DNA from: Myxococcota bacterium
Lineage (GTDB): Bacteria > Myxococcota_A > UBA796 > UBA2385
NCBI GenBank assembly: GCA_044344255.1
Contig: JBIJDH010000021.1
Span: 64,001 to 128,000, forward strand
Length of the DNA stretch: 64,000 nucleotides
Direction: 5' to 3'
Made by a program: the position numbers and the translations under genes. This document shows positions 1-64,000 of this stretch, in pieces (positions within the stretch are counted from its first letter, which is position 1; each line of letters starts with the position of its first letter). Below the pieces are notes generated by a model, which was given only the letters and a program-made list of their open reading frames with translations, was not told where the DNA came from and did not search any database.

Positions 1-1941
1 ACCACCGCGGGCGCGGCGGCGACCTCGAACACGGTGACGATCTCCAACACCCCGCCGGTGGTGGCGAGCGCCTTGCTCACGCCGACCACGGCCTATGAGT
101 CGGACACGCTCACCTGCACGCCGGGGACGACGACCGACGCCGACGGCACGACGAGCTTCACCTACACCTACGCCTGGACCGTGAACGGCGCCGCCATCGC
201 GCCGACCTCGAGCACCCTCTCCGGCACCTACTTCTCGGTGGGTCAGGCCGTGGTCTGCGCGGTCACGGCCTCGGATGGCACCACGGCGGGCTCGGCCACC
301 GCCTCGAACACGGTGACGATCTCCAATTCGGCCCCGGTCCTGTCGAGCGTGACCCTCTCGCCGACGACCGCCTATGAGGCAGACACGCTCACCTGCACCC
401 CGGGGGCGACGACCGACGCCGACGGCACGACGAGCTTCACCTACAGCTATGTCTGGGTGGTCAACGGCTCCACCATCGCGCCGACCTCGAGCACGCTGTC
501 GGGCACCTACTTCTCGGTCGGTCAGTCGGTCTATTGCCGGGCGACCCCGAGCGACGGCACGAGCGCCGGCGCCTCGGCGAGCTCGAACACGGTGACCATC
601 TCGAACACGCCGCCGGTGCTGGCGAGCGTGTCGGTGTCGCCCTCGACGGCCTACGAGTCGAGCACGCTCACCTGCACGCCGGGCACCACGACCGACGCCG
701 ACGGCACGACCAGCTTCACCTACTCCTACGCCTGGTACGTGAACGCGAGCCTGATCGCGCCCACCACGAGCACGCTGACCGGCACCTACTTCTCCAAGGG
801 CAACACCGTCTACTGCAAGGCGACCCCGAACGACGGCACGAGCGCGGGCTCGGCGGCCACCGCCTCATCGGTGACGATCAGCAACACGGCGCCGGTGATG
901 TCGAGCGCCTCGCTCACGCCCACCACCGCCTATGAGAGCTCAACCTTGACCTGCAGCCCCTCGGCCTCGGACGCCGACGGCGACACGGTCACCTACAGCT
1001 ACGCCTGGTACAAGAACAGCTCGCTCATCGCGGCCACCTCGGCGACCTTGACCGGCAGCTCCTTCTCGAAGGGGGACACGGTCTACTGCCGGGTGACCCC
1101 GACCGACGGGACGACGGCGGGCAGCGCCTCCTCGTCGAGCACGGTGACGATCAGCAACACCGCCCCCACTGCCCCCGTGATCGCCATCGACCCGACGAGC
1201 CCGGAGGCGAGCGTCGATGATCTGTTCTGTGACCTCAACACGGCCTCGACGGACGCCGATGGGGACACGATCACCTACACCTTCACCTGGACGAAGAACG
1301 GCACCGCGGTCGCCTCTTCGGTGCCCTACAACAGCCTCTACATCGATGACGCCGTCTACTCGACCTCGCTCACGTCGGGTGAGGTCTGGATCTGCAAGGT
1401 GACCGCCTCGGACGGGACAGCCTCGTCGAGCACGGTGAGCTCGAGCTCGGTGACCGTGCTCAGCGCGTCCTACACGATCGGCTACTACACGGTCTTCACG
1501 ACGCCGGGCACGGGCTCCGCGGCGGGCGGCTACAGCCTGGGCCACACGATCACGGTCTCCAGCACGGTGAGCCTCTATCAGCTCGGGGAGCGCCTTCGTC
1601 TCGCCGACTCGGACTCGATCCGACTGGCGCTCTATACCAATTCGGGAGGCCAGCCCGGCACCCTCGTCGCCTATACAGCCCTCACCTCACTCAGCAGCTA
1701 CGCTGCAGGTTCAGCGGTGGACCTGGACGTGGTCGGCGGCCCGATCACGGTCACGGCAGGGACCTACTGGCTCATGCATAACCTCAGCGGCACCGCCTAC
1801 ATGGGCTACACGACGACGGGGGCCAGCGGGAACACCATCTACTACAACGCCCTGAGCTCCTCCTCGGCCTTCCCCACCTCCTGGGGTAGTGGTTCGACCT
1901 ACACCGGTCAGTTCATGAATACGTATATGGTTGTCCGGTAG
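1..1941 (+). CDS. Large Ser/Thr-rich surface protein with tandem ~92-aa Ig-like repeats (5' end outside window)
   Basis: Open from base 1. Repeated unit SNTPPV..V.L.PTTAYE..TLTC.P..TDADG..Y.Y.W..NG..TL.G.YFS.G..V.C..T..DGT, followed by a distinct C-terminal domain. Confidence 0.85.
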   Translation, partial: TTAGAAATSNTVTISNTPPVVASALLTPTTAYESDTLTCTPGTTTDADGTTSFTYTYAWTVNGAAIAPTSSTLSGTYFSVGQAVVCAVTASDGTTAGSATASNTVTISNSAPVLSSVTLSPTTAYEADTLTCTPGATTDADGTTSFTYSYVWVVNGSTIAPTSSTLSGTYFSVGQSVYCRATPSDGTSAGASASSNTVTISNTPPVLASVSVSPSTAYESSTLTCTPGTTTDADGTTSFTYSYAWYVNASLIAPTTSTLTGTYFSKGNTVYCKATPNDGTSAGSAATASSVTISNTAPVMSSASLTPTTAYESSTLTCSPSASDADGDTVTYSYAWYKNSSLIAATSATLTGSSFSKGDTVYCRVTPTDGTTAGSASSSSTVTISNTAPTAPVIAIDPTSPEASVDDLFCDLNTASTDADGDTITYTFTWTKNGTAVASSVPYNSLYIDDAVYSTSLTSGEVWICKVTASDGTASSSTVSSSSVTVLSASYTIGYYTVFTTPGTGSAAGGYSLGHTITVSSTVSLYQLGERLRLADSDSIRLALYTNSGGQPGTLVAYTALTSLSSYAAGSAVDLDVVGGPITVTAGTYWLMHNLSGTAYMGYTTTGASGNTIYYNALSSSSAFPTSWGSGSTYTGQFMNTYMVVR

Positions 1942-4900
1942 GGTCGGTGAGGTTGAGGCGGACGGCGGGGTCTCCGAGCACGATGTAGTTGCGCAGGTCC
2001 ACCGAGGCGACCCTCAGGCGCTCGGCTTCGGCGATGAGGGCCTCGAGCTCGACCGCCTCCAGGCCGGCGGTGCGGGCGCGGTGAACGGCCTGCTCGGCGT
2101 CTTGGAGCTCGCTCGAGAGGTGGAGGCGTTGGCGGGTGAGGGCGTCTACCGCCGTGCCGAGGCGGTGGCCTCCGGCGAGCTTCTGCAGCATCTCGCTCCA
2201 CACCTGGGGTAACCAAGGGCGCGCGCCGTCCACGAGCACGGTCCAGGCGACATCGACCTTCCCCACCACCGCGAGGGCGCCCCCCGCCGGGAGCGAGAGC
2301 AGGCGCTGGGACAGCGGGGACAGGAGGGGGAGCGGGATCGGCGCGCGGTGCCCCGCGGCGAATTCCGGGAGGGTGGTGAAGTCGAATTCGGGCTCCGCCG
2401 GCGTGCCTGCGGTGTGGTCACCGAGCAGGAAGACGATGGAGCCGCTGAGCGAGGCCTCGGGGAGGAGGTCGGCCTCGCAGAAGCGGCGGCCCGGGCGGAG
2501 GGTGAGGTCTCCGCGGTGGCCCGGGCCCTGGTGGTCGGCGTCCCCGGCGGCTGGACCTGCGTAGAGGAAGAGGGCGGGGGTCTCGGCGCCGCCCAGCGCG
2601 GCGGTGAGCTGCCGGTCGCCCGCGCCGCCGGGGGCGGCGGCCGGCTGCTCCACCCGCCAGTCGGGGTGCTCGGCCAGGAAGGACCGCCCGACGGGGTTGA
2701 GGAGGCGGCTGTGGAGGGCCTCACGGAGGAGCTCAGGCTCCGCCGGGCCGGTGAGGGTGAGGTGGCGGGCGCGGAGGCCCGGCACCCGCTCGGCGGTGGC
2801 GACGGACTGGGCGTAGTGTGCGTAGTCCACCACCTCGTCGAAGCAGATGCGCCCGACCGCGAAGAGGCGATCGAGGGCGAACTGGATCTCGAAGGGGATC
2901 TCTTCGGGAGAGCCCACCAGGAGCAGGTAGTGGGGGAGGTGGGGCGGGCGACGCATCCCGGGCACGATGGACAAGCGGCGGAGCAGGGCCTCCGGGCTCT
3001 CCCCCTGGTATCCGTCCTCGCCCGTGAACAGTCGGACCCGTCCGCGCGCGTCGTCTCGCCTGTGCTCAATCAGGGGGTGGAGCGCGCGGAGGATGGCCTC
3101 GTCGGCCCCCCGGACCGTCATCAGGCCCCAGCCCACCTCGGCGGGGGACTGCTGGGCGAGGAGCATGCTCCCCGCGCTGCCCGGTCGACGGGGCAGGGCG
3201 TCGCGACCGGCGGTGATGCGGTCCCAGTGGCGACGGGCGTCCCCGAGGGTGTTGTCGAGCTCGGGGAGGTTGCGGATGCTGCGGATGATCGGCCCGGCGC
3301 CGCCGAACTGGAAGAACTGGTGTTCGACGGGCGGGGAGTTGAAGGTGGCGTCGACCCCGCTCCGCTCATTGGCGCCGAGGGCGTGCATGAGGATGAAGGT
3401 GGAGCGGACCCCGTCTCGGAAGCGGCGGGCCCCCGGGGCGCGGGAGACCCGATCCGCCAGCCCTGCGGTGAAGCCCTCGGGGGCCTCGGGGCGCCGCGGC
3501 GTGGGCGGCGGCAGCGGGTTCGACGCGATGACCATGGCGGCCCGCTCCCGGAGGAGCACCTGATGCGGCACGATGTTGGCGATGCCCCCATCGACGAAGC
3601 GGCGCCCGAGCAGCTCGGCGGTGGACATGAAGATGGGGAAGGATCCGCTCGCCCGCACCGCCGACTGGATGCTGCCGCGGCGGAAGACATGCTCCTCCCC
3701 CGTCTCGACGTCGGTGGCCACCGGGAAGAAGAGGGTCTCCTGATCCTCCAGGAGGTAGGTGAGCTCGCCCTTGTAGGCGGAGCGCTGCAGCCCGAGGAGG
3801 CGGAGGGCCTTCTTCGGGCTCAGCCCGAGCGGGAGGTGTTGGACGTCTCCGCTGAGGAGGCGGTTGAGGTCATCAGGCTCCCCGAGCTCGCCGAGGAGGG
3901 GCAGGGTCAACGTGAGGAAGGCCGACAGGAGGCGCGTGGAGGCCATCGACGCGGAGGCTGAGACCCCGAAGACCGAGCCCAACCGACAGAGGGTGGCGAG
4001 GCCGTCGAGGCCGTTGACCGCATAGAAGGCCCCCACCACCGCGCCGAAGCTCGAGCCGCTCACGAGGTCGATGGGGATGCCCCGGCGGTGGAGCTCGGCG
4101 ATGAGGGCCACGTGCGCGTAGCCGAAGGCCCCGCCGCCTCCGAGCGCGATGCCCACTCGCCGATCGGTGACGGCGCGACCCCAGCGTCGGAGGCGCTCCT
4201 GGTCGGCGGGGTCGAGGGACGCCCCCTCTCCGATCGCCGCGAGCCGGGCGGCGGGGATGCGCAGCCGGACAACGCCGCCAGGGTCCTCCGTCCCTGCGGG
4301 GAGGCCGCGGCTCCGCGGCAGCAGGACGGTGGTGACGAGGCTGCAGTCGCTCGGGAGATCGAGGTCGTGCGCCTCGAGGACGCCCCGGGTGAGGTGCACC
4401 ACCTTCTCGGCCAGGGGCGCGAGGCAGCGGGCGGCCTCGGCGGCCCCCGGCTCGGGCACCAGCAGGACCAGCGCGTAGCGAGCGTTCCACCCGTCGAAGA
4501 GCCCGGAGAGCTTCGCCCGCAGGGCCAGGATCTGCTGTCTGTCCAGCGAGGCGAAGGGCGGCAGGCGGAGCCGGAGCCGGTGTTCGTCGGCCTCCGAGGC
4601 GCTGACCTCGATCGGCCCCGGTGAGAGGGCGAGCGCGACGGAGAGCACCCGGTCGTTGAACTCCGCGGCGATAGCGAGGGCGAGGTGGCGGCCCAGGGCG
4701 GGCAGCGCGCGCTCGATGGCGCGGTCGCGGCTGTAGAGGAGGCAGATCTCCGCGCCCCCGGCCCGATCGAAGAGGCCGGTGGCGGGGCCCGGCGGGATCA
4801 CCCGGCGGTTGGAGGAGCAGCAGTCGAGGAAGCTCTGGAAGTCCTCCCGGGTCACGCGCAGGAGCCAGGTGGCGACCCGCGCTTCGAGGGAGGCTGTGGC

Positions 4901-6331
4901 GCGTTGATCGGAGAAGAACTCGACGAGGCCGAGGGGGGCGCCGTCGGGCACGCGGCTCGGCAGGCGGTGCTCGGCGACGCGGGGCCAGGCCCAGAGCTCG
5001 CCGCGTAAGGGGACGAAGAACTCCCCCTCGGGGATGGAGAAGGCGGTGCTGGGCGGCACCTGGATGAGGGTGCCGAAGTCAGGCAGCCGCCGCAGGTCGT
5101 GGATCGGGATGTCGCGGAGCGTGGGCGCGGCGCGGAGGCCGAGGGCGACGCAGTCCCGGCTGCGGTCGAGCATCGCCGCCTCCATCGACACCCAGCCGAG
5201 GACCTGACGGAGGGTCCAGTCCCGCTCGGTGACCCGCACGCTCACCGCCTCGACGGCCGAGGTGGCGACGGCGGAGTGATAGCTGCGCACCACGTCGGGG
5301 TGTCGCGCCCGGGCCCGCTCTGAGATGAAGCTCGCCCCCCCGAAGGTGGTCCCTGCGCCGCGCTCTCCACCTCGGTCGGGGCCGCGCACGTCCTCGAGGC
5401 GCACATGGCCGCTGCGGATGAACCAGAGGCAGTCCTGGTGCTCCGGAGCCCCGAGGTCGATCTGCGCGCCTTGCGGGAGGGAGGTCGATCGAAGCTGCGC
5501 GTCGAGGGGGGAGCCCTCGATCAACAGGGTGGACAGACGGCGGCTGAGCAGCCGGTCTCCTTGCCCCACCCGGCCTCCGGGCGGCGCCGGGCAGCGTGCC
5601 AGGCCGCGGGTGATCGCCGCCCGCCGCAGCACGAGCAGGGTGGCGCTGGTGGGGGTGGTCCAGGTGCGGAGCGGCGGCGAGGGGTGAAAGAAGTCGGCCC
5701 CGTTGATGCACGTCCAGCGGTGGAGCTGGGGCCGCTCGGCCCGCTCTTGGAGCTCGCCGGAGATGAAGATCATCAGTGGATCGTCGGGGTCAGCGTCTCG
5801 CCCCCCGGAGGCCTCGTGCGCGCCCCAGTCCATGGTACGGAGCTCCGCCTCCCGGGTGAGCTCGAGGAGCCCCGTCCAGGACAGGCCCTCGAGGCCAGGG
5901 AGGGCTTGGAGCAGGCGGAGGACGCGGAGCGCGGTGACCTCGTGGATGAGGGCGTCTCTGGCGTCGATCGTGGCGTGCAGCAGCCGGGGATCGCAGCGCG
6001 CGGGATCGACCTGGAGCTGGACCAGGCGCGCCCCGCCGCTGCCGGCCCGCGCGAAGACCGCGACGCCCTGGAGCTCGGGCCAGCGCTGCCGGTCGAGGTC
6101 GGTGATGAGGCGGGTGCCGCCGATGATGCTGCCCGGGCCCCGCGCTCCGGGGATGGCCCCGCCGAAGGGCGCCCGAATGAAGACCTCGACCTCGCCCTCG
6201 AGGAGCAGCAGGGCGGGAGAGGGCTCCTTGAAGAACAGGAGCTCCTCGTGAGGGGCCGCGAGACGGTCCACTCGGGCGAGCTCGGGGAGCTCCTTCCACG
6301 ACAGGGGCCAGGACGACGAATCGACGTTCAT
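1913..6331 (-). CDS. Multi cNMP-binding-domain patatin-like phospholipase (NTE-like) with C-terminal peptidase C25/caspase-fold-like domain
   Basis: Patatin motifs GGGGAFG, GSSFG (GxSxG) and DGG. N-terminal cNMP-like repeats (LLLLEGEVEV..GPGSIIG; WFIRSGHVRL..GAGTTFG). C-terminal YLLLVGSPEEIPF..AVGRICFD..YIVLGDP. Start placed at ATG 6331 because the upstream ORF extension overlaps a real + strand gene. Confidence 0.8.
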   Translation of the reverse strand: MNVDSSSWPLSWKELPELARVDRLAAPHEELLFFKEPSPALLLLEGEVEVFIRAPFGGAIPGARGPGSIIGGTRLITDLDRQRWPELQGVAVFARAGSGGARLVQLQVDPARCDPRLLHATIDARDALIHEVTALRVLRLLQALPGLEGLSWTGLLELTREAELRTMDWGAHEASGGRDADPDDPLMIFISGELQERAERPQLHRWTCINGADFFHPSPPLRTWTTPTSATLLVLRRAAITRGLARCPAPPGGRVGQGDRLLSRRLSTLLIEGSPLDAQLRSTSLPQGAQIDLGAPEHQDCLWFIRSGHVRLEDVRGPDRGGERGAGTTFGGASFISERARARHPDVVRSYHSAVATSAVEAVSVRVTERDWTLRQVLGWVSMEAAMLDRSRDCVALGLRAAPTLRDIPIHDLRRLPDFGTLIQVPPSTAFSIPEGEFFVPLRGELWAWPRVAEHRLPSRVPDGAPLGLVEFFSDQRATASLEARVATWLLRVTREDFQSFLDCCSSNRRVIPPGPATGLFDRAGGAEICLLYSRDRAIERALPALGRHLALAIAAEFNDRVLSVALALSPGPIEVSASEADEHRLRLRLPPFASLDRQQILALRAKLSGLFDGWNARYALVLLVPEPGAAEAARCLAPLAEKVVHLTRGVLEAHDLDLPSDCSLVTTVLLPRSRGLPAGTEDPGGVVRLRIPAARLAAIGEGASLDPADQERLRRWGRAVTDRRVGIALGGGGAFGYAHVALIAELHRRGIPIDLVSGSSFGAVVGAFYAVNGLDGLATLCRLGSVFGVSASASMASTRLLSAFLTLTLPLLGELGEPDDLNRLLSGDVQHLPLGLSPKKALRLLGLQRSAYKGELTYLLEDQETLFFPVATDVETGEEHVFRRGSIQSAVRASGSFPIFMSTAELLGRRFVDGGIANIVPHQVLLRERAAMVIASNPLPPPTPRRPEAPEGFTAGLADRVSRAPGARRFRDGVRSTFILMHALGANERSGVDATFNSPPVEHQFFQFGGAGPIIRSIRNLPELDNTLGDARRHWDRITAGRDALPRRPGSAGSMLLAQQSPAEVGWGLMTVRGADEAILRALHPLIEHRRDDARGRVRLFTGEDGYQGESPEALLRRLSIVPGMRRPPHLPHYLLLVGSPEEIPFEIQFALDRLFAVGRICFDEVVDYAHYAQSVATAERVPGLRARHLTLTGPAEPELLREALHSRLLNPVGRSFLAEHPDWRVEQPAAAPGGAGDRQLTAALGGAETPALFLYAGPAAGDADHQGPGHRGDLTLRPGRRFCEADLLPEASLSGSIVFLLGDHTAGTPAEPEFDFTTLPEFAAGHRAPIPLPLLSPLSQRLLSLPAGGALAVVGKVDVAWTVLVDGARPWLPQVWSEMLQKLAGGHRLGTAVDALTRQRLHLSSELQDAEQAVHRARTAGLEAVELEALIAEAERLRVASVDLRNYIVLGDPAVRLNLTDPTGQPYTYS

Positions 6332-6433
6332 CACCCTTGGGTATCTCGTCTCGACCGAGAGGGTGCGCGGTGGGCTCCGGCGCGGCTCGGACCGGGGGCG
6401 CCGAGACGGGATAAGGGCCGCGCTGGAGCGTCC

Positions 6434-7255
6434 ATGCCAAGCACCCCTCTCCACCAGAGCCCCGCTGCTGCCCGCCACTTCGGCCTGGAGGTCGGCGCGC
6501 GCGCCTGCCCCCTCGCCCTCCTCCTGGTCGGCCTCCCGGGCTGCGCGCCCGATCCCTCGGGCATCTGGTTCATCACCACCGCCTTTCAGGATGAAGAGCC
6601 GGTCTGCACGACGGAGCTGAGCGAGAACTTCACCCTCGCCTATCCGCCCGCGCCGGTGGCCGAGGTCGTGGAGTGGCTCTCCTCGGAGAGCCGGGATGGC
6701 AACGACACGCTGTCCTTCTTTCAGATCGAGACCACCGCCGAGGGCGAGGCGGTGCTGCTCATCGGCAACGCGACCTACCCGGGGGAGGGCTCGGAGGACG
6801 CCTGGACCTTCACCTGGGACGACTCCGATCGCTCCTCCACCAGCGATGACCACATCTCCGGCTACTTCTTCGCCGCCGACGCCCAGACCTCCTCGGAGAC
6901 GTTGCTCACCTTCACCTTTGGTGATGACGACGATCACGCCTCCGGCAAGGTGACCCTCGAGACCTCCGCGGTGAGCACCTGGCAGGAGTCCGACACCTGG
7001 ACAGAGGATGTGTCCACGGCGCTCGGCTCGACGTTTGGTCAGATCCCCGCGGGCACTTACCTCGTGACCGAGGACGCTGCGCTCGGCACCGAGGTGCCGG
7101 CGGCCAATGACTACCTCCTCGACGACTGCGACGGCGACTACTGTCAGATGGGCACCCAGACGAGCTGCAGCTCGAGCCAGTCCTACACCGCGGTCCTCAC
7201 CGACTACGAGGACGAGAGCGCCTATCTGTACTTGCAGAGCGCGGGACAGCTCTGA
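6434..7255 (+). CDS. Hypothetical acidic lipoprotein
   Basis: Hydrophobic stretch with lipobox-like LPGC; native codon usage in the 3' part of ORF 5405..7255; start uncertain. Confidence 0.7.
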   Translation: MPSTPLHQSPAAARHFGLEVGARACPLALLLVGLPGCAPDPSGIWFITTAFQDEEPVCTTELSENFTLAYPPAPVAEVVEWLSSESRDGNDTLSFFQIETTAEGEAVLLIGNATYPGEGSEDAWTFTWDDSDRSSTSDDHISGYFFAADAQTSSETLLTFTFGDDDDHASGKVTLETSAVSTWQESDTWTEDVSTALGSTFGQIPAGTYLVTEDAALGTEVPAANDYLLDDCDGDYCQMGTQTSCSSSQSYTAVLTDYEDESAYLYLQSAGQL

Positions 7256-7307
7256 ACCTGGGCCCTGGGACCGCCGCGCGAACAGACCCCGCCCCGGAGT
7301 GGAACGG

Positions 7308-8417
7308 ATGACCTTCGAAGACCTCAAGCTCATCCCGCCGCTCCGCCTCGCCCTCGCCGACGCGGGCTACCCCGCTCCCACGCCGATCCAGGTGGCGGCC
7401 ATCCCGGCGCTCCTGGCGGGGCGAGATCTGCTCGGCACCGCGCAGACCGGCACCGGCAAGACCGCCGCCTTCGCCCTGCCGATCCTCCAGCACCTCACCA
7501 CCACCCTGCGCACCGGAGAGGTGCGCGCGCTGGTGCTGGCGCCGACGCGGGAGCTCGCCACGCAGCTCGGCGAGTCCTTCGCCGCCTATGGTGCGCACCT
7601 CCCCGATCTGCACTGCACCGTCGTCTTCGGCGGGATGGGCATGCGGGCGCAGCGGCGGGCCATCGAGGCGGGCCTCGACATCCTCGTCGCCACCCCGGGC
7701 CGGCTGCTCGACCTCGCCGGCCAAGGGGCGGTCCGCCTCGACTCCGTCGAGCACCTCGTGCTGGATGAGGCCGATCGTATGCTCGACCTCGGCTTCTTCG
7801 AGGCGGTGCGCTCGATCGTCAAGCGCCTCCCGAAGCGGAGGCAGAACGTCCTGTTCTCCGCCACGATGCCCCCAGAGATCGAGCGGCTCGCCAGTCAGAT
7901 CCTCCGCAACCCCCTTCGGGTCCAGGTGGCCCCGGCGGCGGCGGTGGCCGATCAGATTGAGCAGTACGTGATCTTCGTCGAGAAGCCACACAAGCGCGCC
8001 GCCCTCTCGCGGGTGCTCGCTGACCCCCGGGTCAGGTCGGCGATCGTCTTCGTGCGCACCAAGCACGCCGCCGACCGCCTCGGCGCCTCGCTGCGGGCCG
8101 CGGGGGTCGGCAACGGGGTCCTCCACGGCGACAAGCTCCAGCCCGAGCGCGAGCGGGCGCTCTCCGACTTCACGCGGGGCTTCACGCGGGTGCTCGTGGC
8201 CACCGATGTCGCCGCGCGCGGGATCGACATCGAGCGGGTCTCCCACGTCATCAACCTCGACATCCCCGCCGTGGCCGAGAGCTACGTGCACCGCATCGGG
8301 CGCACGGCCCGCGCCGGGGAGTCCGGGGTGGCGATCTCGCTCTGCGCCAGCGAGGAGCGTGCCTTCCTCGCGGCGATCGAGCGCCTGACCGGCCAGCCGC
8401 TCACCCCGCTTCGCTGA
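7308..8417 (+). CDS. DEAD-box RNA helicase (RhlE-like core, no long C-terminal tail)
   Basis: Q motif PTPIQ, AQTGTGKT, PTRELA, TPGRL, DEAD, SAT, ARGID, HRIGRTAR. Confidence 0.95.
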   Translation: MTFEDLKLIPPLRLALADAGYPAPTPIQVAAIPALLAGRDLLGTAQTGTGKTAAFALPILQHLTTTLRTGEVRALVLAPTRELATQLGESFAAYGAHLPDLHCTVVFGGMGMRAQRRAIEAGLDILVATPGRLLDLAGQGAVRLDSVEHLVLDEADRMLDLGFFEAVRSIVKRLPKRRQNVLFSATMPPEIERLASQILRNPLRVQVAPAAAVADQIEQYVIFVEKPHKRAALSRVLADPRVRSAIVFVRTKHAADRLGASLRAAGVGNGVLHGDKLQPERERALSDFTRGFTRVLVATDVAARGIDIERVSHVINLDIPAVAESYVHRIGRTARAGESGVAISLCASEERAFLAAIERLTGQPLTPLR

Positions 8418-8466
8418 GGAGGGACCCCGCTTCGCTCAGAAGGGGGCAGAGGGCAGGCGGCCGGGC

Positions 8467-8994
8467 CTACTTCCCGACGCCCAACCTGTGCTTCAGCTCG
8501 TCGAGGGTGGTGACGGCCGCGGCCTTCACGCGCGAGACCACCATCGCCTTCGGCACCGGGATCTTCGGGATGGCGAGGATGCGCAGCGTGATGCGGGTGC
8601 CGCCCTCGACAGGCTGAACCTCCCAGTCGACGCTGTTCTTCTCGAAGTCGTCGCTGGAGATGAGCCGCTCGGACCAGCCGGTGGCGGTGGGGCAGCGGAT
8701 CGAGTCGTACTCCATCGGCGAGAGGAGGCCCTTGACCTGGACCTTCACCCGCTCGCAGTTGCCGCTCGGCGTGGCCTTCACCGAGATGACCTCGGAGCTG
8801 AGCGTCACGGCGTCCGAGGCGTGGCAGAGCTGGGCTCGCACGGCGTCGGCGCCCGCCGTCACGGTGATCTGCTTGGTGACCACCCCGGAGTCAGCGGCGG
8901 TGGGCATGGGCTCGAGCGCGAAGGCGGCGCCGGGGAGCGCGGCCAGGCAGAGCAGGGCGACCGGGCGGAGCGGGGACACGAGGTGCTGGCGCAT
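8467..8994 (-). CDS. Secreted SRPBCC/START-fold protein
   Basis: Signal peptide ending AFA; SRPBCC-like C-terminal pattern W.VQPVEGGTRITL followed by a helix; GGAGG RBS. Confidence 0.65.
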   Translation of the reverse strand: MRQHLVSPLRPVALLCLAALPGAAFALEPMPTAADSGVVTKQITVTAGADAVRAQLCHASDAVTLSSEVISVKATPSGNCERVKVQVKGLLSPMEYDSIRCPTATGWSERLISSDDFEKNSVDWEVQPVEGGTRITLRILAIPKIPVPKAMVVSRVKAAAVTTLDELKHRLGVGK

Positions 8995-9113
8995 GGAGCC
9001 TCCCAGCCCAGGAATATCGACCGCAGATCCGAAGCGCTACGCTCTTCCTGCCCACCTGGTCAAATAGTTCGTGACCTTCTGGCGACCGGCGGCTCGGCGG
9101 CTCGGCGGCCCGC

Positions 9114-10166
9114 TCAGGGCGCCGTGAGGGGCACCTCCGTCTGGCTGAGGCTGTTGTCTCCCCAGCAGCGGAGGTAGGAGGTGGGGCCGCCCTCCAGCGG
9201 GGCCTCGAGGGCGCAGGCGTGCTCGGACACCGGGCTCATGTAGAGCGCGGTGAACATGAAGCCAGCGGGGGGCGAGAGCTGGCCCGCGCTGTCGTCGCCC
9301 CAACACTCGACCTGGTCGTCGGTCTTACGAATGCCGCAGGTGAAATTGAGGCCGGCCGCGATGTGACTGAACTGGACGGCGGGGGGGCTCGACTGCCCGA
9401 AGGAGTCGTCTCCCCAACAGAAGATGTTGCCGATCTCTTCGATACCGCAGCTGTGCTGGCCGCCCGACGTCACCTCCACGAATTGAACCGGGGAGGGCGG
9501 GGTGGACTGCCCGGAGGCGTTGTCTCCCCAGCAGGCTGGGCCGCCCGCGCTGTCCAACGCGCAGGTGTGTTGACCGCCGGTGGCCAGGTCTTGCAGGCCG
9601 CCCGCGGCCGGCGCGCTGGCCTGGCCGAAGTCGTCGTTGCCCCAGCAGTAGGTGTTGGTGTCGCCCCCGATGAAGCAGCCGTGCGCCTGTCCGAGGCGGG
9701 GCACCTTGCTCGCGGTCAGGGGCGGCGTGGCGAGGCCGTCGGCGTCGCTGCCCCAGCAGACCACAGAGAGGCTGACCGGGTCGAGGCCGCAGGCGGTGGC
9801 CTCGCTGGCGGTGAGCTCGGCGAAGGCCGCGACGGGGGGGCTGAGCTCGCCGTCGGCGCCGCTGCCCCAGCAGGTGGCGAAGCCTGCGAGGTCGAGGGCG
9901 CAGGTGAAGCCGCCGCCCACCGCGGCGCCGAGCCAGTCTGGGCTGGGGGTGGGCGGAGGGTCACCGGTGTCGCCGGTGTCGGGGGGAGCGGTGTCGGGGG
10001 GAGCGGTGTCGGGCGGGTCGGTGTGGGGGGGGTCGGTGTCGGGGGGGTCGGTGTCGGGGACCCCGCTGTCCGGGCTCCCGCTGTCGGAGGGGGTGGCCCC
10101 GGAGACCGCCGTTCGGCAGTCTTCGTCGCGCAGCACGATGGTGCAGGAGAGGAGCAGGAGCAGCAT
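9114..10166 (-). CDS. RCC1/BLIP-II repeat lipoprotein with PPDT linker
   Basis: MLLLLLSC lipoprotein signal; repeats G..HTCAL...G...CWG.N..GQ; start overlaps the upstream stop (GTGATG). Confidence 0.85.
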   Translation of the reverse strand: MLLLLLSCTIVLRDEDCRTAVSGATPSDSGSPDSGVPDTDPPDTDPPHTDPPDTAPPDTAPPDTGDTGDPPPTPSPDWLGAAVGGGFTCALDLAGFATCWGSGADGELSPPVAAFAELTASEATACGLDPVSLSVVCWGSDADGLATPPLTASKVPRLGQAHGCFIGGDTNTYCWGNDDFGQASAPAAGGLQDLATGGQHTCALDSAGGPACWGDNASGQSTPPSPVQFVEVTSGGQHSCGIEEIGNIFCWGDDSFGQSSPPAVQFSHIAAGLNFTCGIRKTDDQVECWGDDSAGQLSPPAGFMFTALYMSPVSEHACALEAPLEGGPTSYLRCWGDNSLSQTEVPLTAP

Positions 10167-11221
10167 CACAGGCCCACCCCGAGGCCGACGCCGGCAGAGA
10201 GGGAGAGGGCGTCGGCGTAGCCGCCCCGGAGCTCCGAGAGGAGGCTGAGCCGCCGGCTGAGCTCGAGGCCGTGGCGGAGGCGGGCCGACCCGCCGAGGTG
10301 CAGCGCCGCGTAGTCCCCGCCGCAGGCGTAGGGGTGGGACTCGTAGGTGACGTCGAAGAGGCCGCCGAGGCGGAGCCCGGTCTGGCCGAGCTGGAGCTCG
10401 AGGCCGAGGGACTGGGGCGCCCGCAGCCCATCGCCGAGGAGCCCGCTGAGCGCCGCCTCGTAGCTGAGGCGGAGCGAGCGGCCGAGCCCCAGCCCAGCGC
10501 CCACCCGCAGCCCGAGCGCCGCCCCCGACGAGACGGCGGCCTCACCGACGAAGCCGGCCTCACCGATGCCCGTGAGCTCCAGCCGCGGCCGGCCCGTGGG
10601 CCAGGTCTTGGTGAAGCGCCCCGGGCTCTTCGGCCAGGCCTCCGCAGGGGCCGCGGGCCCCGCCTTGGGCATCGCCACTTGCTGCCCGGGGGTGAGGCGG
10701 GTGGTGCCGGCGGCGTTGGTCACGCGCACCACGCCCTCTTCGACGCGGACGGTCACGCGGTCCTCCCCCTCCCCCACCACCAGGAAGCGGGTGCCCTCCA
10801 CCACCGTCTCGACGGTGGCGAACTGCACGCGGAAGGCGCCCCGCACGCGGTAGTAGACCTCACCGAGCTCCTGGAGGACGCTCTGCTCGCTCGTCAGGGT
10901 CACGCGGCTTCCCTCGGCGATGTTGAGCTGATGTCCGTTCGTGAAGCGGAGCTCGGCGCGGCCCTGGCGGGTCTCGATCACCACCCCGACGGGCAGGGTC
11001 TGGCCCCTGCGGGTGGGGGTGCGGACCTCGCCGGCCACCACCAGCACCTCGCCGGTCTCTTCGACCACGCGCCAGCGGCCGGCCATGTCGACGGCGCTGA
11101 GCCGCTCGAGGGTGGCCAGATCGGCCGCCGCCGCCCCGCCAGACAGCCCGAGGGTGAGCCAGAGCAGGCAGACGAGGCGGACGAGGGGGACCGAGAGGAG
11201 GGGGCGCGGGAGGCGGGGCAA
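10166..11221 (-). CDS. FecR-domain protein with C-terminal beta-strand-rich (barrel-like) domain
   Basis: Signal peptide; FecR-like GEVYYRV...VEGTRFLV...VRVEEGVVRV...LTPGQQ; amphipathic strands ending SAGVGLGVGL. Confidence 0.75.
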   Translation of the reverse strand: MPRLPRPLLSVPLVRLVCLLWLTLGLSGGAAAADLATLERLSAVDMAGRWRVVEETGEVLVVAGEVRTPTRRGQTLPVGVVIETRQGRAELRFTNGHQLNIAEGSRVTLTSEQSVLQELGEVYYRVRGAFRVQFATVETVVEGTRFLVVGEGEDRVTVRVEEGVVRVTNAAGTTRLTPGQQVAMPKAGPAAPAEAWPKSPGRFTKTWPTGRPRLELTGIGEAGFVGEAAVSSGAALGLRVGAGLGLGRSLRLSYEAALSGLLGDGLRAPQSLGLELQLGQTGLRLGGLFDVTYESHPYACGGDYAALHLGGSARLRHGLELSRRLSLLSELRGGYADALSLSAGVGLGVGL

Positions 11222-11229
11222 GCGGGCGC

Positions 11230-13302
11230 TCAGGTTGTCTCGGGTGTCGAGGGGCGATGCGGGCGAGGGCGGGCGGAGAGATCATTCCCCGTCGGCGGCC
11301 GTCCCGCCACCCACAGGCCGAGGATCCCGGCCAGCACCGCCGGGGAGAGCCCGACCAGGACCCCGGCCGAGGCGGCGATGAGGCCGATCAGCGCGGCGGC
11401 GGCGGGGATGAGGAGGGCCAGCGCGCGCCGCTCGGGGCGGAGGCCTCGGCTGAGCAGGGCGGTGGCGCCGCCGGTGAGCAGCGCGAGCAGGGCGTTCCAC
11501 TCGACCGCCAGGACCTTCAGCCCGGCCTGGCGGAGCAGGCTCTGGATCAGGGCGGCCTCGATCTCCACCCCGTAACGCGGCCCATCGGGCGTCTCGTGGA
11601 TGTCCTCCGTCCCGCCGTAGACCCCGAGCACCACGACCTTCCCGGCGAGCTCGTCGAAGCGGCCCCGCGCCGCATAGGGGACGACGGGCGCCTCGGCGGG
11701 CGGCGAGAAGGTGAAGAGCCCGCCGGCGATGGGGTTGTGCGTGGGGCCGATGATGAGCGCGTCGCCCTCGATGCGGGGCGGCTCCCGCCCGAGCTGAGCG
11801 GCGACCGCGAGCACGCTCGCGTGCCAGTAGCGCCGGCCATCGGGCAGGACCCGCTCGACCGGCGCGGCGCGGACGGTGCCGAAGAAGCGCTCCTCCTTGG
11901 CCTCCACGAGGCCGAGCGCCCCCCGGGCGAGGGCGGCGTGGGCCGGCGTCACCGCCTCGTCCCAGGCCACCCGCACGGGGAGGACCACGGTCACCCCCGC
12001 GGCGCGAAGCTCGGCCACGGCGCCGGCGATGGCCTCGTCCATCGGCGAGGGGGTGGAGAGCGCGAGGTCGAAGAGCACCGCCCGCACCCCCGCCTCCCGG
12101 AGCGCCCGCAGCGTGCCGGGGTGCTCGGCCCGCAGCGCCTTCACGTCGGGCACGTTCACGCCGAGGATGGCGACGTCGGTGGCCGGCAGCGGCCCTCGGG
12201 TCGCGCGCAGCACGGGGTACTGGAGGGCCACGTCGAGGGGGGAGAGGAGGTCGAGGATCGCGACGAGCGCGGGCAGGAGCAGCCACAGGCCTCGGCGGTC
12301 GCGGCGCCCTGCGGGAGGGGAGGGCGCCGCGGCCCAGGCCAGCTCCGGGAGCGGTGGAGAGGCCGAGGCGCGCGGCGGGAGGGGGACGGTGTCGGCCCCC
12401 GGGGGTGGATCGGCCGCCAGGGCGCCAGCGTCGAAGGTGAGGGCGGCGGTGTCGGGCTCGGCGGGCCGCTCCGCCCAGGTCTCCCGACCGTCGAGCACGG
12501 CCTCCAGCGTGCCGCAGTCCGGGATGCGCCGCTCCCGCTCGGTGACGAGGCAGCCCCGGATGGCCGCGAGGGCACGGGCGGGGAGCCCCGGGTTGAGCGC
12601 GAGCGGGTCTGGATACCTCCCCTCCACGACCGCGTAGAGGAGGGAGACAGAGTCTTCCGCCCGAAAGGGCCGCTTGCCGCAGAGCAGCTCATAGAGCATC
12701 ACCCCGAGGGACCAAATGTCCGCGCGGTGATCGACCCGACTGGCGTCGCGGACCTGCTCGGGCGCCATGTAGGCGGGCGTGCCGAGCGAGACCTGGCTGG
12801 CGGTCCGCGCGGCCCCCTCGTCACCGAGCAGCTTCGCGATCCCGAAGTCGGTCACCTTGGGGACGAGCTCTCCGGCCTCGCCTCTGCTGAGCAGGACATT
12901 TCCCGGCTTGAGGTCACGGTGCACGAGCCCAGCCCGGTGCGCCACGGCGACCGCCGAGACCACCGCGCGGAAGATCGTCTCGGCCTGGAGGTAGGGGAGC
13001 CGGCCCTTTCGCAGCAGGCCGTCGAGCGAGCCCCCCTCGACGAGCTCCATGACGAGGACGGGCACGCCGTCGACGTCGAGCACCTCGCTCACGCCGACGA
13101 TGTGGGGGTGGCGGAGGGCCGACTGGAGCCGCCCCTCCTCAATCATCCGCTCCTGGATCGAGGCGCTGCGCACGTGCAACACCTTGAGGGCGTGGACGCT
13201 GCCCCGCGCGCGGTGCCGGGCCCGGTACACACGGGCCATGCCCCCTTCGCCGAGCAGGGCCTCGATCTCGTACTCGCCGACGATGTCCCCGGGGCGTGGC
13301 AC
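11230..13302 (-). CDS. Ser/Thr protein kinase fused to TM-CHASE2-like domain-3TM
   Basis: GEGGMARV, ALK, HRDLKPGN, DFG, GTPAYMAPE; later AGVRAVLFDL, GKVVVLG, TPDGPRYGVEIEA..IQSLL then three hydrophobic helices. Confidence 0.9.
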   Translation of the reverse strand: MPRPGDIVGEYEIEALLGEGGMARVYRARHRARGSVHALKVLHVRSASIQERMIEEGRLQSALRHPHIVGVSEVLDVDGVPVLVMELVEGGSLDGLLRKGRLPYLQAETIFRAVVSAVAVAHRAGLVHRDLKPGNVLLSRGEAGELVPKVTDFGIAKLLGDEGAARTASQVSLGTPAYMAPEQVRDASRVDHRADIWSLGVMLYELLCGKRPFRAEDSVSLLYAVVEGRYPDPLALNPGLPARALAAIRGCLVTERERRIPDCGTLEAVLDGRETWAERPAEPDTAALTFDAGALAADPPPGADTVPLPPRASASPPLPELAWAAAPSPPAGRRDRRGLWLLLPALVAILDLLSPLDVALQYPVLRATRGPLPATDVAILGVNVPDVKALRAEHPGTLRALREAGVRAVLFDLALSTPSPMDEAIAGAVAELRAAGVTVVLPVRVAWDEAVTPAHAALARGALGLVEAKEERFFGTVRAAPVERVLPDGRRYWHASVLAVAAQLGREPPRIEGDALIIGPTHNPIAGGLFTFSPPAEAPVVPYAARGRFDELAGKVVVLGVYGGTEDIHETPDGPRYGVEIEAALIQSLLRQAGLKVLAVEWNALLALLTGGATALLSRGLRPERRALALLIPAAAALIGLIAASAGVLVGLSPAVLAGILGLWVAGRPPTGNDLSARPRPHRPSTPETT

Positions 13303-13325
13303 CGCGTCAGCCTATCGCGGCGGCG

Positions 13326-14009
13326 CTACCGTGGGCCGAGGGCGCCCATCCCGAGCTCGTCGAGGAGGATCTGCACCACCTGGCGCTGCATCTCCACCCG
13401 CCGGGCCTCGGGGAAGCCCATCCAGGTCTCGACGCAGATCCCGACGCAGCCGATGTCGGCGACGATGACCTCGGTGGAGGAGGTGGCGACGGGGTAGTAG
13501 AGCGTGTCCCAGCGCTCCTCGGCCGAGGCCGCCTCATTCAGCCGCTCCACCCCTCGGCCGACGATCGGCGGCATGGGCTCGACGCCGTACACGAGGGTCT
13601 GCCCGAAGGAGGGCCGCACGGCGGGGTCGTAGCGCTTCTTGCTCTCGTGCAGCGTCGCCATCAGGGCCGGGCGCTCGTCGCGCACCAGGGCCATGAAGCG
13701 GGCCGCGAGCCGCCGCTCCCGCTCGGGGGCCGCCGCGTCTCCCGGGAAGCAGCGGTTGAGGTCGAGCCCGCCCGGCGCCGCGCGCTCCCGGGCCCGGTAG
13801 GCCGGCGGGTTCATCACGGGGACAACGAGCAGCCGCCCCCGCTCCGGGCGGGCCCCCTCCTCGATGAGCTCGAAGAGCGCGTGCACGCCGGCCACCTCAT
13901 CGCCGTGGATCCCCGCCTGCACGAGGGCGGTGGGCCCCGGGGCCGCCGCCTCGAAGACGTAGATGGGCAGGGTGGGGGCGAGGAAGTGGACACCGGGAGC
14001 GAGCGGCAA
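13326..14009 (-). CDS. Succinylglutamate desuccinylase/aspartoacylase (M14-like) family protein
   Basis: GIHGDE, DLNRCFPG, LHES, VET motifs; GGAGG before TTG start. Confidence 0.85.
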   Translation of the reverse strand: MPLAPGVHFLAPTLPIYVFEAAAPGPTALVQAGIHGDEVAGVHALFELIEEGARPERGRLLVVPVMNPPAYRARERAAPGGLDLNRCFPGDAAAPERERRLAARFMALVRDERPALMATLHESKKRYDPAVRPSFGQTLVYGVEPMPPIVGRGVERLNEAASAEERWDTLYYPVATSSTEVIVADIGCVGICVETWMGFPEARRVEMQRQVVQILLDELGMGALGPR

Positions 14010-14182
14010 GGCGGCCTCCGAGCGGGGAGCGGAGCGGACCTAACCCCCGCCGCGGCCGCGCACCGGTCGACGGGCGCGCCCTCCCTGCTTACTTGAGAAA
14101 CCAGTTGCCCACTCTCTGGGAAGGGGCAGCCCCGATCCCCATCCTGTCGCCGGAGACCCCGCCTTTGCCTGTGTCACCACCC

Positions 14183-14199
14183 CTGGCACGCCCCTTGCA
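14183..14199 (+). promoter_or_regulatory. Sigma54 (RpoN) -24/-12 promoter
   Basis: CTGGCACG-CCCC-TTGCA matches YTGGCACG-N4-TTGCW; GG at 14185-86 and GC at 14197-98; predicted start site ~14210. Confidence 0.85.
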
Positions 14200-14209
14200 T
14201 AAGTGTGCT

Positions 14210-15556
14210 GCGGCGCCGGGATGACCGGTGGCTCACCGAGAGGCACCGCGGGGAGGAAATGCTCCGCGGGTCGGGCGACCGACGAGCACTTTGACGTGAA
14301 ACAGACCTTTGAGCGGCACCGGTGACGGAGCGCTCTCTCGATGATGCGGTCCTGGAGTGATCCAGCTCGCGGCGGAGAGACAGCGCAGAAGACACCGGCG
14401 ACCTCGACCTGAACCTCCGAGTCGTCGGAGGATCGAGTGGAGGCCGAGCGAGCCGAGGCGCAGCAGCCAGAACCCCCCATCTGCCCCACCCCCACAGGGT
14501 GACGGTCGATCCGGTCGGGGCGAAGCCCGACAGAGATGTCGGGTGACGCGGAGGGAGAGGGCGACAGCGACTCGAGGAGTGGCCCGAACGAAGGAAGAAA
14601 CCCAAGGGAGCATCAGACCGAAGGGAGGCTGCAAGGCCGCCTGGATGGACTGGACTCTTCACCGGAGCAAGACCCTGAGGTCGCGCGGGAGGGAGGTCGA
14701 GAGGCCGAACCGAGCGTGAACGACGAGAGGGGACAAGGGCCGCGGCGACGCGGTACGGCTGGTTGAAGAGGAGGAAGGCTCCGAAGGGTAGACAGCTCGG
14801 GGGGAGCCAGGCGCGCGAGCGATCGGCATCCCGAACGGGCTGAACCCCAGGATCGGCAGCAGGGTGCAATAAACCTGCAAGCGACCATGCGGAGAAAACC
14901 GCTGTAGCCGGGAAGAACGGCAAGAGCGGAAGGAGCGGAGGGGCGGCATCCCCTTCGCCCAGGCGCGGCCCTCGAGAGAGGACCGAGCCCGGACCGGACG
15001 CATGGCGTGATGTCGATGGAGGGGATCTTTGGAAAACCCCAAGAGAGGAAGTCCGCGAGAGCGGCGTGAAAACCGGCACCCCCGACGGGGAGGTGACGCA
15101 GCGCACGCCGAGAGAACGGACCGCAGGATTCGAGCGCGAGTCCGGCAGGCGACCCCGCGAGGGAGCGACTGAACGGAATCGAAGTCTCTGAAGGTGGAGC
15201 GAAGGTCAGGAAGGTTGAACGAAAGGACGACCCGACACACCTGGTGCTCAGGACAGGAAGTGCCTCACAGACCTGCACACTCAAAAGGTGGCAAGGTCAA
15301 AGAGGACGGCTGGGAAGGCCAACGACCAGCGACCTGAAGTGAGTGGAGAATGGAGCCGGCGCCGCAACGCTGGAGCCAGGTACCGCGACCTTGAAGACCC
15401 CGCCAACCCCACGAGAGGCCAGACGAGCGACGCTGAGAGGGGCAACCCGAACAGCACAGGCAGTCTCCTCGAGTCCCCGCGAAAGCCTCTGCAGGGAACC
15501 CCATCGCCACCCGACGCCAAGAAGCCCTCCAGCGCAAGCTGGAGGGCTCTTTTCGT
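14210..15556 (+). ncRNA. Putative large (~1.35 kb) structured non-coding RNA, class unassigned
   Basis: No credible ORF; purine-rich + strand; more than 10 GNRA-capped hairpins; long-range helices including 14569-14579/15465-15475 (11 bp perfect); bounded by a sigma54 promoter and an intrinsic terminator. Confidence 0.75.
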
Positions 15557-15559
15557 TTT
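15523..15559 (+). terminator. Rho-independent terminator
   Basis: AGCCCTCCAGC-GCAA-GCTGGAGGGCT (11-bp stem) followed by CTTTTCGTTTT. Confidence 0.9.
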
Positions 15560-15630
15560 GTCGGCTCGCTACGGCCCGCCCGGCCCGGGGCCGGACGAGC
15601 CCTCCCCTGTGGGGGGCCTACCGGTTGGAC

Positions 15631-16764
15631 CTACCGGTTGGAGATCAGGTCGGCCGTCTCTTGACGGACGTCGCCCTTGCCCCAGTTGTTGTCCCGATTG
15701 GCGAGCTCGGCGGTCTTTCGCGCCTTCTTCTCGGCCTGCAGCTCCACGAGGTGGTGGTGCGTCGTGAAGTAGGGCAGGGACTTGCCGATGATGTCGGCGA
15801 CCGAGTCGAAATTGTGCATCTCGAGGAAGGACTCGGTGCCGCGGATGAGCTCGGCGACCATGTCGAAGCCCTGGAGCATCGGCCCGGTGCAGGACTGCAC
15901 CGTGGTGGCGCCCACCAACATGTGCTCGATGGCGTCGGCCGCGCTCGTGACGCCGCCGATGCCCGAGATGGTGAAGCCCGGCTGATCGAGGGCGATCTCG
16001 GCCACCATGCGGAGCGCGATGGGCTTGATGGCGAGGTAGGAGTAGCCGCCGAAGGTGGAGTGCCCCTCTACGGTGGGGGTGGGGCGCAGGGTCTTGAGGT
16101 CGATGCCGATCGTGCTGAGGATCGTGTTGATCGCGCTCACCCCGTCGGCGCCGCCGGCCTTCGCGGCACGGGAGGGCACGCGGATGTCGGTGATGTTGGG
16201 CGTCATCTTGGCCCAGACGGGCTTGCCGCCCGCGGCCTCGACCACCCAGCGGGTGACCTCCTCCACCATCGCTGGGTTCTGGCCCATCGCCGCGCCCATG
16301 CCCGTCTCGGGGTGGCCGTGGGGGCAGGAGAAATTGAGCTCGAGCGAGTCGCAGCCGGCGGCCAGACAGCGGCTGGCCAGCTCCTGCCAGCGGTCCTTGT
16401 TGTAACACTCCATGATCGAGCCGATGAGGATGCGGTCGGGCCAGGCGTCCTTGACCCGCTTGAAGTCGTCCTCCCAGTCCTCGAAGGGCCGGTCGCTGAT
16501 GAGCTCGATGTTCTGGAAGCCGACGTTGTCGCCGTTGGTCGAGCGCAGCTTGCCGTAGCGGGGCTGGACGTTGACCACGACGGTGTCGGTGAGGCTGGTC
16601 GTCTTGGCGACCACCCCGCCCCAGCCCGCGGCGAAGGCCTTGTTGATGATCGTGGCGTTGGTGCTGGGAGGCCCGCTCCCGATGACGAAGGGGTTCGGGA
16701 ACCGGAGCCCGTTGACCGTGATGGCGAGCTTGGACGAGCCCGCAGAAGATCCAGCGGTGGACAA
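15631..16764 (-). CDS. preA: Dihydropyrimidine dehydrogenase FMN subunit (PreA/PYD1-like, no C-terminal Fe-S domain)
   Basis: PNPFVIGSGPP, GWGGVVAKT, NIELISDR, ELNFSCPHG, KMTPN, GGYSYLAIKPIAL, SGIGG; TTG start after GAGGT. Confidence 0.85.
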   Translation of the reverse strand: MSTAGSSAGSSKLAITVNGLRFPNPFVIGSGPPSTNATIINKAFAAGWGGVVAKTTSLTDTVVVNVQPRYGKLRSTNGDNVGFQNIELISDRPFEDWEDDFKRVKDAWPDRILIGSIMECYNKDRWQELASRCLAAGCDSLELNFSCPHGHPETGMGAAMGQNPAMVEEVTRWVVEAAGGKPVWAKMTPNITDIRVPSRAAKAGGADGVSAINTILSTIGIDLKTLRPTPTVEGHSTFGGYSYLAIKPIALRMVAEIALDQPGFTISGIGGVTSAADAIEHMLVGATTVQSCTGPMLQGFDMVAELIRGTESFLEMHNFDSVADIIGKSLPYFTTHHHLVELQAEKKARKTAELANRDNNWGKGDVRQETADLISNR

Positions 16765-16800
16765 GGGCGCACCTCGTTGCGCGAAGGGAACGAGCAGTCT

Positions 16801-16911
16801 ACACCAATGTCCCCCCCCAACACCAATGTCCCCCCCCAACACCAATGTCCCCCCCAACACCAGTGTTCCCCCCCCACACCAATGTTCCCCCCCCCACCAA
16901 TGTCCCTCCCC
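16801..16911. repeat. Six ~18-19-bp tandem repeats ACACCAATGT(T)C7-9 flanked by a 12-bp inverted repeat
   Basis: Read directly; CGAGCAGTCTAC 16791-16802 / GTAGACTGCTCG 16922-16933. Confidence 0.95.
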
Positions 16912-16934
16912 GGCGCGGATGGTAGACTGCTCGC

Positions 16935-18224
16935 ATGCTCTTCGAGAACGCATGGCTCAACGGTGATCGGGTAGATATGCGGGTTTCGGGCGGCCGAATC
17001 ACCGCGCTTCGGGTCGTCGCGCCGGCGGGCCCGCGCGCGCCTGACCCTCCGCTCGTCCCCCGCCACGGCGAGGAGGTGGTTCGGGACGGCATGATCTGCC
17101 CTCACTTCGCCGAACCCCACGTCCACCTCGACGCCACGCAGCTCGGGCTGCGCAAGCCGAACGTCTCGGGCACGCTCCGGGAGGGCATCCGCAACTGGGC
17201 AGAGCTGCGCGACGGCCTCACTTGGCCTGACGTACGCCATCGGGCGCTCAAGACCATCCGCTGGTACGTCTCGCTCGGCACCACCCGCATCCGCACCCAC
17301 GTCGACACCGCCTGCCTCCCCGCCGTGGAGGCCCTGATCGCGCTGCGGGCCGAGCTCGCCGACGGCCTGCCCGGCGTCATGGCCCGCCCCGTCGACGGCG
17401 GCCGCGAGTTCAAGATCCCAGTCGAGCTCCAGGTGGTGGCCTTCCCCCAGGAGGGCATCCTCCGCGCCCCTGGGCAGCGGGACCGCCTCAACCAGGTGGC
17501 GGCCCTCGGGGTCAACGCCATCGGCGCCATCCCCCACTTCGAGCGCACCACCGACGAGGGCTGGCGCTCGGTGCGGCTGGCCTTTGATCTCGCCGAGAAG
17601 CACGGCGTGGGCATCGACATCCACTGTGACGAGACGGACGATCCGGACAGCCGCAACCTCGAGGTGGTGGCCGCCGAGTCCATCGACCGCGGGATGGGCG
17701 GGAAGGTGGTCGCCGGTCACTGCACGGCCCTCCACTCCTACCCGAACGCCTACGCGGCGAAGATCGTCGAGCTCACGGCCAAGGCGGGGCTGCTCGTGGT
17801 GGCCAACCCCCTCGACAACGTCGTGCTGCAGGGCCGTTACGACGGATACCCCCGGCGGCGGGGCATCACGCGGGTCGATGAGCTCTGGGCCGCGGGGGCG
17901 CGGGTGGCGATCGGCCACGACTCCGTGATGGACCCCTGGTACCGCCTCGGCACCGCCAACATGATCGATCCCGCCTACATGCTCCTCCATGTGGCCCAGC
18001 TCACGAGCGAGCGGGAGATGAACCGGGTCTTTCACACGCTGCACCGCGAGAACCACCAGCCCTTCGGCGAGGTGCCGCCGATCATGGAGGGTGCCTGGGC
18101 CACCTTCCAGTGGTTCCCCGCCGATGATCCCATCGAGTGCCTCCGCCTCCGCCCGCGTGCCCGCGTGCTCTACCGCGGCGGTGAGGTGCACGTGCCCGTG
18201 GATAGCGCTGACTCCGTGCGCTAG
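16935..18224 (+). CDS. codA: Cytosine deaminase-like amidohydrolase
   Basis: EPHVHLD, GTTRIRTHVD, VAFPQEG, IPHFE, DIHCDETDD, HDSVMDPWY. Confidence 0.9.
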   Translation: MLFENAWLNGDRVDMRVSGGRITALRVVAPAGPRAPDPPLVPRHGEEVVRDGMICPHFAEPHVHLDATQLGLRKPNVSGTLREGIRNWAELRDGLTWPDVRHRALKTIRWYVSLGTTRIRTHVDTACLPAVEALIALRAELADGLPGVMARPVDGGREFKIPVELQVVAFPQEGILRAPGQRDRLNQVAALGVNAIGAIPHFERTTDEGWRSVRLAFDLAEKHGVGIDIHCDETDDPDSRNLEVVAAESIDRGMGGKVVAGHCTALHSYPNAYAAKIVELTAKAGLLVVANPLDNVVLQGRYDGYPRRRGITRVDELWAAGARVAIGHDSVMDPWYRLGTANMIDPAYMLLHVAQLTSEREMNRVFHTLHRENHQPFGEVPPIMEGAWATFQWFPADDPIECLRLRPRARVLYRGGEVHVPVDSADSVR

Positions 18225-18245
18225 GGAGCCGCGCACGGAGGTCGC

Positions 18246-19418
18246 ATGGGCGCTGAGCAGAGCGGGACGGAGCAGGGCGGGATGGTCGGCGCCGGCGCGC
18301 CGCTCGCCGGGGTCAGGGTGTTGGACTTCAGCCGCGTGCTGAGCGGCCCCTACGCGACCATGAGCCTCGCAGACCTCGGCGCCGACGTCGTCAAGGTGGA
18401 GGAGCCCGGCGCGGGCGATGACACCCGCGCCTTCGGGCCCCCCTTCGTGGAGGGGGTGAGCACATACTTCCTGAGTATCAATCGAGGGAAGCGCTCCATC
18501 ACCCTCAACCTGAAGGACCCCGCCCACCGCGAGCGGGCCCGGGCCCTGGCCGCGGTCGCCGATGTGGTGATCGAGAACTTCCGGCCGGGGGTGATGGACC
18601 GCCTCGGCCTCGGCGCCGCGTCCCTCCTGGAGGCGAACCCGCGCCTCGTCTTCTGCAGCATCTCGGGCTTCGGTCGGGCGCTCGACCGCCCGGGCTACGA
18701 CCTCATGGTGCAGGGCTTATCGGGCATCCCCACGCTGACCGGGCCGAGCGAGGGCCCACCGAACAAGTGCGGGGCCTCGATCGCGGACCTCGTGAGCGGA
18801 CTCAACGCGGTCCAGGGCATCCTCGCCGCGCTCTACCGCCGGGAGCACACCGGCCGCGGCGGCGTCGTCGACGTCTCGATGCTCGACGGGCAGCGCTCCC
18901 TGCTCACCTACCACGCGAGCGCCTGGCTGAACGGGGGCAAGCTCCCGGGTCGCATCGGCAACGCGCACCCGAGCATCCACCCCTTCTGCACCTACGAGGC
19001 CGAGGACGGCCACATCAACGTCTGCGTGGGCAACGACGGCCTCTGGCGGGCCTTCTGTGGGGTGCTCGGGCAGGCCGACTGGGTGACCGACCCCCGCTTC
19101 GCGACCAACCGCGCCCGGGTGGTGAACCGCGCGGAGCTGGACGCCGCCCTGGCGCCGCTCTTTCGGGGGCGCAGCGTCGCCGGGTGGCGGGCCGCGCTCG
19201 ACGCCGCCGGGGTGCCGAACGGCCCGATGGCCACGGTGGCCGAGGCCTTGGAGGACGCCGCCCTGGTCAGCCATCCTCACCCCGAGGGCGGGCCGCCGGT
19301 GCGCAGCCTGCCGCTGCCCTATGCCATCGACGGAGCGCCGCGGGCCGCCGCGCGGGGGGCGCCTCGCCTCGGCGAGCACAACGATGAGGTCGAAGAAGAC
19401 TGGCTCGGGGCGGGCTGA
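18246..19418 (+). CDS. CoA transferase family III (CaiB/BaiF)
   Basis: PLAGVRVLDFSRVLSGP, LGADVVKVE, NRGKRS, ENFRPG, GYD. Confidence 0.95.
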   Translation: MGAEQSGTEQGGMVGAGAPLAGVRVLDFSRVLSGPYATMSLADLGADVVKVEEPGAGDDTRAFGPPFVEGVSTYFLSINRGKRSITLNLKDPAHRERARALAAVADVVIENFRPGVMDRLGLGAASLLEANPRLVFCSISGFGRALDRPGYDLMVQGLSGIPTLTGPSEGPPNKCGASIADLVSGLNAVQGILAALYRREHTGRGGVVDVSMLDGQRSLLTYHASAWLNGGKLPGRIGNAHPSIHPFCTYEAEDGHINVCVGNDGLWRAFCGVLGQADWVTDPRFATNRARVVNRAELDAALAPLFRGRSVAGWRAALDAAGVPNGPMATVAEALEDAALVSHPHPEGGPPVRSLPLPYAIDGAPRAAARGAPRLGEHNDEVEEDWLGAG

Positions 19419-19424
19419 GCCCCG

Positions 19425-20504
19425 GTGATCAAGTACATCGGCTCGAAGCGGCTCCTCGTGCCGCTCATCGTCGAGGTGGCGCGGGAGCTCCCGGGCACCC
19501 GCTCGGCCCTCGACCTCTTCAGCGGAACCTCGCGGGTGGGCATCGCCTTGAAGGCGGAGGGGCTGCGGGTCATCGCCAATGACCACAACGCCTACGCCGC
19601 CACCCTGGCCCGCTGCTACATCGCCGCCGACCGGGAGACCTGGGCGGAGCCGGCGGCCCGCCTGATCGCCGAGCTCGACGCGCTCCCCGGCCGCGCGGGC
19701 TGGTTCACCGAGACCTACTGTGTGGAGAGCCGCTTCTTTCAGCCCGAGAACGGCGCCCGCGTCGATCGGATCCGCGACACGATCCAGGGGCTCTCGCTGC
19801 CGCCGCCCCTCGAGGCCATCGCCCTCACCTCGCTGCTCGAGGCCGCCGACCGCGTGGACTCCACCACCGGGGTGCAGATGGCCTACCTGAAGCAGTGGGC
19901 GCCGCGGGCCTACAAGCCGCTCCAGCTCCGGCTGCCCGAGCTCTCGCCCCGCGCCCCGCACGGCCCGGGGGAGGCCTGGGAGCGGGACGCGGTCGAGTGC
20001 GCCGGCGAGGCGGAGGTGGACATCGCCTACGTGGATCCCCCGTACAACCAGCACAAGTACCTCGGCAACTACCACATCTGGGAGTCGCTCGTGCGCTGGG
20101 ATCGCCCCGAGGTCTACGGCGTGGCGCGTAAGCGAGCCGACTGCCGCCTCCGCCAGAGCGCCTTCAACAGCCGGCCCGGCATCCGCGCGGCGATGGCGGC
20201 GATCATCGGGAAGCTGCGCGCCCGCCACATCCTCGTGTCGTTCAACAACGAGGGCTACATCAGCCGCGCCGAGATGGAGGCCCTGCTCCGCGTGCGGGGG
20301 ACGGTCCGCGTCATCGAGCGAGACTTCAAGCGCTATGTGGGGGCGCAGATCGGGATCTACAGCCCTCAGGGTCAACGGGTCGGTGAGGTCGGGGCCCTCA
20401 CCAACAAGGAGTACCTCTTCCTCGTCAGCCCTGAGGGTGCAGGTTCAGCCGACGCGGCTCAGCCGCCGACGCCGGGCTCTACGGCGGCCACACCCGCCTT
20501 GTAG
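19425..20504 (+). CDS. DNA adenine methyltransferase (D12/FokI-like class), apparently orphan
   Basis: KYIGSK, DLFSGT (motif I), YVDPPYN (motif IV). Confidence 0.9.
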   Translation: MIKYIGSKRLLVPLIVEVARELPGTRSALDLFSGTSRVGIALKAEGLRVIANDHNAYAATLARCYIAADRETWAEPAARLIAELDALPGRAGWFTETYCVESRFFQPENGARVDRIRDTIQGLSLPPPLEAIALTSLLEAADRVDSTTGVQMAYLKQWAPRAYKPLQLRLPELSPRAPHGPGEAWERDAVECAGEAEVDIAYVDPPYNQHKYLGNYHIWESLVRWDRPEVYGVARKRADCRLRQSAFNSRPGIRAAMAAIIGKLRARHILVSFNNEGYISRAEMEALLRVRGTVRVIERDFKRYVGAQIGIYSPQGQRVGEVGALTNKEYLFLVSPEGAGSADAAQPPTPGSTAATPAL

Positions 20505-20959
20505 GTCTCGTAGATGTAGACCTTCACGGGCAGGTCGCCGAGGTGGTGCGCGATGAGGGGCTTGACCTCGGCCCAATCGAGCGCTCCCACGCCGGTGGCG
20601 AGGCGGGGCAGGGCGACGCTCTTATAGCCCTCGCGCTCGATCTCCAGGCGCAGGGCCCGGAGCGCGTGGTTCACGGAGGAGAGCTTGGCCTTGCCGCCGT
20701 GGCCGGCGTGCCCGTGGGCGTCGGAGGGCTCCTGGGTGAAGACGGAGAGCACGGTGCGGGCGCCCGGGCCACCCCAGCTCCAGAGCCCGCCCACCACGGC
20801 CTTGTGGGCGTGGCAGTAATGACGGAACTCCTTGTAGAGGGCCGGCCACTGGTTGCGCATCGCGAGCGCGAGGCCTTGATCGAAATTGTCGTAGGGGGCG
20901 ACCCCATGGGCGATGGCGTCGGCCTTGCTGAGGAGGATGTCGCCGGTGACGTCGTGCAT
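20459..20959 (-). CDS. Macro domain (ADP-ribose binding/hydrolase) protein
   Basis: GDILLS, GLALAMRNQWP, SVALPRLATGVGALDW; AAGGA RBS; alternative start 20977. Confidence 0.85.
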   Translation of the reverse strand: MHDVTGDILLSKADAIAHGVAPYDNFDQGLALAMRNQWPALYKEFRHYCHAHKAVVGGLWSWGGPGARTVLSVFTQEPSDAHGHAGHGGKAKLSSVNHALRALRLEIEREGYKSVALPRLATGVGALDWAEVKPLIAHHLGDLPVKVYIYETYKAGVAAVEPGVGG

Positions 20960-21090
20960 GTGGGTGTGTTCCTTCATCGAGATGGGCTTTTTCGCACAGT
21001 CGCCGGGCGCCTGAGGTGCTCGGTGGGGCGAGAACGACGGTTGAACCTTTGAAAATCCGGCGTGCTCGCTTTACTGTGTGGGGCTGAGGC

Positions 21091-21105
21091 GCAACAACCG
21101 TGCCA
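21091..21105 (-). promoter_or_regulatory. Sigma54 -24/-12 promoter for the macro domain gene
   Basis: Minus strand TGGCACG-GTTG-TTGC. Confidence 0.75.
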
Positions 21106-21166
21106 CGGTCTGTCCACGGGCGACGGCGAGCCCCAAGGCGGGTAGAGCGCGGGCCGGGGGGCGTGG

Positions 21167-22423
21167 ATGCGCGAGCTCGACATCGGCGTGATCGGCTGCG
21201 GCACGGCGGGCCCCGCGGCCGCCCTCTTCCTCGCCCGGCGGGGGCACAGGGTCACCCTCTACGAGAAGGTGCGCCAGCCCGGCCCGGTCGGGGCGGGCAT
21301 CATGCTCCAGCCCACCGGGCAGCGGGTCCTGGCCGAGCTGGGCCTGCTCCCCGCCATCCTCACCGCGGGGGAGCGGATCGATCGGCTCCGCTGCGAGACC
21401 GTGAGCGGGCGCGGGCTCGTCGACATCGCCTACGCCCACGTCGACCCTCGCCTCTTCGGCCTCGGCCTGCACCGCGGCGTCCTCTTTCAGGCGCTCTACG
21501 ACGCCGTCCGGGCCGAGCCGCGCATCGTGCTGAAGCTCGGGATCGAGGGCCGGGACTTGAGCCGGCGCGAGGGGCACCGCGCGATCATCGACGTCCACGG
21601 CCAGGCGCACGGTGAGCACCAGCTCATCGTCGTCTCCGATGGGGCCCACTCCCAGTTTCGGGATGACACCCCGCTCCCGCAGCGGGTGCGCCCCTACCCT
21701 TGGGGTGCGCTGTGGTTCGTCGCGCGGGACCCGGAGCGGCGCTTCACCGGTCGGCTCCATCAGGTCGTGCGCGGCACCGAGCGCATGCTCGGCCTCCTGC
21801 CCACGGGAGAGGGCCCCCGGGGGGAGGGGCGGGTGGTGAGCCTGTTCTGGAGCATCGCTGGCCGCGCGGTGGAGGACTTCCGTCGGGGCGACCTCGAGGC
21901 CTGGAAGGCGGAGCTCCGCGCCATGAACCCGGCGGTCGCGCCCGTGCTCGAGCAGATCCACACCCCCGACGACCTCCTCTACGCCTCCTACAAGGACGTC
22001 GAGATGCGCCGCTGGAACACCGATGACGTCGTCTACATCGGCGACTCCGCCCACGCGATGAGCCCCCAGCTCGGCCAGGGGGCCAACCTCGCGCTGATGG
22101 ACGCCTCCGCCCTCGCGGCTGCGCTGGGCGCCGAGCCGAGCGTGGCGGCGGCCCTCCGGCGGTACAGCCGGGAGCGGAGGGATCATCTTCGTTTCTACGG
22201 CTTCATGACCCGCTGGCTCACGCCCTTCTTTCAGTCCGACCTTCGTCCGCTCGGCCCGCTGCGCGACCTCGCCCTGCCGCTCGGGCGGTGGCTGCCGGGC
22301 ATCACCGGCCAGATGGTGCGGACCATGGCCGGCCTGAAACGCGGCTTCTTCTTGCCGTCTATGCGGCCGGATCGGCTGCTGGACCTCCACCCCGAGGCGG
22401 GGCTGCGGGCCCCACGGACCTGA
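21167..22423 (+). CDS. FAD-dependent monooxygenase/oxidoreductase
   Basis: IGCGTAG, DGAHS, GDSAHAMSPQLGQGAN. Confidence 0.9.
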   Translation: MRELDIGVIGCGTAGPAAALFLARRGHRVTLYEKVRQPGPVGAGIMLQPTGQRVLAELGLLPAILTAGERIDRLRCETVSGRGLVDIAYAHVDPRLFGLGLHRGVLFQALYDAVRAEPRIVLKLGIEGRDLSRREGHRAIIDVHGQAHGEHQLIVVSDGAHSQFRDDTPLPQRVRPYPWGALWFVARDPERRFTGRLHQVVRGTERMLGLLPTGEGPRGEGRVVSLFWSIAGRAVEDFRRGDLEAWKAELRAMNPAVAPVLEQIHTPDDLLYASYKDVEMRRWNTDDVVYIGDSAHAMSPQLGQGANLALMDASALAAALGAEPSVAAALRRYSRERRDHLRFYGFMTRWLTPFFQSDLRPLGPLRDLALPLGRWLPGITGQMVRTMAGLKRGFFLPSMRPDRLLDLHPEAGLRAPRT

Positions 22424-22456
22424 GCGGTCCCCGAGGACCTGGGGCAGGGCTCCGGC

Positions 22457-22975
22457 TCAGCGGTCCATCAGCCGCTGGGCCTCCAGCACCTCGTAGACCG
22501 CGCGGAGCTGCTCGGGGGTGAAGGCGCGCTTCCACGGGGGCATGTCGGTGCCGGGCACCCCCTCTTCGATGAGGCGGAGCTGGGCGGCGTCGGAGAAGTA
22601 GGTGGCGCCCTCACCTTCGACGAGGTTGACCGGCGGGGGCCGCAGGCTCGCGGCGCGGGGGCCGTCGCCGGCGCCGCTCAGGCCGTGGCAGGCCGCGCAG
22701 CTCTTGGCCCAGATCTCCGCCGCGGCGGCCCGCGAGGCGGGGTCAGCCGGTGGGAGGGGGGCGTCGTAGGCGGGGCCCATGGTTCGTCTCAGGTCCTCGC
22801 GGAGGGCCGCCCAGCGCTGCTCCCGGGGCGCCGCGGGCGCGGGTTGGGCGCAGCCGCCCAGCGGCAGGAGGAGCGCGAAGAGAGACACGACGAGGGGCAC
22901 GAGGAGGGGCGCGAGGAGCCCCCCGCGGCGGGCGGCGGGGCTCAGGGGCCGGCGGGGGTGCTGCGGATCGACCAC
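22457..22975 (-). CDS. c-type cytochrome lipoprotein
   Basis: Lipobox LGGC; CAACHG heme motif; GTDMP axial Met. Confidence 0.85.
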   Translation of the reverse strand: MVDPQHPRRPLSPAARRGGLLAPLLVPLVVSLFALLLPLGGCAQPAPAAPREQRWAALREDLRRTMGPAYDAPLPPADPASRAAAAEIWAKSCAACHGLSGAGDGPRAASLRPPPVNLVEGEGATYFSDAAQLRLIEEGVPGTDMPPWKRAFTPEQLRAVYEVLEAQRLMDR

Positions 22976-24585
22976 GTGCTGCTGTCGCTCCAGTCGAGGG
23001 CCGCGCCCTGATCGGCGAGGCCGGTGGCCGGGCCCCAGGCGAGGGGGGCTTGTCCGGTGAGGGCCTCTCGTAGCGCGATCCGGAGGTACGAGAAGCGGCC
23101 GTCGCCGAGGGCGCAGCCGTCCTCGACGTCGCTGCCCGCCACCTCGAGGGTGTCTGTGTCCGGGGTGAGCCGCCCGCGCTGGTTGTGGGTGTCGGCGGTG
23201 ACGGCGACGCCGGCGGGGATGAGGTTGCCCACCTCGCAGGGGGTGTCGTCGATGGCGATCGTGTAGGCGACCGGCGGCAGGAGGAGGGCGCCGCTGTGGA
23301 CGTCGGTGAGCGCGACGGTGTCATCGGAGACCGCGTGCAGCGTCACCGAGACCGCGGCGCCGGCCCCGTCGTCGGTCCAGGTGCGGCTGCTGGGCAGGCG
23401 GCCGGGCAGGCGAGCGGTCATCTGGGCGCCGAGGAGGCGGTCGTGGAGCGCATGATCGACGGCGTCGGGGTTGAGCTCGGGGGCCGCCGGGGCGAGGTAG
23501 GGGAGCGTCGCCCCGAGGCTGCCGCTGTACCGGAGGACGATGCCGGCGCTGTCGGCGGCGCTCTCGCGGGAGAGCGTGGCGCCATCGAGCTCGTGGCCGA
23601 GGGCGAGCTCCAGCCACGCGGCCCAGAGGAGGGTCGCGGCCTCGATCTCCGGCGGCACCGCCGTGAGGTAGGCGAGCTCGGCGGTGGCCGTGGCCTCGAC
23701 CATGTCGGTGCAGATCGGGCCCTCGCCGTCCCACTCCACGGTCCAGGCGTGGTCGTCGGAGAGGGCGAGGTCGAGGTCGAGGCTCTGTCCGCGGACGCCG
23801 CCCACGCCGGGGCTGAGGGTGGCCACGAGGCGGCCGGTGCGGGGGGTGGTGTAGACCCCCTGGAGCTCGACCTCCCAGAGGATGCGCGTGTCGTCGAGCA
23901 CGACGTCGATGAGGCCGCCGCTGGTGTCGAGGGAGACCTGGGCGTCGATCGACCAGGCGCCAGTCGCCACGAGCGCCTCGGGCACCAGCTCGCACTCGGT
24001 GCCCGTCGGGCAGACCTCGCAGTCCGCGGCGGTGAGGTGGAGGCCGGGCTCGGGGCCGAGCGCGCGTCCGGCGAGGATCGGCGGCAGGTAGGCGGCCACT
24101 TGCTCGAGGCCGAGCGGCCCCAGGCTCGACTGGAGGCCGCCCTGGACGGGATCTTCGCCGGCCTCGGCCAGCCCGAGCTGCACCGTGACGGCGGCCTCAC
24201 GCCCCGAGGTGTCGGCGCCGTGGAGGGTGAGGATGCGCCAGGGCTCGCCTTCGAGGGAGAGGCCAACGGAGAAGGCCCCGTCGGCGTCGACCGAGACGGG
24301 CTCGAGATCGGCGTAGAGGCCGGCGAGGTTCTCCACGCCCTCGACGCGGCCGGTGACCGTGACCACGCCCGAGCTGCCGTAGGTGGCCGGGCGGTCTGGC
24401 AGGATGACGATCGGGCCGCCGTAGCCGCCGTCTGCGCCGTCTCCGGCGCCGCTGTCCTCCTCGCCTGTGCCGACGGGGCGGGACTTCTCGGTGCCTGGGT
24501 TGCCACAGCTGGCGAGCCCCGCCGCCACGAGCAGCGCGCCGAGGCAGCTCAGGCTCGCGCAGGAAGGGGGTTGGATCTGGGACAT
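22942..24585 (-). CDS. Hypothetical lipoprotein
   Basis: LASC lipobox, acidic linker, native codon usage. Confidence 0.65.
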   Translation of the reverse strand: MSQIQPPSCASLSCLGALLVAAGLASCGNPGTEKSRPVGTGEEDSGAGDGADGGYGGPIVILPDRPATYGSSGVVTVTGRVEGVENLAGLYADLEPVSVDADGAFSVGLSLEGEPWRILTLHGADTSGREAAVTVQLGLAEAGEDPVQGGLQSSLGPLGLEQVAAYLPPILAGRALGPEPGLHLTAADCEVCPTGTECELVPEALVATGAWSIDAQVSLDTSGGLIDVVLDDTRILWEVELQGVYTTPRTGRLVATLSPGVGGVRGQSLDLDLALSDDHAWTVEWDGEGPICTDMVEATATAELAYLTAVPPEIEAATLLWAAWLELALGHELDGATLSRESAADSAGIVLRYSGSLGATLPYLAPAAPELNPDAVDHALHDRLLGAQMTARLPGRLPSSRTWTDDGAGAAVSVTLHAVSDDTVALTDVHSGALLLPPVAYTIAIDDTPCEVGNLIPAGVAVTADTHNQRGRLTPDTDTLEVAGSDVEDGCALGDGRFSYLRIALREALTGQAPLAWGPATGLADQGAALDWSDSSTWSIRSTPAGP

Positions 24586-24716
24586 CGGGCCTCCGGGGCT
24601 CCCTCCCTCCCTATCCGCACCTCCGCGGGCTGGGTGGCGGGACGTCGAGCTTTGGCGTACAGTGCCGGGGGTTGTCCGGGAGGGCCGCCTGCGCACCCGA
24701 ATTGTCGCTGGAGGAG

Positions 24717-25355
<639 letters not shown>

Positions 25356-25396
25356 GGCACGGGTGGGCCGCCCGCCGAGCGCGGCCCCGACCGTGT

Positions 25397-26419
25397 TCAG
25401 ACCCCGTGGCAGAGCCCAGCGGGCAGGTGCCCGGTGAGCAGACAGTGGAGGTGATCCACACAGGCGAGGATCACCGCCACCGCCGTCGCTCCCATCAGCC
25501 GGCGAAAGGTACGCCGAACCGCGCTCGGCTCGGGCGCCGCCGCGGCGAGGCACCATGGGAGGAGGAGCAGCGCCGGTAGCGTGAGGCGGGGCACGTATTC
25601 GACGAAGGCCAGCCCGCTGTAGAGCAGCGCCGAGAACCCGAAGCTGAGCCGGGCGGCGTGGACGCAGGCTCGCGCGCCGTGGGTGACCACGAGGGTCCGG
25701 TACCCCCGCGCGCGGTCCTCGGCCTCCTGGAAGGACTGCGCGAGGAACGTGAGCCCGAGCAGCCCGAAGGCCAGGACCAGCCCCATCACCGGGGTGCGCG
25801 GCTGGTAGGGCCAGCCCACGATGATGAAGCCGGCGAGCGGCGTGAGCAGCCCGTAGCCCACGAAGTTGACGAGCGGACCGAGGAGGGGGTGGCCCTTCCA
25901 GGCGGTGCGGGGGTGCGAGTAGAACAAGGCCAGCAGCGCGTTGCCGGCGGCCGCGGTCGCCGCGACCGGGTGGACGCAGAGCGCCAGGAGGGGGGCGATC
26001 GCGAGCGCGACGAGGCCGGCGGTCGTGGCCTCCTTCGGCACCGGCACCGAGCGACCGAAGAGCACGGGGCCGTCGTCCTGATCGAGGGCGGCGTTGAGCC
26101 AGAGGGATCCTGCGTGGAGGGCGGCCCAGGCGCCCAGCAGCAGCACGAAGCCGCCGGGGGCCTTGAGGTCGAGGCCGCCGCACCAGTGCGCCCAGGCGTA
26201 GCCGAGGCCGAGCAGGATCCAGAGCCAGGGCAACATCCGCGGCCGGGCGAGCGTCATCAGGCGCCGCGCCTTGTCCTGGGCGGAGCCGGGTTCGGGGCCC
26301 GGCGCGGCGGGGCGGGGGGCGGGCTTGGTCAGGGTCAGGGTGGCTCCGACGCGGAGCTTATCCGCCCTGGAGGACGGGTCGCGGCGCTCACCCTGTCCGG
26401 GCTGGGCGACGGTGTACAC
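25397..26419 (-). CDS. UbiA-family prenyltransferase (start uncertain)
   Basis: LARP, NAALDQDD, YSHPR..WK..P, EDRARGYRTLVV..G; multiple TM helices. Confidence 0.8.
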   Translation of the reverse strand: MYTVAQPGQGERRDPSSRADKLRVGATLTLTKPAPRPAAPGPEPGSAQDKARRLMTLARPRMLPWLWILLGLGYAWAHWCGGLDLKAPGGFVLLLGAWAALHAGSLWLNAALDQDDGPVLFGRSVPVPKEATTAGLVALAIAPLLALCVHPVAATAAAGNALLALFYSHPRTAWKGHPLLGPLVNFVGYGLLTPLAGFIIVGWPYQPRTPVMGLVLAFGLLGLTFLAQSFQEAEDRARGYRTLVVTHGARACVHAARLSFGFSALLYSGLAFVEYVPRLTLPALLLLPWCLAAAAPEPSAVRRTFRRLMGATAVAVILACVDHLHCLLTGHLPAGLCHGV

Positions 26420-26571
26420 TCCGTTCTACACCCCCCTCCCCGGAGAGGGGCCTCCCCGCTATGCGGGCGGGCCAGGTCCCCCTTGGCACCCTCCTTGCTC
26501 GGTGGGTCGTGTTCCGTCCGATCGATGTCTCGGGACCCCTCACCGCTGGAGGGGCCCGCGCTGGAGGCGCC

Positions 26572-27195
26572 TTGGGAACCCTGTCGCTCGCCCTGCTCTC
26601 GCTGCTGAAGATCGCCGCTGCGCAGGACGAGGCCCTCTACGCCGCCGCCCCGCCGCCGGGCTCGGCCTTCGTGCGGGTCGTGGCCACCACCCGGCAGGGG
26701 TCCGTGAAGCTGGGCGCGACCGACCTCGGCGCTCTCGCCCCCGGCGGCGCCTCTGCCTACCGGCCCCGCCCCGCTGGCTCGGGGCCGGTGGTCTCCGGCG
26801 CGCTGCAGTGCAACTACACTGCCGAGGCGGGCCAGTATTACACCGTGGTGCTCCCGGCGGCGGGCAGCTCGACCACCTGCACCACCCTGCACGATCCGGC
26901 GCCCCCGAGCCGCTCCAAGGCCGGCCTCGTCCTCTACAACCTGAGCCGGTCCGGGCCCCTCACCCTCGAGACCGCCGACGGCGCCGTGAAGGTGATCGAG
27001 GCCCTCGGCGCGGGCGCCCTCGCCGACCGCGCGGTCAACGCGCTGCCGGTGACGCTGCGGGTCTCCCGGCCCCAGGGGCCGCCTCTCCCCCTCCCCGAGC
27101 TCTCCCTGCGTCGCGGCGGGGTGTGGAGCGTCTTCGTGCGGGAGGAGGGCAACGGGCTCTCGGTCTCCGTCGTCGAAAACACCACCGGCGCCTGA
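26572..27195 (+). CDS. algF: AlgF-like O-acetylation accessory protein
   Basis: Signal peptide then LYAAAPPPGSAFVRVV, GQYYTVV, KAGLVLYNLS; TTG start after GGAGG; directly upstream of the MBOAT gene. Confidence 0.7.
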   Translation: MGTLSLALLSLLKIAAAQDEALYAAAPPPGSAFVRVVATTRQGSVKLGATDLGALAPGGASAYRPRPAGSGPVVSGALQCNYTAEAGQYYTVVLPAAGSSTTCTTLHDPAPPSRSKAGLVLYNLSRSGPLTLETADGAVKVIEALGAGALADRAVNALPVTLRVSRPQGPPLPLPELSLRRGGVWSVFVREEGNGLSVSVVENTTGA

Positions 27196-27196
27196 C

Positions 27197-28579
27197 GTGG
27201 TCTTCTCCTCTTCGATCTTTCTCTTTGTATTTCTCCCGCTCTTTCTGTCTGTCTACTATGTCGTCCCAGCGCGGCTGCGCACCCTCGTCATCCTGCTGGG
27301 CTCCTACGTCTTCTTCGGCTGGTGGCGGTACGACTTCCTCTTCCTTCTCATCGGGGTCACCACCTGGAGCTGGGCCTGGAGCCACGCCGTCGCCCGCGCC
27401 CCGTCGCCGGCCTTGAAGCGGCTCGCGCTCACCATCGGCGTGGTGGGTGACCTCGGCGTGCTGGCCGGCTTCAAGTACACCTCCTTCGTGATGGGTAACC
27501 TCGCCGGGCTGGCGGTCACCCTCGGCCTCGAGCCCCCGCCGGTGCCGTCGGTGTTGCTGCCCGTAGGGATCTCCTTCTACACCTTTCAGGCGCTGAGCTA
27601 CCTCGTCGACGTCTATCGGGGAGACGCGGTGGCGGAGCGGAGTCCGCTCAACTTCTCTGCCTTTATCGTTGTGTTTCCGCAGCTCATCGCCGGGCCGGTG
27701 CTCCGCTACAAAGACGTGGCCGATCAGTTCCACTCCCGGCCGCACAGCTTCGCCCTCTTCAGCGAGGGGGCTGAGCGCTTCATGCTCGGCTTCTGCATGA
27801 AGGTCCTGGTGGCCGATCCCATCGCCCCGCTCGTCACCACCCTCTTCGAGCGGAGCGCACCGACCCTCGCCGAGAGCTGGCTGGGCGTCACCGCCTACAC
27901 GGTACAGCTCTACTTTGACTTCGCGGGCTACAGCCACATGGCGGTGGGCCTCGGCCTCCTCATCGGCTTCCGGTTCATGGAGAACTTCGATCAGCCCTAC
28001 ATCTCCAGCAGCATCACCGAGTTCTGGCGCCGCTGGCACATCTCCCTGTCCACCTGGCTCCGCGACTATCTGTACGTGCCGCTCGGCGGGAATCGACGCG
28101 GAGAGCGGAGGACCTACCTGAACTTGATGGCGACGATGGTGCTCGGCGGCCTCTGGCACGGCGCCGCCTGGACCTTCCTCGCCTGGGGCCTCTGGCACGG
28201 GGTGTGGCTGAGCTTGGAGCGGCATAACCGCCACCGGCTCCCCACCGGGCCGCTGGCCGTCGCCCGCACGATGCTGGTGGTGATGGTGGGTTGGGTGCTC
28301 TTTCGTTCGACAGACCTCCCCTCCGCGGGCCGCTTCTTCGCCGGGATGGTGGGGCTCCATGGCGTTGGCCTGAGCGGGGACGTCGCCTGGCGGATCGCCC
28401 CGCTCTCCGTGGTGATGGTGCTCGTCGGCCTGGCTGTGGTTTATGTCCCGGGGCGGGTCCGGCTGGAGCGGCTCCCGCTGGCCCGCTTCGTGCCGGTCCT
28501 GGTCTCGCTCGGCTTCGTCGTCGCGGTGCTGCGCCTGACCGCGATGAGCCACTCCCCCTTCCTGTATTTTCAGTTCTGA
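27197..28579 (+). CDS. algI: MBOAT O-acetyltransferase AlgI-like
   Basis: MVFSSSIFLFVFLP, LPVGISFYTFQ, FPQLIAGP, DFAGYS, ENFDQPY, FWRRWHISLSTW, GLWHGA, PFLYFQF. Confidence 0.92.
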   Translation: MVFSSSIFLFVFLPLFLSVYYVVPARLRTLVILLGSYVFFGWWRYDFLFLLIGVTTWSWAWSHAVARAPSPALKRLALTIGVVGDLGVLAGFKYTSFVMGNLAGLAVTLGLEPPPVPSVLLPVGISFYTFQALSYLVDVYRGDAVAERSPLNFSAFIVVFPQLIAGPVLRYKDVADQFHSRPHSFALFSEGAERFMLGFCMKVLVADPIAPLVTTLFERSAPTLAESWLGVTAYTVQLYFDFAGYSHMAVGLGLLIGFRFMENFDQPYISSSITEFWRRWHISLSTWLRDYLYVPLGGNRRGERRTYLNLMATMVLGGLWHGAAWTFLAWGLWHGVWLSLERHNRHRLPTGPLAVARTMLVVMVGWVLFRSTDLPSAGRFFAGMVGLHGVGLSGDVAWRIAPLSVVMVLVGLAVVYVPGRVRLERLPLARFVPVLVSLGFVVAVLRLTAMSHSPFLYFQF

Positions 28580-28585
28580 GCCGGG

Positions 28586-29701
28586 ATGGACCGCGATGAG
28601 CTCCCAGGGGCGAACATGATGGAGACGAGCGGGGGCGCTCCCAGTGCCTCGTGGGTCGAGCGGGCCCCGGGGTTCGTGCTGATCGGGATCCTCGGCAGCG
28701 CCCTCTGGACCCTCCGGGGCCTGCCGGCCGCGCTGGAGGCCCCCACCGCGGCGACCCTGCTCGACGGGCGCTACACCGCGGCGACCGCGGCCACCGTCGA
28801 CCGGGAGCTCTCCTTCCGCGAGGAGTCCGTGGCGCTCTGGGCCGCCGCCGAGCTCGCCCTCTTCGGGGTGGGCCGCCCGGGCGTCGTCGTCGGCCGGGAG
28901 GGGTGGCTGTTCTCCACCGAAGAGCTGGAGCCCGGTGCCCCGAACGCGCCCCTGATCCTCGACCTCGCCCAGCGCGCCTCGGCGCGGCTCCGGGCAGAGG
29001 GCGGGAGCCTCGTGGTGGTGGTGCTCCCCGACAAGCTCCGGGTCGAGGCCGCGCAGGCCGGGCGCTTCGGCAGCCCGCCGGAGAACGCCGGTCGCGCCGC
29101 CGCGCTCCGGGCCGCGCTCACGGCCGCAGAGATCCGCGCCCCCGATGTGGAGGGGGCGTTGGTCGCCGCCCACGGGGGGAGCGGCGGTCCGCTCTACTTC
29201 CGCACCGACACCCACTGGACGCCCGTGGGGGCGCAGGTGGCCGCGGGCGCCATCGCCGCCGCCGTGCCGGAGCTCCGGGGGCTGGCCCGCTTCACCGTGG
29301 AGATGGCGCCCGAGGAGGCTTACGCGGGAGACCTCCTCCGCTTCCTGCCCCTCGGGCCCTTCGTCGCCCTCGGCCCCTCCCCGGACCGCCTCGCCCAGCC
29401 CACCACCCGCCGCGTCGCCGCCCCGGCCTCCGCCGCCGACCTCTTCGGTGAGGTGGAGCTGCCGATCACGCTGATCGGCACGTCCTACTCGGCGAACCCG
29501 CGCTGGGACTTCCCCGGCGCCCTCTCCCGCGCCTTCGGGCTCGAGGTCTTGGACCTCTCGGTGGAGGGGGAGGGGCCGATCGCCCCGATGCGGGCCTGGC
29601 TCTCCGCCCCGCTGGAGGGCGGCGCGCCGGCCCTGGTCATCTGGGAGGTGCCGGAGCGGTACCTCGCCGTGGCGCTCCCTCAGCCGAAGGCGGGGGCCTG
29701 A
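28586..29701 (+). CDS. algJ: AlgJ-like SGNH-type O-acetyltransferase
   Basis: GREGWLF, PDK, RTDTHWT (DxH), GTSYS, IWEVPER. Confidence 0.8.
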   Translation: MDRDELPGANMMETSGGAPSASWVERAPGFVLIGILGSALWTLRGLPAALEAPTAATLLDGRYTAATAATVDRELSFREESVALWAAAELALFGVGRPGVVVGREGWLFSTEELEPGAPNAPLILDLAQRASARLRAEGGSLVVVVLPDKLRVEAAQAGRFGSPPENAGRAAALRAALTAAEIRAPDVEGALVAAHGGSGGPLYFRTDTHWTPVGAQVAAGAIAAAVPELRGLARFTVEMAPEEAYAGDLLRFLPLGPFVALGPSPDRLAQPTTRRVAAPASAADLFGEVELPITLIGTSYSANPRWDFPGALSRAFGLEVLDLSVEGEGPIAPMRAWLSAPLEGGAPALVIWEVPERYLAVALPQPKAGA

Positions 29702-29702
29702 C

Positions 29703-31100
29703 ATGTCCCGCCTCCGCGCCGCGCGCGCGCGCGCTGTCACCGTCCCTGTCGTCGTCGCCGTGCTCGTCGTGCTCTTCGGGCTCGGGCTCGGGCCTGGACT
29801 CGCCGGCCGCTCCGGCTGGGCGGCCGCCCCGGCCCTCGCGGAGTCACCGCCCTTCGTGGTCTGTCCGGCCGCGATGGACCCTGCTCGGACCTCCGCCGGC
29901 ATCGGCGGCCTCTTCGGGGGGAAGGACGGTTGGATCTTCCGCGGCGACGCGGACCTCCACCCCACCTTCCGCACAGACGACCTCGCCCTCGAGAGCCTCC
30001 GCCGCTTCACGGTCGCGCTGCGGCGCCGGGGCACCACCCTCGTGCTGGTGCTGCTGCCCCCGCGCGGGCTCCTCGCCCCCGAGGTCGTCGATCCCGGCGC
30101 GCCCTTCGACCTCGTCGCCGCGCGCGCGAGCTGGGAGGCCGCGCTGCAGCGGGTCCGCTCGACCGGCGTCATCGTCCCCGACATCCGCGCCGCCCAGGAG
30201 GCCCAGGGGTCCGCGGAGGCCTGGTTTCACCGCGACCACCACTGGACCAGCCTCGGCGCACGCCTCGCCGCCGAGGCCGTGGCCGCCGCGGTGGCTCCGG
30301 ACACCCTCGGGCTCCCGCGGTCCACCTTCGAGACCACCGAGGGCCCGCCCTATCCGCAGGAGGGCAGCCTCCGAAAGAAGGTCGAGGAGCTCTGCGGCCC
30401 CTCCGGCTGGCCGGGCGACAGCTACCGCACCTTCCACACCCGCTCGACCGCCGCCGCGGACCTCCTCGGCGAGAGCTTCCCCGCCGTGGTCGTCGTCGGC
30501 ACCAGCAACGCCAACAAGAACGACCGCGACCTCTTCAACTTCGGAGGGTGGCTCTCGGAGGCCCTCCACACCGAGGTCGCCAATTGGGGCGTCGACGGGG
30601 GCGGCCCCGAGACCTCGCTCCAGGGATACCTCGACACCGAGGAGGCCCGCGCCCACCCGCCGAAGCTCCTGATCTGGGAGATCCCCGGCCATGTCTCGGT
30701 CGAGGTCGAGAGCCGCTACCGGGAGGCCCTGGCCACCCTCGAGGGCCCCTGCACCGACGCGGAGGCCCTGGCCCTCGGCGGGGGGGCGGTCGATGCCGCG
30801 GGCGTGGAGCTCCTCCCCCCGGACACGAAGCTCCAGGCCGCGGGCGGGCGGATCACCCTCGAGGCCAGCGACCTCGCGTTCTTGGAGTTCAACCTCAACC
30901 TTCGGTACGACCGGAAGGCGCGACAGGGCACCGAGGACCGCTTCCCCGTCCGCCGCTCGCCGCGCCAGCAGAACAACGGCCGCTACTTCGTCGGCCTCGA
31001 CGTGCCCGACGGCGCCTCGCTCGTCGGGGTCCGTCTCGTGCCGAAGGGCCCAGGCGGCGGCACGGTGAAGCTGAGGGTGTGCCCGGCGCCGAAGGGCTGA
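29703..31100 (+). CDS. algX: AlgX-like O-acetyltransferase with C-terminal CBM-like domain
   Basis: GKDGWIF, RDHHWT, VVGTSN, PPKLLIWE, extra C-terminal beta domain. Confidence 0.75.
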   Translation: MSRLRAARARAVTVPVVVAVLVVLFGLGLGPGLAGRSGWAAAPALAESPPFVVCPAAMDPARTSAGIGGLFGGKDGWIFRGDADLHPTFRTDDLALESLRRFTVALRRRGTTLVLVLLPPRGLLAPEVVDPGAPFDLVAARASWEAALQRVRSTGVIVPDIRAAQEAQGSAEAWFHRDHHWTSLGARLAAEAVAAAVAPDTLGLPRSTFETTEGPPYPQEGSLRKKVEELCGPSGWPGDSYRTFHTRSTAAADLLGESFPAVVVVGTSNANKNDRDLFNFGGWLSEALHTEVANWGVDGGGPETSLQGYLDTEEARAHPPKLLIWEIPGHVSVEVESRYREALATLEGPCTDAEALALGGGAVDAAGVELLPPDTKLQAAGGRITLEASDLAFLEFNLNLRYDRKARQGTEDRFPVRRSPRQQNNGRYFVGLDVPDGASLVGVRLVPKGPGGGTVKLRVCPAPKG

Positions 31101-31163
31101 GCGCCGGGAGGACAGGGGAGGGAGCATGCTGTCCGACTCCGCCGGAGGAGGGGAGGGCTCATC

Positions 31164-33047
31164 TCACTCCGGCCCGCCGAAGACGACATACGCCGCGCCG
31201 GCCCACTCTCCATAGGTGCGGTCACCCGCCGCGCCGATCAGCAGATCATCCGCACCGTCCCCGTCCAGGTCGGGGCAGCCTGCCACACGGCCCGCTGCAG
31301 CACCTGGTGCCTCTCCCTGCAGGGTGGCGTCCGCCGAGCCGCGATCCACGGTCCCGCTAAATCCGTCGTAGAAGATATAGATCTCACCGGGGTATCCGTC
31401 CAAAAAGGACCCCACCACGACATCGTCGAGCCCGTCCGCGTCGATGTCGGCATCGACTGATACACTCGATCCAACCTCGTCGAAGGCTGTGTCCCCATAG
31501 ACCACACCATCCGCTTCACTCACCGTTTGAACACCGGTTGCTATCGGGCCGCGAAAGAGCGCCGCCGCGCCCATGTACTCGCCGGAGCTCGCCTCACCCA
31601 GAGCGCCGACCAGAAGGTCATCATGGCCATCCCCGTCGGTGTCTCCACCACAAGAGAGGGAGTATCCCGTGGTGCCAGACCTCTCGTCAGCGCCTTCGAT
31701 GCGCGCGTCAGCGTCGATCAGCGTCCCCTCCCAGTCCGACATGCGCAGGTCGCCGGAGAACGGGCCATCCATCAGATACACGAGGCCCCAGGTCATGAAG
31801 TCCCTGCGGCTCTCCGCCCCCAGGGAAGGCGCGCCGATCGCGAGGTCGGCCTCGCCGTCCCCGTTGAGGTCACCGCTGCAGAGGGCCCAGCCGAAGTTGC
31901 CATACTCGTGGCCCACATCTGGCTGAAAGGAGGCGACGGCGGAGTGAGTGCGCTCGCTGCTCTCCAGGGGGCCCTCGAAGATGTACACCGCACCGACATC
32001 CGCGCCCCAGTAACCGTCCTGAAAGAGGTTCCCCGAGCCGCCGATGGCGAAGCGCCGATTTCCCAGCGCCGCGACGCTCCCACCCAATTGGACGCTGCCA
32101 AAATCGTCGATCAGGGTGGTGTCAGCATCGGAGACGAGGAGGGGCCCCACCACCGGCCCGTTGAAGAGCGCCGTCTCCACCAGCACCTCGTCGTACCCGT
32201 CCAGGTCCAGGTCGCCCACGAAGCCCATGCCATGCCAGGTCAGCGGGGCCTCGGGTTCCCCCCAGATCGAGGCCGCGGCCACGTCCTCGAGCAGCACTTC
32301 GCCGGTGGACAGCCCCCCCACCAGCCAAGCCCCCCCCGGGCCGGGGGCCCCCTCGGCGTCGAAATCGTACTCCTCCGTCTCTCCGATGAGCAGCTCCGGC
32401 TGCCCGTCCCCATCGGTGTCCCCGCCGCAGGTGACCGCGGCCCCGGTGAGGCCGCCCTCCGTCGAGCCCAGGTACTTCACGCCGCTGTCCGCGAGGCTCA
32501 GCTCACCCTCCGGCCGGCAGCGGCTGTCGGGCTCACCGGTGCAGCCGTCGTCGAGGCCGTTGCCGCAGATGTCCGGGGCGCCCGGATAGACCGCGGCGCG
32601 GCTGTCATCGCAGTCCTCTCCGGTGGCGAGGTAGCCTGTGGGGCTGTCGCAGCGCGCCTCGGGCGCAGACTCATCACCCCAGCCGTCTCCGTCCACGTCT
32701 GGATAGAGCAGCGTCGTCGGGAGCCCTTCGTCGATCTCGCTGTCACAGTCGTCGTCTCGAGCGTTACACCGCTCCGCCGCGCCCGGATGAATGAGCGTGT
32801 CAGCGTCGTCACAGTCCTGGTCATCGGCCACAAAGCCGGCCGGCGCGACCTCGGCCTCCACCGGGGCCGCGGGGTCACCATATCCGTCGAGGTCGACGTC
32901 GGGGTACCAGGTGGAGCGGGGCGGCGCGGAGTCGGAGGCGCCGGTGTCGCCGGTGGGGGCGCCGCTGTCGGCCGTCAGCGGGGGGCCTTCGCCCTTGGGG
33001 CTGCAGGCCCCGAGAAAGGCGAGGAGGAGGGGGAGGAAGGCGGCCAT
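31164..33047 (-). CDS. Lipoprotein with MopE-type metal-binding repeats and FG-GAP/integrin-alpha repeats
   Basis: LGAC lipobox; WYPDVDLDGYGD, DCDD...PGA.E.C...DDDC repeats; GD.DGDG..DLL.GA repeats. Confidence 0.9.
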   Translation of the reverse strand: MAAFLPLLLAFLGACSPKGEGPPLTADSGAPTGDTGASDSAPPRSTWYPDVDLDGYGDPAAPVEAEVAPAGFVADDQDCDDADTLIHPGAAERCNARDDDCDSEIDEGLPTTLLYPDVDGDGWGDESAPEARCDSPTGYLATGEDCDDSRAAVYPGAPDICGNGLDDGCTGEPDSRCRPEGELSLADSGVKYLGSTEGGLTGAAVTCGGDTDGDGQPELLIGETEEYDFDAEGAPGPGGAWLVGGLSTGEVLLEDVAAASIWGEPEAPLTWHGMGFVGDLDLDGYDEVLVETALFNGPVVGPLLVSDADTTLIDDFGSVQLGGSVAALGNRRFAIGGSGNLFQDGYWGADVGAVYIFEGPLESSERTHSAVASFQPDVGHEYGNFGWALCSGDLNGDGEADLAIGAPSLGAESRRDFMTWGLVYLMDGPFSGDLRMSDWEGTLIDADARIEGADERSGTTGYSLSCGGDTDGDGHDDLLVGALGEASSGEYMGAAALFRGPIATGVQTVSEADGVVYGDTAFDEVGSSVSVDADIDADGLDDVVVGSFLDGYPGEIYIFYDGFSGTVDRGSADATLQGEAPGAAAGRVAGCPDLDGDGADDLLIGAAGDRTYGEWAGAAYVVFGGPE

Positions 33048-34567
33048 CAGTTGGTGAGCTCAGCGAAGACAATTGCAGCATCATCTCCTGCGTTGACCCC
33101 ACCGTCATCGTCAAGTCCCGTTCCGCATCCGGCGCCATCCAGGAGCTTGAACGCCATCGCGGAGCGAGCGGTCCCGCTGGTGACATGGACTACCGCCGAG
33201 ACATTTTCGATGCAGTCATGGCTCGGCCCGCTGCTCGAGCCGTCCCAGTCGAAGTCGATCGGCACCTCGTCTCCCCATGTCGCTCCGTCCCAGTAGATGA
33301 CATACCACTCGTAGGGAGAGTTCCACTGTTTGTAATACAACTTGTACTCTCCGTTGGGCAGCGGGACGAGCGTGTTGTCATGGACGTCCGTCACCTGCAC
33401 CACCGGGCAGTCGGGGGAGCCACCGTCGGTGACCACGGTCCAGTCCCAGGTGAGGCCATTCCAGGCGCCCTCCGCCCGAGCGACGTCGTCGTGCGAGCCG
33501 GGATCTGCGCAGCTTGACGAGCCTGGCCTCTTCATGTTGAACATCATGAAGGGGTAGTCGGTACCGGCGTCGATGTACGGGTCGCCGAGGTAGTTCCACC
33601 CGACACGGCCGTGCTGGGCGTGCACGACGTAGTCAGTGCCGCTCCCGCCGTCCGCCGCGATCGCCACGTAGCCATCGCCGTCCAGGAGGGTGGAGGAGCA
33701 GGTCCCGCCGCTGCAGAGCCCGAAGTCATCCCCCACCTCGTCGGTGGACTCGATCTGGAGCACCTCCTTGTTGGTGCGATCCTGGCTCTGCAAGAAGAGC
33801 TGCACCCGCCGATAGCCGGCCTCACGGGTGAGCATGGCCCAGGGGTGATCGGCCTTGTAGTCGTGGTCCCCCGAGTCAGCCGATCCCTCGGCGACCAGCG
33901 TGGCGGTGGCCCAGCTCGCAGGGTCGTTCAAGGCGCCGGTCGGCCAGCCCGTAGAGTCGTTGATGGTGTAATAGACCTTGCTGACCGATCCGCCGGCCGC
34001 CTCGCTGTAGTAGAGGCCCATCCGGTTGCCGAGGGAGAGGCTCCAGTCGGTAGGGTAGAAGAAGACGTGGGGCGCGTTGGCGTCCTGGTCATCCACCGCC
34101 ACGGAGCTGACGTCCGTTGGGCCCGTGACGTCGGTGAGCTCCCACGTCTCAAAGTCGGTCTGGGCGAGGGCGGTCGTGTTTGTCGCGACCTCGTAGCTGC
34201 CGCTGCCATCGCCATACTGGGAGACACACAGCGCAGACTCGCAGGCGAAGAGCGCGTAGGCGTAGTCCTTGCCGGAGCGATGCATGGTGTCTGTGATGGT
34301 CGTCGTCGCCGCAGACATGTTGGCGACGAGGGTGCCGCTGTTCGCCGTGGAAGGCGGGGTAGAGCCCTCCGCTCTGCGCAGCGTCAGCTTGTTCGTCCCG
34401 CCCCAGTTGTCTCCCGGGGGGGCCGGCGGGTTGCTACAAGCGCTCGGCGGAGCCGACGACCACGAGATCGTGATCGAGGCAGACTCGGCCCCGCCGGTAG
34501 CAGTCGCGAGGACGATCGGGTTCCAGGTGCCACAGACCGCTTCCGCGTTCGGAGTGATGAGCAACAC
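33047..34567 (-). CDS. Hypothetical secreted protein; probable true start TTG 34614 is out of frame at the current repeat number
   Basis: 506-aa ORF, translationally coupled (TGATG) to the downstream gene; begins mid signal peptide (VLLITPNAEA). Confidence 0.7.
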   Translation of the reverse strand: MLLITPNAEAVCGTWNPIVLATATGGAESASITISWSSAPPSACSNPPAPPGDNWGGTNKLTLRRAEGSTPPSTANSGTLVANMSAATTTITDTMHRSGKDYAYALFACESALCVSQYGDGSGSYEVATNTTALAQTDFETWELTDVTGPTDVSSVAVDDQDANAPHVFFYPTDWSLSLGNRMGLYYSEAAGGSVSKVYYTINDSTGWPTGALNDPASWATATLVAEGSADSGDHDYKADHPWAMLTREAGYRRVQLFLQSQDRTNKEVLQIESTDEVGDDFGLCSGGTCSSTLLDGDGYVAIAADGGSGTDYVVHAQHGRVGWNYLGDPYIDAGTDYPFMMFNMKRPGSSSCADPGSHDDVARAEGAWNGLTWDWTVVTDGGSPDCPVVQVTDVHDNTLVPLPNGEYKLYYKQWNSPYEWYVIYWDGATWGDEVPIDFDWDGSSSGPSHDCIENVSAVVHVTSGTARSAMAFKLLDGAGCGTGLDDDGGVNAGDDAAIVFAELTN

Positions 34568-34578
34568 CGCGTTCAGAA

Positions 34579-34608
34579 AGGAGAGGAGAGGAGAGGAGAG
34601 GAGAGGAG
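34579..34608. repeat. Simple sequence repeat (AGGAG)6 / (CTCCT)6
   Basis: Counted directly. Confidence 0.95.
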
Positions 34609-34813
34609 AATCAAAGGGCCTCCAGTGGTATCGTCACCCGCAGAGCTGAATCCAAGCGCGACGAAATCAAGGTAACACAGATCTGGGGCGTCGCCGTCGA
34701 AATGGAGGGCGATCAGGCCAACGGCCCAGCAGATCTGACCATCGTCACAGGGCAGTGAGCGCCATCGTGTCTTCGCAAACGCCCTGGCCCTCCACGTCAG
34801 CGGCCGATGGGGG

Positions 34814-34907
34814 CTGGTCATCGACCACGAAGCCGGCCGGCGCGACCTCGGCCTCCACGGGGGCCGTCGGGTCACCATACCCGTCCAGGTCGACGTCGGG
34901 GTACCAG
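34814..34907 (-). repeat. 94-bp imperfect direct copy of 32817-32910 (MopE-repeat coding segment); gene remnant
   Basis: Both copies encode WYPDVDLDGYGDP.APVEAEVAPAGFV.DDQ. Confidence 0.9.
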
Positions 34908-34968
34908 AGGGAGAGGGGGAGGCCAAGACCCGCACGGGCGAGGGGCCGGAGCGAACCGTGGGTCGATC

Positions 34969-35193
34969 GCCCTTCGGGGCCATGCCACTGCCCTTCGGGG
35001 CCATGCCACTGCCCTTCGGGGCCATGCCACTGCCCTTCGGGGCCATGCCACCGCCCTTCGGGGCCATGCCACTGCCCTTCGGGGCCATGCCACCGCCCTT
35101 CGGGGCCATGCCACCGCCCTTCGGGGCCATGCCACTGCCCTTCGGGGCCATGCCACTGCCCTTCGGGGCCATGCCACTGCCCTTCGGGGCCAT
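34969..35193. repeat. 21-bp tandem repeat GCCCTTCGGGGCCATGCCACY, 10 full units plus a 15-nt partial
   Basis: Counted directly; no spacers. Confidence 0.97.
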
Positions 35194-35249
35194 CGCGCGG
35201 CCGGTCACCGCCCCGCGTGAATCGCCCCCCACCCCATGTCAAGGGGCGC

Positions 35250-35440
35250 CATCACCGGCGCCGAGGTCAAGCGGCGGTATGGCGAGCGTTTCTCCTGCGA
35301 AGAGATGTTCCGCGACTTCAAGGACCTGCGGTATGACTGGGGGCTCTCCTGGACCCACATCGGCACCACCGCGCGCCGGGACAGCCTCTTCCTCCTCGCC
35401 GCGATGGCCTTCGTCCTCTTGATCCTCTCTCGGCACCGCC
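35250..35440 (+). mobile_element. IS4-family transposase C-terminal remnant
   Basis: YGERFSCEEMFRDFK fits the IS4 Y-x2-R-x3-E-x6-K signature; N-terminal part missing; boundaries approximate. Confidence 0.7.
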
Positions 35441-35579
35441 AATGGCGCCCTGCAACCGTACGAGTCGATGCAGGTCACTCTGTTGGGGGAGTCGTGGCAA
35501 TAGCCGCCTTGATAGGCTAAACGTATGAGGGGCTCCCCCAGAAGGCCAGGGGAGGCCGGGTGGGGCCAGGGCCGCTCAT

Positions 35580-36202
35580 TCAAGTGGTTTGTTCACGGGC
35601 CTTGGCGTCGAGCCGAGCGAGGATCGACCGCGCGAGCTCCTCGAAGTCCTCTCGACATCGCTGAACCGCGGACATCTGCGCCCCGATCGCGCCGTCCGCC
35701 GCCCGAAGGGCGAACATCGGCTTCTTGGCGTCCTGCGCGAGCGGCTTCAGGCTCTGGTAGTGGCGCATCACGCCGAGGCAGGCCGGATCTACGTCCGTGG
35801 ACGCCGGAGGGGTACCGGAGTGCCCGAGCTGCCTATGTACCTCCCCCGGCATCTGCTGCACCCAGCGTTCGTAGGCTCGGATCGGCCGGTTCAACCGCAT
35901 CTCCGCCTGCATGACCACATATCCTATGGCCTCCATCCGTCCGGCGGGGAGCCACAGCTCTCGGTCCGGGCAGCGCCCTCTTCGCTCACCCCAGCCGATT
36001 CGCCAGTCGGCCAGCGCCGGTCCGAGGTTGCGGAGGCCCTGCATGGAGAACAAGTCCGGCGCCAGGGGGAGGATGACGTAGTCGGCGCCGATGAGCACCG
36101 CTCGATTGATCGCGCCCAAATTCGGCCCCACGTCTACGATCGCGATGTCGGCCCGGTGCGCGATACCCGCTTCCCGGGTCAGGCGGGAGAGAGGGTTCCC
36201 AT
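35580..36202 (-). pseudogene. ParA-family ATPase lacking the Walker A half
   Basis: IVDVGPNLGAINRAVLIGADYVILPLAPDLFSMQGL present but no KGGVGKT; ATG at 36202 is out of frame with the remainder. Confidence 0.75.
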
Positions 36203-36203
36203 T

Positions 36204-36785
36204 CTACCGACAGGCTCGCCTCGCGATCGGCACGCCCGCTCCAAACCGCTGAACAATACCCAATCGGTGTAGCGCGCCCGCGAGGGTGGGGTTTCGATAG
36301 TCATTTCCGCCTAGCGCGCCGAAGGTCTCCGGGTTGGCACGACCATACAAGCCGCCTGGATTGTGATTTTCAACTCGGTCGGAGAACCAATACCACTGGG
36401 TGGGTGCGTTGCCCGTCTCGGTGGGGACACCGTCTGGGCTCGCCGAGTGGAGCGCGGAGGGCTGCTCAGCCAGGGACCGACCGCCTTCGCGGATGACCGA
36501 GGGGTCGACGGCGCTCGGTCGGTGTTCGTGGGTGAAGAGACCCATGTCGAGATCGCGGAGGGTGGTGCCCGAGATCGCTCGCTGGTCGAGGGGAAGGTCC
36601 CACCCGCGTCGCCGTTCTGTGAGGACCCTCACTTGATCGCGCGTCGCGATCCCCCGGTTAGGCCCCGTCCGCACGCGCACCACGCCGCGGTGTTGGACGG
36701 GCGGCTCGTGGGAAGGCTCCGTTCTCTCGATGTTCGGGGCCTCCAGGCGCCAGGCGGCCTGGGCGAGGGCGTCTGGGGTGAGCAC
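36204..36785 (-). pseudogene. Degraded AlbA_2/HATPase_c_4 (RecG-C-terminal-like) ATP-binding protein
   Basis: FSDRVE.HNPGGLYG...YRNP.LA.AL..LG.VQRFG.G; short, with an apparent internal deletion. Confidence 0.65.
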
Positions 36786-36873
36786 GGGGCTGGTCTCGCG
36801 GCGCGATTGGGATGGTGCTGGAGCCCTCGGCGCTGAGCCGGGCTAACTGTCCCCCCATCCCGCCGCGCCCCGC

Positions 36874-37494
36874 TCAGGGCTCGTAGCCGTAGAGCCCGCC
36901 CGCCCTGAGCTCACCCTCGCCGAAGAGCCGCCCGTCGCGGACGCGGAAGCCGCCCAGGCCGCCGTCGATGAGCGTGCCGCCCGCGCCTTCGAGCAGGGCG
37001 CCGTCTACGGCGTCGAGGCCGGGGCCGTGCTGGCCGGCGTCGAGGTCGAGGAGCCGGGTGACCGAGATCTCGGCGGTGCGGCCGTCGTCATAGAGGTCGA
37101 AGACGGTCACGGCCACGTCGTCAGCGGCGCCGTCGCCGTCGAGGTCACCCTTGCGGGCGGTCACGAAGAAGGCGGAGCTCGGGGTGGCACGGTCGGTGAG
37201 CGCGACGCCGATGAGGCGCTCGCCCTCGAGCTCGAAGACCGCGGGGGTGAGCGCGGTGGTCTCGACGCGGAGGTCGCTCAGCTCGAGGTCGAGCTCGGCG
37301 AGGAGGAGGGGGTCCATGATGCCGTCCTCGAGGTCCGTCATCAGCTTCTTCTTGAAGTCGAGGCACTGTGCCGGCGACAGCTCCGGCGGGCAGAGGATGA
37401 AGCTGCCGCCGCCGCCGAGGAGGCCGCCGCCGAGGATGTCGCCGGCGTGCGCGGGGGAGAGGGCGGCGAGCAGGGCGAAGATGGACAGGGTCAT
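36874..37494 (-). CDS. Hypothetical secreted protein
   Basis: AGGAG RBS; signal peptide MTLSIFALLAALSPAHA; one GDLDGDG motif. Confidence 0.7.
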   Translation of the reverse strand: MTLSIFALLAALSPAHAGDILGGGLLGGGGSFILCPPELSPAQCLDFKKKLMTDLEDGIMDPLLLAELDLELSDLRVETTALTPAVFELEGERLIGVALTDRATPSSAFFVTARKGDLDGDGAADDVAVTVFDLYDDGRTAEISVTRLLDLDAGQHGPGLDAVDGALLEGAGGTLIDGGLGGFRVRDGRLFGEGELRAGGLYGYEP

Positions 37495-37535
37495 GGGGCT
37501 CTCCTGGGCTCGGGAACGGTGACGACGATCCTGAC

Positions 37536-37551
37536 AGCACGAAGTGTGCCG
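37536..37551 (-). promoter_or_regulatory. Possible sigma54 promoter for 36874..37494
   Basis: Minus strand CGGCACA-CTTC-GTGCT with correct GG-N10-GC spacing. Confidence 0.45.
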
Positions 37552-37755
37552 GGGTCGTCGCTTGTCGTCGCCTCCGCACACGATGGCAGAAGATCGGCGA
37601 TGGCGCGCCCACACGGGCCCACAGGCACCCACACGGGCCTACAGGCGCCCACAGCGCGGTGCGCGGTTTGGAGGAGCGGGCGCGGCGCGTCGGCGAACCG
37701 GCGAACGGCGGTGAACGGGGAGGTCGCGGCGCGGTGTTTGTGACAGCAATTGGTG

Positions 37756-37784
37756 TTGACATCAAATGCTGGCAACATTACAGT
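37756..37784 (+). promoter_or_regulatory. Sigma70-type promoter with overlapping inverted repeat
   Basis: TTGACA-17 bp-TACAGT; TGTTGACA-N8-TGGCAACA dyad; ATG 6 nt after the -10 element. Confidence 0.7.
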
Positions 37785-37790
37785 AATGAC

Positions 37791-38374
37791 ATGACGCCTC
37801 GCCTGACCGACCTCCGCGACCAGACCTTCACGCTCCCCGAGCTCTGCCTCCGGGCGGAAGCGTTGATCCGATCGGTCGGATCGACCCCCGCCGACCAGCG
37901 GGTCACCCCCTTCCCGGACGTGCGCACCACCCGCTACTACCAGACCCTCGGCCTCGTCGATCGTCCCCTCCGCCATGACGGTCGCAGCGCGATCTACGGC
38001 TACCGGCACCTGCTGCAGGCGGTGGCGGTCAAGCTCCTGCAGAACGAGGGCTGGTCGCTGTCACGATTGCAGCAATCGTTGGCGGGGGTCTCGACCGAGG
38101 CCCTCGAGGTGGCCGTCGAAGAGTCCCTCCTCCCGAGCGGCGAGGCCGCGCCCCCTGCGGAGGCGCGCCCCGATGACGCGCGGCGCGCGCATGCGCGCGC
38201 AGCGCCCGCGCCGCCGGGTCCGCCCGCGCCGCCGGGTCCGGCCCCCTGGGTGGCGGCCGCCCTGGCCCCGGGCCTCGTGATCAGCATCGACCCCGCCCTC
38301 CACCCTGACCCTCCCGCCATCATCGCCGCGTTGTCGCTTCTCTTCTCCGCATCCCGTCCCGATCAGGAGCTCCC

Positions 38375-38378
<4 letters not shown>
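37791..38378 (+). CDS. MerR-family HTH regulator
   Basis: PDVRTTRYYQTLGLVDRP...YGYRHLLQAVAVKLLQ.EGWSL. Confidence 0.85.
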
Positions 38379-40987
<2,609 letters not shown>

Positions 40988-40991
40988 AGGC

Positions 40992-41783
40992 TCAGCCGCG
41001 CCCGAGGTGGTGGAGCAGCGGCCCGGCCCCCGCGCCGAGGCCGTGCTCCGCCGAGGCCGCGAGGAGCTCAGCGACGAACTGGATCGCGCCGCCGACCGCC
41101 TCGACCAGCGGCTCCCCGCGGGCGAGGCGGGCGGTGAGGGCGGCGGCGAGGGTGCAGCCCGTCCCGTGGGTGTTTCGGGTGGTCAGGCGAGGGTGGGCCC
41201 AGGCGGCCTCGGAGCCGTCGGGGAGGTAGAGGCGGTCGACCACCTCGGCCCCCTCGCCGTGACCGTCCTTGAGCAGGAGCGCGACCCCCTGCCGACGGGC
41301 CCACTCACGCGGCGGGCCCAGGACGAGGATGCGGGCCTCGTGGGTGTTCGGCGTCACGACGGTCGCGAGCGGCAGCAGGGCCTCGAGGATCGCGCCCACG
41401 GCCTCGTCGTCGAGGAGGCGGTGACCGGAGGTGGAGACCATCACAGGGTCGAGCACGAGCGGGACGCGGAGGCCCCGGAGGCCCAGGGCGACGGCGCGCA
41501 CGATGGGCCCGTCCTTCAGCATCCCGGTCTTGACGGCGCCGGGCGGGATGTCCTGCCTCACCATGCGGAGCTGCTCGGTCACGAAGTCCGGGGGCACCGC
41601 ATGAACGGCCGACACTCCGGTGGTGTTCTGCGCGGTGAGGGCCGTGATCACGGCCATCCCGTAGACCCCGTGGGCGGCGAAGGTCTTGAGGTCGGCCTGG
41701 ACGCCGGCGCCGCCGCTCGGGTCGGAGCCAGCGACGCTCAGCGCGACCGGGGTGGCGACGAGGGCGGGATTCGGCTGGAGCAC
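40992..41783 (-). CDS. thiD: Hydroxymethylpyrimidine/phosphomethylpyrimidine kinase
   Basis: AGSDPSGGAGVQADLKT, TAQNT, KTGML, DPVM, TPN..EA, NTHGTGCT; GTG after GGAGG. Confidence 0.93.
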   Translation of the reverse strand: MLQPNPALVATPVALSVAGSDPSGGAGVQADLKTFAAHGVYGMAVITALTAQNTTGVSAVHAVPPDFVTEQLRMVRQDIPPGAVKTGMLKDGPIVRAVALGLRGLRVPLVLDPVMVSTSGHRLLDDEAVGAILEALLPLATVVTPNTHEARILVLGPPREWARRQGVALLLKDGHGEGAEVVDRLYLPDGSEAAWAHPRLTTRNTHGTGCTLAAALTARLARGEPLVEAVGGAIQFVAELLAASAEHGLGAGAGPLLHHLGRG

Positions 41784-41826
41784 GGGCACCTCCGCGGCGG
41801 GCGTATCCCAGACCTGGGGCCCGAGT

Positions 41827-41933
41827 GTGGGGCACCGGCGCCCCGCAGTGGGACATCGATGCCCCACTCTCTGGGGCGGACAAACCGTGAAAGGCTGACA
41901 AATTACAGATCGAGGCCTGGATCGATCTGTGCA
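41827..41933 (+). promoter_or_regulatory. Tandem 20-bp palindromes plus a possible sigma54 promoter
   Basis: GTGGGGCA-CCGG-CGCCCCGC (41827-46), GTGGGACA-TCGA-TGCCCCAC (41848-67); TGGATCG-ATCT-GTGCA (41918-33). Confidence 0.5.
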
Positions 41934-41961
41934 ATGCTGTTGTTCGACCCGAGGAGCGCCC

Positions 41962-43476
41962 ATGTCCCTGTCGCACGCCACGCAGAGCTCCCGCAGCCAC
42001 GGCCCCCTCAGCCACGGCCCCGCCGCCGCGAGCGGCGCCCGCGGGGCGGGCGGCCCGGGGATGAGCGCCGCGAAGCGCCCCGCCTCGGGCCCCTTCGGGA
42101 ACGGCGCGCTGAACGAGGCCCTCTCCTCCGCCTTCGGCCGCTCCCTCGGCGGGCTGGACGCCGCCTTTGGGCAGGGCGGCGAGAACAAGGCGATGGGCGC
42201 CCAGGCGAGCACCGCCGGGCGCTCGATGTCCTTCGGCGCCGGGGTCTCCGAGGACTCGATGGACGGCGCCTCGCTCGAGGCCATCGGCCACGAGGCCGCC
42301 CACGCCCTCGCAGGCGGCGGGTCGGGCAAGCACGGCATCGACCAGAAGGGCGACGCCGGCGAGCGGAAGGCCGACACCGCGGGCAAGCGCTTCCGCGCCT
42401 GGGGAGAGCGGGGCTTCGAGGGCCCGGCGCCCAAGCTGGAGCCCGCCCATGGCGGCCAGGCCGAGGTCCACCGCAAGCCCGACAGCGCGGGCGTGACGCT
42501 CACGGGCGTCCCGGCGCTTCAGCGCGGCAGCTCCGGCTCGCTCGTCAAGGAGCTGCAGCGGCTGCTCAACCTGCACGGCGCCCGCCTCGACCTCGACGGC
42601 GACTTCGGCCGCAACACATCTTACGCCGTCATGAACTTCCAGTCCGACCATGGCCTCCTGGCGGACGGGGTGGTCGGCCCGAAGACGGCGGCCTCGCTCG
42701 AGGGTTCGGGCGGCAGCAGCGCCAGCGGCGGCTCCAGTGGCAGCACCTCCTCCTCCTCTGGCGGCTCGCTCGACGGCAAGCCCGCGCTGCAGCAAGGCAG
42801 CAAGGGGAGCCTCGTCAAGAAGGCCCAGGAGCTGTTGAACAAGTACGGCGCGGACGTCGATGCCGACGGTGTCTTCGGCGCGCTCACCGCCTCCGCCGTG
42901 CGCTCCTTCCAGTCGGCCAACGGGCTCGACCGCGACGGCGTCATCGGCCCCGGCACCGCCGCCAAGCTCACGAGCGGCAAGGCGAACCAGATCAGCAGCG
43001 GGGGGGGGGGCTCCGGCGACAGCGGCGGGTCCTACGCCGGCAACGACGCCTACGACAGCATGCGCGACGCCGTGCTCGCCGCCGCCAAGTCCCACATGGG
43101 CGCCCGCTACTACTGGGGCGCCGACGGGCCGTCGATGTTCGACTGCTCGGGGCTCGTCCTCTACGTGCTGCGCCAGGACACCGGCCTCGTGAACTGGGGC
43201 GACGACACCGCCCAGGGCATCCGCAACCGGGTGTCGAGCACGAAGAACCCCAAGAAGGGTGACTTTGTCTTCTCGCTGTCCGGCGGCAGCGCCCAGCACA
43301 TCCAGATCGCGACGGGCAGCGGCACGGGCACCATCGGCGCCAACGGCGGTGGCAGCCGCACCAAGGGCGACGACCCCAACGCTCGGGTCAAGTACGGCGA
43401 CTGGAGCCAGGACAGCCGCAAGATCGTCTTCGGCTCGATCGAAGAGATCATCGCCGCGAAGGCGAAGAAGAAGTAG
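41962..43476 (+). CDS. DUF4157 (eCIS core)-like domain + two peptidoglycan-binding domains + NlpC/P60 hydrolase
   Basis: GAGGAG RBS; SAFG...GAQAST.G....F...IGHEAAH; two L..GS.G..V..LQ..L...DG.FG..T..AV..FQ...GL..DG..GP.T units; Y.WGADGP..FDCSGLV and a downstream His. Confidence 0.85.
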   Translation: MSLSHATQSSRSHGPLSHGPAAASGARGAGGPGMSAAKRPASGPFGNGALNEALSSAFGRSLGGLDAAFGQGGENKAMGAQASTAGRSMSFGAGVSEDSMDGASLEAIGHEAAHALAGGGSGKHGIDQKGDAGERKADTAGKRFRAWGERGFEGPAPKLEPAHGGQAEVHRKPDSAGVTLTGVPALQRGSSGSLVKELQRLLNLHGARLDLDGDFGRNTSYAVMNFQSDHGLLADGVVGPKTAASLEGSGGSSASGGSSGSTSSSSGGSLDGKPALQQGSKGSLVKKAQELLNKYGADVDADGVFGALTASAVRSFQSANGLDRDGVIGPGTAAKLTSGKANQISSGGGGSGDSGGSYAGNDAYDSMRDAVLAAAKSHMGARYYWGADGPSMFDCSGLVLYVLRQDTGLVNWGDDTAQGIRNRVSSTKNPKKGDFVFSLSGGSAQHIQIATGSGTGTIGANGGGSRTKGDDPNARVKYGDWSQDSRKIVFGSIEEIIAAKAKKK

Positions 43477-43514
43477 GCGGCCCGCGCCGCGCTCCTGCCC
43501 GCTCCACCCTCGCA

Positions 43515-44348
43515 TCAGTCGGAGAGGCCCCGCCCGAGGCGGAGCGCGACCAGCCAGGCGTCCAGCGCCTCGGGCTGGGGCGCCTCGGCCGGGAGGGCGG
43601 AGCGCGCGTGGGCCTGCTCCAGGGCCTGCAGGGCCGCGTCCATTCGGCCCCGCCAGTACGTGAATTCCTCAGTGGACAGCTCGGTCTGTTCGCCGCGCTG
43701 CTTGGTGTTGATGAGGTCCTGGGCGTCGGGGAAGCCGTAGGGGAGGGCGAGGCGGGAGAGGTCGAGCTCGAGCGCCCCCTCGAGCAGCAGGTGTGCGCCG
43801 GTGAGCGTGGTCCGCAGCACGTAGAGCACCCGCTTGGGGGTGGGCCGCCGCTCGGCCTCCTTCCGCTGGTTGTGGGCGAAGCCGCGGTAGTGGGCGTAAA
43901 AGCGCCGGTGGAGGTTCATCCGCAGCAGGGGCTGAAGGCCCTCGAGCGCGGGATCGGCCTGGAGCGTGACCGGGCCGAGCAGGCGCTCGAGGTAATTCCC
44001 GTTGCCGCCGAGGACGCCCGCGAGGGCCGCCCCCACCTCATTCGAGCTGTAGTCGAGCTCGATCCCGTCGACCACCTCGGTCTTCTCGGCGGTGGGCCCC
44101 GGTGGCCGGAGCCCGAGCAGGCCGCGGGTGGGGGCGACGTGGACACACTTGAGGTCGATGTCGCTGCCGGGTGAGGGAAAGCCGAACACATGGGAGCCGG
44201 AGAGGGCTACGACGAGGTGATGGCGCTCCGCCTCTCGGGCGAGGAGCCAGGGCGTGATGACGGCGCGCTCCGCGGGGCTGAGCGGGGCGTGGGAGAGCCC
44301 GGGGGTGACCATCTCGGGTGCGACGATCGGGGGGAGTGGAGCGGACAT
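43515..44348 (-). CDS. Pol-beta superfamily nucleotidyltransferase (RlaP/YcgL-like)
   Basis: SGSHVFGFPSPGSDIDL, NGNYLE, HYRGFA, KRVLYVLR. Confidence 0.85.
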   Translation of the reverse strand: MSAPLPPIVAPEMVTPGLSHAPLSPAERAVITPWLLAREAERHHLVVALSGSHVFGFPSPGSDIDLKCVHVAPTRGLLGLRPPGPTAEKTEVVDGIELDYSSNEVGAALAGVLGGNGNYLERLLGPVTLQADPALEGLQPLLRMNLHRRFYAHYRGFAHNQRKEAERRPTPKRVLYVLRTTLTGAHLLLEGALELDLSRLALPYGFPDAQDLINTKQRGEQTELSTEEFTYWRGRMDAALQALEQAHARSALPAEAPQPEALDAWLVALRLGRGLSD

Positions 44349-44391
44349 GCGGGGCCTCTCGCGTTTTCATGTCCTACGGGACCGGGGACTG

Positions 44392-45657
44392 CTACCCTTG
44401 GGGCGGGGTGGGCGGCGGCGGCGCCTCGGCGCCCCAGGGCCCGGGGGCCTGGTCGAGCCAGCGACGGGCAACCTCGTCTCCGGTGCGGCGCAGCAGGCCG
44501 TCGATGCGGTCGAGGTCGGGGCCGAGGGGGAGGTGGGGCTCGTGGCGGGCGGCCTCGAGGCGGGGGGTGAGGGCCTCGGCCTGCACGAGCACCGCCTCGA
44601 GCTCCACCTCGCCGTTCTTGATGGCCAGGAGCTGATCGCGGAGCGGCCCCTCCACGCGGAGCTGGGCCCGGCCCGTCTCCATCCAGCGAATGGCCGTCCA
44701 GATCAGCCGCAGCAGATTGTAGGCGTTCTTCGGTCGCAGCGTGCGGGGGAGGTCAAAGTCGGCGCTGCGCTCGCGGGCGAAGGTGACGAAGGCCGACCAG
44801 TCCCGCGCGCTCAGGAGCCCCTGGTCATAGAGGGAGGAGTAGACCTGCTTGATGTAGTCCTTACAGTGTGCGCGGTGCTCTCCGGGGCGCCGCCCCTCGG
44901 CGGGGGCGTGCAGGGCGAGGCGGGTGGCCACCTGATCGAGGTCGAGGCCGGGCTCGGCGCGCAGCCAGTCGAGCAGGACGGCGCGGTGCTCGGCGAGGCG
45001 CAGGCCGGACTGGAGCCGGTGGAGCTGGGAGAGGGCGTATCGGCCGAAGCTGCCGTAGATCTCCCGGCTGACGAAGGCCTCTCGGTGGCGGAGCAGCTCC
45101 TCGCCCAGGGGGTCGATCGCGCGGGCTTCCTCGACGAAGAGCATCTCGAGCGTGTTCGGGTCGGCCGACAGGGCCTGTCGCACCGCCTTGTCGAGCGCCC
45201 ACAGGGTCGTGCTGCCGTCGGCGCTGATGAGGTCGGCGGGGGGCTGGACGAGGCCCTGGGTCCACGGGAAGGGGAGGGCGAAGACGCCGCGCAGGTCGGT
45301 GTCGCTGCCCTCGTGGGAGAGGCCCCAGGCCCGCGAGCCCACGGTGGAGAGCAGCACGGCGTTCCCCCGCAGGGCCGTCCAAGCAGCGTCACGGTGGATG
45401 GCGTAGCGGAGCTGACCGAGCTTGCGCGGGACGAGCTCCTCTCGGCGATAGCGCAGCACGCCGACGCCGACGAGGGCCACGTCGATGCCGGCCTCTCCGT
45501 GCAGGGCCACCACCCGGCCGACAGAGCCCTGGGGCACCTTGCGGGCCTCGGGCCCCTCCCCGAGCCAGCGGTCGACGCGGGTGCCCACCTCCGTGCCGTG
45601 GGGCAGCGGGACGGCGAGGGGGTCGATGTCTTGGAGGGCGCTGAGGCGGGGCTTCAT
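44392..45657 (-). CDS. Pol-beta superfamily nucleotidyltransferase (RlaP-like) with N-terminal SH3-like extension
   Basis: VGSRAWGLSHEGSDTDLRGVF, PNTLEMLF, FGRYALSQ, KNAYNLLRL, LLAIKNGE. Confidence 0.85.
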   Translation of the reverse strand: MKPRLSALQDIDPLAVPLPHGTEVGTRVDRWLGEGPEARKVPQGSVGRVVALHGEAGIDVALVGVGVLRYRREELVPRKLGQLRYAIHRDAAWTALRGNAVLLSTVGSRAWGLSHEGSDTDLRGVFALPFPWTQGLVQPPADLISADGSTTLWALDKAVRQALSADPNTLEMLFVEEARAIDPLGEELLRHREAFVSREIYGSFGRYALSQLHRLQSGLRLAEHRAVLLDWLRAEPGLDLDQVATRLALHAPAEGRRPGEHRAHCKDYIKQVYSSLYDQGLLSARDWSAFVTFARERSADFDLPRTLRPKNAYNLLRLIWTAIRWMETGRAQLRVEGPLRDQLLAIKNGEVELEAVLVQAEALTPRLEAARHEPHLPLGPDLDRIDGLLRRTGDEVARRWLDQAPGPWGAEAPPPPTPPQG

Positions 45658-45737
45658 GGTGCGCCATGTCTATCCCGCGCCGGCCGGTCCTCCAGGCGGC
45701 GCGGCCGGGTCGGGTTACGCTCGCTGAGGGGCGTCGG

Positions 45738-46432
45738 ATGTCCAGCGTTCAACGTCGTGTCGTCGCCTGTCTCGCCCTTGGGGTGGCGGTCGCGGGCTGG
45801 TGGTCGCTGAGTCGCCCGACGTGGGCCTCGACGCGCCCTGTGTCGTCACCGAGCGCTTCGACGACCGGGCGGACGGTTCGTTTAACCGCGCCACCCGCCG
45901 CGCCTACGACGAGGAGGGGACGCTCCTCGAGACGCTGTTTGACGGCCAGGCCGACGGCGTCTGGGACTCCCGCACCACCGAGGTGGAGCACCCCGACGGC
46001 TACTGGGTCGAGCTCTATGACCTCTCCCTCGACGGCACCCTGGACGGCCTGTCGGCCGCCACCTACGACACCCTCGGCCGACTGGAGCGCGTAGACGCGG
46101 ACTATGACGGCGACGGGCTCATCGACGCGCACACCACCCACACCTGGGAGGGAGACCGCGAGACGGTGGAGATCGATTGGGCGCGAGACGGGGTGATCGA
46201 GCACCGGCTCGTCTATCCGTGGAGCTATTCCTACGACGCTGCGGGGGCCCTGTCGATCGTCGACCAGGACGACTACGCCAACGACGTCATCGATCTCCGC
46301 GCCACCTACACGCGAGACGCCCTCGGGCGGCGACTGAGCGAAGACTGGGATCGCGAGGTCGACGGGGACGTCGACTGGCGCACGGAGTACACGATAGTCT
46401 GTGGCGACCAGCTCCCACCCGAGCCCGGATAG
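45738..46432 (+). pseudogene. Lipoprotein with acidic DxDxDG/YD-like repeats, frameshifted at ~45799
   Basis: Signal peptide in one frame (from ATG 45738) and the repeat body in another (45800..46432). Confidence 0.6.
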
Positions 46433-46463
46433 GCGGCGGCGGCGGCGGCGGCGCCCGGGCGCC

Positions 46464-47057
46464 TCAGGGGCGCGGGCGGAGGAGCTCGTGGTCGAGGTGG
46501 GCCCGCACAGTGGGCCACTCGGCCGCGGTGATGCTGTAGACCACCGTGTCGCGCACCGTGCCGTTGGGCATGACCGTGTGGGCGCGGAGCACCCCGTCCT
46601 GCTGAGCGCCGAGCCGCTCGATGCCGGCGCGGCTCGCCTGGTTGAAGAGGTGGGTGCGGAACTCGACCGCGATGCAGTCGAGCCCCTCAAAGGCGTGGCC
46701 GAGCAGGAGCCGCTTGCATTGGGTGTTCACCGCGGTGCGCTGGACGCGCCGACGGTACCAGGTGGAGCCGATCTCCAGCCGCCGGTTCACCCGATCGATG
46801 TTCATGTAGGTGGTCATGCCGCAGGGCCGGCCCGACTCCGCGTCGATCACCGTAAAGGGCAGCATGGTGCCGCGGGCCTGAAGCGCCAGCCGCCGCTCAA
46901 TCTCAGGGGCCATGCCCTCGGGATCGGGGATGACCGTGTACCAGAGGCGCCAGAGCTCTCCGTCGCGGACCGCCTCCACGAGGTCGTCGTGATGGGTGGG
47001 GTGGAGGGGCACGAGGCTCGCGTGGCGGCCGACGAGCGCGATGGCTTGGGGGTTCAG
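46464..47057 (-). CDS. GNAT acetyltransferase (RimJ/RimL-like); start uncertain
   Basis: LEIGSTW..QRTAVNT..K..LL.HAFE, N.ASR..IERLGA..DG.LR.H, RDTVVYSI..EWP. Confidence 0.9.
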   Translation of the reverse strand: MNPQAIALVGRHASLVPLHPTHHDDLVEAVRDGELWRLWYTVIPDPEGMAPEIERRLALQARGTMLPFTVIDAESGRPCGMTTYMNIDRVNRRLEIGSTWYRRRVQRTAVNTQCKRLLLGHAFEGLDCIAVEFRTHLFNQASRAGIERLGAQQDGVLRAHTVMPNGTVRDTVVYSITAAEWPTVRAHLDHELLRPRP

Positions 47058-47097
47058 GGGGGCCTCCGACGGTAAACGGTGACGCGGGGCGCTCCGC

Positions 47098-48141
47098 TCA
47101 GCCGCCCGTGTCTGCCCCGCCGGTCTCCCCGGCGAGGCGCTGCCCGAGGCGGTGGAGCGCGGCCTGGACCTCGGGCTGGTCGAAGTAGTCGCTGCCCAGC
47201 GATCCGTCGGCCCAGCGCTCCTCGGCGTCATACTCCCAGTTGAGGAACATGCTGCAGCCGGGGGTGGCGGAGAGGACGTCGCCGTATCGCACGATCTCTT
47301 CGGCGGACATCGCGTAGCGACCCTCCTCCCAGCCCGGCTGCCCGCTCGAGCCGTCGCCGCCGTTGGCCATGTTCAGACCCATGATCAGGCCCACGCCCAG
47401 CGACGCGGCGGCGGCCTCCTGCGCCTGCGCGTAGCCTTCGACCGACCCCTCCTGCGAGAGGTACTGGTTCACGCTGGCGTCGAGGTGGGTGTAGCGGCCC
47501 CCCTCGGGCACCGGCAGGTCATCGGCGTTGGCGCGCACCAGCACCGGTAGGCCGGGCAGCAGCTCCTCGCTGTAACGAGCCAGCTCGTCGAGCTCGGCGG
47601 CGGTGGGCCCCTCCCCGTCGAACTGGTCAATGTCGTCGAGCAGCATGTGCGTGGCCAAGGTGCCGTCGTCGATGAAGTCCTGAACGCCCGAGCCGGCCCA
47701 GGGGTCGAGCATCGCCTTCCAGGCCTCGATGTCGAAGTCACCCTCGTGGTTCGTGTAGAACGCGTGGTCTCCGACGAGGCGCAGGTTCACGCGCAGGCCG
47801 CTCTCCCGCACCATCGGCAGGAGCTCCTCCACGCCGTACTCGGGGTGCCGGGTGGCGGTGTGGAAGTGCGTGAGGCCGAACCGATCGCGGAGCTCCGCCA
47901 GCCCCTCGGCGGACACGAAGCCGTTGAGGCCCCAGAAGCCGTAGGGGATGGGGGTGACCGCGGGGAGCGGCACCTCGGAGGCGGAGCCCCCGCTGTCTCC
48001 GCCGAGGTCGCCCGTGCCGAAGCTCCCCTTGACCGGCCCACAGGCCAGGAGCAGCAGAGAGCCGAGGCACAGGGTGGGCGCCACCGCCGTGGTGGCGGTG
48101 CGGCGACGCGGGGTGTCGAGTGAGGGCACTCGGGGCTTCAT
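47098..48141 (-). CDS. Hypothetical lipoprotein (possible TIM-barrel/glycoside-hydrolase-like)
   Basis: LLAC lipobox; native codon usage; the fold assignment is a guess. Confidence 0.65.
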   Translation of the reverse strand: MKPRVPSLDTPRRRTATTAVAPTLCLGSLLLLACGPVKGSFGTGDLGGDSGGSASEVPLPAVTPIPYGFWGLNGFVSAEGLAELRDRFGLTHFHTATRHPEYGVEELLPMVRESGLRVNLRLVGDHAFYTNHEGDFDIEAWKAMLDPWAGSGVQDFIDDGTLATHMLLDDIDQFDGEGPTAAELDELARYSEELLPGLPVLVRANADDLPVPEGGRYTHLDASVNQYLSQEGSVEGYAQAQEAAAASLGVGLIMGLNMANGGDGSSGQPGWEEGRYAMSAEEIVRYGDVLSATPGCSMFLNWEYDAEERWADGSLGSDYFDQPEVQAALHRLGQRLAGETGGADTGG

Positions 48142-48204
48142 GGGGTCTGGTGCTCGGAGGGTGGTCTGCTGTACATGCCACGGAATTGCGGTGGTGTCAC
48201 CCAT

Positions 48205-49083
48205 CTATCGGGGGGTTGGGGAGGACGACGGAGCACGATCGAGGCGGTTGTAGCTCCCGGCCGTCCAGACCTCATGCTTCACCCGCGCCGGCAGCCGATC
48301 GAAGAGGGGGCGCAGCCAGGCAGAGAGGGGGAGCGGCCGGCCGAGGCGGGCGCCCGCGTAGCCGAGCGGGCAGCGCTCACCGATCGCCCAGCCCCAGGCG
48401 GCGAAGGACCCCTCCCAGTCGCCCGGGCTGAAGCGGAGCGGCGTCTCGCGCAGCGCGCGGCCGTGCCTCATTACGCGGGTGGCGAGGAGGAAGCGGCGGG
48501 TCACCTCATCGACGATCCAGGAGGCGAAGGTGACCTGGGCGTGGAGGTCTCTGGCCAGCTCGGCCACCGCGGTATTGTGGAGGTAGGGCAGCACCCCCTC
48601 GGTGAGCACGAGCGTGCGCCGCGACTCGGCGCCGATCGCCTCGAAGAGGCGGGCCCGGGCGCGCCGATCGGAGAGGTCGAGGCCGTGGCGCTCCACCCGA
48701 CAGGCGGCGGGGCGCCCGGAGAGGCGGGCCTCCTTGAAGGAGATCGTCGCCGGGAAGTCGACCTCCACCCAGCGGAGGGAGGCGGGCAGCGCGAGGCGAT
48801 AAGGGCGGGTGTCGAGGCCGGCCCCGAGGTTGAGCACCGTGTCGCAGCCCGCGCGGAGGGCGCCCGCGAGCAGCTCGTCGATGACCACGGTGCGGATCGC
48901 GATCGCCCAGGCGACGTTCGGATCGTCGCCGACCCCTGCGAGGATCGTGCGGCCTCGGCCCTCGACGAGGCAGGAGACGGCCTCATCGACGAAGAGGGCG
49001 TCGGGGCGGGCGCTCTCGACCTCTCGGAGGGCCGCCACCCAGAAGGCGGTGTCGGAGACGTCGTGGATGGGGCTGTCGGGCAT
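48205..49083 (-). CDS. SAM-dependent methyltransferase (leucine carboxyl methyltransferase-like)
   Basis: TAFWVAALR..E, RT..ID, VLNLGAGLDTR, EVD, EGVLPYL. Confidence 0.9.
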   Translation of the reverse strand: MPDSPIHDVSDTAFWVAALREVESARPDALFVDEAVSCLVEGRGRTILAGVGDDPNVAWAIAIRTVVIDELLAGALRAGCDTVLNLGAGLDTRPYRLALPASLRWVEVDFPATISFKEARLSGRPAACRVERHGLDLSDRRARARLFEAIGAESRRTLVLTEGVLPYLHNTAVAELARDLHAQVTFASWIVDEVTRRFLLATRVMRHGRALRETPLRFSPGDWEGSFAAWGWAIGERCPLGYAGARLGRPLPLSAWLRPLFDRLPARVKHEVWTAGSYNRLDRAPSSSPTPR

Positions 49084-49091
49084 GGCGCTCC

Positions 49092-50171
49092 CTATCCGGT
49101 CGAGCGGGACCCCTCTGGGAGCGGCGGAGGCCAGTGCGCCTCACGATGGAGGTCGAAGCCGGCGAAGCGCAGCTCGGCGTAGCGGAGGAAGTCGAAGGGG
49201 ATGGGCGACCAGGCCGCTTGCAGCACCGCCCAGCTCCCCCAGAAGAGGTGGTCGATGAGCACGAAGTGATCGACCAGCGCGGCGTGTCGGTCGAGCTCGG
49301 GGTGCTGGGGATCACCGAGCCAGTGGGCGACGAAGGCCCGGCGTCGTTCGGCGGAGGGGAAGTCACGCGCGAAGTCGGAGGCGAAGCCCGTGTGCTCGCA
49401 GAGGTGGTTGGCGAGGTCGAAGGCGGCGGGGGAGAGGTCGGCGTACTCGAAGTCGACGAAGCGGATCTCCCCGCTCTCCTCGTGCAGCAGGATGTTCCCG
49501 CTCAGAAGGTCGTTGTGGGCCAGCACGGGGCGCATGCCGGGGTGGCCCTCCAGGCCCTCGAGCGCGGTGATGAGGGCCTCGAGGTCAGCGGCGCGGGACG
49601 GCAGCGAGAGGGCCTGTCGGCGGAGCTCGCGGTCGGGCTCGGGCAGCCGGAGCCCCTGGGCGGCGGTCATCCAGGCCCGCAGCCGGCCCCAGAGGCGGTG
49701 CCCGCCCTCCACCGGGGTGGCGTGCAGCCGAGCGAGGCAGGCGGCGATGGCATCGCTGTGATCGGCCATCTCCTGGGGGGCGAGCGGGCGGAAGCCCTCC
49801 CACCACTGCTCGATCCGCCCGCCCGGGAAGGCCCCGTAGACGGTCGGTGCCAGGCCGGCGGCGCCGAGGGTCTCGAGCCAGCGCCGCTCGCGCGCGCGGT
49901 CGATGACGAGCTCGGTGCGGGGGCCGAAGCGCCGCACCAGCAGCGGGGGCCGGCCGGGGGCGCGGAGCCGCCACAGCTCATTCGTGATGCCGCCGCCGAC
50001 CGCGCTCACCTCCGCGGTCTCTGCGGAGGCCCAGCTCGGCACGAGGGCGCGGCAGAGCGCGAGCAGGGCCGCGGGGCTGGGCTCGGTGAGGGGCTCGGTG
50101 AGGGGCTCGGCGAGGGGCTCGGCGAGGGGCTCGGCGAGGGGCTCGGCGGGCTCGGGCCAGGGGTCGGTCAC
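49092..50171 (-). CDS. Choline/ethanolamine kinase family protein
   Basis: GGITN, IDR..E, Brenner motif HNDLLSGNIL, VDFEYA, FDLANHLCE, HLFWGSWA. Confidence 0.88.
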   Translation of the reverse strand: MTDPWPEPAEPLAEPLAEPLAEPLTEPLTEPSPAALLALCRALVPSWASAETAEVSAVGGGITNELWRLRAPGRPPLLVRRFGPRTELVIDRARERRWLETLGAAGLAPTVYGAFPGGRIEQWWEGFRPLAPQEMADHSDAIAACLARLHATPVEGGHRLWGRLRAWMTAAQGLRLPEPDRELRRQALSLPSRAADLEALITALEGLEGHPGMRPVLAHNDLLSGNILLHEESGEIRFVDFEYADLSPAAFDLANHLCEHTGFASDFARDFPSAERRRAFVAHWLGDPQHPELDRHAALVDHFVLIDHLFWGSWAVLQAAWSPIPFDFLRYAELRFAGFDLHREAHWPPPLPEGSRSTG

Positions 50172-50935
50172 CGCCTCCCCCGCGTGGAGGGCTCGGCGGC
50201 GACGATGTAGTCTTCGCCGAAGTTCACGCCGCGCTGCACCTCGGAGAGGGCGAGGGTGCGGGCCCGGGTCTCCTCGATGTGGCGGCCCATCTCGGCGGCG
50301 AGGGCGGGATCGGCGAAGTAGGGCAGCTTGCTCTGGGCCACGTTGAGCTGCCCGTTGAAGAAGCGCTCCCGATAGACGATGGGCATCGGGATCGCGTCCA
50401 GCACGGCGAAGTCGGCCGCCTCGAGGTGCCGGATCACCCAGTCCATCGGATATTCGCGGTAGCAGCGGTGGCCGGCGAGGAGGATGCAGGCGTCGCGCAG
50501 GCGGGCGATCTCCAGCACCGCGCGGCCGCCCGGCGTATCGGCGACGTCGGGGTAGGGGGCGAGGCCGACCACATACAGGCGCCGCCCGACCAGCGGGCGC
50601 AGGCGGGAGAAGAGGCGGTCCTGGTAGTAGGGGGCGAAGCCGTCGAGCGCGCCGAGCAGATAGTCCGCGAGCACGGTGTCGTAGACCTCGCCCTCGAGGA
50701 GGGTGGGGTCAGTCCAGTTGCCGGAGAGGATGCGGTCCTGCGGGCGGGTGCGGCCGAGGAAGCGGCTGCGCATCGAAGCCCCACGGTCTCCATCGCCGGT
50801 GATCGCCGTCCAGCGCTCGGTGGGGAGGCCGCAGAGCCAGGACAGGGAGTGGTCGCCGGTGCCGGCGTCCAAGGTGGCGCCCCAGGGGGCGGCGCCCTGG
50901 AGGCGCTCGATCGTGGTGAAGAGGGCGTCGGCCAT
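50168..50935 (-). CDS. Class I SAM-dependent methyltransferase
   Basis: LDAGTG, YDTVLADYLLGA; GTGA overlap with the kinase gene. Confidence 0.8.
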   Translation of the reverse strand: MADALFTTIERLQGAAPWGATLDAGTGDHSLSWLCGLPTERWTAITGDGDRGASMRSRFLGRTRPQDRILSGNWTDPTLLEGEVYDTVLADYLLGALDGFAPYYQDRLFSRLRPLVGRRLYVVGLAPYPDVADTPGGRAVLEIARLRDACILLAGHRCYREYPMDWVIRHLEAADFAVLDAIPMPIVYRERFFNGQLNVAQSKLPYFADPALAAEMGRHIEETRARTLALSEVQRGVNFGEDYIVAAEPSTRGRR

Positions 50936-51025
50936 GGGTCTCCTCGGAGGTGGCCGGCCCCGGGGGCGCGCGGCGGCTCCGTCGGGCGCGGCCATATCCC
51001 CCGCCAGCCCCACGCGGGGGCGGAG

Positions 51026-53374
51026 TCAGGGCGCGCAGACGTAGTCGGTGCAGGACTGGCCGGGGGGGCAGTCGGCGTCCTCCCCGCAGGCGTTCGCCCC
51101 GCAGACCGCCCCCGGCCCGCCGAGGGCGGTGATGCAGGCGAAGGTCTCGGCCACGCTGTCCCCCTCGATCGCGCAGTCGGTGGCGGCGAGGGCCTGCACG
51201 CAGTCGAGGTCACCCTCGGCGCAGCTCCGCCAGTGGTTGTCTCCGCAGGTGGGGTCGGTCGCGGGGTCACAGACGCGCAGGAGCTGCATCATGCCTTCAT
51301 CTTCGTGGCTGAGCTTGTGGCAGTGCAGGACGAAGGCCCCGGTGAAGGTGTTGTACTTCGTGATCATGTCCACCCGTCGGTTCAGGTTCACGAGGTACGT
51401 GTCGCGCCAGTGGGCCACCGGGATGGGGTCGAAGGGGTTCTCCTCCGGACAGACCAGATAGGGGTTGGTGTGGATGTGGAAGGGGTGGCCGTCCGCCGAG
51501 GCGGAGACCCGCCAGTGCTCCACCTCGCCGAGGGGCAGGTCGCGGTCGTAGGGATAGAGCGACCGATCGATCTCGCCGAAGTTCTTGCAGTTGATGTTGT
51601 GGTCGCCGCAGTCGCAGGGATCGGGATCATCGACGGTGAAGATCCCCACCTGGAGGATGTTGACCTGATCGAAGTCTTCCGCCTTCTCGACGAGGGCGGC
51701 CTCGGCGCAGCGGTCCTCCGCCGAGACGCCGTCGATGGTCGTGCTCGGTGCGGTGGCGGCGATGGCGGAGAGGTCGGGGAGAGTGGTGCTCGTCGCGGCG
51801 CCGGCGCCGGAGGTCACGTTGACGATGGCGGCGACGTCGCCGTCGGTCAGGAGGTCAAAGATGTCCTCTTCGGTGGGCGGCCCGCTCGGGTCCGTCGGAT
51901 CGACGCCGGTCTCCTGCAGGAATCGACCGGCGATGAGGCACCAGGTGTCACCCTCCTGCATCACCCCCTCGCCGCCGAAGAGCCCCTCCACTCGATAACC
52001 GGAGGCCATGAACCAGTAGGGCGCCGTGAAGGCCTCGGGGAGGGTGATGCCGTCTCTCGCGATCTGGGTGAGCTCGATGCGGTCGCTCGCCGCGGCGCTC
52101 CAGGTGTTGCAGTCGTTGTCATTCCCCCGAAAGAGGGCCAGATAGACCTCATCGAGGAAGCCCGCGTTCAAGACCCGCCAGCGCTCCACCTGCCCCGGGG
52201 GTGTCACGATGCGGGGTCGGTGGACGCCGTTGATGAGGTTGAGCTGCTTGGCGGCGGGGTCGCCGAGCACGCCGAAGTTGTTGAAGGTGAGGCTCTCCTC
52301 CGTGCAGTCCTCCCCCTCGGCGAGCTCGACGAAGCCGTTGTCTCCGACCGGCGGCGTGCTGAAGACGAGCACCCGCTCCCGGGCCTCGGCCATCCCGGGC
52401 ACCGCGTCCACGGGGCCGCGGATGATCCACGCGCCGGCCGCGCCCGAGGAGACCTGAATGGCGGTCGTGCCGTGGATGTGGGGGTGGTACCAGTTCAGGC
52501 CGTCGTGGTGGGTGCCGTCTTCGTCGATGTCCCAGCGGTAGTGTGCCCCCTCCCCGGGCTCCACCTGGGTGAGCACGTCGTCGCTGAAGAAGCAGGTGTC
52601 GTCTGAGCTGTCGCCGTCGCAGACGTCGGCGTCGCAGTCGCGACAGGTGAGGCCGTCGGCGTCGACGCAGCCGCCGCCCGCCGCCGCGTCCGGGCGGATG
52701 TGGGAGCCGTGGGCGTGGAGGTTCGTGAGGTTGAAGTTGTACATCTCATGGCACTCTTCCCCCTCGCTGTTCGTGCAGGTGCAGTCCCCGTGCCCCGCCA
52801 TCTCGTCGCAGCCGCCGTGCCCGGCGGGCTCGCAGGCCATCCCGTCCGCGTCGAGGCAGGCGCAGGTGTCGTCCCCCTCGAGGGAGCGGTAGTCGGGCTG
52901 GGTGAAGGCGTTGGTGAGGTCAATTCGGATCTGGCGCGGGCTGTCCCCCTCCCGGGCCTCGGTGACCAGGGTGGGGGCGACGTAGGAGCCGTTGTAGGCG
53001 CGGCCGCAGTGGCGCTTCCCGTCGAACTCGAGCTCGGTGGGGGCGAGGGTGAGGGAGTGGACGCCGTCTACGGCCTCGAGCTCCGGGATGTCGACCCAGG
53101 TCGGCTCGACGCAGCTCCCGTCGGCGAGCTCCACGCAGTCCGGATCTCCGGTGTCGCCGCCGCCGTCCGCCCCGTCGGTGCCGTCTGTCCCGTCGGTGCC
53201 GTCTGTCCCGTCGGCGCCGTCTGTCCCGTCGGCGCCGTCTGTCCCGTCGGCGCCGTCTGTCCCGTCGGTCCCGTCGGGCCCGCCCTTGTCTCCTCCGCAG
53301 CCCACGGTGGCAGAGGCGGCGCCGGCGAGCAGCAGGGCCAGGAGGGCGGAGGGGAGGCGGCGGCGGTTGGACAT
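51026..53374 (-). CDS. Multicopper oxidase lipoprotein with Cys/acidic-rich insertions
   Basis: [37 protein letters not shown] lipobox; (DGT/DGA)n linker. Confidence 0.92.
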
Positions 53375-53466
53375 GGGGATCCCTCGCGAGGCCGAGGGTG
53401 GAGCGGTCGGCGGTTCGCCCTCTCCTTCTACCGGTGGGCCTCCCGCACAGGGATGGCCGCAGTCGG

Positions 53467-53850
53467 TCAGGGGGTGGTCGACATTTGGACAGGGCCGGCC
53501 GGGACAGGGCCGGCCGGGACAGGGCCGGCCGGGACAGGGCCGGCCGGGACAGGGCTCGGGGCCTCGATCACGCAGCCGGTCGCGGCGTCGACCCAGCGCG
53601 CGCTCTGTCTACCCATGCCGAGGGCCCGGGCGCTCACGCGCCGCTCGGCGAGGTCAATCCGATAGCGCGCGACGGCGGGTTCGACCTTCGTATAGGCCGC
53701 GCAGGCCGCCTCGCTGCGCCCGCTGACGAACAGGCAGGAGCACATCTCCTTGGCGGCGAAGCCGGAGGCCAGCTCAAAGAGGCTGTTGTCATAGGCCCGC
53801 GGGGCGGGCTTGGGCGCGCAGGCGAGGGCGCCGAGGAGGAGCAGGATCAA
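53467..53850 (-). CDS. Small lipoprotein (AKxxCSxxFVSGR type)
   Basis: ALAC lipobox; GFAAKEMCSCLFVSGR; (PVPAG)n tail from a 15-bp repeat. Confidence 0.7.
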   Translation of the reverse strand: MILLLLGALACAPKPAPRAYDNSLFELASGFAAKEMCSCLFVSGRSEAACAAYTKVEPAVARYRIDLAERRVSARALGMGRQSARWVDAATGCVIEAPSPVPAGPVPAGPVPAGPVPAGPVQMSTTP

Positions 53851-55055
53851 GGGGTGGCTCCGGTGCCCGGCTGTCGCCCCCGGGCCTCCAGGACGAGGCG
53901 GAGGAGCTCATCGAGTGAGAAGCTGCCGTCCCGATCGTCGCCGGTGCGCACCACCACGAGGTCGTGGCTGGGGATCACGGTGATCGACTGGGCCCAGTGG
54001 CCGAGGGCGGCGAAGGCCCCCTCGGGGGCGTGGGGCCAGGGGAGGGAGGTCTGTCCGATCTCCGGCACGGCGCGGTTCAGCCAGAGCTGTCGCCCCTGCA
54101 CGTCTCCCTCGTCGCGGTGGAGGGGCTTCTGTCGGATCGGGCCGTTGACGGCGGTAGACGCGGTGACCCAGCCCTCTGGCAGGAGGCGGTCGCCGCCCCA
54201 GCAGCCGTCTCGGAGGAGGAGCAGGCCGAAGCGGGCGAGGTCCTGGGGTGTGGCGTAGAGATAGGAAGAGCCCACGTAGGTGCCGCGCCCGTCCCGCTCC
54301 CAGGTGGCGGAGCGGAGGCCGATAGGGTCAAAGAGGAGGGCCCAGGGGTACCGCTCGCCGTGGGCCGGTGAGAGGGCCGCCCCCGCCACCGCGGAGAGGA
54401 CGTTCGTGTCTCCCGAGGAGTAGGCCCAGCTCGTCCCCGGCGGGTCACGGAGGGGGTGCTCGGCGACGAAGGCCGCCATGTCACCCTTGCCCTCGCCGTA
54501 GAGCATGGCCAGCACGGAGGACTCGGTGAGCGCGGTGCCCTCGTAGCCCTCGACCCAGTCGAAGCCGCTCGAGAACTCGAGCAGGTGCTGCACCGTGACC
54601 GCGCAGCTCGACGCCGGGAAGTCGGGGCGAAATTTGCAGATGGAGTCTGTGAGCGCGACCTTGCCCTCCCCCACCGCCACGCCGATGAGGGCGCCCATCA
54701 CGCTCTTGCTCACCGACCAAGCGAGGTGCCGGGTCTCGGCGGTGTAGTCGGCGCCGTATCGTTCGTAGACGATCCGCCCCTCGGAGAGGACCACCACGCC
54801 GTCGGTGCGGACCCCCGCCCGGGCCTTGTCGGCGCGGTCCTGCCCCGGGGGGAACAGGTAGGCGTCGAGGGGGGCGGTGGCCGTCCAGGGGGCACGATCC
54901 CAGGCCTCCCCCGGGGTCGCTCCGGCGGGACAGGAGGGGTCTGCGGCCGCGGCCTCGGCGATCGGCAGCCCCACGAGCACGAGGCCCGCGAACCGGAGGC
55001 CCTCGAGCAGGAGGAGCGGGGCGAGGGGGCGGCGTCGGCGCGGGGAGGTGATCAC
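53847..55055 (-). CDS. Serine hydrolase, beta-lactamase/AmpC-like superfamily
   Basis: SVSK (SxxK), YSS, DLARFG, GHWAQ..V.P..DLVVVR. Confidence 0.9.
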   Translation of the reverse strand: MITSPRRRRPLAPLLLLEGLRFAGLVLVGLPIAEAAAADPSCPAGATPGEAWDRAPWTATAPLDAYLFPPGQDRADKARAGVRTDGVVVLSEGRIVYERYGADYTAETRHLAWSVSKSVMGALIGVAVGEGKVALTDSICKFRPDFPASSCAVTVQHLLEFSSGFDWVEGYEGTALTESSVLAMLYGEGKGDMAAFVAEHPLRDPPGTSWAYSSGDTNVLSAVAGAALSPAHGERYPWALLFDPIGLRSATWERDGRGTYVGSSYLYATPQDLARFGLLLLRDGCWGGDRLLPEGWVTASTAVNGPIRQKPLHRDEGDVQGRQLWLNRAVPEIGQTSLPWPHAPEGAFAALGHWAQSITVIPSHDLVVVRTGDDRDGSFSLDELLRLVLEARGRQPGTGATP

Positions 55056-55061
55056 GGGCCC

Positions 55062-55105
55062 TGTCTACCACATCGTTGTCTACCACATCGTTGTCTACCA
55101 CATCG
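55062..55105. repeat. 15-bp tandem repeat TGTCTACCACATCGT x3 in a divergent promoter region
   Basis: Read directly. Confidence 0.95.
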
Positions 55106-55183
55106 GCCGCCGCCCTTCTCGCCCCCGGGGCCCTTGCTCGGGGCCGCGCCGCCGGTGCAAGCTGCGAAGAACCCGGGGCCCTC

Positions 55184-56020
55184 ATGCTGCGCTCGATGTC
55201 TCTCCCCCTCTGGCTGACCGTGTGCTCCCTCTCCGCTCCGGCGGGCGCGGCCGAGCTCGAGCCGACGATGGGGGCCTCCCTCTCCGCCAGCTATTGGGAC
55301 CTCGGCACCAAGGTGGCGGCCAAGCCCGGCCTCAAGCTCCCCCTCTGGAACCAGCCCGACAGCGTGCTCTTCGCGGACACCTCCCTCCACGGAGAGCTCA
55401 GCCTCGAGCTCACGCCAGCCTATGCCCGGGTGGTGCCCACCCTCACCTTCTCGCCCATCGCGGTGCTCGAGCTCAGCGCGCATTACGCGGCCTCGGGCTG
55501 GTTCGGGACCTTCTCTACGATCAAGCCCTTTGACAGCCCCGCCGCCGCCGCCACCGAGGAGGCCCTCGCCGAGCTCGACGGGCAGACCGGCTTTGGCCAG
55601 CGTGTGGGCGGCGAGGTGACGCTGCAAGCGAAGGCGGGGCCGGTGATCGTGGCCCTCTGGGGCAGCGGCGAGCGCTGGTGGACCGAGCCCAGCGGGGGGC
55701 GGAGCGGCTGCTGCTTCTATGAGTCGGAGCGGGAGCTGCTCTTCGCTTGGGAGGAGACCTACCTCTCCGGCAACGGGGTCCTGCTCTATGAGCGCACCCT
55801 GGACGCGGACGCGGGCCGGGCCTTTCGGGTGGGCAGCATCACGAACTACAGCCGGGCCCAGACTACGGAGGACGTGCTGCTCCGCTCCGGCCTGATCGGC
55901 ACCTACTCGACGAGCGCCCACTGGACCTTCGTCCTGCTGGCCCAGCCCTACCTCCGCTCCCGCACCCATGACGCCGCCTTCCCGCCCTTTATGGCCGCCC
56001 AGGCGCGCTGGAAGATGTGA
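55184..56020 (+). CDS. Hypothetical secreted/outer-membrane beta-rich protein
   Basis: Signal peptide ending AGA; amphipathic strands; terminal aromatic residue. Confidence 0.65.
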   Translation: MLRSMSLPLWLTVCSLSAPAGAAELEPTMGASLSASYWDLGTKVAAKPGLKLPLWNQPDSVLFADTSLHGELSLELTPAYARVVPTLTFSPIAVLELSAHYAASGWFGTFSTIKPFDSPAAAATEEALAELDGQTGFGQRVGGEVTLQAKAGPVIVALWGSGERWWTEPSGGRSGCCFYESERELLFAWEETYLSGNGVLLYERTLDADAGRAFRVGSITNYSRAQTTEDVLLRSGLIGTYSTSAHWTFVLLAQPYLRSRTHDAAFPPFMAAQARWKM

Positions 56021-56134
56021 TGTGAGGGGGAGGGAGCACGGGCGGCTGGACGCAGCCCTTGGAGCAAGCCTAGGGCGGCTCTCAGCCGGCTCCAATCTCG
56101 CGCGGGCATGTTGAGACCGTACCCAGGAGGTCTC

Positions 56135-56563
56135 ATGAGTCGTCTCCCCGCGATCGCCGCCGCCCTTGGCGGCCTCCTCTTGTCCGTGGTCTTGGTGGGG
56201 ACGGTCGCGCTGACCGTCGGCTTGGGCCCGGACCGGAGCGTCGACGGTGCCCCCACCGCGGAGGACCCGGGCGGCCCTGCGCCCTCCGCCCAGCCCTCCG
56301 CCCAGCCCTCCGCCCAGCCCTCCGCCGACGCTCCCGCGGCCTTCGTCGACGAGGGCGCGGAGGCGGTCGCGGAGAGCGAGCCCGCTCGTCGGCGGTACGA
56401 CGAAGGTGAGGGAGCGGACGAAGAGGACGAAGGCGAAGACGAAGAGGGAGAGGACGAGGACGAGGGCGAGGGCGACGATGACGCCCACGAGCGGCACGAG
56501 CGGCACGAGCGGCACGAGCGGCACGAGCGGCACGAGCGCGGCGGCGAGGCCGATGATGACTGA
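56135..56563 (+). CDS. Membrane-anchored protein with acidic and (HER)5 tail
   Basis: AGGAGG RBS; one TM helix; D/E tract; 9-bp repeat. Confidence 0.65.
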   Translation: MSRLPAIAAALGGLLLSVVLVGTVALTVGLGPDRSVDGAPTAEDPGGPAPSAQPSAQPSAQPSADAPAAFVDEGAEAVAESEPARRRYDEGEGADEEDEGEDEEGEDEDEGEGDDDAHERHERHERHERHERHERGGEADDD

Positions 56564-57011
56564 AGAGAAGGTGCCAGAGCATGTGCCAGAGAGGGCGACC
56601 CACAAGGCGCCTGCAAAGGCCAGCGGGGGGCTCTCGGAGCGAGAGCGGAGGGCCTTTCTGGTAGACCTGTCCGTCCTCTGCGGGTCCGTCGTCCTCCTCG
56701 GGCTGAGCGGCCTGGCGGTCGTCTCGGGCAGCCCGCGCTCGACGGCCGGTGGCTCGGGTTGGGCGGAGGGCCCTGCCGAGGGCGCGCTCGCCGAGGCGGA
56801 GCCCGCGGCGGTCGGGGCGGGCTTCGCCGCCCGGGCTCGCTCGCTGCGCGTGGGCCTCGACGGGGAGGACGACGATGATGACGATGACGACGACCACGAG
56901 AGCGGCCGCCTCGTCGCCCGGGCCGACCGCTCGCCCGCCGCAGGGCTCCAGCGCTCTCCCTCGCGGGGTCGGGGCGGCCGGGCCGTCCATCGACGCTCCC
57001 GGGCCTCGTGA
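56553..57011 (+). CDS. Exported/membrane protein ending in ...RSRAS (candidate ApbE substrate)
   Basis: RRAFL followed by a hydrophobic helix; stop overlaps the apbE start. Confidence 0.55.
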   Translation: MMTEEKVPEHVPERATHKAPAKASGGLSERERRAFLVDLSVLCGSVVLLGLSGLAVVSGSPRSTAGGSGWAEGPAEGALAEAEPAAVGAGFAARARSLRVGLDGEDDDDDDDDDHESGRLVARADRSPAAGLQRSPSRGRGGRAVHRRSRAS

Positions 57012-57844
57012 TGCCCACGATCTTCCGCGCCATGGACACCGAGTGGGCCGTCTTCTCCGATCGGCCGGACCTCCACGGTGAGGTGGAGCGGCAGGTGCGG
57101 GAGCTCGAGGGCCTGGCCTCCCGGTTCCAGCCCGAGAGCGCCTTGTCGCGGCTCAACCAGCGGCGGGCGCTGCGGTCTCCGGAGCTCGCCCCGCTCGTCC
57201 TCCTCGCCCTCCAGTGGAGGACGGCGACCGGCGGGCTCTTTGACCCCACCCTCGGCGCCCATCTGCGGGCGGCCGGGTACCGCAGCAGCTTTGAGGCCCT
57301 CCCCGCGGAGGCCGAGCGGGGGCCGATCCCCGCGGGGCGCCTCGGCGTCCGGGTCGAAGGGGATGAGCTCCGCCTCGAGGGGGAGGGGGAGCTCGACCTC
57401 GGCGGGATCGCCAAGGGGTGGGCGGTGGAGCGGGCGCACGCCTGGCTCCGCGCGGCGGGGGCCTCCTTCGCCCTCGTCGATGGCGGCGGAGACCTGCGCG
57501 GCAGCGGGCGGCCGTGGGCCATCGGCTGGGGGCACGACGAGTCCCTCTCCCTCCCGGACGGCGCGGTCGCCACGTCCAGCACGGAGCGGCGCCGGTGGGG
57601 CGTCCGAGGGGGCGGCGGCGCCCACCACATCCTCGATCCGCGCAGCGGGGAGCCCGCGCGGTCGGCGCTCCGCACCGTCACCGTCCGGGCCCCCGACACG
57701 GTCACCGCCGAGGTCCTCGCCAAGGCGGTGCTGATCGACCCCGACACCTTCATCCCCCGCCTCGTTGACTTCTCCGCGGCCGCGACCGTCTCGGACGCGG
57801 GCGGCCGCTGGTGGCACACACCCAACTGGCCGGAGCCTGCATGA
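57008..57844 (+). CDS. apbE: FAD:protein FMN transferase
   Basis: FRAMDT, SRFQPES.LSRLN, GLFDPT, DLGGIAKG, GGD, VATS, HHILDPRSG. Confidence 0.92.
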   Translation: MMPTIFRAMDTEWAVFSDRPDLHGEVERQVRELEGLASRFQPESALSRLNQRRALRSPELAPLVLLALQWRTATGGLFDPTLGAHLRAAGYRSSFEALPAEAERGPIPAGRLGVRVEGDELRLEGEGELDLGGIAKGWAVERAHAWLRAAGASFALVDGGGDLRGSGRPWAIGWGHDESLSLPDGAVATSSTERRRWGVRGGGGAHHILDPRSGEPARSALRTVTVRAPDTVTAEVLAKAVLIDPDTFIPRLVDFSAAATVSDAGGRWWHTPNWPEPA

Positions 57845-58512
57845 GCGCCTCCTTTCCTTCGTGGTTCCGCGCCCTCCTCTGGATGGCCGCGGGCGGCCTC
57901 CTGCTGGTGACCCTCCGCTCGGCGGCCTCCGCCGTCTCTGGCGCCGGGCTGCCCCTCTTGTGGTGGAGCGCCCGCACGCTCGGCATCGTGGCCACCGTGG
58001 CCCTGTCTCTGTCCATCGTCTTCGGGCTCCAGCTCGGCGGTAAGTCGGCGGCCCTGCTCCCCCCTGCCGTGACCCTGGCGCTGCACCAGCGGTGGACCCT
58101 CGTGTCCCTGCTCGCCACCGCCGGCCATGTGCTGGCGGTGGTCGTCGATGACAACGCGCGGGTCGGGCCCCTCTCCGTGCTCATCCCCTTCGCGTCTGCT
58201 CAGCTCCGGGGCCCGGTGGCGCTCGGCACCCTGGCGCTCTGGGGCCTCGCCTTGATCGCCCTGTCCACCGCCCTCTCGGCCCACATCCCCCGGCCCGTCT
58301 GGCGCGCGCTGCACGGCCTCGCCTTCGGCGCCTTCGCCCTCTCGGTGATGCACGCCGCGACCGCTGGCACGGACGTCTGGTCGCCCGTCGTGCTCCTCTT
58401 GGTCGGCGGCGGGCTCGTCCTGGTGCTCGGCGGGGTCTTCCAGCGGGTCCTGCTGGGCCTCCTGCTTCCGGCGGGCGAGCCCAAGGGCAGCGGCGAGCGG
58501 GGCGGGGCCTAA
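57841..58512 (+). CDS. Ferric reductase-like transmembrane (MsrQ-like) heme b protein
   Basis: WWSAR..G, LHQ, GHV, WRALH..AF, VMHA; six TM helices. Confidence 0.8.
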   Translation: MSASFPSWFRALLWMAAGGLLLVTLRSAASAVSGAGLPLLWWSARTLGIVATVALSLSIVFGLQLGGKSAALLPPAVTLALHQRWTLVSLLATAGHVLAVVVDDNARVGPLSVLIPFASAQLRGPVALGTLALWGLALIALSTALSAHIPRPVWRALHGLAFGAFALSVMHAATAGTDVWSPVVLLLVGGGLVLVLGGVFQRVLLGLLLPAGEPKGSGERGGA

Positions 58513-58775
58513 ATGCAAACCGTTTGCAAATCTTTTGCAAACCGTGCCCGAACTGTATAGTCGTGTGCAACGTTTTGTAATCGCTGGAGTTGAACAGGTG
58601 ATCTGCGTGGGTCTTCGGACTTCAAGACGGGTCGATCACAGGCCAATCTGGGTCTATTTGATGGGGCGGCTATAAAAGTTTACATTATAAGGAGATCCTA
58701 TTCTCCATCAGTTTGACCGTACTCTGCGGCTCCGGTGCCTTGCGCGGTTCAGAGAAACAAGAGTAGCCTCGGGGC

Positions 58776-61700
58776 ATGTTCCAGCCGCGCACGCCCCAGC
58801 CGCCGGTCTCCCCAAGTCGGCTGCCCGACGCGCTCGAAGCTCGGGTGGGCGAGCTGGAGCCGGAGGAGCGGGCGATGGGGCTCCTCCTCATCGTGGTGTC
58901 CGCCGCCGTGCTGGTGGGGGCGGGCTGGACCTACTCCTGGTATTCTGGTTTTGCGGAGCGGAAGACCCAGGAGAGCCTCCACAGCGTCATCCTGTCGAAG
59001 AAGGCGACGATCGAAGGCTACCTCGCCGAGCGGATGAAAGACGCCGAGATCTTCTCTCGCCGGGAGTCGGTGCGGCAGGGCCTGCTCCGGGCCGGTGCGG
59101 CCTCCTCCGTGGGCGATCTGAGCCGCGCGCTACAGGACGACGAGTCGGAGGTGGTGAACATCTTCGGCTATCGCGACGCCAGCGTGGTCGACTTGGGCCT
59201 CCGCGAGCTCGACCCCCACCGCGGAGGGTCCGTCTTGGCTCTCAAGCGAGAGGTGTTCCTCGATGTGATCGAACACGGCGAGCCCCGTATCGTCGATCTG
59301 CACCGCGAGAGCGACGGGACCGTCTGCTTCGGTGTGGCGTATCCGGTCTTTGGCGGGGAGCCCTCCGCCGCCGGGACGGCGCCTCCGGCCTCGGCCCCGG
59401 TGCTCGGGCTCGTCTACCTTGAGATGGGCACGGCCGCCCGCTTCGATGACGTCGTCAGCGGCTGGCCGATCGCCTCGGAGAGCGCGGAGACCGTCCTCTT
59501 CCGGGTCGAAGGGGAGGAGCTGCTCTTCCTCAACCCGCTGCGCTTCCTGCCCGACGCTCCCCGCCTCAGCGTGCGCCGTCCCCTCCACACTCCGGGCCTC
59601 ATCTCGGCCCAGCTCGTCCAGGCGGCCGACACCGCCATCGTCACCGGGGTGGACTACCGAGGGGAGCAGGTGATCGGCGCGGGCACGATCATCGCCGGGA
59701 CGACCTGGCACCTCCTCGCCAAGATGGATCAATCTGAGGCCTTGGGCTCTGTCCGTCGGGTGGGCCCCTCCCTCGCGGTGACCGCCCTCCTGTCCCTGCT
59801 GTTGATGAGCGGGGCGGGCAGCTCCCTGTGGACACGCCGAAGGGCTCGTTTCGCCTTGGAGCAGGGCGCGCGGTACGCGCGGTACGCCGTCGCGCGGAAC
59901 ACCTCGATCGATGGGTACATCGTCGTCAACAAGCACGGTGTCATCGTAGAGGCCAACGAGGCGATCGCCCGCCTGTCGGGCTACTCCGAGGCCGAGCTGA
60001 TCAGCCTGCCGCTCGCACAGATCCACGCGATGTATAACCACGAGGAGGTCCTGGGCGTCCTCAGCCGGATCCGGGAGGTTGGAGCCGATCGGTTTCGCAG
60101 CGGTTGGCGTCAAAAGGACGGGACCCTCGTTCACTTCGATGTCAGCGCCTCCTACGTGCCCGGCCCCGGTGGAGAGGCCTGGCACTGCTTCCTGCACGAC
60201 GTCGGCCCCGAATTGGCGGCGCAAGCCCGCATTGACCGGCTGAACAGCTTCTATGTCTTCCTCAGCCACGCCAACGCAGCGGTGTTCAACGTAGACTCCA
60301 TCGAGCGAATGCTGGCCGCGGTCTGCGAGGGCGCCGTCCGCGACGCCGGCTTCCTCCTCGTCTGGGCGGGCTCCCTCGATCCGATCACTGGGCGCGTCGT
60401 GCCCACCGCCGCGTCCGGCGTAGAGATCGCCTACCTGAACGGCATCGACTTCTCGATCGACGCGACGCTGCCCTCCGGATGGGGCCCGACGGGCCGTTGC
60501 TTGCGCGAACAGACGGTCTGTCATCTCAATGATTTCCAGTCTGCCTCGAGCGTGGTGGCCTGGAGGCCCCAAGCGGAGCTGCACGGGATCCGATCCAGCG
60601 CGGCGGTGCCGATCGTCGTCGAGGGTGAGTCGGTGGGGTCGCTCCAGTTCTACTCGGGGGTGGATGGCTGCTTCGAGGGGGAGCTCCTCGCCCTGCTCGA
60701 GGAGGTGGGCCACACCGTCGGCCTCGCCTGGCGGGCCATCACCCTCAAGGCGGCGCACTCCGACGCCCTCCAGCGCCTCGAGGCCAGCGAGGTGCGCCTC
60801 GTCCGGGTGCTCGAGAACTCGCCGATCCCCACCCAGGTGATCTCTCTGTCCAGCCGCAAGATGCGGATGCTCAACCAGGCCCACGTGCGGACCTTTGGCT
60901 ATCGGCTGGATGAGGTCCCCGATGAGGAGCGCTGGTTCGAGAGTGTCTACCAGGGCCTGATTCCCCTCGCGGTCGTGCGGAGCATCTGGGAGGCGGACCT
61001 CCTGCGGGCGATCGAGGGCGGGCCCGGCTTCGTCGTCTCTTCCCCTGAGCTGCAGCTCCTCCGGTCAGACGGGCGCCGCTTGTGGATGGTGGGCCGTCTC
61101 ACCGTGGTCAACGATGACATCCTGGCCCAGTGGATCGACCTCACTGAGATCCGCCGCGCCGAGGCTGAGCTGCGCGCCAACGAGCAGCGCTTCCGCGGGA
61201 TGATCGAGCACAACCTCGCCGCGATCTGCGTGGTGATGGGCATGGAGGTCGTGTACTGCAATCGCCGCTTGAGTGACCTCACCGGCTGGCGCGTGGATGA
61301 GCTCGTCGGCGCGGACGTGACCGTGGTCTTTCGCCCCGATCCAGAGGGCTTCGAGCAGATCAAGCAGGCGCGGGAGCGCCTGAAGGACGGCGCCCCTGCG
61401 ATCGAGCTCACCTTGGCCTGCCACATCAAGGATGGGCGGAAGCTGCTCATCGGGGTCCACGGCAGCATGGGCGTCTGGGACGGCCAGCCGGCCACCGTGT
61501 TGACGATCCAGGACGTCACGGAGCGCCAGCAAGCCGAGGAGAAGATCGCCGCCTATGTGCAGCAGCTCGAGGGGGCCGTACAGAGCACGCTCACCGCGGT
61601 CGCCAAGATGTTGGACATGCGCGACCCCTACACCGCCGGGCACGAGCGCCGCGTGGGCCTGATCGCCGCTGACATCGCCAAGGAGATGGGCTGGGACGAG

Positions 61701-62147
61701 GCGCGTTGTTACGCGCTGAACCTCGCCGGGCTGGTCCATGACATCGGCAAGATCGCCGTCCCCGCCGAGATCTTGACCAAGCCCACCCGGCTGACGACCC
61801 TCGAGTACGAGATGGTCAAGACCCACGCCGAGCTGGGCTACGAGATATTGAAGGACGTCGACTTCCTCCGCCCGGTGGCCACCGTCATCCGGTCTCACCA
61901 CGAGCGGCTGGACGGCAGCGGCTACCCGCTCGGCCTCAAGGGGGATCAGATCCCCGTCGAAGCGAGGGTGCTCGCCGTGGCCGACGTGCTGGAGTCGATG
62001 GCCTCTCACCGCCCCTACCGGGCCTCGCTCGGCATCGAGGCCGCGCTCCGCGAGCTCGAGGGCCACCGAGACCTGTGGTTTGACCGGGAGGTCGTAGACG
62101 CCCTGCTGCGCCTGGTCCGAGACCGCGGCTACCAGCTCCCCGACTGA
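58776..62147 (+). CDS. Membrane sensor HD-GYP phosphodiesterase (Cache-like, PAS, GAF, PAS, PAS, HD-GYP)
   Basis: RDPYTAGH, HDIGK, HHERLDGSGYP, AVAD, HRPYR; two TM helices flanking an extracytoplasmic domain. Confidence 0.93.
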   Translation: MFQPRTPQPPVSPSRLPDALEARVGELEPEERAMGLLLIVVSAAVLVGAGWTYSWYSGFAERKTQESLHSVILSKKATIEGYLAERMKDAEIFSRRESVRQGLLRAGAASSVGDLSRALQDDESEVVNIFGYRDASVVDLGLRELDPHRGGSVLALKREVFLDVIEHGEPRIVDLHRESDGTVCFGVAYPVFGGEPSAAGTAPPASAPVLGLVYLEMGTAARFDDVVSGWPIASESAETVLFRVEGEELLFLNPLRFLPDAPRLSVRRPLHTPGLISAQLVQAADTAIVTGVDYRGEQVIGAGTIIAGTTWHLLAKMDQSEALGSVRRVGPSLAVTALLSLLLMSGAGSSLWTRRRARFALEQGARYARYAVARNTSIDGYIVVNKHGVIVEANEAIARLSGYSEAELISLPLAQIHAMYNHEEVLGVLSRIREVGADRFRSGWRQKDGTLVHFDVSASYVPGPGGEAWHCFLHDVGPELAAQARIDRLNSFYVFLSHANAAVFNVDSIERMLAAVCEGAVRDAGFLLVWAGSLDPITGRVVPTAASGVEIAYLNGIDFSIDATLPSGWGPTGRCLREQTVCHLNDFQSASSVVAWRPQAELHGIRSSAAVPIVVEGESVGSLQFYSGVDGCFEGELLALLEEVGHTVGLAWRAITLKAAHSDALQRLEASEVRLVRVLENSPIPTQVISLSSRKMRMLNQAHVRTFGYRLDEVPDEERWFESVYQGLIPLAVVRSIWEADLLRAIEGGPGFVVSSPELQLLRSDGRRLWMVGRLTVVNDDILAQWIDLTEIRRAEAELRANEQRFRGMIEHNLAAICVVMGMEVVYCNRRLSDLTGWRVDELVGADVTVVFRPDPEGFEQIKQARERLKDGAPAIELTLACHIKDGRKLLIGVHGSMGVWDGQPATVLTIQDVTERQQAEEKIAAYVQQLEGAVQSTLTAVAKMLDMRDPYTAGHERRVGLIAADIAKEMGWDEARCYALNLAGLVHDIGKIAVPAEILTKPTRLTTLEYEMVKTHAELGYEILKDVDFLRPVATVIRSHHERLDGSGYPLGLKGDQIPVEARVLAVADVLESMASHRPYRASLGIEAALRELEGHRDLWFDREVVDALLRLVRDRGYQLPD

Positions 62148-62160
62148 GGGGGGGCCGGGC

Positions 62161-64000
62161 TCAGATCGTGCCCTCGTCGGTGATCACGGTGCCGCGGCCG
62201 CGCACCACCCGCACCGGCACGACCTCCTTCGAAACGCCGGGGTCGTCTCCGAGCCCGAAGTAGACGTGGGCCTGGGTGGCGAAGCGCATCAGGCTCTGGA
62301 AGAACAAGAACTGGAGCCGGACGAGCGGCGGCCCGCCGACGACGATGACCTGCTCATGGCCCATCACGATCGTCCAACGGGCGGCGTGCATGCGGATCTG
62401 GCGGGTCACGCGGAGCTCGTGGAGCGCGGCGCGGACGTCGGGGTTCTCCATGTAGCCGACGTGCATCCGCACGGAGACGACGTTCTCGGCGAAGCGGTGC
62501 ACCTCGTAGCGCTGACCCTTGTAATAGGGGACGTCGTGCTCGTAGGCGATCGAGAAGATGGTGACGTGGCGGGGCAGGGCGCCGTACCGCCGGAGGAAGC
62601 GCTTCACGACGAGGGGGACGCGGTCGTGCAGGGTCTCGAGGCGGTCCGAGCTCATGAAGACCATCGCCCGCGGCAGCTCCGGCACCTCCGCCTTGACGTC
62701 GAGGAAGGTGCCGAGCTCCATCCGCTGGTTGTTCTTGTAGGCGTCGGCGAGCATCGCCCGGCCGCGGCGCCAGGTGGTCATGATCGTGAACATGCCGACG
62801 GCGATGAAGACCGGGACGTACCCACCATCCTTGAACTTCGGCATGTTGGAGAGGAGAAAGGCAAGGTCAATCGTTGCAAAAAAGCCGAACAGGGGGAGGG
62901 CCACCCAGGGCTTCCACCCCCAGAGGTGGCGCGCGACGAAGTACATCGCCACCGAGGTGCAGAGCATGTCGCCAGAGACGGACAGCCCGTAGGCGCCGGC
63001 CAGCCGGGTCGTGCTCTCGAACTGGATGACCAGGAAGCAGCAGCCGATCCACAGCGCGGTGTTCACGGCCGGCAGGTAGATCTGCCCCTCGACCTCCTCG
63101 CTCGTGTGGACGATGTGGACGCGGGGGAAGAGGCCGAGGTTGATCGCCGCGCGGGTGAGGCTGAAGGCGCCGGAGATGAGGGCCTGGCTCGCCGTGATCG
63201 TCGCCAGCGTCGCGAGGCCGATCATCGGGTACAGCATCATGTCGGGCACCATGCTGTAGAAGACGTTCCCGTTGTGGACCGGCTGCTCGGAGAGGAGGAA
63301 GGCCCCCTGGCCGAGGTAGCTGAGCACGAGGCAGGGGTAGACCAAGCCCAGCCACGCGAGCCGAATGGCTCGATGACCGAAGTGGCCGAGGTCGGCGTAG
63401 AGCGCCTCCCCTCCGGTGATGCAGAGCACTGCGGCCCCGAGCACCGCTGCGAGCTCGTGGAGGTTGTGCCGGCTGACGAACGCGACGGCAAGCCGAGGGT
63501 CGAGTGCGGCCAGGATGTCGGGCCTCTGAACGACCTGAGCTGCGCCGAGGATGGCGATGACCGCGAACCACACGACCATTACAGGCCCAAAGAGTCGGCC
63601 CACCTTGGCGGTGCCCCACCGTTGCACCGAGAACAGGCCGCTGAGGATACAGAGCGTGATCGGGACGACCCAGTCTTCAAGGGCAGGTTGGGCGACGACG
63701 AGGCCCTCGACGGCGGAGAGCACGGAGATGGCCGGCGTGAGCACGCCATCGCCATACAGCAGCGATGAGGCAAAGACGAGCAGCGCAGAGAGCATCACCA
63801 CCGAGCGGGCCCGCACCGGCTGGAGGATGCCCATCAGGGCGAAGGTGCCGCCCTCGCCGTGGTTGTCGGCGCGCAGCACGAAGGTGACATACTTGACGGT
63901 GATGATGAGGGTGAGGGCCCAGAAGAGGAGGCTGGAGGCGCCCAGCACCTCCTCCTTCCCCTCGATGCCGCCGTGCCGCCGGAGCTCATTCCAGGTGTAG
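62161..64000 (-). CDS. kup: KUP/HAK/KT potassium transporter (5' end outside window)
   Basis: ADNHGEGGTFAL, YGDGVLTPAISVLSAVEG, GEALYADLGHF, GQIYLP, LAGAYG. Confidence 0.96.
   Translation of the reverse strand, partial: YTWNELRRHGGIEGKEEVLGASSLLFWALTLIITVKYVTFVLRADNHGEGGTFALMGILQPVRARSVVMLSALLVFASSLLYGDGVLTPAISVLSAVEGLVVAQPALEDWVVPITLCILSGLFSVQRWGTAKVGRLFGPVMVVWFAVIAILGAAQVVQRPDILAALDPRLAVAFVSRHNLHELAAVLGAAVLCITGGEALYADLGHFGHRAIRLAWLGLVYPCLVLSYLGQGAFLLSEQPVHNGNVFYSMVPDMMLYPMIGLATLATITASQALISGAFSLTRAAINLGLFPRVHIVHTSEEVEGQIYLPAVNTALWIGCCFLVIQFESTTRLAGAYGLSVSGDMLCTSVAMYFVARHLWGWKPWVALPLFGFFATIDLAFLLSNMPKFKDGGYVPVFIAVGMFTIMTTWRRGRAMLADAYKNNQRMELGTFLDVKAEVPELPRAMVFMSSDRLETLHDRVPLVVKRFLRRYGALPRHVTIFSIAYEHDVPYYKGQRYEVHRFAENVVSVRMHVGYMENPDVRAALHELRVTRQIRMHAARWTIVMGHEQVIVVGGPPLVRLQFLFFQSLMRFATQAHVYFGLGDDPGVSKEVVPVRVVRGRGTVITDEGTI

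What the first reader, a model, noticed from the sequence alone, without database searches (positions are those of the whole stretch)
14183..15559. Candidate undescribed ~1.35 kb sigma54-transcribed structured non-coding RNA
Seen: the only long gene-free stretch in an otherwise densely coding window. It has a consensus sigma54 promoter (14183-14199) at one end and an 11-bp-stem U-tract terminator (15523-15559) on the same strand at the other. The ORFs inside overlap in all frames and show no motifs or native codon bias. The + strand is purine/A-rich in loops and carries GNRA-capped stems: GTCGG-GCGA-CCGAC 14270-83, CTGGA-GTGA-TCCAG 14352-65, CCCGACA-GAGA-TGTCGGG 14526-43, GGCT-GCAA-GGCC 14627-38, GGTC-GAGA-GGCC 14695-706, CCGCG-GCGA-CGCGG 14740-53, CGC-GCGA-GCG 14812-21, CCTC-GAGA-GAGG 14970-81, CCGC-GAGA-GCGG 15053-64, CCC-GCGA-GGG 15154-63, GGG-GCAA-CCC 15439-48. 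Several stems need G-U pairs, which fixes the strand and implies RNA-level structure. Established: GNRA density of this kind marks large folded RNAs (rRNA, RNase P, self-splicing introns, OLE/GOLLD/ROOL/HEARO). I see no hallmark of rRNA, tmRNA, RNase P or group II introns and no associated RT or nuclease. Inference: a stand-alone, conditionally expressed large ornate RNA, possibly of a new class.
Basis: partly seen in the sequence, partly recalled or inferred. Interest (0 to 1): 0.93.

Follow-up and report, generated by a model that had tools for sequence, protein, structure and literature searches.

The report
New giant sigma-54-driven structured RNA
The gene-free stretch is a real gene for an intricately folded RNA of about 1,350 bases that makes no protein, belongs to no catalogued RNA family, is found across the Myxococcota, and is larger than the big bacterial RNAs of unknown function described so far.

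Summary
Window 14184-15559 is a stand-alone transcription unit. It has tandem enhancer-like sites, a perfect sigma-54 promoter, a U-poor RNA of about 1,345 nt and an intrinsic terminator.

- **Copies:** the genome holds two more copies, about 71-74% identical to this one. Their homology starts at the enhancer sites and ends at the terminator.
- **Structure:** covariance models of three domains (window 14598-14846, 14838-15052, 15178-15428) find relatives in many Myxococcota genomes. 90-93% of pair cells are paired, against 65-70% in shuffles, and 145 of 163 pairs show compensatory changes. A 5'-3' closing helix and a candidate kissing loop tie the domains together.
- **Not coding:** 11 of 13 gaps between copies break the reading frame, substitutions show no codon periodicity, and every + strand frame has stops.
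- **Not catalogued:** Rfam 15 gives no match for this RNA or for 15 loci holding copies or relatives. Six literature searches found no description.
- **Expression:** contigs from RNA libraries of three studies cover only 14218-15553.
- **Context:** no neighbouring gene is conserved.

The function is unknown. My best guess is an inducible architectural RNA, either an RNA-protein particle or an RNA-only assembly.

The parts
14094..14111 (.). Enhancer-like site 1 (TGAGAAaccagtTGCCCA), an imperfect TGGGAA-N6-TTCCCA palindrome that starts 90 nt upstream of the promoter. It is the probable binding site of a sigma-54 activator (bEBP).
   Evidence: Conserved in the two paralogues. Similar palindromes lie 60-95 nt upstream of the promoter in relatives. 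Of 87 sigma-54-like promoters in the genome, only the three RNA genes carry it, all at the same distance. Binding by an activator is inferred.
14117..14134 (.). Enhancer-like site 2 (TGGGAAggggcaGCCCCG), 23 bp after site 1. In the paralogues, the second half of site 1 and the first half of site 2 together form the perfect palindrome TTCCCACA-N-TGTGGGAA.
   Evidence: Alignment of the three copies; palindrome search.
14184..14199 (+). Sigma-54 promoter TGGCAC-N5-TTGCA, with -24 GG at 14185-14186 and -12 GC at 14197-14198. The predicted start is near 14210.
   Evidence: Sequence. The same motif sits 456-1490 nt upstream of the core in 40 of 58 non-redundant elements. RNA-library contigs begin at 14218-14240. 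Stand-alone contigs of the metagenome collection begin 0-22 nt after the predicted start.
14210..15555 (+). The RNA itself, about 1,345 nt, non-coding, purine-rich and U-poor.
   Evidence: Homology with the paralogues runs from promoter to terminator. Coding tests are negative. Covariation is shown. RNA-library contigs cover it.
14211..14236 (+). 5' strand of the terminal helix that pairs the first bases of the RNA with the last bases before the terminator.
   Evidence: Cognate 5'/3' ends form duplexes of -28.3 kcal/mol on average, against -22.3 +/- 0.8 in 10,000 re-pairings, none as low. 8 of 25 cognate partners rank first and 14 of 25 rank in the top 3. This window's own pair ranks only 10th.
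14237..14597 (+). 5' domain. It has conserved boxes (ACCGAG at about +25; CUUUGACGU at 14288-14296) and variable GNRA-capped arms.
   Evidence: The boxes recur in relatives and in stand-alone contigs. Compensatory changes between copies A and B were seen by eye. Covariation was not measured with a model.
14598..14846 (+). Central domain 1: a multi-branch fold with the conserved CCGCGG-GYGA-CGCGG hairpin.
   Evidence: Model R3 gave 82 matches. 90.1% of cells are paired against 65.0% in shuffles, and 57 of 61 pairs show changes on both sides.
14838..15052 (+). Core domain, the most conserved part. It includes GAACCCCAGGAUCGGCAGCAGGGUGCAAUAAACCUGC and GGAGGGGAUCUUUGGAAAACCCCAAGAGAGG.
   Evidence: Model R1 gave 64 matches. 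93.3% of cells are paired against 69.5% in shuffles, and 41 of 52 pairs show changes on both sides. MAFFT-only alignments also show compensatory pairs.
15053..15177 (+). Variable linker arms, with GNRA-capped stems at 15053-15064 and 15154-15163. They are partly absent in relatives.
   Evidence: Alignment of eight full-length relatives shows a deletion here in six of them.
15178..15428 (+). 3' domain: a long irregular stem closed by GUCUCU/AGAGGC, with conserved internal loops.
   Evidence: Model R2 gave 58 matches. 93.0% of cells are paired against 68.4% in shuffles, and 47 of 50 pairs show changes on both sides.
14944..14949 (+). Hairpin loop of the core (CGGCAU here, UUGGCA in most relatives). 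It is one candidate partner of a kissing-loop contact.
   Evidence: The loop co-varies with the 3'-domain loop: UGGC/GCCA, UGGU/ACCA, UGGG/CCCA. The mean complementary run is 3.77 against 3.46 +/- 0.10 with shuffled partners, reached by 4 of 2000 shuffles. This is a candidate only.
15318..15322 (+). Hairpin loop of the 3' domain (GCCAA), the second candidate partner of the kissing-loop contact.
15495..15518 (+). 3' strand of the terminal helix.
15523..15559 (+). Intrinsic terminator: an 11-pair stem with a GCAA loop, followed by a U tract.
   Evidence: It is kept through compensatory changes in the paralogues. A terminator-like hairpin lies at the matching place in 44 of 58 elements.

Best explanation
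Window 14184-15559 is an independent gene for a non-coding, highly structured RNA of about 1,345 nt. It belongs to a previously uncatalogued family that is widespread in Myxococcota.

Shown: 
- the conserved promoter-to-terminator unit; 
- the lack of coding signal; 
- conserved secondary structure in three domains; 
- a 5'-3' closing helix; 
- the presence of the RNA in RNA libraries.

Inferred: transcription starts near 14210 from a sigma-54 promoter that stays silent until an enhancer-binding activator bound at the tandem TGGGAA-N6-TTCCCA-like sites (14094-14134) opens it. The RNA would then be made only on a signal. It folds into a compact multi-domain body in which nearly all C and U are paired, and the many unpaired A residues and GNRA loops make tertiary contacts.

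Most likely mode of action (inference, about 35-40%): it works through its architecture, as the core of an RNA-protein particle or an RNA-only assembly, as OLE, ROOL and GOLLD do. It would not act by base-pairing with mRNAs.

The confidence given here is for the identity, a real structured non-coding RNA gene of an uncatalogued family. It is not for the mode of action.
For: **Unit of homology.** Two paralogues in the same genome align from about 70 nt upstream of the promoter to the terminator (C29:3312-4729, and C42 end plus C29 start). BLAST identity is 73-74%; the MAFFT alignment gives 71% between copies A and B. The flanks are unrelated.

**Not coding.** Of 13 gaps between copies A and B, 2 are multiples of three. 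Mismatches by codon position are 120/126/132 (p=0.75). Every + strand frame has 8-11 stops. Three internal ORFs have no Pfam match.

**Structure.** In the three covariance-model alignments:
- 93.3%, 93.0% and 90.1% of cells are paired, against 69.5%, 68.4% and 65.0% in shuffles and 34-46% with slid partners.
- 41 of 52, 47 of 50 and 57 of 61 pairs show changes on both sides.
- No shuffle out of 500 reached any observed measure.

Alignments not fitted to a structure also show compensatory pairs: 11 of 20 and 25 of 52. The minimum free energy of 14598-15428 has z=-6.56 on the + strand and -1.27 on the - strand. The terminal helix is shown and the candidate kissing loop.

**Promoter and ends.** The sigma-54 motif occurs in 40 of 58 elements and a terminator-like hairpin in 44 of 58. 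In this genome the enhancer-like site is found only at the three RNA genes, out of 87 sigma-54-like promoters.

**Expression.** Seven RNA runs hold 65-89% of the words of the stretch. Four runs from three studies were laid. Their contigs start at 14218-14240 and stop at 15503-15553, which the tool itself rates as a weak hint. In the metagenome collection, 70 of 72 whole contigs that carry the core (median length 1,434 nt) lack the promoter. In 42 of them the 5' box lies 3-53 nt from the contig start (median 14.5; 40 of the 42 within 25 nt), against +25 from the predicted start in genomic loci.

**Distribution.** The core model matches 73 of 151 genomes of the order, 84 of 151 of the class and 23 of 151 of the phylum sample, with 1-6 copies per genome.

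**Novelty.** Rfam gave no match for the window or for 15 loci holding copies or relatives. Six literature searches found no description.
Against: - Dependence on sigma-54 and an activator rests on motifs only. 18 of 58 elements show no promoter match; 5 of those have 500 nt or less of upstream sequence.
- Contigs cannot show the strand, the exact ends or the level of an RNA. I could not check the sample types of the short contigs of the metagenome collection, and assembly breaks at a multi-copy element could also give short contigs.
- The covariance-model alignments lean towards the modelled structure.
- The 5' domain (14237-14597) was not tested for covariation.
- For this window's own copy the 5'-3' duplex ranks only 10th of 25, and its kissing-loop match is only 3 pairs.
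- Nothing here bears directly on the function. No conserved partner gene was found: 112 flanking ORFs at 20 loci were examined.
Confidence: 0.9

Rival explanations
1. It is a protein-sequestering regulatory RNA of the CrcZ/CsrB kind. A sigma-54 activator would switch on an RNA whose many exposed A/G-rich single strands soak up an RNA-binding protein such as Hfq or a CsrA-like protein and so relieve repression of its targets.
For: - The promoter logic is the same: a dedicated enhancer plus a sigma-54 promoter in front of a non-coding RNA. What is known of CrcZ is recalled, not read here.
- 78% of A residues are unpaired, and A makes up 52% of unpaired positions in the fold of 14598-15428.
- Boxes of the type YUGAAGG recur, seen by eye in the alignments.
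- There are 1-6 copies per genome, as with sponge RNAs that come in paralogous sets.
Against: - Known sponges are 100-400 nt (recalled), with simple repeated hairpins.
- Here 163 modelled pairs in multi-branch domains, a closing helix and a candidate kissing loop are conserved across a phylum. That is far more structure than a sponge needs.
- No repeated loop motif was shown statistically, and no binding protein was identified.
Confidence: 0.25
2. It is a ribozyme or a ligand-sensing RNA machine whose conserved junction nucleotides form an active site.
For: Very strong sequence conservation in unpaired or junction stretches of the core across families (invariant columns), together with a size and domain complexity typical of large ribozymes.
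Against: - No resemblance to any ribozyme family of Rfam, even at E up to 10.
- No substrate or processing site is evident.
- RNA-library contigs run through the RNA; the breaks at 15012-15048 lie in the 37-mer shared with paralogues.
- OLE, ROOL and GOLLD show equally conserved junctions without known catalysis (recalled).
Confidence: 0.1
3. It is a degenerate protein-coding gene, or a gene read in an unusual way on either strand.
For: The - strand has long open frames: a 310-aa ORF at 14174-15106, and the longest stop-free runs are 201-333 codons.
Against: - The - strand is A-poor (9.6%), so stops are rare by composition alone.
- 11 of 13 gaps between the copies break any frame, and substitutions show no periodicity.
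- The internal ORFs have no Pfam family.
- Paired columns co-vary, which coding does not explain.
- G-U pairs and the z-score asymmetry point to the + strand as the functional one.
Confidence: 0.01
4. It is a repeat or the remnant of a mobile element, or the long leader of a neighbouring gene, rather than a free-standing RNA gene.
For: It is multi-copy, and tandem pairs occur in several genomes.
Against: - The copies are only 71-74% identical yet keep their pairs through compensatory changes.
- No transposase, integrase, reverse transcriptase or phage gene appears among 112 flanking ORFs at 20 loci, nor at the three loci of this genome.
- The neighbours differ at every locus.
- Here the downstream gene is convergent and a terminator ends the unit.
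- RNA-library contigs stop at the terminator.
Confidence: 0.03

Closest known systems
OLE RNA (ornate, large, extremophilic; Bacillota)
   Same: A large, multi-domain, highly conserved bacterial non-coding RNA with its own transcription unit and an unknown biochemical role. OLE forms homo-oligomers (abstract of PMC12286853, seen in the search listing).
   Different: OLE is about 600 nt and is tied to partner protein genes (oap genes; recalled). This RNA is about 950-1,770 nt, has no conserved neighbour, has a sigma-54 promoter, occurs in 1-6 copies per genome, lives in Myxococcota and does not match the Rfam model.
GOLLD and ROOL RNAs
   Same: Ornate RNAs rich in GNRA and A-minor type elements, with an unknown function. 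They assemble into RNA-only cages (PMC12286853, abstract and passages).
   Different: [quoted passage not shown] This RNA is larger and chromosomal, with no phage genes and no tRNA in the window, and is driven by a sigma-54 promoter. No Rfam match. Whether it oligomerises is unknown.
Sigma-54-dependent regulatory RNAs: CrcZ/CrcY (CbrB), GlmY (GlrR), Qrr1-5 (LuxO)
   Same: A non-coding RNA behind a -24/-12 promoter with upstream activator sites, ended by its own terminator and often present in paralogous copies (features of these RNAs are recalled; PMC6296734 was seen only in the listing).
   Different: Those RNAs are about 100-400 nt with simple folds, and they act by pairing or by titrating a protein. 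This one is 3-15 times longer, with 163 modelled conserved pairs and long-range contacts.
Other sigma-54-driven structured RNAs noted earlier in this scan (e1-8055671, about 730 nt, and others)
   Same: The same gene layout in uncultured phyla: sigma-54 promoter, structured RNA, terminator (these are unchecked AI notes).
   Different: A sequence look-up with the core found no look-alike among earlier findings. They lie in different phyla and all are shorter.

Membership tests
Any family of Rfam release 15 (including OLE, GOLLD, ROOL, HEARO, raiA, RNase P, 6S, tmRNA, group I/II introns) | A match to the family's covariance model at or above its gathering score | tested here: not met
   No match in the whole window. 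In the permissive mode on 13900-15900 there were 4 matches, all far below gathering; the best, E=0.0046, lies on the terminator. No match in 15 loci holding copies or relatives.
RNase P RNA / 6S RNA (a housekeeping RNA in disguise) | It would be the genome's only copy of that RNA | tested here: not met
   The genome has a regular RNase P RNA (C74, 243 bits) and a 6S RNA (C4, 54.8 bits) elsewhere.
GOLLD/ROOL kind | Encoded in prophages or phages, often near tRNA genes | tested here: not met
   No phage, integrase or transposase family among 112 flanking ORFs at 20 loci or at this genome's three loci. No tRNA match in the window.
GOLLD/ROOL/OLE kind | Homo-oligomeric RNA assembly | not testable with these tools
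   Needs cryo-EM, mass photometry or native gels of the transcript.
OLE RNA | Adjacent partner protein genes (oapA and others; recalled) | tested here: not met
   No gene family recurs next to the RNA at 20 loci. OapA itself was not searched for by name.
Large ornate bacterial ncRNAs (informal class) | More than about 500 nt, non-coding, with many conserved helices and junctions supported by covariation | tested here: met
   Predicted length 951-1,774 nt in the 28 elements with trusted ends. Coding tests are negative. 145 of 163 modelled pairs show changes on both sides.
Sigma-54-dependent ncRNA genes | A conserved -24 GG / -12 GC promoter at a fixed place before the RNA | tested here: met
   A perfect consensus here. 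The motif is present in 40 of 58 elements. Stand-alone contigs start just after the predicted start.
Sigma-54-dependent ncRNA genes | Upstream activator (bEBP) binding sites | tested here: inconclusive
   Palindromes of the TGGGAA-N6-TTCCCA type lie 60-95 nt upstream in one subfamily and are unique to the three RNA genes in this genome. The other subfamily has different repeats (TCCACAG/TCACAG). No binding data exist.
Sigma-54-dependent ncRNA genes | Transcription needs RpoN and an activator | not testable with these tools
   Needs genetics or in vitro transcription. The genome has 45 matches to the activator domain PF00158, none on the window's contig.

The most novel reading that the evidence does not exclude
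This is the founding member of a new class of giant ornate RNAs, about 0.95-1.8 kb and larger than GOLLD, that is native to the Myxococcota chromosome. It is switched on by its own sigma-54 activator and acts through its three-dimensional architecture, as a self-assembling RNA particle or a ribozyme rather than as a pairing or sponge regulator.
Probability: 0.3. Interest if true: 0.95.

Novelty: categorically new. Interest (0 to 1): 0.9.

Why it matters
Large bacterial RNAs with elaborate conserved folds and unknown function are very few: OLE, GOLLD, ROOL, HEARO and raiA. Each has opened new biology, most recently RNA-only cages (PMC12286853).

This family would be the largest of them. It spans a whole phylum known for social behaviour and large regulatory networks. 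It comes in several copies per genome and turns up in RNA libraries from lakes and rivers.

It also carries something the others lack: a recognisable on-switch, a sigma-54 promoter with what looks like a dedicated enhancer. That makes the inducing condition and the regulator directly searchable. More than 130 diverse sequences are already in hand, enough to choose good targets for cryo-EM and chemical probing.

Tried and rejected
- **Known RNA family:** Rfam in gathering mode and in permissive mode gave nothing.
- **Protein gene:** rejected.
- **Conserved neighbour or partner gene:** 112 ORFs at 20 loci showed no recurring family. A sigma-54 activator lies within three genes at 1 of 20 loci, which is about what chance gives in genomes with some 45 activators.
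- **Mobile element:** no such genes found.
- **Earlier findings of this scan:** nothing by place or by sequence. One word search found nothing. A second listed other sigma-54 RNAs in other phyla.
- **First test of end pairing:** with 70-nt segments, cognate ends averaged -49.8 against -43.4 +/- 7.3 kcal/mol, with poor ranks, so it did not discriminate. It was repeated with 34/40-nt segments.
- **Timed-out script:** a script for the z-score of the whole RNA hit its time limit and was replaced by strand folding on 831 nt.
- **Terminator scan alone:** 2 found against 1.7 expected, so it is not evidence by itself.
- **Laid RNA runs:** the flanking genes had no cover, apart from a few short pieces of low likeness.
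- **GNRA loops as a family-wide rule:** only some arms keep them. Two arms of the central domain have exact GNRA tetraloops in 32 of 77 and 31 of 74 sequences; other loops are conserved 5-7-mers.
Full report
**1. What is in the sequence**

The window is a 71.5% G+C stretch of an 8.2-Mb draft genome. Two genes read on the - strand flank the region: an AstE/AspA-type gene (13326-14009) and a dihydroorotate-dehydrogenase-type gene (15631-16953). Between them lie 1,621 bases without a credible gene. By a crude GC3-based call this is the longest such gap in the window. The five other gaps over 450 nt all hold open frames of 205-313 codons and have ordinary composition.

- The promoter CTGGCACGCCCCTTGCA lies at 14183-14199.
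- The terminator has an 11-pair stem at 15523-15548 followed by a T tract.
- All 11 GNRA-capped stems match letter for letter.

GNRA loops closed by at least 3 pairs number 13 on the + strand. That compares with 3.34 +/- 1.83 in 1000 dinucleotide shuffles (none reached 13), 0 on the - strand, and at most 6 in 92 other tiles of the window. The + strand is 24% A, 37% G, 29% C and only 9.6% T.

**2. It is a unit, and it is repeated**

BLAST against the window's own genome finds two further copies.
- One lies at C29:3312-4729.
- The other is split between the end of contig C42 and the start of C29, which overlap by exactly 127 bases.
- These two are nearly identical to each other and lie about 2.2 kb apart in the same orientation. 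A TPR gene and a metallophosphoesterase gene sit between them.
- BLAST gives 73-74% identity to the window's copy; the MAFFT alignment gives 71% between copies A and B.

Homology begins about 70 nt upstream of the promoter and ends at the terminator, and the flanks are unrelated. The terminator stem and several GNRA hairpins are kept through changes on both sides. For example, CCCGACA-GAGA-TGTCGGG becomes GGGCA-GCGA-TGCCC.

**3. It does not code for protein**

- Of the 13 gaps between copies A and B, only 2 are multiples of three.
- The 378 mismatches fall evenly on the three codon positions (120/126/132, p=0.75).
- Every + strand frame has 8-11 stops.
- The long open frames on the - strand are what a strand with 9.6% A gives by composition.
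- Three internal ORFs have no Pfam family.

**4. Relatives**

A BLAST search of 61 related genomes found pieces in 19. A degenerate 36-position motif from the most conserved segment found 55 loci in the species-representative genome collection. All are metagenome-assembled genomes. Their record titles name Haliangiales, Kofleriaceae, Polyangia, Myxococcales, Myxococcota or 'Deltaproteobacteria', with a few evidently mislabelled. After removing duplicates I had 58 elements.

A covariance model of the core (R1) then matched the following samples:
- 73 of 151 genomes sampled from the order (29 of 61 high-quality ones; 6 of 7 families);
- 84 of 151 from the class, including 15 of 15 genomes of one family of another order, with up to 6 copies;
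- 23 of 151 from the phylum at E<=1e-5, including 9 genomes of other classes.

Copy number is 1-6 per genome, and tandem pairs recur. The family is therefore old, phylum-wide and patchy, which suggests an accessory rather than an essential role (inference).

**5. Conserved structure**

I built three models from MAFFT alignments of eight full-length relatives, using RNAalifold consensus structures, and searched the fetched loci with them.

| Domain (window) | Matches | Cells paired (shuffled) | Pairs changed on both sides | Covariation score (shuffled) |
|---|---|---|---|---|
| Core, 14838-15052 | 64 | 93.3% (69.5%) | 41 of 52 | 0.482 (0.147) |
| 3' domain, 15178-15428 | 58 | 93.0% (68.4%) | 47 of 50 | 0.388 (0.119) |
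| Central domain, 14598-14846 | 82 | 90.1% (65.0%) | 57 of 61 | 0.440 (0.147) |

In all three, none of 500 shuffles reached any observed measure. Sliding the 3' partner by 1-3 columns dropped pairing to 34-46% and the covariation score to 0.09 or less.

These alignments are fitted to the models and so lean towards them. But the plain MAFFT alignments already show 11 of 20 and 25 of 52 pairs with compensatory changes. The single-sequence fold of 14598-15428 reproduces the consensus helices, with z=-6.56 on the + strand against -1.27 on the - strand. Conserved G-U pairs also fix the strand.

**6. Long-range contacts**

The first bases of the RNA pair with the last bases before the terminator.
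- Cognate 5' (34 nt) and 3' (40 nt) segments of 25 distinct elements give duplexes of -28.3 kcal/mol on average.
- 10,000 random re-pairings give -22.3 +/- 0.8, and none is as low.
- 8 of 25 cognate partners rank first and 14 rank in the top three.
- The signal comes from the longer subfamily. This window's own pair ranks 10th.

A hairpin loop of the core (UUGGCA type) and one of the 3' domain (GCCAA type) co-vary: UGGC/GCCA, UGGU/ACCA, UGGG/CCCA. The mean complementary run is 3.77 against 3.46 +/- 0.10 with shuffled partners, reached by 4 of 2000 shuffles. I treat this as a candidate kissing loop only.

In the fold of 14598-15428, 78% of A residues but only 17% of C and 13% of U are unpaired, and A makes up 52% of unpaired positions. 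The RNA is built so that G pairs with nearly all C and U, leaving A free. That is the pattern of RNAs held together by A-minor and tetraloop contacts (established for rRNA; recalled).

**7. Promoter, enhancer, ends**

A GG-N10-GC promoter (TGGYAY-N4-6-TGCH) lies 456-1490 nt upstream of the core in 40 of 58 elements. Of the 18 misses, 5 have 500 nt or less of upstream sequence. A terminator-like hairpin with a T tract lies at the matching place in 44 of 58. For 30 elements both ends were found, and two of those terminator calls are doubtful. Predicted lengths for the other 28 fall in two groups, about 951-992 nt and about 1,126-1,774 nt. All three domain models match both groups.

The longer group, to which this RNA belongs, has a palindrome of the type TGGGAA-N6-TTCCCA 60-95 nt upstream of the promoter. 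The shorter group has repeated TCCACAG/TCACAG words instead. In this genome, of 87 sigma-54-like promoters only the three RNA genes carry the palindrome (3 or fewer mismatches) in the -160 to -20 region, all three exactly 90 nt upstream. Here there are two sites 23 bp apart, at 14094-14111 and 14117-14134.

This looks like a dedicated activator site (inference). The genome has 45 matches to the activator domain, none on the window's contig.

**8. Expression**

Seven metatranscriptome runs from fresh water hold 65-89% of the sampled words of 14150-15600. DNA runs from lake, freshwater and river samples hold 92-100%.

I laid four RNA runs from three studies on 12500-17500.
- Their contigs begin at 14218, 14224, 14231 and 14240 and end at 15521, 15503, 15515 and 15553.
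- The contigs break only at the 37-mer 15012-15048, which the paralogues share.
- One contig carries a loose end that by eye matches copies B/C.
- Contigs show neither strand nor exact ends. The tool rates concordant stops in several studies as a weak hint, and lack of cover elsewhere as no evidence.

Independent support comes from the metagenome-contig collection. Of the 80 fetched, 72 are whole contigs with a median length of 1,434 nt, and only 2 of them contain a promoter.
- In 42 of these, the conserved 5' box lies 3-53 nt from the contig start (median 14.5; 40 of the 42 within 25 nt). In genomic loci it lies at +25 from the predicted start.
- In 40 of them, the 3' box lies a median of 34.5 nt from the contig end. 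In genomic loci it lies 34 nt before the terminator stem.

These contigs therefore look like assembled transcripts that start at the predicted start and end at the foot of the terminator. I could not check their sample types, and assembly breaks at a multi-copy element are an alternative.

**9. Context**

At 20 further loci from seven family labels I examined 112 flanking ORFs. No family recurs, and no reverse transcriptase, transposase, integrase or phage gene appears. A sigma-54 activator lies within three genes at one locus, which is chance level. The RNA is a resident chromosomal gene without a partner encoded beside it.

**10. Comparison and novelty**

Rfam 15 has no match for the window, for the region in permissive mode, or for 15 loci holding copies or relatives. 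The genome has its own RNase P and 6S RNAs.

Six full-text searches found no description of such an RNA in Myxococcota. Two genome-wide ncRNA surveys do not mention Myxococc*, Haliangium, Sorangium or sigma-54; I searched PMC8632094 and PMC11109978 for these terms only. Papers outside the held library, and supplements, were not seen.

[quoted passage not shown] The promoter logic resembles CrcZ, GlmY and Qrr (recalled), but those are small and simple.

Earlier notes of this scan list other sigma-54-driven structured RNAs in other phyla, up to about 730 nt (unchecked). None resembles this one by sequence.

**11. Verdict**

This is a real, expressed, phylum-wide family of very large structured non-coding RNAs with a sigma-54 promoter, and I can find no prior description of it. 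The function is open. I rank the possibilities as follows, all by inference:
- an architectural RNA, either an RNA-protein particle or an RNA-only assembly: about 35-40%;
- a protein-titrating regulator: about 25%;
- a ribozyme or sensor: about 10%;
- something else: the remainder.

Noticed in passing
window 26484-26499 (+): A second sigma-54-like promoter match (TGGCACCCTCCTTGCT), the only other one in the window. It lacks the enhancer-like palindrome found at the RNA genes.
   Followed up: no
G000 contigs C42 (end) and C29 (start): The two contigs overlap by exactly 127 bases inside the third RNA copy, so the assembly broke within this repeated gene. Joined, they place two RNA genes in tandem about 2.2 kb apart.
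   Followed up: yes
L029, L030, L039, L041, L049, L061-L063, L074, L026, L045, L065-L067 (upstream 160 nt): A shorter subfamily of the RNA (about 950-990 nt) has, instead of the TGGGAA-N6-TTCCCA palindrome, several repeats of TCCACAG/TCACAG-like words upstream of its sigma-54 promoter. It may answer to a different activator.
   Followed up: partly
L017:582-831, L056:101-284, L025:121-303, L070:114-335 / L089:6291-6512, L086:9044-9222 and 11060-11350: Weaker extra matches of the central-domain model lie about 0.4-1.5 kb from the main match on the same strand. They suggest further tandem or degenerate copies at these loci.
   Followed up: no
L100:8904-9332 (-): At one locus the gene next to the RNA belongs to the '23S rRNA-intervening sequence protein' family (PF05635, E=1.2e-8). 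This was seen once only.
   Followed up: no
window 15012-15048: In all four RNA runs laid, this 37-mer forms its own contig with a higher word depth than its neighbours (for example 443 against 105-138 in X15). That fits several paralogues or relatives being present in the same RNA samples.
   Followed up: partly
window 11230-13302 (-): The second gene upstream of the RNA, read on the opposite strand, is a Ser/Thr protein kinase with a CHASE2 sensor domain.
   Followed up: no

Follow-up and report, generated by a model that had tools for sequence, protein, structure and literature searches.

In the 64,000-nucleotide stretch of DNA analysed here (the window), a gene of the AstE/AspA family and one of the dihydroorotate/dihydropyrimidine dehydrogenase family, both on the minus strand, are separated by 1.5 kb. 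What is encoded in this gap, and what would its product do? On the plus strand it is rich in A and poor in U (AT skew 0.4-0.5), and a sequence-only reading had placed in it a large structured RNA, transcribed as a unit of about 1.35 kb, in which nested helices close an inner domain of about 1 kb. The first part of this proposal is borne out. The gap almost certainly holds a stand-alone gene for a stable, abundant and highly structured noncoding RNA from a family that is not in Rfam, as supported by a conserved promoter, pairing of the RNA ends, a terminator, nested covariation and RNA data with empty flanks. A protein-coding gene was rejected for the region: substitutions number 120/131/131 by position modulo 3, i.e. 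they have no codon periodicity, and 11 of 13 indels are not multiples of three and would shift the frame. The transcription unit has the following parts.

14094..14111, plus strand: upstream palindrome of the TGGGAA-N6-TTCCCA type, likely activator site 1
14117..14135, plus strand: second copy of the palindrome, preserved in all three paralogues
14184..14199, plus strand: sigma-54-type -24/-12 promoter, TGGCACG-N4-TTGCA, conserved at the same place in homologues
14210..15553, plus strand: noncoding RNA of about 1,344 nt, its strand predicted from promoter and terminator
14286..14297, plus strand: putative boxA-like element 1, GCACTTTGACGT (family consensus TCTTTGACGT), after a hairpin near the 5' end
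15024..15037, plus strand: putative boxA-like element 2, GATCTTTGGAAAAC, conserved in the order and resembling the rrn boxA of the genome
15523..15553, plus strand: intrinsic terminator hairpin and U run, with 11 of 11 pairs retained and 2 double changes, in both paralogues

The promoter, which fits the sigma-54 consensus, is the sole exact match within the window, and the +1 was set at 14210 because of its spacing from this element. The palindrome likely serves as the site of a sigma-54 enhancer-binding protein; of 36 copies with a sigma-54 promoter, 20 have it, usually 59-62 nt before the promoter, as against 12 of 500 random 130-mers. A second sigma-54-like box, with one mismatch, lies at window positions 21090-21105 (minus strand), upstream of a gene at 20459-20977 that by eye resembles a macro-domain gene. 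At the other end of the RNA, the terminator may also halt the convergent dehydrogenase gene, because an A-rich run is found on the 5' side of its hairpin (window 15519-15553). Between the dehydrogenase gene and the next gene, the ORF translations reveal short G-rich and C-rich tandem repeats at about 16790-16930.

The conserved words at 14286-97 and 15024-37 are probably boxA sites. In E. coli, boxA recruits Nus factors that block Rho, as described in PMC5725501, and NusB is present in the host genome. The window copy departs from GYTCTTTAANA, the consensus given in the same text, which is gamma-proteobacterial; the word CGGTCTTTGAAAAC is found in the three 16S leaders of the host genome and TTCTTTGAAAC in distant family members, while boxA was not found in Polyangia-type copies. 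The three 16S leaders lie at the ends of contigs C46, C52 and C59 and have several tandem TTGAC-type promoters together with a boxA-like word. The RNA shares with rRNA operon transcripts the boxA-like sites both near the 5' end and inside, a closing stem that joins end to end, several copies per genome and, in distant members, rRNA-like sigma-70 promoters; it differs from them in having no rRNA similarity and no sign of an excised mature piece.

The genome has three copies of the gene. The two further copies are 73-78% identical and stand in tandem on contig C29, one of them crossing the contig end, and promoter, palindrome and terminator are kept in all three, the terminator with compensatory changes. 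These extra copies occupy C29:10-1132 and C29:3312-4729 (minus strand) and C42:149365-149755, with a metallophosphoesterase gene between the tandem copies; contigs C29 and C42 likely join, because their ends overlap by 127 nt inside the third copy.

Relatives of the RNA were detected by BLAST in 15 of 40 related genomes. Among 151 genomes of the order, 76 gave hits with a 92-position covariance model of the core. A second covariance model had hits in 41 of 151 genomes of the phylum Myxococcota and in 16 of 121 genomes of the class of a record titled Kofleriaceae, a sample that shares genomes with that of the phylum. There are 1-6 core matches per genome, and the copies are about 1.0-2.5 kb long. 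In some copies, core-model hits only 80-670 nt apart (G071:C1 and G086:C231) suggest an internal duplication of the core. Full copies occur in records titled Myxococcota or Deltaproteobacteria UBA2385, UBA2957 and SAT32, among others. Among 38 pattern hits in genome collections, 19 have a strong profile match and the remainder look like chance; two weak model hits (L253 and L254) were rejected, as they sit within apparent coding sequence. Scans of 101 genomes from the phylum to which a Desulfatibacillum record belongs, and of 5 unrelated genomes, detected no copy, though they score only 28-150 candidates per genome and may miss distant copies. In the phylum of an Acidobacteria record, 1 of 81 genomes was positive, with a full copy of about 1.05 kb and a sigma-70-type promoter (L255, G560:C438) that would reflect either transfer or a binning error. 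Full copies of the order type were also seen in records titled Alphaproteobacteria, Oligoflexia or Enterobacterales (L053, L058, L060, L063 and L050), titles which may be mislabels. The distribution is patchy, since the RNA was not found in 11 of 21 genomes of its own family, nor in 5 rescanned genomes that are at least 90% complete, and hence it is not essential.

Most copies of the order and of the Kofleriaceae class have a sigma-54 box, and the others have sigma-70-type boxes; by loose patterns, 27 of 53 loci were assigned to sigma-54 and 7 of 53 to the sigma-70 type. No conserved neighbour gene appears among the 84 flanking frames scanned, and neighbours differ between copies: 3 related copies have a prepilin peptidase upstream, and in one checked copy (L027) rho is divergent. 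In one clade (L027, L038, L050 and L054), words resembling the DnaA-box consensus flank the upstream palindrome.

Freshwater RNA data contain the transcript. Between 70 and 95% of sampled words are present in seven RNA runs from four freshwater studies, and four runs, one per study, were compared with the 6-kb stretch 12001-18000 of the window. Long RNA contigs (depth 21-171) cover 14218-15553 only, and the flanking genes are empty except for short stray pieces; being assembled contigs, they carry no information on strand, exact ends or level. One single contig spans 14225-15509, and another stops at 15553, the end of the U run. The released or circular form of about 1.0 kb that had been predicted was not seen: contigs continue across 14497 without a break, and no back-joint or circle exists among the contigs of the 4 runs, which drop rare forms and which a minor processed form could escape.

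A 36-nt pattern retrieved at least 120 metagenome stretches, and 80 of the matches listed had full DNA. Among these listed matches, 54 of 80 contigs start at most 80 nt before the boxA-like word, without a promoter, 39 of 80 terminate at most 90 nt from the last helix, and 29 of 80 have both ends at the ends of the RNA; the promoter is carried by only 5 of 80. These contigs are thus shaped like transcripts and probably originate in RNA libraries. Neither circular permutation nor a terminal end-to-end repeat was found in any of the 80 transcript-like contigs among the matches listed. In one contig (L131:1563-1625) the terminus is a 63-nt repeat of an internal stretch, which looks like an assembly artefact and not like an end-to-end circle.

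Comparison of homologues gives the RNA the following architecture.

14212..14232, plus strand: 5' strand of the terminal helix P1, pairing with 15503-18 (P 1.00 at the 8 outer pairs tested)
14298..14597, plus strand: variable 5' insertion, 44-1,056 nt across 48 copies measured, which contains the 5' arms of helices H1-H4 (see below)
14601..14788, plus strand: domain closed by repeat loop 1 (14604-06/14783-85), with covariation above null
14845..15024, plus strand: most conserved core, with repeat loop 3 (14849-51/15018-20), a T-loop-like hairpin (14859-78) and two further stems
15038..15496, plus strand: 3' domain, closed by 15038-48/15486-96 (repeat loop 5), with covarying inner helices
15190-92/15411-13, 15208-10/15393-95 and 15267-69/15299-301, plus strand: repeat loops 6, 7 and 8
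15503..15518, plus strand: 3' strand of P1, which takes up the 3' arm of H1

The alignment behind this model holds 100 of the 103 copies collected, two near-duplicates and one very long outlier having been dropped, at a mean identity of 56%. Conservation inside the 36-nt pattern is by construction, because most aligned copies came from that pattern; of the 923 well-filled columns beyond it, 91 reach a conservation of 97% or more. Sixteen pairs score higher than any in 144 tree-aware null alignments, and 50 pairs lie above the level of E~1. Of the latter, 42 are Watson-Crick consistent and all 42 are nested, and no crossing (pseudoknot or kissing) Watson-Crick pair is among the 50, a threshold at which invariant contacts would be missed.

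When 24 copies were tried, 20 had a duplex of the 5' end with the 3' end just before the terminator, with compensatory changes, and in 19 of these it begins at +1 or +2; in the remaining 4 the script did not locate the 3' end. The 14601-14788 domain includes the helix 14656-64/14760-69, repeat loop 2 (14677-79/14725-27) and two GNRA hairpins, and the core contains a hairpin (14899-929) that carries repeat loop 4 and a second T-loop-like loop. In a separate MAFFT alignment of the core (40 sequences), double changes were found at 34 of 42 pairs and 92% of cells were paired, with 0 of 500 shuffles as high. The 100-copy alignment has G.A/A.G and G.G/U.A covariation in the core. In the 3' domain are a local helix (15062-68/15104-10), the helix 15126-34/15468-76 and repeat loops 6-8. 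Its closing helix is 99-100% paired at 7 of 9 columns (74-77 sequences) and misses the strict covariation threshold because it is nearly invariant; this helix rests on comparison, as thermodynamic folding alone does not recover it (P 0.00-0.26).

How does this fold relate to the six helices of the sequence-only reading? All six arm pairs exist in the sequence and in nested order. H1 (14497-506/15503-12) has one mismatch (A.C) and one G.U, as had been described, and H3 (14569-79/15465-75; 11 bp), H4 (14580-84/15417-21) and H6 (15062-68/15104-10) are perfect. H2 (14548-54/15486-92) includes one G.U that had gone unmentioned. The two mid-range helices belong to the fold: H5 (14655-65/14759-70), the helix noted above in the 14601-14788 domain, has one bulge, is 84-99% paired at 6 of 7 columns and has 5 pairs above threshold, and H6 is a local stem (P 1.00) for which the paralogues show 2 double changes. 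The closure of a 1,016-nt domain by H1-H4 is not supported. Their mean pair probabilities of 0.66, 0.75, 0.76 and 0.13 apply only to an isolated 14497-15512 and drop to 0.00 once the whole RNA is folded, and forcing H1-H3 costs 21 kcal/mol, compared with 12 for the comparative set. Compensatory changes, which the reading had called for, are absent, with no covariation in H1-H4 (of 33 pairs, 19 could be scored, and the highest score was 6 where the threshold is 47.5). Alignable columns in the 100 homologues are mostly 14-67% paired, and two H4 columns are paired in 74% and 95% with no compensatory change. Moreover, the 3' arms of H1-H4 have other conserved partners, namely P1, 15038-48 and 15126-34, and across 41 copies the 5' insertion shows no excess of pairing with the 3' end: z averages -0.17, lies below -2 in 3 copies and is +1.24 for the copy in the window. 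Within the insertion a local hairpin, 14487-91/14497-501, has P 0.91. Shuffling was also proposed as a check. The region as a whole folds better than shuffles (z -5.2; 91 shuffles). H3 by itself is borderline: among 300 dinucleotide shuffles, perfect helices of at least 11 bp with arms at least 300 nt apart arise in 16 when 14497-15512 is shuffled and in 48 when 14210-15553 is. The RNA ends are indeed brought together, but at 14212-32 with 15503-18 and not at the ends that had been named. The paralogues keep 8 of 9 pairs of H1, 7 of 7 of H2 and 8 of 11 of H3, without double changes, and a lineage-specific alternative fold may therefore exist.

The most conspicuous element of the fold is a 3x3 internal loop, 5'-YGNRG-3' opposite 5'-CRNGR-3', which is found on eight helices. 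At loops 1-4, 92-98 of about 93-100 copies have G.G as the first pair; A.A stands there in a few cases, including loop 8 of the window. The third pair is A.A or G.G, and both sides change jointly (74 GG, 21 AA and 1 GA; 68 AA, 31 GG and 1 GA); these joint swaps indicate that the shape is selected. G.G and A.A pairs may be isosteric in the HIV Rev element, for which a literature search gave no confirmation. An alignment-free count, in which some hits are cross-pairings of the same strands, gave 10 motifs in the window RNA, whereas its shuffles have 2.1 and none of 60 reaches 10. For 11 further copies, some of them distant, the count is 8-14, and for RNase P and flanks it is 0-3. The enrichment is weak in some distant copies (2 vs 0.6 in L234; 9 vs 4.6 in L008). 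C-G runs adjoin each repeat loop, the loops of the RNA are A-rich, and GNRA loops are conserved.

Because one shape-selected site recurs eight or more times, we favour the reading that the RNA is a multivalent scaffold or sponge for one protein, to which we give an even chance. An activator on the upstream palindrome would then cause sigma-54 polymerase to make the RNA, boxA would recruit Nus factors such that the long untranslated RNA escapes Rho as rRNA does, and P1 and the terminator would guard the ends. The folded RNA would display at least eight copies of the 3x3 loop, with outer pairs G.G and A.A or G.G, each binding one copy of the same protein, in the manner of CsrB but through a different site and a different protein. 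Packing of the core would fall to the GNRA and T-loop-like hairpins, and the long insertions would be dispensable peripheral helices. The sponge RNAs CsrB/RsmZ and CrcZ present GGA in hairpin loops or an A-rich single strand, and CrcZ has a sigma-54 promoter; they too are stand-alone RNAs that carry one site many times, whereas the present site is a paired 3x3 purine loop. CsrB-type sites are not enriched in the RNA (GGA 55 vs 54.3 expected; ANGGA 15 vs 12.9; CANGGA 1 vs 2.7). A short CsrA-like gene is present in the genome (C36:160602-160736), and 45 of the 151 order genomes have such a gene, but CsrA does not track the RNA: in family f4 the RNA is found in 30 of 46 genomes and CsrA in 0 of 46, in f27 in 8 of 9 and 0 of 9, and in f17 in 0 of 15 and 14 of 15, respectively. 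The host genome (95% complete) has no match to Hfq (PF17209), nor to Ro60 (TROVE, PF05731), the partner of bacterial Y RNA. CsrA, Hfq and Ro60 were rejected as partners on these grounds of missing co-occurrence or missing gene match, and neither the neighbours, which are unrelated between copies, nor CsrA co-occurrence gives a clue to the protein.

The repeated loop could instead serve RNA-RNA packing or metal binding. GOLLD, ROOL and OLE are likewise large, abundant, multi-junction bacterial RNAs with variable regions around a conserved core (PMC12286853 and PMC5737381), and they form RNA-only assemblies according to the former. By this precedent the loops would dock GNRA and A-rich loops, and the RNA would fold or oligomerise into a cage without protein, as in GOLLD and ROOL. 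We consider this unlikely, although the size and abundance of the RNA, its A-rich loops, its conserved GNRA loops and the C-G runs beside the repeat loops all speak for it. No crossing Watson-Crick pair reached threshold, though GOLLD and ROOL have such pairs, and the eight repeat loops outnumber the conserved GNRA loops. A link to phages or tRNA is missing as well: the window has no tRNA, unlike the prophage or tRNA-island context of GOLLD/ROOL, viral collections gave 6 chance loci that do not match the model and 0 and 0 in other scans, and phage and plasmid collections were empty. The RNA (about 1.0-2.5 kb) is also longer than GOLLD (>800 nt) and ROOL (581 nt on average) as given in the same texts, and it differs from GOLLD, ROOL and OLE in being built from a single repeated loop and in having no Rfam match. 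In Rfam 15 no hit reached the gathering score in the window, 6 weak hits at E-value level lay far below it (three of them on the terminator), and 12 homologue loci gave nothing at E<=0.1, with no match to RNase P, T-box, group I/II or HEARO.

Two T-loop-like hairpin loops (14865-69 and 14911-15) were recognised from sequence and covariation, by the definition in PMC4810234. The first is UGCAA with a 3-nt bulge, and its closing G.A/A.G covaries; the second has U.A/G.G covariation at positions 1 and 5. The word GUGCAACAGA, frequent in the homologues, occurs also in the genome's RNase P, and RNase P RNA (RF00010) resembles the present RNA in its end-to-end P1, T-loop-like words and long peripheral insertions. 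On an improbable reading the RNA is tRNA-binding or catalytic, and the two hairpins would interlock to hold the elbow of a tRNA in the way known from RNase P, T-box leaders and the L1 stalk. Neither RNase P nor T-box is matched in Rfam, and a normal RNase P, the genome's only RF00010 match (contig C74, 243 bits), lies away from this locus. Covariation linking the two loops does not rise above null, other than within hairpin 2, and T-loops also serve ordinary packing.

Pxr of Myxococcus has tandem paralogues. It is, like the present locus, a sigma-54 RNA gene in Myxococcota, but a small RNA of three stem-loops (PMC10217877), whereas the present RNA has no Rfam hit. That promoter in a myxobacterial lineage, together with a C-rich loop (14470-96) in this genus, would fit a base-pairing regulator or small-RNA precursor in the manner of Pxr or staphylococcal RNAIII/Ssr42. 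Such a role is hard to reconcile with conservation that extends over a kilobase of nested structure without a seed focus, with the position of the C-rich part inside the variable insertion, and with the absence of an Rfam hit and of an Hfq match, and we hold it to be quite improbable. Several copies per genome, tandem copies and changing neighbours recall a non-autonomous mobile element or intron remnant, a very improbable origin given that each copy has its own promoter and terminator, that the 84 flanking frames contain 0 reverse transcriptase, transposase or integrase, and that no group I/II or HEARO match exists. Release of a mature or circular RNA of about 1,016 nt, closed by H1-H4, from a 1.35-kb precursor has scarcely any likelihood left: helices that form in the isolated piece and are mostly retained in paralogues (H1-H3), and shortest family members of about 1.0 kb, are outweighed by their energetic cost in the full RNA, by the missing covariation, excess pairing, joint and break, and by a close variant that alters G14582 with no partner change listed at 15419.

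The RNA is undescribed in the literature searched, a scope that leaves aside subscription papers and supplements; a fragment could sit in the motif lists of the PMC5737381 supplement, in preprint supplements (10.1101/2025.09.11.675593 and 10.1101/2024.10.03.616574) or in the M. xanthus ncRNA survey of Whitworth and Swain (2020). It is apparently an undescribed class of kilobase-scale bacterial noncoding RNA. PMC5737381 (2017) names only rRNA, GOLLD and group II introns as longer and more complex than the 581-nt ROOL. Bacterial RNAs of large size and elaborate structure are rare, and every class so far has meant new chemistry or architecture. The present family spans 1.0-2.5 kb with about 100 near-invariant columns and is carried by about half of the sampled genomes in an environmental order, and RNA runs yield contigs of it where they yield none of the adjacent mRNAs. 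With the repeated G.G/A.A loop it offers a defined and directly testable site, and the shortest copies (about 1.0 kb; L234 and L255) are ready targets for cryo-EM. On balance it seems somewhat probable that this kilobase class of structural RNA, which exceeds GOLLD in length and combines rRNA-like transcription signals with one repeated non-canonical loop, organises a new ribonucleoprotein particle or RNA cage in much of Myxococcota, possibly one that engages tRNA through its paired T-loops.
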